Origin: Candidatus Pacearchaeota archaeon
GTDB taxonomy: Archaea > Nanobdellota > Nanobdellia > Pacearchaeales > GW2011-AR1
Length of the DNA stretch: 12,628 bases
Assembly (NCBI GenBank): GCA_018303825.1
Contig: JAGVXK010000015.1
Coordinates: 1-12,628 of the forward strand
Direction: 5' to 3'
Under the pieces are notes generated by a model, which made no database searches, was not told the origin of the DNA, and saw only the letters and a program-made list of their open reading frames with translations. Of this stretch, positions 1 through 12,628 are shown piece by piece. The position numbers and the translations under genes are program-made. How positions within the stretch are numbered: the first letter of the stretch is position 1; every line of letters starts with the position of its first letter.

Positions 1-55
1 TGCAACAAACTCTCCCTGAAAGTAATATTTTTTAGAATAAATAAGTACGCAATTC

Positions 56-93
56 ATCCGTTAGCTAAAGCTTAACGGATTTCTTGCTAACAT
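56..93 (-). mobile_element. IS200/IS605-family left end; element would extend beyond the left window edge
   Basis: Hairpin at 56-80 (ATCCGTTAGC-TAAA-GCTTAACGGAT, 10 bp with one bulge) in GCAATTCATCC...CTAAAG...TTTCTTGC context typical of these ends. On the minus strand, guide AAAT (82-79) predicts a TTNA target, and TTAA (97-94) lies 15 nt 5' of the hairpin. Confidence 0.65.
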
Positions 94-105
94 TTAAAAA
101 TTATT

Positions 106-465
106 TTACTTCTTTTTATAACCAAATATTTTATCATATGATGGATGATCCACAATATCTAGAATGAAACAAATAACTTCTATTTGGTCTCCCTTTATAG
201 TATAAAGCATTCTCCAGAATTGAGATAATTCTACCCTCCACAAATTTTGAACTTTGTATTTATTTGGAATCAACTCTTTTTTTAAATTATCGCCATAGAA
301 TGGATTTGATTTTATCAAAGAAATTTTTTGATTAATCGAATTTAGCAGTTGCATTTCACTAGTATTTTCTCTTTTTTGCTCAACTTGTTTGCCGACTATA
401 AAGTTAAGCTTTTCAAAAGCATCTCTCGCTTCATCTAAAAGAATTATCCTAACTGCTTTATTCAT
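106..465 (-). CDS. RelE/ParE-superfamily toxin-like protein
   Basis: 119 aa. C-terminal 'NPFYGDNL...NLWRVELSQFWRMLYTI...CFILDIVDH..YDKIFGY' resembles the RelE beta-sheet. ATGA overlap with the upstream small gene. Confidence 0.6.
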   Translation of the reverse strand: MNKAVRIILLDEARDAFEKLNFIVGKQVEQKRENTSEMQLLNSINQKISLIKSNPFYGDNLKKELIPNKYKVQNLWRVELSQFWRMLYTIKGDQIEVICFILDIVDHPSYDKIFGYKKK

Positions 466-734
466 ACTTCTAATCCTCTTTTAATAAGAGTAGCAAGTTC
501 TTTTCTATCAGTAAAAACCCATAATAATCCTTTTGTCCCTATCACAATTTTTCCTGAATATTGAAGGTAATCAAGGACTTGAAGCAATGTTTGATGCATT
601 ACCTTTCGGGGTAATCTTCTTTTGAGCTCAGCTATAGTGACTAATTCCCCAGATTCTTTTAATACCTTTTCCACCATCAGCACTGTATTTAGCGTTGGTG
701 AATGATTTATTAGTTCCTGTTTTTGTTGTTTCAT
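462..734 (-). CDS. Small winged-helix-like DNA-binding protein, putative antitoxin/regulator
   Basis: 90 aa. 'SPTLNTVLMVEKVL...TIAELKRRLPRKVMHQTLLQVLDYLQYSGKIVIGTKGLLW' follows a helix-helix-helix-wing pattern. Translationally coupled to the RelE-like gene. Confidence 0.6.
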   Translation of the reverse strand: MKQQKQELINHSPTLNTVLMVEKVLKESGELVTIAELKRRLPRKVMHQTLLQVLDYLQYSGKIVIGTKGLLWVFTDRKELATLIKRGLEV

Positions 735-755
735 CTTTATATATATTATTTATAT

Positions 756-771
756 ATAAGTATATACTTAT
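756..771. promoter_or_regulatory. Perfect 16-bp palindrome, candidate operator
   Basis: ATAAGTATATACTTAT is its own reverse complement and lies between the TATA box (785-778) and the ATG at 734. Confidence 0.55.
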
Positions 772-777
772 TTGAGA

Positions 778-791
778 TATTTAAATGTTTC
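778..791 (-). promoter_or_regulatory. Archaeal BRE/TATA promoter of the wHTH-RelE pair
   Basis: Minus strand reads GAAACA-TTTAAATA. Confidence 0.55.
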
Positions 792-835
792 TATGTGCTT
801 CTTTTTATTTTAGGTATATTATTTTAGACAAACAA

Positions 836-843
836 TTTATAAA
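836..843 (+). promoter_or_regulatory. TATA box for the surface protein gene
   Basis: TTTATAAA starting 29 nt upstream of ATG 865, with a purine-rich stretch upstream. Confidence 0.5.
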
Positions 844-864
844 ATACAATTATATCATAGATTG

Positions 865-2181
865 ATGAAAAGGGGGACAATAATTATCGTTTGTTTTCTG
901 GTCTTAATTTTGCTAAGCATTGGTGCAGGTGCATTGTCTATGAACGCTAAGGATTCATATCAAAAGCAGGAAACTGCAATTGTCAGAATATATGGAGATA
1001 TAAGAGAGCCGATAACAAAAGGCCATGTTAACTTCTTCCGCGGACATGTATCAATTCCATTGGAATATGACGTGCAAAAAATGGGAAATGATTATTATCT
1101 CTGGTTTATAACTTCCAACATTGAGGGGAATTACAGTTTTAATATTAATAATATTGCAAGCTATTCAAATGGGGCAATACAAAGAGTGAATATAGAGAAA
1201 AATTATACAGTTGGAAATACAACAAGCGATTATTATATCAATCCAGGAGCTATTGTATCCAATTCTGATTTTAGCATCAAATTATTTCTTAATAATGATA
1301 ATGCCCAGTCAATTTCAATCAGCTATCCTGGGAAAAACAGCGAGATGATAAGCCCCGGGGAGAACACAATAATTTTTTCATTAAATAGCGTAAAACTAAC
1401 TCAAATTATAACTATAGGCGTTGGGAAATACAATGTTCCCGCATATTTGATAATTTCCGGTTCTCAAAATAATAGCCAAACAGGAAATACAACAAATCAA
1501 ACAATAATAAACCAAACAATGCAAAATTATACCTTTAATGTGAGTTTTTCCCCTAAAAAAATAGAAAGGTTTGAGCAGATAAATAATAATCTAAGCTATC
1601 CTATTGAAATATTTAATAATGTTAATGCTGACTTTGAAAATGTAACCATTATATTTAATCCAAAAATATTTTTACTAACAGGTGAAATAAATAAATTAAA
1701 TGCAAACAAATCTGCTTTCTTTAATTTGGGTATAATAACAAATGAAAGTTTTAGGGAAATAATTTTTGTAAATTACAAGAACTATTCATACCAGCTTCCG
1801 GTAGAAATAACATTCAGGAAAAATACAACTATAAATCTGACTAATGGCAATCTTTATGACTGCGTGAATGAAATTCAGGGAAAAATATGCGCTCCTGAAG
1901 AAGTTTGCACTCTTGGAAGTGTTCCAAGCAGGCAGGGAATCTGCTGCAAAGGAAGCTGCGCTGTTAAGCCAGCGTCGGCCGGAGGTTCCTGGATTGGGTG
2001 GTTAATCGCACTTGTTATCCTTGGAATTATAGGCTATTTGTTTTTCAAATTCAAGAATGTTAAAAGCACGAAGAACCCTATTGAGAGGCAAGTTCAGGAA
2101 ATTGAGAGCAAGGAAAAATTAATGAGAAGGCCGGTTGATATCGATAAAAATCAGGGCAAGAACTTAAACAAGAAATCTTAA
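865..2181 (+). CDS. Exported, C-terminally membrane-anchored surface protein with a 6-Cys module
   Basis: N-terminal signal peptide (MKRGTIIIVCFLVLILLSIGAGA), N/T/Q-rich linker, about 16 N-x-S/T sequons by manual count, C-x8-C-x5-C-x11-CC-x3-C, TM helix WIGWLIALVILGIIGYLFF and a basic tail. ATG 865 is preferred over TTG 862. Confidence 0.8.
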   Translation: MKRGTIIIVCFLVLILLSIGAGALSMNAKDSYQKQETAIVRIYGDIREPITKGHVNFFRGHVSIPLEYDVQKMGNDYYLWFITSNIEGNYSFNINNIASYSNGAIQRVNIEKNYTVGNTTSDYYINPGAIVSNSDFSIKLFLNNDNAQSISISYPGKNSEMISPGENTIIFSLNSVKLTQIITIGVGKYNVPAYLIISGSQNNSQTGNTTNQTIINQTMQNYTFNVSFSPKKIERFEQINNNLSYPIEIFNNVNADFENVTIIFNPKIFLLTGEINKLNANKSAFFNLGIITNESFREIIFVNYKNYSYQLPVEITFRKNTTINLTNGNLYDCVNEIQGKICAPEEVCTLGSVPSRQGICCKGSCAVKPASAGGSWIGWLIALVILGIIGYLFFKFKNVKSTKNPIERQVQEIESKEKLMRRPVDIDKNQGKNLNKKS

Positions 2182-2204
2182 TTTATAATTTAATTTTAAC
2201 TTAA

Positions 2205-2723
2205 TTATTTTCTCTTTTTTGCTTTTTTATTGGTGGATTTCTTGTTTGATTTTTTGCTGATTTTTACTTGTTGTTGACTTTGCTTTCCCTGCTCTTGTTT
2301 CTTGAACAAATGGGGGGCAAATTCATACAATCTCTTCAGAAGAATATCTTTCTCTGTAAGAATCTGCTTGGTCACAGCATCGTAATGGTGCAATCTTTGC
2401 GTTATTGCATTTCCAAGCTCATTTAGCTCAACATTCGAAAGCTCTATTTTTTCTGGAGAAACTAGTTCAATATTAGAGGGCATGTAAGTAAAGATTATTG
2501 CCGTAAATGTGGAAAGAGATTCTATCTCCAGACTTAGCTCTATAAACGCTGTATAAAGATCTTTTCCTTCTTCTACTTGAATAGGGTCGTGTATTTCCTG
2601 GCTTTTTATTTTAACTCCTTTTTCAGAACCTATTCTTGTGGAAAGATTCCGCAAAGCTTCTTTAACATGCTCTGGAGGCCTGCCCATAATCTCAATTATT
2701 AAATTAACTTGAAACTTGCCCAT
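2205..2723 (-). CDS. Conserved archaeal hypothetical protein with Q/K-rich C-terminal tail
   Basis: 172 aa. Motifs 'IIEIMGRPPEHV' and 'FTYMPSNIELVSP' resemble an uncharacterised archaeal family (from recall). TATA box at the expected spacing. Confidence 0.75.
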   Translation of the reverse strand: MGKFQVNLIIEIMGRPPEHVKEALRNLSTRIGSEKGVKIKSQEIHDPIQVEEGKDLYTAFIELSLEIESLSTFTAIIFTYMPSNIELVSPEKIELSNVELNELGNAITQRLHHYDAVTKQILTEKDILLKRLYEFAPHLFKKQEQGKQSQQQVKISKKSNKKSTNKKAKKRK

Positions 2724-2744
2724 TAAGAATTTATGAGATGGCTG

Positions 2745-2752
2745 TTTTTAAA
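2745..2752 (-). promoter_or_regulatory. TATA box for 2723..2205
   Basis: Minus strand GAATC-TTTAAAAA starting 29 nt upstream of ATG 2723. Confidence 0.5.
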
Positions 2753-2882
2753 GATTCTTGTTATAATAAAAATATAAACTGGAATTTAATAATAAACAAT
2801 AAAAGGCACTAACTAACTTGTTACCGATATTATAATGATAATAATTTCTTGTTTTTCTTTTATTTAATAAGAATTGATTTTG

Positions 2883-3632
2883 TCAATAACCGTACGCATA
2901 ATGCAAAGCGATTCTGCCATTATTGTCCAATAAATATAATGTATCCCTATCATTATTCCATATATCTGAATCTGCATTCAGGAAAATATCTCTGGCCGTA
3001 TTTTTGCCGTAACGAGAATGAATTTTTACTTCTCCTAAAACAATATCATCAAGAGAATATGACTTTCTGCTCTCATCTTTTACTGTCCAGTGAATTGCCC
3101 TGATTTCCTTGCATGTATTTCTTAGATAAGCTGTTTCATTTTTTGCGTCTATTCTTGCTTTGAAACAGCCGTAATGCGGAGATTTTTTCCATATCCCAAG
3201 AGAATTTTCCACTGCATAAGCTTCTGCCTCTGCAAATTGCTTTTTTTCCGATGTTTGAACAAGAAATTTCTTTGCCAAACCAAGCTTTACAATATCTAAA
3301 TTTATGTAACTATTATAGTATATCCTTGATAAATTTCTTGAATATCTATCATTATCGAGAAATTCTATCTCGATTGTTTTATTTTCATAATTTTTTAGAA
3401 ATTTCTTTGCCAAATCGCTTCCCAGCTCGCCTTTTTCAGGAGTGTTAATATTTACGAGCCTTATTGTTCGACCATCTCCTAATTGCAAGGTATCTCCGTC
3501 TATGATTCTTGAGACAAAGACTTTTTCTTTTGATGATGCATTGGCATTATTTAGAGCATGAAAGAAATAAATACTTGAAGCTAAGAAAGCAGTAATCAAA
3601 AGAGACAGGGTGATTGCGTGTTTTTTTTTCAT
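2883..3632 (-). CDS. Thermonuclease (SNase-like) with N-terminal anchor and C-terminal lamin-tail-like domain
   Basis: Hydrophobic N-terminus. SNase motifs 'RIIDGDTL', 'IRLVNINTPE', 'DRYSRNLSRIY', 'IVKLGLAK', 'AVENSLGIW'. C-terminal 'IWNNDRDTLYLLDNNG' matches LTD. Confidence 0.85.
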   Translation of the reverse strand: MKKKHAITLSLLITAFLASSIYFFHALNNANASSKEKVFVSRIIDGDTLQLGDGRTIRLVNINTPEKGELGSDLAKKFLKNYENKTIEIEFLDNDRYSRNLSRIYYNSYINLDIVKLGLAKKFLVQTSEKKQFAEAEAYAVENSLGIWKKSPHYGCFKARIDAKNETAYLRNTCKEIRAIHWTVKDESRKSYSLDDIVLGEVKIHSRYGKNTARDIFLNADSDIWNNDRDTLYLLDNNGRIALHYAYGY

Positions 3633-3647
3633 TTTAATTTTTTGTTT

Positions 3648-4121
3648 TTACAATTTTACTATTTCGTTTCTTATACTTAATAAATTTACATACTTTTCAA
3701 AATTTTCGTGATTTATCTCCAATGTAGAAGTATTGATGTTTGGGTGAAATCCCACACTATCTGCTTCCCAAATTGAGCGGTCAAGAATCAAAAAAACATC
3801 TTTCGAATTTATCAGCCCAAATATAGAAACACTTCCTGGAGTGAGATTCAACTTTTCTTTTAGCTCACCGGAAGAAGAAAAGTGCAGCTTATTTACATGA
3901 AGATGCTTTCTTAAGAATTTCATATCAAGTCTTTTGAATGCATCCATGCAAACAAGATAAAATCTGGATTTGTCATCTTTCAGAAAAAGGGATTTTGTAT
4001 GCATGAACTGAAAATCTAAATTTAGTTTTTCAGTCTCTTCTACACTAAAAACTGCAGGATGCTTGTGCTCCTTATATTCAATTCCATGCTTTTTCAAATA
4101 TTCAAAAAGTTTTTCATCCAT
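3648..4121 (-). CDS. YbaK/PrdX (ProXp-ala-like) aminoacyl-tRNA deacylase
   Basis: 'HPAVFSVEE', 'TKSLFLKD', 'LNLTPGSVSIFGLIN', 'GFHPNINTSTL'. Start moved from 4160 to ATG 4121 (MDEKLFEYLKK), which fits the family length and TATA spacing. Confidence 0.9.
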   Translation of the reverse strand: MDEKLFEYLKKHGIEYKEHKHPAVFSVEETEKLNLDFQFMHTKSLFLKDDKSRFYLVCMDAFKRLDMKFLRKHLHVNKLHFSSSGELKEKLNLTPGSVSIFGLINSKDVFLILDRSIWEADSVGFHPNINTSTLEINHENFEKYVNLLSIRNEIVKL

Positions 4122-4140
4122 ATAAAAAATGGTTACATAT

Positions 4141-4150
4141 GATTTAAATA
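4141..4150. promoter_or_regulatory. Candidate shared bidirectional TATA element
   Basis: GATTTAAATA reads TTTAAATA on + (29 nt before ATG 4172) and TTTAAATC on - (27 nt before ATG 4121). Confidence 0.5.
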
Positions 4151-4171
4151 CTCTTCTCATTTAAAAAATAA

Positions 4172-5155
4172 ATGGAAAAAGAAAAGGAGGAAGGAAGCAA
4201 AAAGAGCGAGAATTATGATTTTGTTGTAATCGGAGCCGGAGCGACAGGAATGGCTGCTGCAATGTATGCTGGAAGATTGGGGCTTAAAACTATATGCCTC
4301 GGAGCGACACATGGAGCTGAATTACCTTTAGGAGGAGTAATAACAACAACGAACATTGTTGAAAATTATCCTGGTTTCATTAAATTAACGGGAGAAGAAT
4401 TAGCAAATAAGATAAAAGAGCACGCATTGTCATACGAATTAGTAACATTGAAAGAAGAGAAAGTGGAAAAAATTGATAAATTAGAAAAAAATTTTATTGT
4501 GAAAACATCCGAGGGAGAGTATAAAGGAAAGGCTATTTTGTTTGCAACAGGAACAAAATGGAAAAAACTGGAAGTTAGGGGAAGCAAAGAATTTGAGAAT
4601 CGTGGTATAGCCTACTGCGCACTCTGTGATTCCCCATTATATAAAAATAAAACTGTTGGAATTGTCGGAGGAAGTGATAGCGCTGCAAAAGATGCCCTTG
4701 TCTTGGCAGAGCATGCAAAGAAAGTGTATATGATTTACAGAGGAGAAAAAATAAGACCGGAGCCGATAAATATGAAGAGGATAGAAGCAAACAAAAAAAT
4801 AGAAATAATAAACAGGGCAAATGTTGTCGAAATTAAAGGGGATTCGGTCTTGAAAAGCATAATTCTTGACAGAGAATACAAAGGAAGCAAAGAATTGAAA
4901 CTGGAAGGATTGTTTGTGGCCATAGGGCATATTATATTAAGTCATTTAGCAAAATCTCTTGGTGTAAAATTGAATGAAAAAGAAGAGATAGTTATTGATC
5001 ACAAAACATCTGAAACCAATATTCCCGGAGTTTATGCTGCGGGAGATGTGGCAGACAAGCCATTTAAACAGGTTATAACTGGGGTAGCAGAAGGATGCAC
5101 TGCTGCTTATTCAGCTTTTGAATATATCTCAAAAAACCAGATAGTTCCAACATAA
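4172..5155 (+). CDS. trxB: Thioredoxin-disulfide reductase
   Basis: FAD motif 'VVIGAGATG', 'VENYPGF', active-site CALC, 'VGGSDSA', 'GLFVAIG', 'TNIPGVYAAGD', 'QVITGVAEG'. Confidence 0.95.
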   Translation: MEKEKEEGSKKSENYDFVVIGAGATGMAAAMYAGRLGLKTICLGATHGAELPLGGVITTTNIVENYPGFIKLTGEELANKIKEHALSYELVTLKEEKVEKIDKLEKNFIVKTSEGEYKGKAILFATGTKWKKLEVRGSKEFENRGIAYCALCDSPLYKNKTVGIVGGSDSAAKDALVLAEHAKKVYMIYRGEKIRPEPINMKRIEANKKIEIINRANVVEIKGDSVLKSIILDREYKGSKELKLEGLFVAIGHIILSHLAKSLGVKLNEKEEIVIDHKTSETNIPGVYAAGDVADKPFKQVITGVAEGCTAAYSAFEYISKNQIVPT

Positions 5156-5186
5156 CGGCAAAACGCTGAAAGAGGTTCGGTAAGTT

Positions 5187-5194
5187 TTTAAATA
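5187..5194 (+). promoter_or_regulatory. TATA box of the pilin operon
   Basis: TTTAAATA starting 27 nt upstream of ATG 5214. Confidence 0.55.
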
Positions 5195-5213
5195 ACCGAG
5201 ATTTGTAAAATCT

Positions 5214-5672
5214 ATGATTAAAATGATGAACAAGAAGGGATTATCTCCGGTGATTGCTACTTCGTTGTTGGTAGCTATTGCAGTTGTTCTCGCATTGATT
5301 ATTTTTATGTGGGCAAGAAGTTTTATTGGAGAGGTCTTGCAGAAAGATGGTTCTCCAATAGAGGAAAAATGCAAGGAAATAACATTCGCTGCTGATGTTT
5401 CCACTGATGGAATTATAATTGAAAATACGGGAAACATACCTATATATGGTGTTGAATTAAAAAAGACTGGATTTGGCACAAGCGAAGGAAAGGGAATATT
5501 CGAAAGAAATACTATAGGGACAGGTCAAACAGGAGATTTGCCGATTCCAAGCGGAATTACCTTGGAATCTGACGATGAAGTCCAGGTGATTCCGATTATC
5601 GTAGGCGAAGCCGGCAATGCAAAGAAAGAATATTCTTGTGTTTCAAGTGGTATAACTGCAAAGGTTTTATAA
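5214..5672 (+). CDS. Archaeal type IV pilin (archaellin/pilin N-terminal domain)
   Basis: Class III signal peptide NKKG|LSPVIATSLLVAIAVVLALIIFMW. Two Cys in the globular domain. Confidence 0.9.
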   Translation: MIKMMNKKGLSPVIATSLLVAIAVVLALIIFMWARSFIGEVLQKDGSPIEEKCKEITFAADVSTDGIIIENTGNIPIYGVELKKTGFGTSEGKGIFERNTIGTGQTGDLPIPSGITLESDDEVQVIPIIVGEAGNAKKEYSCVSSGITAKVL

Positions 5673-5676
5673 CAAA

Positions 5677-6237
5677 ATGGGAATTAATAAAAGAGGTATT
5701 TCTGGCGTTGTAATCACGGTTTTATTGATTTTAATAACTATAAGCGCATTCTTTGTCCTGGCGAATACTGTTGTGCCATTTGTCAGAGATAATTTGAAAA
5801 AGAGCACTGAATGCACACCATATGCAAGCTATTTCAAGTTTCAAGAAGTCTTTAATTACCAGGGAAACAACTTTAGATTTAATTGTTATGATGAATCTGG
5901 ATTTTATGGAATTTCTGTAAAAAACCTTGGAACAAACAAACTTGGTGCTGAAGAGCCTGCTGGATTGGCCATAGTTTTAAGTGATGGAGCAAACAAAAAT
6001 GTGATTAACATAACTGGCAGTGCAGAAATTGACATCAACAGATTAAGGATGCTTGATTCTTCAAAAACGAATTTTATTATTCCTGAAAGGGGAGGCATTC
6101 AAACGTATGTTTATAATGCCAGTGTAACTGGTTACAATTCGATGGAAGTTTATCCTGTTCTTCGCTCTGGAAGAATATGTGAAAAAACAGATGAAATAAA
6201 AATAATAAAATGCACAGACAATATAAATTTGGAATGA
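5677..6237 (+). CDS. Archaeal type IV pilin-like protein
   Basis: NKRG|ISGVVITVLLILITISAFFVL. Four Cys. 4-nt gap after pilin 1. Confidence 0.85.
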   Translation: MGINKRGISGVVITVLLILITISAFFVLANTVVPFVRDNLKKSTECTPYASYFKFQEVFNYQGNNFRFNCYDESGFYGISVKNLGTNKLGAEEPAGLAIVLSDGANKNVINITGSAEIDINRLRMLDSSKTNFIIPERGGIQTYVYNASVTGYNSMEVYPVLRSGRICEKTDEIKIIKCTDNINLE

Positions 6238-6755
6238 ATAGAGGTGCACAGGTTTGGGTTGAAACTGTGCTTTACACATTAATAGCCTTGGCTTTGATAG
6301 GGCTTGTTCTTGCTTTCATGATGCCTAAAATAAACCAGACCAAAGACAAATTGGTTGTGGAACAGTCTATCAGCATGCTGAGCGAATTGGATGGAAAAAT
6401 AAATGAAGTATCCAACACTTATGGGAATAGGAGAACTTTTGACTTCACAATAAAAAGAGGAGAGCTGTATATCAATTCTACCTCCGATAAAATAATTCTC
6501 ATTATAAGTGACTTGGCCAAAGTCTATTCAGAACCCGGAACATCAATATCGAATGGGCCTGTAAAAATTCTTTCTGAACAAAGCCAGAAAAACAATATTA
6601 TGTATATGACTTTGAATTATGAAAACCTCTATAATATAACATTCAATGGACTTGATTCAAATAAGAAGTTCAGTCCTGCTCCGATTGCCTATAAGGCATT
6701 TGTTACAAGCAAAAGCTCAAACGGCTTAATGCAGATTGACTTTGAGGTAGCATAA
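6234..6755 (+). CDS. Pilin-like protein with Q+1/E+5 signature
   Basis: MNRGA|QVWVETVLYTLIALALIGLV. ATG 6234 overlaps the previous stop (ATGA), so it is preferred over 6210. Confidence 0.8.
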   Translation: MNRGAQVWVETVLYTLIALALIGLVLAFMMPKINQTKDKLVVEQSISMLSELDGKINEVSNTYGNRRTFDFTIKRGELYINSTSDKIILIISDLAKVYSEPGTSISNGPVKILSEQSQKNNIMYMTLNYENLYNITFNGLDSNKKFSPAPIAYKAFVTSKSSNGLMQIDFEVA

Positions 6756-6873
6756 GATAATAGCTTAGCTTTGTAAAGCTCCAACGATAAAAAAGAACTG
6801 ATTTTTTGCTAATTTCTGACTTTATAGACGATAACCACTTCATAAAGCTAAGTAGATACAGCATAAGGATAGC

Positions 6874-6881
6874 TTTAAATA
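6874..6881 (+). promoter_or_regulatory. TATA box of the ATPase gene
   Basis: TTTAAATA starting 30 nt upstream of ATG 6904. Confidence 0.55.
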
Positions 6882-6903
6882 AGAAATATTACTTTAAGAA
6901 GCA

Positions 6904-9885
6904 ATGGATATAGCGATTAATGTCAATCCTACGATTCCGGCTTTGCCAAGGGTTGAGGATAAAAAAAAGGTAGATGTCAGATATATGCTAATTGCTCCCT
7001 ATGCTTCAGCACATATCTATTGGGACAACAAAATAAATGAATTAGTCTATGATATAGAGGAGCCAATTTTGAATGAAATTGAAAAAAGAGCTCTTAATAA
7101 TCTGGAAAACGCAATGCTTGAATTAATTAATGTCAATGTTGCTGTTGAAAAAAGCACAGAGGCAATAACAGAATATATTGATAAGACTGCCAGGCTTCTG
7201 ATTGATGAATTAAATATAAAAATTGGGGAAGAGACTTATAAAAAAATATTTTATTATTTATTCAGAGACTTTATAGGATTTAATGAAATTGATCCTTTGC
7301 TTAGAGACTATTTCATAGAAGACATTGAATGCAATGGAGTTGATACCCCTGTTTATGTCATCCATAGAATATACAGGAATTTAAGGACAAGCTACACTCC
7401 AAATAACATAGACCAATTAGCAAGTTTTGTAGAAAAATTGGCTCAAAGAGCAGGAAGATACATTTCTTATGCACAACCATTATTAGACGGGACTCTTCCT
7501 GATGGAAGCAGAGTAAACGCTACTTACACAAAAGATGTTACGTCAAGAGGACCAACTTTTACAATAAGAAAGTTCACAAAAATACCCTGGACTCCAACAC
7601 AATTGATTTCAATGGGGACTTTAAGTCCTGAAATGCTTGCTTATTTCTGGATTTTATTGCAGTATAAATCAAGCATACTAATATCCGGGGGTACTGCTTC
7701 AGGAAAAACAACATTGTTAAATGGAATTGCATTCTTCATTCCCCCAGAGGCGAGAGTCGTTTCAATCGAAGATAGTGTTGCGGGAGATTCAAAACTGATT
7801 ATTAAAGAAAAGAAAAACATAAGAAATATTACAATCAAAGAATTTGTAGACAAAAAAATAGAGGCAGAAGTTTTAACAATTGATAAAGGGGGCAAAATAA
7901 CATGGGCTAGACCCTCAGATTACATTAAGCATAAAGTAAAAAAAGATATTTACGAAGTTACAACCGCAACAGGAAGAAAAATAAAAGTCACTCAAGACCA
8001 TTCATTATTTGCCCTTGATGATAAAAACAATTTAAGGGAAATTAAACCAACAGAATTGAAAGAAAAAGAATCGTTTATTGCGGTACCAAGATTGCTTCCA
8101 ATTGAAGGGGAGAATGTTAAAGAAATTAACTTGATGAATTACTTAAAAGTTTTTGAAGAGGACTTCTTAGAAGGAGAGCCAATTGGAGAAATGCTGAAAA
8201 ATTATGACTATCATAAATTAGATATTGCCAAAGAAAGAGCAAGATGGTGGAAAAACAACAACATAATAAAAATAAAAGAATTTATTAGATTAAACAAGAA
8301 TTTTGATTATGAAGATTTGAAAAAACTAAAGATAAAAAGCAAGAATAAAGCGTCCGTCCCCATTCTTTTTGATATTAACAAGGATTTTCTGGAATTTTGT
8401 GGGCTATGGCTTGGCGATGGAAGTTATGATAATTATAATAAAAACTCGGTAATAATCTCTAATGTTGATAGAGAGTGCATAGATATTTTTAAAAGAATTT
8501 CATGTTATCTTGGTTCAAATTATTCTGCGATGAATGACGGAGGGGTTTCTTTGAGAATTCACAACTCTGTTTTTTATAAATTCATGAAATATGTTCTGAA
8601 ACTTGATGGATATTCTAATACTAAAAAAATACCTGAATTTATTTTCAGCCTGTCAAATGAACAGATAAAACACTTTATAAGGGGGTATTTTAGCGCTGAT
8701 GGATGTGTTAAGAAATATGAAGTTTCATGCGCTTCACAAAGCTATGAATTACTTCAGGATTTACAATCCATGTTTTTAAGACTGGGCATAATCTCAAGAA
8801 TAAATGACTTTGAAAGAAAAGACAAATGCATGAATATGTCCATATCTTCTCATGATAACATAGATTTATTCAAGAAAATTGGCTTCTTGCAAGAAAGAAA
8901 AAATATTCTTTTGAATTCAATGATATTCAGGGCGCACCACGCCAATTCAGATATAATCCCCCTATCGGCTGAAAAAATGATTGAACTGAATACAATATCA
9001 AATGTCAAACTTCAAAACAATTACCTGAATGGGTCACAGAATATTGGCAGAAATTATGTGCAGGCGATTGCTCCGATAGGTTCGGAGTTTAACGACCTTT
9101 CGCACAACGATATCTTATGGGATAGGATAAAAAAAATTGAAAAGATTGTTTCTGAAGAAACAGAGGTTTTTGATTTAAGCATTCCAAAATATGAAAAATT
9201 TTTATGCAACAATATATTTGTCCATAACACTAGAGAAATTAACCTGCCGAGAGAAAATTGGCTGCCAAGTGTTGCTAGAACTTCCATTGGCATAGGAAAA
9301 GTTGGGGAGATAGACTTATTTGCACTGTTAAAAGCCTCCTTCAGACAAAATCCAGATTATTTAATAGTTGGAGAAGTTAGAGGAAAAGAAGCTTCGGTCA
9401 TGTTCCAGGGAATGGCCTCCGGGCATTCTTCTCTTAGCACTATGCACGCAGATTCTGTGGACACATTGATAAGAAGATTGCAAACCCCTCCCATAGAGCT
9501 CTCGCCAACATTAGTCAATTCCCTGGATTGTGTGGCTATTGCAACTCATGCAACTGTTGGAAAGATAGAGACAAGAAAGCTAAGAGAAATAGTGGAAATA
9601 ATAAACATAAGCAGGGATGGCACTGCTTTGATAAATACTCCATTTAAATGGGATCCGGCAAAGGATGTATTCTATTACAAGAGACAAAGCAAGGTATTTG
9701 AAAAAATAGCCATGAGAACTGGAATTCCGGTCGAGAAGCTTCAGGCAGAACTTACAATAAGGGCAAAAATTCTCTATGAAATGTATAAAAAGAAAATATT
9801 TGGATTCACTGAGGTGCAAAAAGTCATTAATGATTACTTCAAAAATCCTATGTCTGTCCTTACCAAATTCGGCATACAAGAATGA
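6904..9885 (+). CDS. Type II/IV secretion (VirB11/TadA/FlaI-like) pilus assembly ATPase, intein-containing; 508 aa after splicing
   Basis: 'IEDIECNG', 'LPDGSRVNAT', 'FTIRKF', Walker A GGTASGKTT, Asp box SIED|TRE split by the intein, 'RQNPDYLIVGEVRG' (Walker B), His box GHSSLSTMHA. Confidence 0.95.
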   Translation: MDIAINVNPTIPALPRVEDKKKVDVRYMLIAPYASAHIYWDNKINELVYDIEEPILNEIEKRALNNLENAMLELINVNVAVEKSTEAITEYIDKTARLLIDELNIKIGEETYKKIFYYLFRDFIGFNEIDPLLRDYFIEDIECNGVDTPVYVIHRIYRNLRTSYTPNNIDQLASFVEKLAQRAGRYISYAQPLLDGTLPDGSRVNATYTKDVTSRGPTFTIRKFTKIPWTPTQLISMGTLSPEMLAYFWILLQYKSSILISGGTASGKTTLLNGIAFFIPPEARVVSIEDSVAGDSKLIIKEKKNIRNITIKEFVDKKIEAEVLTIDKGGKITWARPSDYIKHKVKKDIYEVTTATGRKIKVTQDHSLFALDDKNNLREIKPTELKEKESFIAVPRLLPIEGENVKEINLMNYLKVFEEDFLEGEPIGEMLKNYDYHKLDIAKERARWWKNNNIIKIKEFIRLNKNFDYEDLKKLKIKSKNKASVPILFDINKDFLEFCGLWLGDGSYDNYNKNSVIISNVDRECIDIFKRISCYLGSNYSAMNDGGVSLRIHNSVFYKFMKYVLKLDGYSNTKKIPEFIFSLSNEQIKHFIRGYFSADGCVKKYEVSCASQSYELLQDLQSMFLRLGIISRINDFERKDKCMNMSISSHDNIDLFKKIGFLQERKNILLNSMIFRAHHANSDIIPLSAEKMIELNTISNVKLQNNYLNGSQNIGRNYVQAIAPIGSEFNDLSHNDILWDRIKKIEKIVSEETEVFDLSIPKYEKFLCNNIFVHNTREINLPRENWLPSVARTSIGIGKVGEIDLFALLKASFRQNPDYLIVGEVRGKEASVMFQGMASGHSSLSTMHADSVDTLIRRLQTPPIELSPTLVNSLDCVAIATHATVGKIETRKLREIVEIINISRDGTALINTPFKWDPAKDVFYYKRQSKVFEKIAMRTGIPVEKLQAELTIRAKILYEMYKKKIFGFTEVQKVINDYFKNPMSVLTKFGIQE
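7774..9228 (+). mobile_element. Intein with LAGLIDADG homing endonuclease (485 aa, residues 291-775)
   Basis: Block A SVAGDSKLII, block B KVTQDH, LAGLIDADG motifs GLWLGDGS and RGYFSADG, block F VFDLSI, terminal HN followed by Thr+1. Removal restores SIEDTRE. Confidence 0.95.
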
Positions 9886-9915
9886 TTGATTAAGATATTG
9901 CCAAATTGAAAGATA

Positions 9916-9923
9916 TTTAAACA
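9916..9923 (+). promoter_or_regulatory. TATA box upstream of the small ORF / platform genes
   Basis: GAAAGATA-TTTAAACA starting 27 nt upstream of ATG 9943. Confidence 0.45.
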
Positions 9924-9942
9924 AACTAAAATTAAAATTGCT

Positions 9943-10104
9943 ATGGAAAAAGAGATGATAACTATTCTAGCACAGCTTCTTACTGCTATGAAAGATGCAG
10001 TATACGAATTGGAGAAGGCGCAGAAAGCCAAGGATTTGGACAAGATAGCTATGGCAAAAAGCGAAATAATCAATCTAAAAAACCAAATTGACAGATTATT
10101 ATGA
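9943..10104 (+). CDS. 53-aa helical-hairpin small protein (not in the ORF track)
   Basis: Manual translation MEKEMITILAQLLTAMKDAVYELEKAQKAKDLDKIAMAKSEIINLKNQIDRLL. Amphipathic heptad pattern, ATGA overlap with 10101, TATA box at the expected spacing. Confidence 0.8.
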   Translation: MEKEMITILAQLLTAMKDAVYELEKAQKAKDLDKIAMAKSEIINLKNQIDRLL

Positions 10105-11405
10105 TAGAAGAATTAAGAAAAAACATAGATACTGAAATAGAAATATTAAGAGAGATAGCCAAGTATGTTAATATTTTAAATGAATCAAAGGGGCTTCATG
10201 AAAGGAAAATGCTCAGCGAGTCCATTGATTCTTTAATAGAAAGCCTGAGAATGATAAATAACTCTATTCCGGAAATATTAAATAATATTTCGGTTGCGAA
10301 AAGACTTCCTTCTTCTACTGATGCAACAAATCTGAGCAGGATAAGCTACAGAAAAACTGATGGAACAATAAGTGTTGTTCTGAATGCGCATGACAAGGAA
10401 AGATTTCTCAAAGAATTAAGCATAAGCGAGCATCTTATCAAAAAATTAAAGAAAGGACAGAAGAACAAGGAAAGTGTGCAGCAACAAGGATTCAAATCAA
10501 CGAGGGGTTATTTGAAATTGTCAAATAAACTCTTTTTGGAAACTGCAAAAAACCTCATAGAAAAAGGGAAGTTCAGGACACTTGCGATAGAAATAAAGAG
10601 GGCCAATTTTGATTTATTGCTCGAATCTTATGTTGCAATGATTTTCTTCACGACATTAATGTCGGTTTTTGCCGGTATCATTTTGATGTTTTTCTTCCTA
10701 TTTTTTAATATCGAAATTGACTGGCCGATAATAACTTTGTATTCTGGGGGATTGCTGATAAGATTGGCAAAAGTCATATTTATACCGATAATATTGCCTG
10801 TAGCAACATTCATATTTTTGTATATTTATCCCTCAACTGAAAAGGATACTATTGCAAAAAAAATAGAGAGAGAACTCCCATTTGCCACAATACATATGAG
10901 TGCTATATCTGGTTCTGGAATAGCCCCAACAGAGATATTCAGAATTATAGGGATAAGCAAGGAATACCCTTATATGGGCAAGGAGATAAGAAAAGTTCTA
11001 AATCAAATTAATCTTTATGGATATGATTTGGTTACAGCCCTGACAAATGTTTCCAAAATAACTCCAAGCTCCAAATTATCTGAATTGTTCTCGGGATTGA
11101 CAACAACTATAAGCTCTGGGGGAGGCCTGCAGGGATTCTTCGAAAAAAGGGCAGAGACATTGCTCACAGATTACAGGCTGGAAAGAGAAAGATACACTCA
11201 TGTTGCGGAAACTTTTATGGACATTTACATAACTGTTGTTGTAGCTGCGCCAATGATTCTCATGCTCTTATTAATAATGATCTACATGACTGGATTCGCA
11301 ATAAGCTTCACCCCGCAGCAGATGACCTTGATAATGATCGGAATAATAGGCTTGATAAACATACTCTTCATAGGACTTTTGCAGTCAAAACAACCCGGAT
11401 ACTAA
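10101..11405 (+). CDS. T2SS-F/TadC/FlaJ-like membrane platform protein with soluble N-terminal extension
   Basis: 'IERELPFATIHMSAISGSG', 'KEIRKVLNQINLYGYDLVTAL', 'TPSSKLSELFSGL', multiple TM helices, located after the ATPase. Confidence 0.9.
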   Translation: MIEELRKNIDTEIEILREIAKYVNILNESKGLHERKMLSESIDSLIESLRMINNSIPEILNNISVAKRLPSSTDATNLSRISYRKTDGTISVVLNAHDKERFLKELSISEHLIKKLKKGQKNKESVQQQGFKSTRGYLKLSNKLFLETAKNLIEKGKFRTLAIEIKRANFDLLLESYVAMIFFTTLMSVFAGIILMFFFLFFNIEIDWPIITLYSGGLLIRLAKVIFIPIILPVATFIFLYIYPSTEKDTIAKKIERELPFATIHMSAISGSGIAPTEIFRIIGISKEYPYMGKEIRKVLNQINLYGYDLVTALTNVSKITPSSKLSELFSGLTTTISSGGGLQGFFEKRAETLLTDYRLERERYTHVAETFMDIYITVVVAAPMILMLLLIMIYMTGFAISFTPQQMTLIMIGIIGLINILFIGLLQSKQPGY

Positions 11406-11461
11406 AATGACCTTTAAAAAAGCTCATGGAAAGAGAAGATTCACAAGAGTGAAATGACAAA

Positions 11462-12331
11462 ATGAAATTAACAAATATACATTGGATTGGAATAACAATT
11501 GCGGCAATTATCTTAATTTTAGATTTAATTTTCTTCTTTGGAAAGCATGATAGAAATTTATTTCTATTTTTAATTGGGATAGGAATATTAGTTGCCGCAA
11601 TGCCATTCATGCTTGACTTGATAGTCGAAAGCAGGAGAGATGAAGAAATAAATGAAATGTTCCTTGAATTTTCAAGAAATCTTGCAGAGAGCGTCAGCAC
11701 CGGAACACCAGTAAGCAAAAGCATAGTTAATATGAAAGCGAAAAACTACGGCTCTCTTACCCCTTATGTAAAAAAACTTGCCAATCAGATAGAACTGGGA
11801 ATACCAATGCATAGGGCGTTGGATAACTTTGCATCTGATGTTGACAATGTTGTTATAAACCGGGCAATCGCCCTGATAATGGAGGCTGAAAGAGCTGGAG
11901 GAGAAATAGATTACATATTAGATTCTGTCGCAAAAGCAATATTTGAAATAGAAAAGCTGAAAAAAGAAAGGAGAGCAGCAATATATAATCTTGTTGTGCA
12001 GGGATATATCATCTTTTTTGTATTCATAGGCATAATGCTGGTTATGCAGTTCAAAATACTTCCTTTGACAACGGGGATAGGCGGTCCGGGGTTATCAGAC
12101 CTTAATTTAAATTCTTTAACCAGCGACAATCAGCAAATTAGCACTCCCCAGATATCCATAAGCGACATTTCAAACCAATTTCTTTATTTGATAATTGCCC
12201 AGGGATTTTTTGCTGGATTGATAATTGGAAAACTGGCAGAAGGAAACATTAAGGCTGGATTGGAACATTCATTTATTCTTGTGATAACTGCATTCTTAGT
12301 TTCATTTGGAGCTAGGCTTTTATTCGGGTGA
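11462..12331 (+). CDS. Second T2SS-F/TadB-TadC-like platform protein
   Basis: 'EMFLEFSRNLAESVSTG', 'KKLANQIELGIP', 'IMEAERAGG', 'QGFFAGLIIGKLAEG', TM helices. Confidence 0.9.
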   Translation: MKLTNIHWIGITIAAIILILDLIFFFGKHDRNLFLFLIGIGILVAAMPFMLDLIVESRRDEEINEMFLEFSRNLAESVSTGTPVSKSIVNMKAKNYGSLTPYVKKLANQIELGIPMHRALDNFASDVDNVVINRAIALIMEAERAGGEIDYILDSVAKAIFEIEKLKKERRAAIYNLVVQGYIIFFVFIGIMLVMQFKILPLTTGIGGPGLSDLNLNSLTSDNQQISTPQISISDISNQFLYLIIAQGFFAGLIIGKLAEGNIKAGLEHSFILVITAFLVSFGARLLFG

Positions 12332-12454
12332 ACTACCCTATGGTAAGTTATGAAGCATCAAATAATGTCCAGTTAAACTATTTTTATCTTTTAATATTTA
12401 TTTCCTGCCTTGCTTTATCTCCAAGGCAAGGCCTTGGGGTATTAGGAAGAGTGA
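12328..12454 (-). mobile_element. 127-bp non-autonomous IS200/IS605 derivative (PATE/MITE-like)
   Basis: Minus strand: target TTAT (12458-12455), then 15 nt ending in guide AATA, then the hairpin at 12419-12439. The right end has guide GATG, a decayed hairpin and GGTAGTTCAC. Excision restores TTC GGA TAA for the upstream gene. Confidence 0.75.
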
Positions 12455-12506
12455 ATAATATATTGATTTATTCAGATATTTTATTGACTATAAGATTTAA
12501 TATTAT

Positions 12507-12628
12507 GTGACATCCTCCTAGCCCTAAAAGGCTAGGCGTCCAGTTAGTCTTATTGCGTCGCGTGGTGCAACGATTGATTTTCTATATATGTAAATACTTG
12601 TTCAAATTCTGCTCCGACTGAACAGCAA
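12507..12628 (-). mobile_element. Right end of an IS200-type element extending beyond the window
   Basis: Minus strand: guide GACG, perfect 7-bp hairpin CCTAGCC/GGCTAGG (12517-12536), then AGGATGTCAC. Directly follows the tnpA 3' end. Confidence 0.85.
12550..12627 (-). CDS. tnpA: IS200/IS605 Y1 transposase, C-terminal fragment (truncated by window)
   Basis: Manual translation CCSVGAEFEQVFTYIENQSLHHATQ* contains the SVG...YIxNQ catalytic-tyrosine helix motif, adjacent to the right-end hairpin. Confidence 0.8.
   Translation of the reverse strand, partial: CCSVGAEFEQVFTYIENQSLHHATQ

Follow-up and report, generated by a model that had tools for sequence, protein, structure and literature searches.

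The window analysed here is an entire contig (C1; 12,628 bp) of the genome G000 (806 kb, 34% G+C, 86% complete) of a DPANN archaeon, homologues of whose proteins are recorded under Candidatus Pacearchaeota, and it carries on its plus strand a gene for a T2SSF/TadC-FlaJ-like pilus platform protein of 289 aa (Pfam T2SSF, 56.5 bits), the 3' end of which reads TTC GGG TGA, with the stop codon at 12329-31. A short element of 123 bp (12328-12450) or 127 bp (12328-12454) lies in antisense against this gene, and its right end (RE) covers the TGA as well as position 3 of the final codon (12328). Another multi-copy IS200-type element, here called IS-X, occupies the two extremities of the window, with its left end (LE) at 1-93 and its RE at 12507-12628, both on the minus strand. 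The platform gene and the parts of the small element are as follows.

11462-12331, plus strand: T2SSF/TadC-FlaJ-like pilus platform gene, 289 aa (ORF list; Pfam T2SSF)
12328-12332, minus strand: RE terminal TTCAC with the cleavage tetranucleotide TCAC, read as G-TGA-A on the gene strand (same end in relatives)
12333-12359, minus strand: RE spacer TAG, degenerate RE hairpin (12336-12355) and guide-position GATG (12356-59) (family comparison)
12360-12418, minus strand: internal core, which has lost about 60 bp (junction around 12360-12366) and contains the best-conserved AT-rich block among the copies (copy alignment)
12419-12439, minus strand: subterminal LE hairpin, arm CCCCAAGG, loop CCTTG, arm CCTTGGAG (match to the LE hairpins of the elements in G015 and on C17)
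12440-12450, minus strand: 11-nt LE spacer TCTTCCTAATA with guide-position AATA (12440-43), where the left end of the family starts (family comparison)
12451-12459, minus strand: ambiguous junction, TCAC (12451-54) adjoining TTAT (12455-58) or ATTAT (12455-59) (sequence)

With its 123 to 127 bp the window copy is too short for a transposase and contains no tnpA; the sole ORF over the element (12328-12510, 60 aa, GTG start) runs within the repeat and reaches the RE of the neighbouring IS-X. The LE hairpin is intact, with seven of eight pairs of the Watson-Crick type, while the RE hairpin shows one stem mismatch and two T:G pairs. This degenerate RE hairpin, together with the 12-16% divergence between the window copy and the sister copy with the same internal deletion, suggests that the window copy is old and probably immobile. 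Single-strand folding of either strand of the window copy was no better than that of shuffled sequences (z = -1.4 and -1.0), and an Rfam scan of four copies assigned no family to the element, its only matches being a tRNA elsewhere and, over the IS-X RE (window 12494-12575, minus strand), a sub-threshold match to the HgcC RNA (22.3 bits against a gathering threshold of 50, E = 0.1).

The window copy belongs to a repeat family that was found at about 13 loci of the 0.8-Mb genome by BLAST and with a profile built from five complete copies, the other copies having the same boundaries. Copies are 73-90% identical and lie beside unrelated genes. Complete copies measure about 185 bp (e.g., C12:4584-4770 and C4:33092-33272), and the roughly 60 bp of interior sequence that is missing from the window copy is missing from the copy split between C2 and C6 by exactly the same deletion, whereas the copy at C22:18767-18840 has a different internal deletion and the one at C5:3708-3756 is reduced to a form of about 45 bp that consists only of the fused ends (TTTAT, 8 nt of LE, RE hairpin, TCAC). 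A further copy was located on the unbinned metagenome contig L074. Of 60 related genomes searched, 57 gave no match to the family and the other three only short partial ones, so that within this set it is essentially confined to the present genome. The possibility that the segment is fixed ancestral sequence, shared by relatives and without further copies, is contradicted by these relatives lacking the element and by the sister copies.

The two ends of the family are well defined. The LE sequence TCTTCC follows directly after TTTAT in nine of 11 copies, and the RE of 11 copies finishes in TCAC (six), TTAT (three), TTAC (one) or TCAT (one), which always conforms to T-Y-A-Y, or R-TRA on the gene strand. 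Both ends bear a hairpin in direct orientation, its arms 8 bp long and its 5-nt loop reading TCTTG on the minus strand, and the arms show compensatory changes between copies. At the guide positions AATA and (G/A)ATG are conserved, the RE hairpin being preceded by (G/A/T)ATG in every copy as well as in both tnpA-bearing elements described below. An integron attC-like reading was ruled out, since the copies are dispersed singly and their ends are IS200-like.

The same ends are found on elements that do encode a transposase, and this homology supports the original prediction of a transposase-less IS200/IS605 derivative, a palindrome-associated transposable element (PATE). In the genome itself, an intact single-copy IS200-type element at C17:12177-12727, with the left flank TTGAT, not TTTAT, encodes a TnpA of 145-151 aa (Y1_Tnp, 101.7-101.9 bits) in which the HVH and catalytic Tyr motifs are visible in the translation. 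Upstream of its tnpA lie an 11-nt spacer, a hairpin with the loop TCTTG and the tnpA leader, and downstream GATG, a second hairpin with the loop TCTTG, 4 nt and TCAC; the family profile matches the LE of this element (nhmmer, E = 2.5e-4). A complete element in genome G015 is closer still, having an LE that is almost identical to that of the window copy (TTTAT, an 11-nt spacer ending in AATA, hairpin arms CCCCAAGG and CCTTGGGG, then ATAAAGC) and an RE composed of GATG, hairpin, 4 nt and TCAC. When 185,579 species genomes were scanned for the pattern, 16 such REs were recovered, in eight other DPANN genomes (L090-L105). Where the upstream sequence was readable, they follow a TnpA C-terminus (14 of the 16 REs); L092 is a copy without tnpA, and L094 has a related TnpA-like tail interrupted by a stop. 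Every one of the 16 terminates in TCAC, and the next base, the first of the flank, is always a pyrimidine, which suggests a target preference at position +1. A Y1_Tnp search of the genome returned just two IS200-type transposases, the second of these tnpA genes lying at contig ends, and showed no RAYT-type gene; no TnpB-type domain scored above the cut-off in the genome.

Which strand is transposed determines which of the two boundary motifs belongs to the element, and an internal control was provided by IS-X. The LE of IS-X follows (W)TTAA, and its RE finishes with GTCAC after the C-terminus of its tnpA. With 11 left-end and 10 right-end contig termini, IS-X has broken the assembly, and one of its copies lies inside the C2/C6 copy of the small family (C2:73934-74093 and C6:11190-11349), where it links the 3' ends of the two contigs. 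For this insertion the window copy serves as the uninterrupted reference site, from which it can be read that the target (W)TTAA stays in the flank upstream of tnpA and that the TCAC end lies inside IS-X. The same layout, with the target in the flank and the cleavage motif inside, is known from IS608 (PMC5934647; PMC5027513). By homology, the small-element family has TTTAT as its target and TCAC as its own RE, and the minus strand of the window is the active (top) strand, in agreement with the original prediction. Wobble pairs in the hairpins showed no informative asymmetry between the strands (8 G:T vs 5 A:C), so that the strand call rests on homology and the IS-X control.

The opposite assignment, in which the plus strand is the top strand, insertion took place 3' of R-T-R-A after native TGA or TAA stops and the element supplies nothing to the gene, would be in keeping with a gene-side tetranucleotide that varies (GTGA, ATAA, GTAA, ATGA) next to a nearly constant far-side ATAAA, and also with the missing wobble asymmetry. 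However, in the tnpA-bearing relatives TCAC is located downstream of tnpA, 4 nt past the hairpin, and TTTAT upstream of tnpA, 11 nt before the hairpin, which is the arrangement of IS608 (PMC5934647; PMC5027513), and the IS-X reference site likewise places TCAC inside the element and identifies the upstream motif as the target. Native G-TGA-A gene ends are moreover rare and hard to square with five or six TCAC copies, while the restriction of RE variation to C/T exchanges fits AT-biased drift in this AT-rich genome if the bases in question are by now part of a stop codon and a synonymous position. We therefore regard an insertion behind native stops as very unlikely.

The position of the RE relative to genes was scored for the ten copies with an intact RE. 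In six of them, or seven when copy C17a at a contig edge is counted, the terminal TTYAY (R-TRA-A on the gene strand) overlaps a stop codon that belongs to a real gene upstream. The TRA of the element is the stop of a long upstream ORF in C1, C12, C23 and C17b, in C19 and C6 the final base of the element forms the third position of the stop, and in C17a the frame is open to the contig edge. The genes concerned are genuine (T2SSF, DUF4159, NUDIX, nucleotidyltransferase and a conserved 395-aa protein); the DUF4159 domain ends 2 aa before its stop, and the C-terminus of the C23 protein lies within one residue of that of its closest homologue. Based on crude gene calls, 124 stop-overlapping TTTAT sites compare with 1,873 intergenic ones and make up 6.2% of tolerable sites, so that under a uniform null at least six overlaps among ten copies have a probability of 1e-5, or of 3.5e-4 if half of the intergenic sites are discounted. 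The idea of a general tolerance of such ends at stop codons, suggested earlier for TCAC ends at TAA stops, is thus borne out by the sister copies of this family. Furthermore, only six ORFs of 120 codons or more have a G-TGA-A context, two of them with a PATE alongside, which fits a stop derived from the element.

This association is specific to the tnpA-less family. A general habit of TCAC-ended IS200 elements in this genome was rejected, since none of 12 IS-X REs coincides with the end of a real long ORF (the lone open frame at an IS-X RE, 64 codons at C1, is a spurious ORF inside the element), and for the autonomous relatives stop overlap was largely rejected as well, with one case in 16; the C17 element lies 51 nt beyond a convergent stop. 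The scarcity of overlap among autonomous relatives suggests that the enrichment may mainly reflect the survival of harmless copies rather than targeting, although targeting or use by the host may be an alternative cause.

Host use in its strongest form would mean that the repeat is a 3'-end module, a terminator or an mRNA-stabilising hairpin comparable to REP/BIME, that has been kept by selection after genes. The strongly non-random location straight after co-oriented genes would be expected of such a module, as would the best conservation falling on the AT-rich core with its T5 runs on the gene strand and the missing stop association of the autonomous relatives. In contrast, different copies have lost different internal parts, the hairpins of the window copy have decayed, another IS has split one of the copies, and the family is absent from 57 of the 60 related genomes, the remaining three having only short partial matches; taken together, a module maintained by the host is a very unlikely explanation. 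The T5 run at 12381-85 on the gene strand, inside the conserved core, could nevertheless terminate archaeal transcription.

The consequence of the insertion for the platform protein was assessed from its homologues, which were present in 39 of 41 genomes searched at identities of up to 65%. In the inspected homologues and in the nearest metagenomic relatives (about 70% identity) the C-terminus is at the same position, many of these proteins having a final Gly, and none of them has the element downstream of the gene. The protein ends in ...LFG as its homologues do, which indicates that the insertion left its C-terminus unchanged. Removal of 12328-12454, i.e., joining 12327 to 12455, gives TTC GGA TAA, and removal of only 123 bp leaves the present end TTC GGG TGA and fits equally well. 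Both elements of the original prediction that concern the coding sequence are in accordance with these data, namely that the protein is the same with or without the element, and that the terminal GTGA (TCAC on the minus strand) gives the third base of the Gly codon and the TGA stop.

Less certain is the left boundary, and with it the sequence before insertion. In the family the left end TCTTCC begins 11 nt from the hairpin, while the TTAT that had been proposed as the target lies 15 nt away, and the left junction of the window copy, with TCAC between TCTTCC and ATTAT, is unique in the family. One interpretation is a 123-bp element at an off-consensus target TTCAC, with G-TGA-A as the native stop and the gene untouched; it demands no odd chemistry, at the cost of a very rare G-TGA-A gene end and of a mismatch between target and guide position. 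The other is the 127-bp element of the original prediction, inserted at (A)TTAT with GGA TAA as the old end of the gene. This uses a common type of site, 63 long ORFs ending in A-TAA-T, and ATTAT is a target of related IS200/IS605 elements (PMC4227781); its cost is an unexplained addition of 4 nt at the LE that is identical to the RE cleavage site. The proposed extent and target are plausible, but the shorter element at TTCAC is about equally likely. Depending on this choice of 4 nt the old stop would have been either TGA or TAA, with the same protein in both cases. The nearest platform-gene homologues with available DNA end in GGA TGA or GGA TAA and, with about 70% identity, are too distant to favor one ancestor over the other. 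Although GTGAA forms a perfect 5-bp direct repeat around the window copy (12328-32 and 12451-55), a DDE-type MITE with a 5-bp target-site duplication is most improbable, because terminal inverted repeats are missing, the two hairpins are in direct orientation, the flanking pentanucleotides differ in most other copies (TTTAT vs TTCAC) and the ends are homologous to IS200-type elements.

The empty allele that was expected from the original prediction did not come to light. Two forms were predicted, the gene end continuing directly into GGGTGAATAATAT, or GGATAATAT, and neither turned up in metagenome contigs searched for exact patterns with 0-30 nt permitted at the junction (0 hits). The element is present in all five other assemblies with a gene for the identical platform protein, the second member of the protein cluster (99% identical) has no contig on record, and an empty site was not found for any copy of the family. 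The past mobility of the copies and their exact boundaries are consequently deduced from the comparison of the copies with each other and with their relatives; the occurrence of the same internal deletion at two unrelated loci, in the window copy and in the C2/C6 copy, provides indirect support for mobility.

In summary, the element is very probably an old, internally deleted PATE, inserted in antisense at a stop codon, which was mobilised in trans by an IS200-group Y1 transposase and swapped the stop of the platform gene. Such a PATE consists only of both hairpin-bearing ends of an IS of the IS200 group (IS200/IS605 family) without the transposase, and a Y1 (HUH) transposase like that of C17 is the most likely source of mobilisation by single-strand 'peel and paste'. 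The LE would be joined 3' of a T-rich pentanucleotide (TTTAT), and the RE would carry its own cleavage site TCAC. In reverse complement the target reads A-TAA-A, a common stop context, and the RE reads G-TGA-A, which also holds a stop. Since both target and RE are stop codons in reverse, an antisense insertion at a stop would part the old stop from its gene and put that of the element in its place, with no change possible in the gene beyond the synonymous third position of its final codon.

Short transposase-less elements of this kind are known from Haloquadratum walsbyi and other haloarchaea, from which PATEs were described (Dyall-Smith et al., 2011; PMC3119063), and the present family fits their published description and is a new representative of this known kind in DPANN archaea. 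PATEs, too, have no room for a transposase and lack terminal inverted repeats, their near-terminal palindromes are similar to those of IS605-type transposons in the same genomes, and they form heterogeneous families with core deletions down to ends-only forms of about 50 bp and are frequently interrupted by other mobile elements. Haloarchaeal PATEs make no target duplication; in the present family the flanking pentanucleotides usually differ, the window copy showing a 5-bp direct repeat. The copy at C5:3708-3756 resembles the terminal-only PATEs of about 52 bp in Haloquadratum. Unlike the haloarchaeal PATEs, the DPANN family derives from a tnpA-only IS200-group element, and its RE overlaps and replaces host stops in most copies, a habit not met in the passages of PMC3119063 that were consulted. 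A systematic swap of stop codons was not found in the literature searched, which is not proof that it is undescribed.

Comparable similarities and differences apply to better characterised relatives. As in IS608 (PMC5934647; PMC5027513), the subterminal hairpins are formed on one strand, the LE of most family copies is placed beside a fixed target that is left in the flank, the RE ends with its own cleavage tetranucleotide, and each hairpin has a conserved guide position of 4 nt on its 5' side. However, the motifs are TTTAT and TCAC here as opposed to TTAC and TCAA in IS608, the spacings are 11 and 4+4 nt as opposed to 19 and 10, and tnpB is missing here. The guide-cleavage pairing network of IS608 is non-linear (PMC5934647), and the pairing of AATA with TTAT and of GATG with TCAC noted earlier is putative here. 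TTGAT, ATTAT and TTTAT are the insertion targets of group A IStrons and related IS200/IS605 elements, which terminate in TCAG (PMC4227781). They share with the present family these T-rich targets, including the ATTAT beside the window copy, and the strategy of harmless insertion, but theirs depends on a self-splicing RNA, whereas here the stop would be regenerated at the level of DNA. Similar to REP/BIME sequences with their RAYT (TnpA-REP; PMC3333891; PMC8266576), the copies are short hairpin repeats tied to IS200/IS605 ends and situated downstream of genes; they differ in their low copy number (about 13 loci), in the RAYT-type gene not seen in this genome and in having, unlike single REP hairpins, a pair of hairpins together with target and end motifs of the IS type.

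Cleavage motifs that are stop codons when read backwards would make an insertion at the end of a gene silent, and this offers a concrete, sequence-level reason why relics of single-strand transposons can survive in genomes that have hardly any DNA to spare. It would also account for the rare G-TGA-A stop contexts of this genome, and it implies that annotation pipelines will label transposon sequence as stop codons. The target TTTAT and the end TCAC together define a DPANN-wide IS200 lineage. More speculatively, the TTTAT target and the TTCAC RE might be co-adapted as the reverse complements of stop contexts (A-TAA-A and G-TGA-A), with derivatives colonising gene ends by exchanging one stop for another and some of them being kept as 3'-end or terminator modules. 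We put this forward only tentatively; if it is true, gene ends may be the sole niche for non-autonomous copies in the ultra-compact genomes of DPANN archaea.

Two observations concern the surroundings of IS-X. At C13:46477-46540 a short palindrome is made up of two partial IS-X REs in inverted orientation, and there is no transposase in its vicinity. In relatives, a gene for an FmrO-family methyltransferase converges on the platform gene; the idea that such a gene ends at 12468-12506 of the window was ruled out, the FmrO homologue of this genome being intact at C19:214-978, beside an IS-X left end, and C1 and C19 are probably joined via one IS-X copy (window 12455-12506; C19:1-978).
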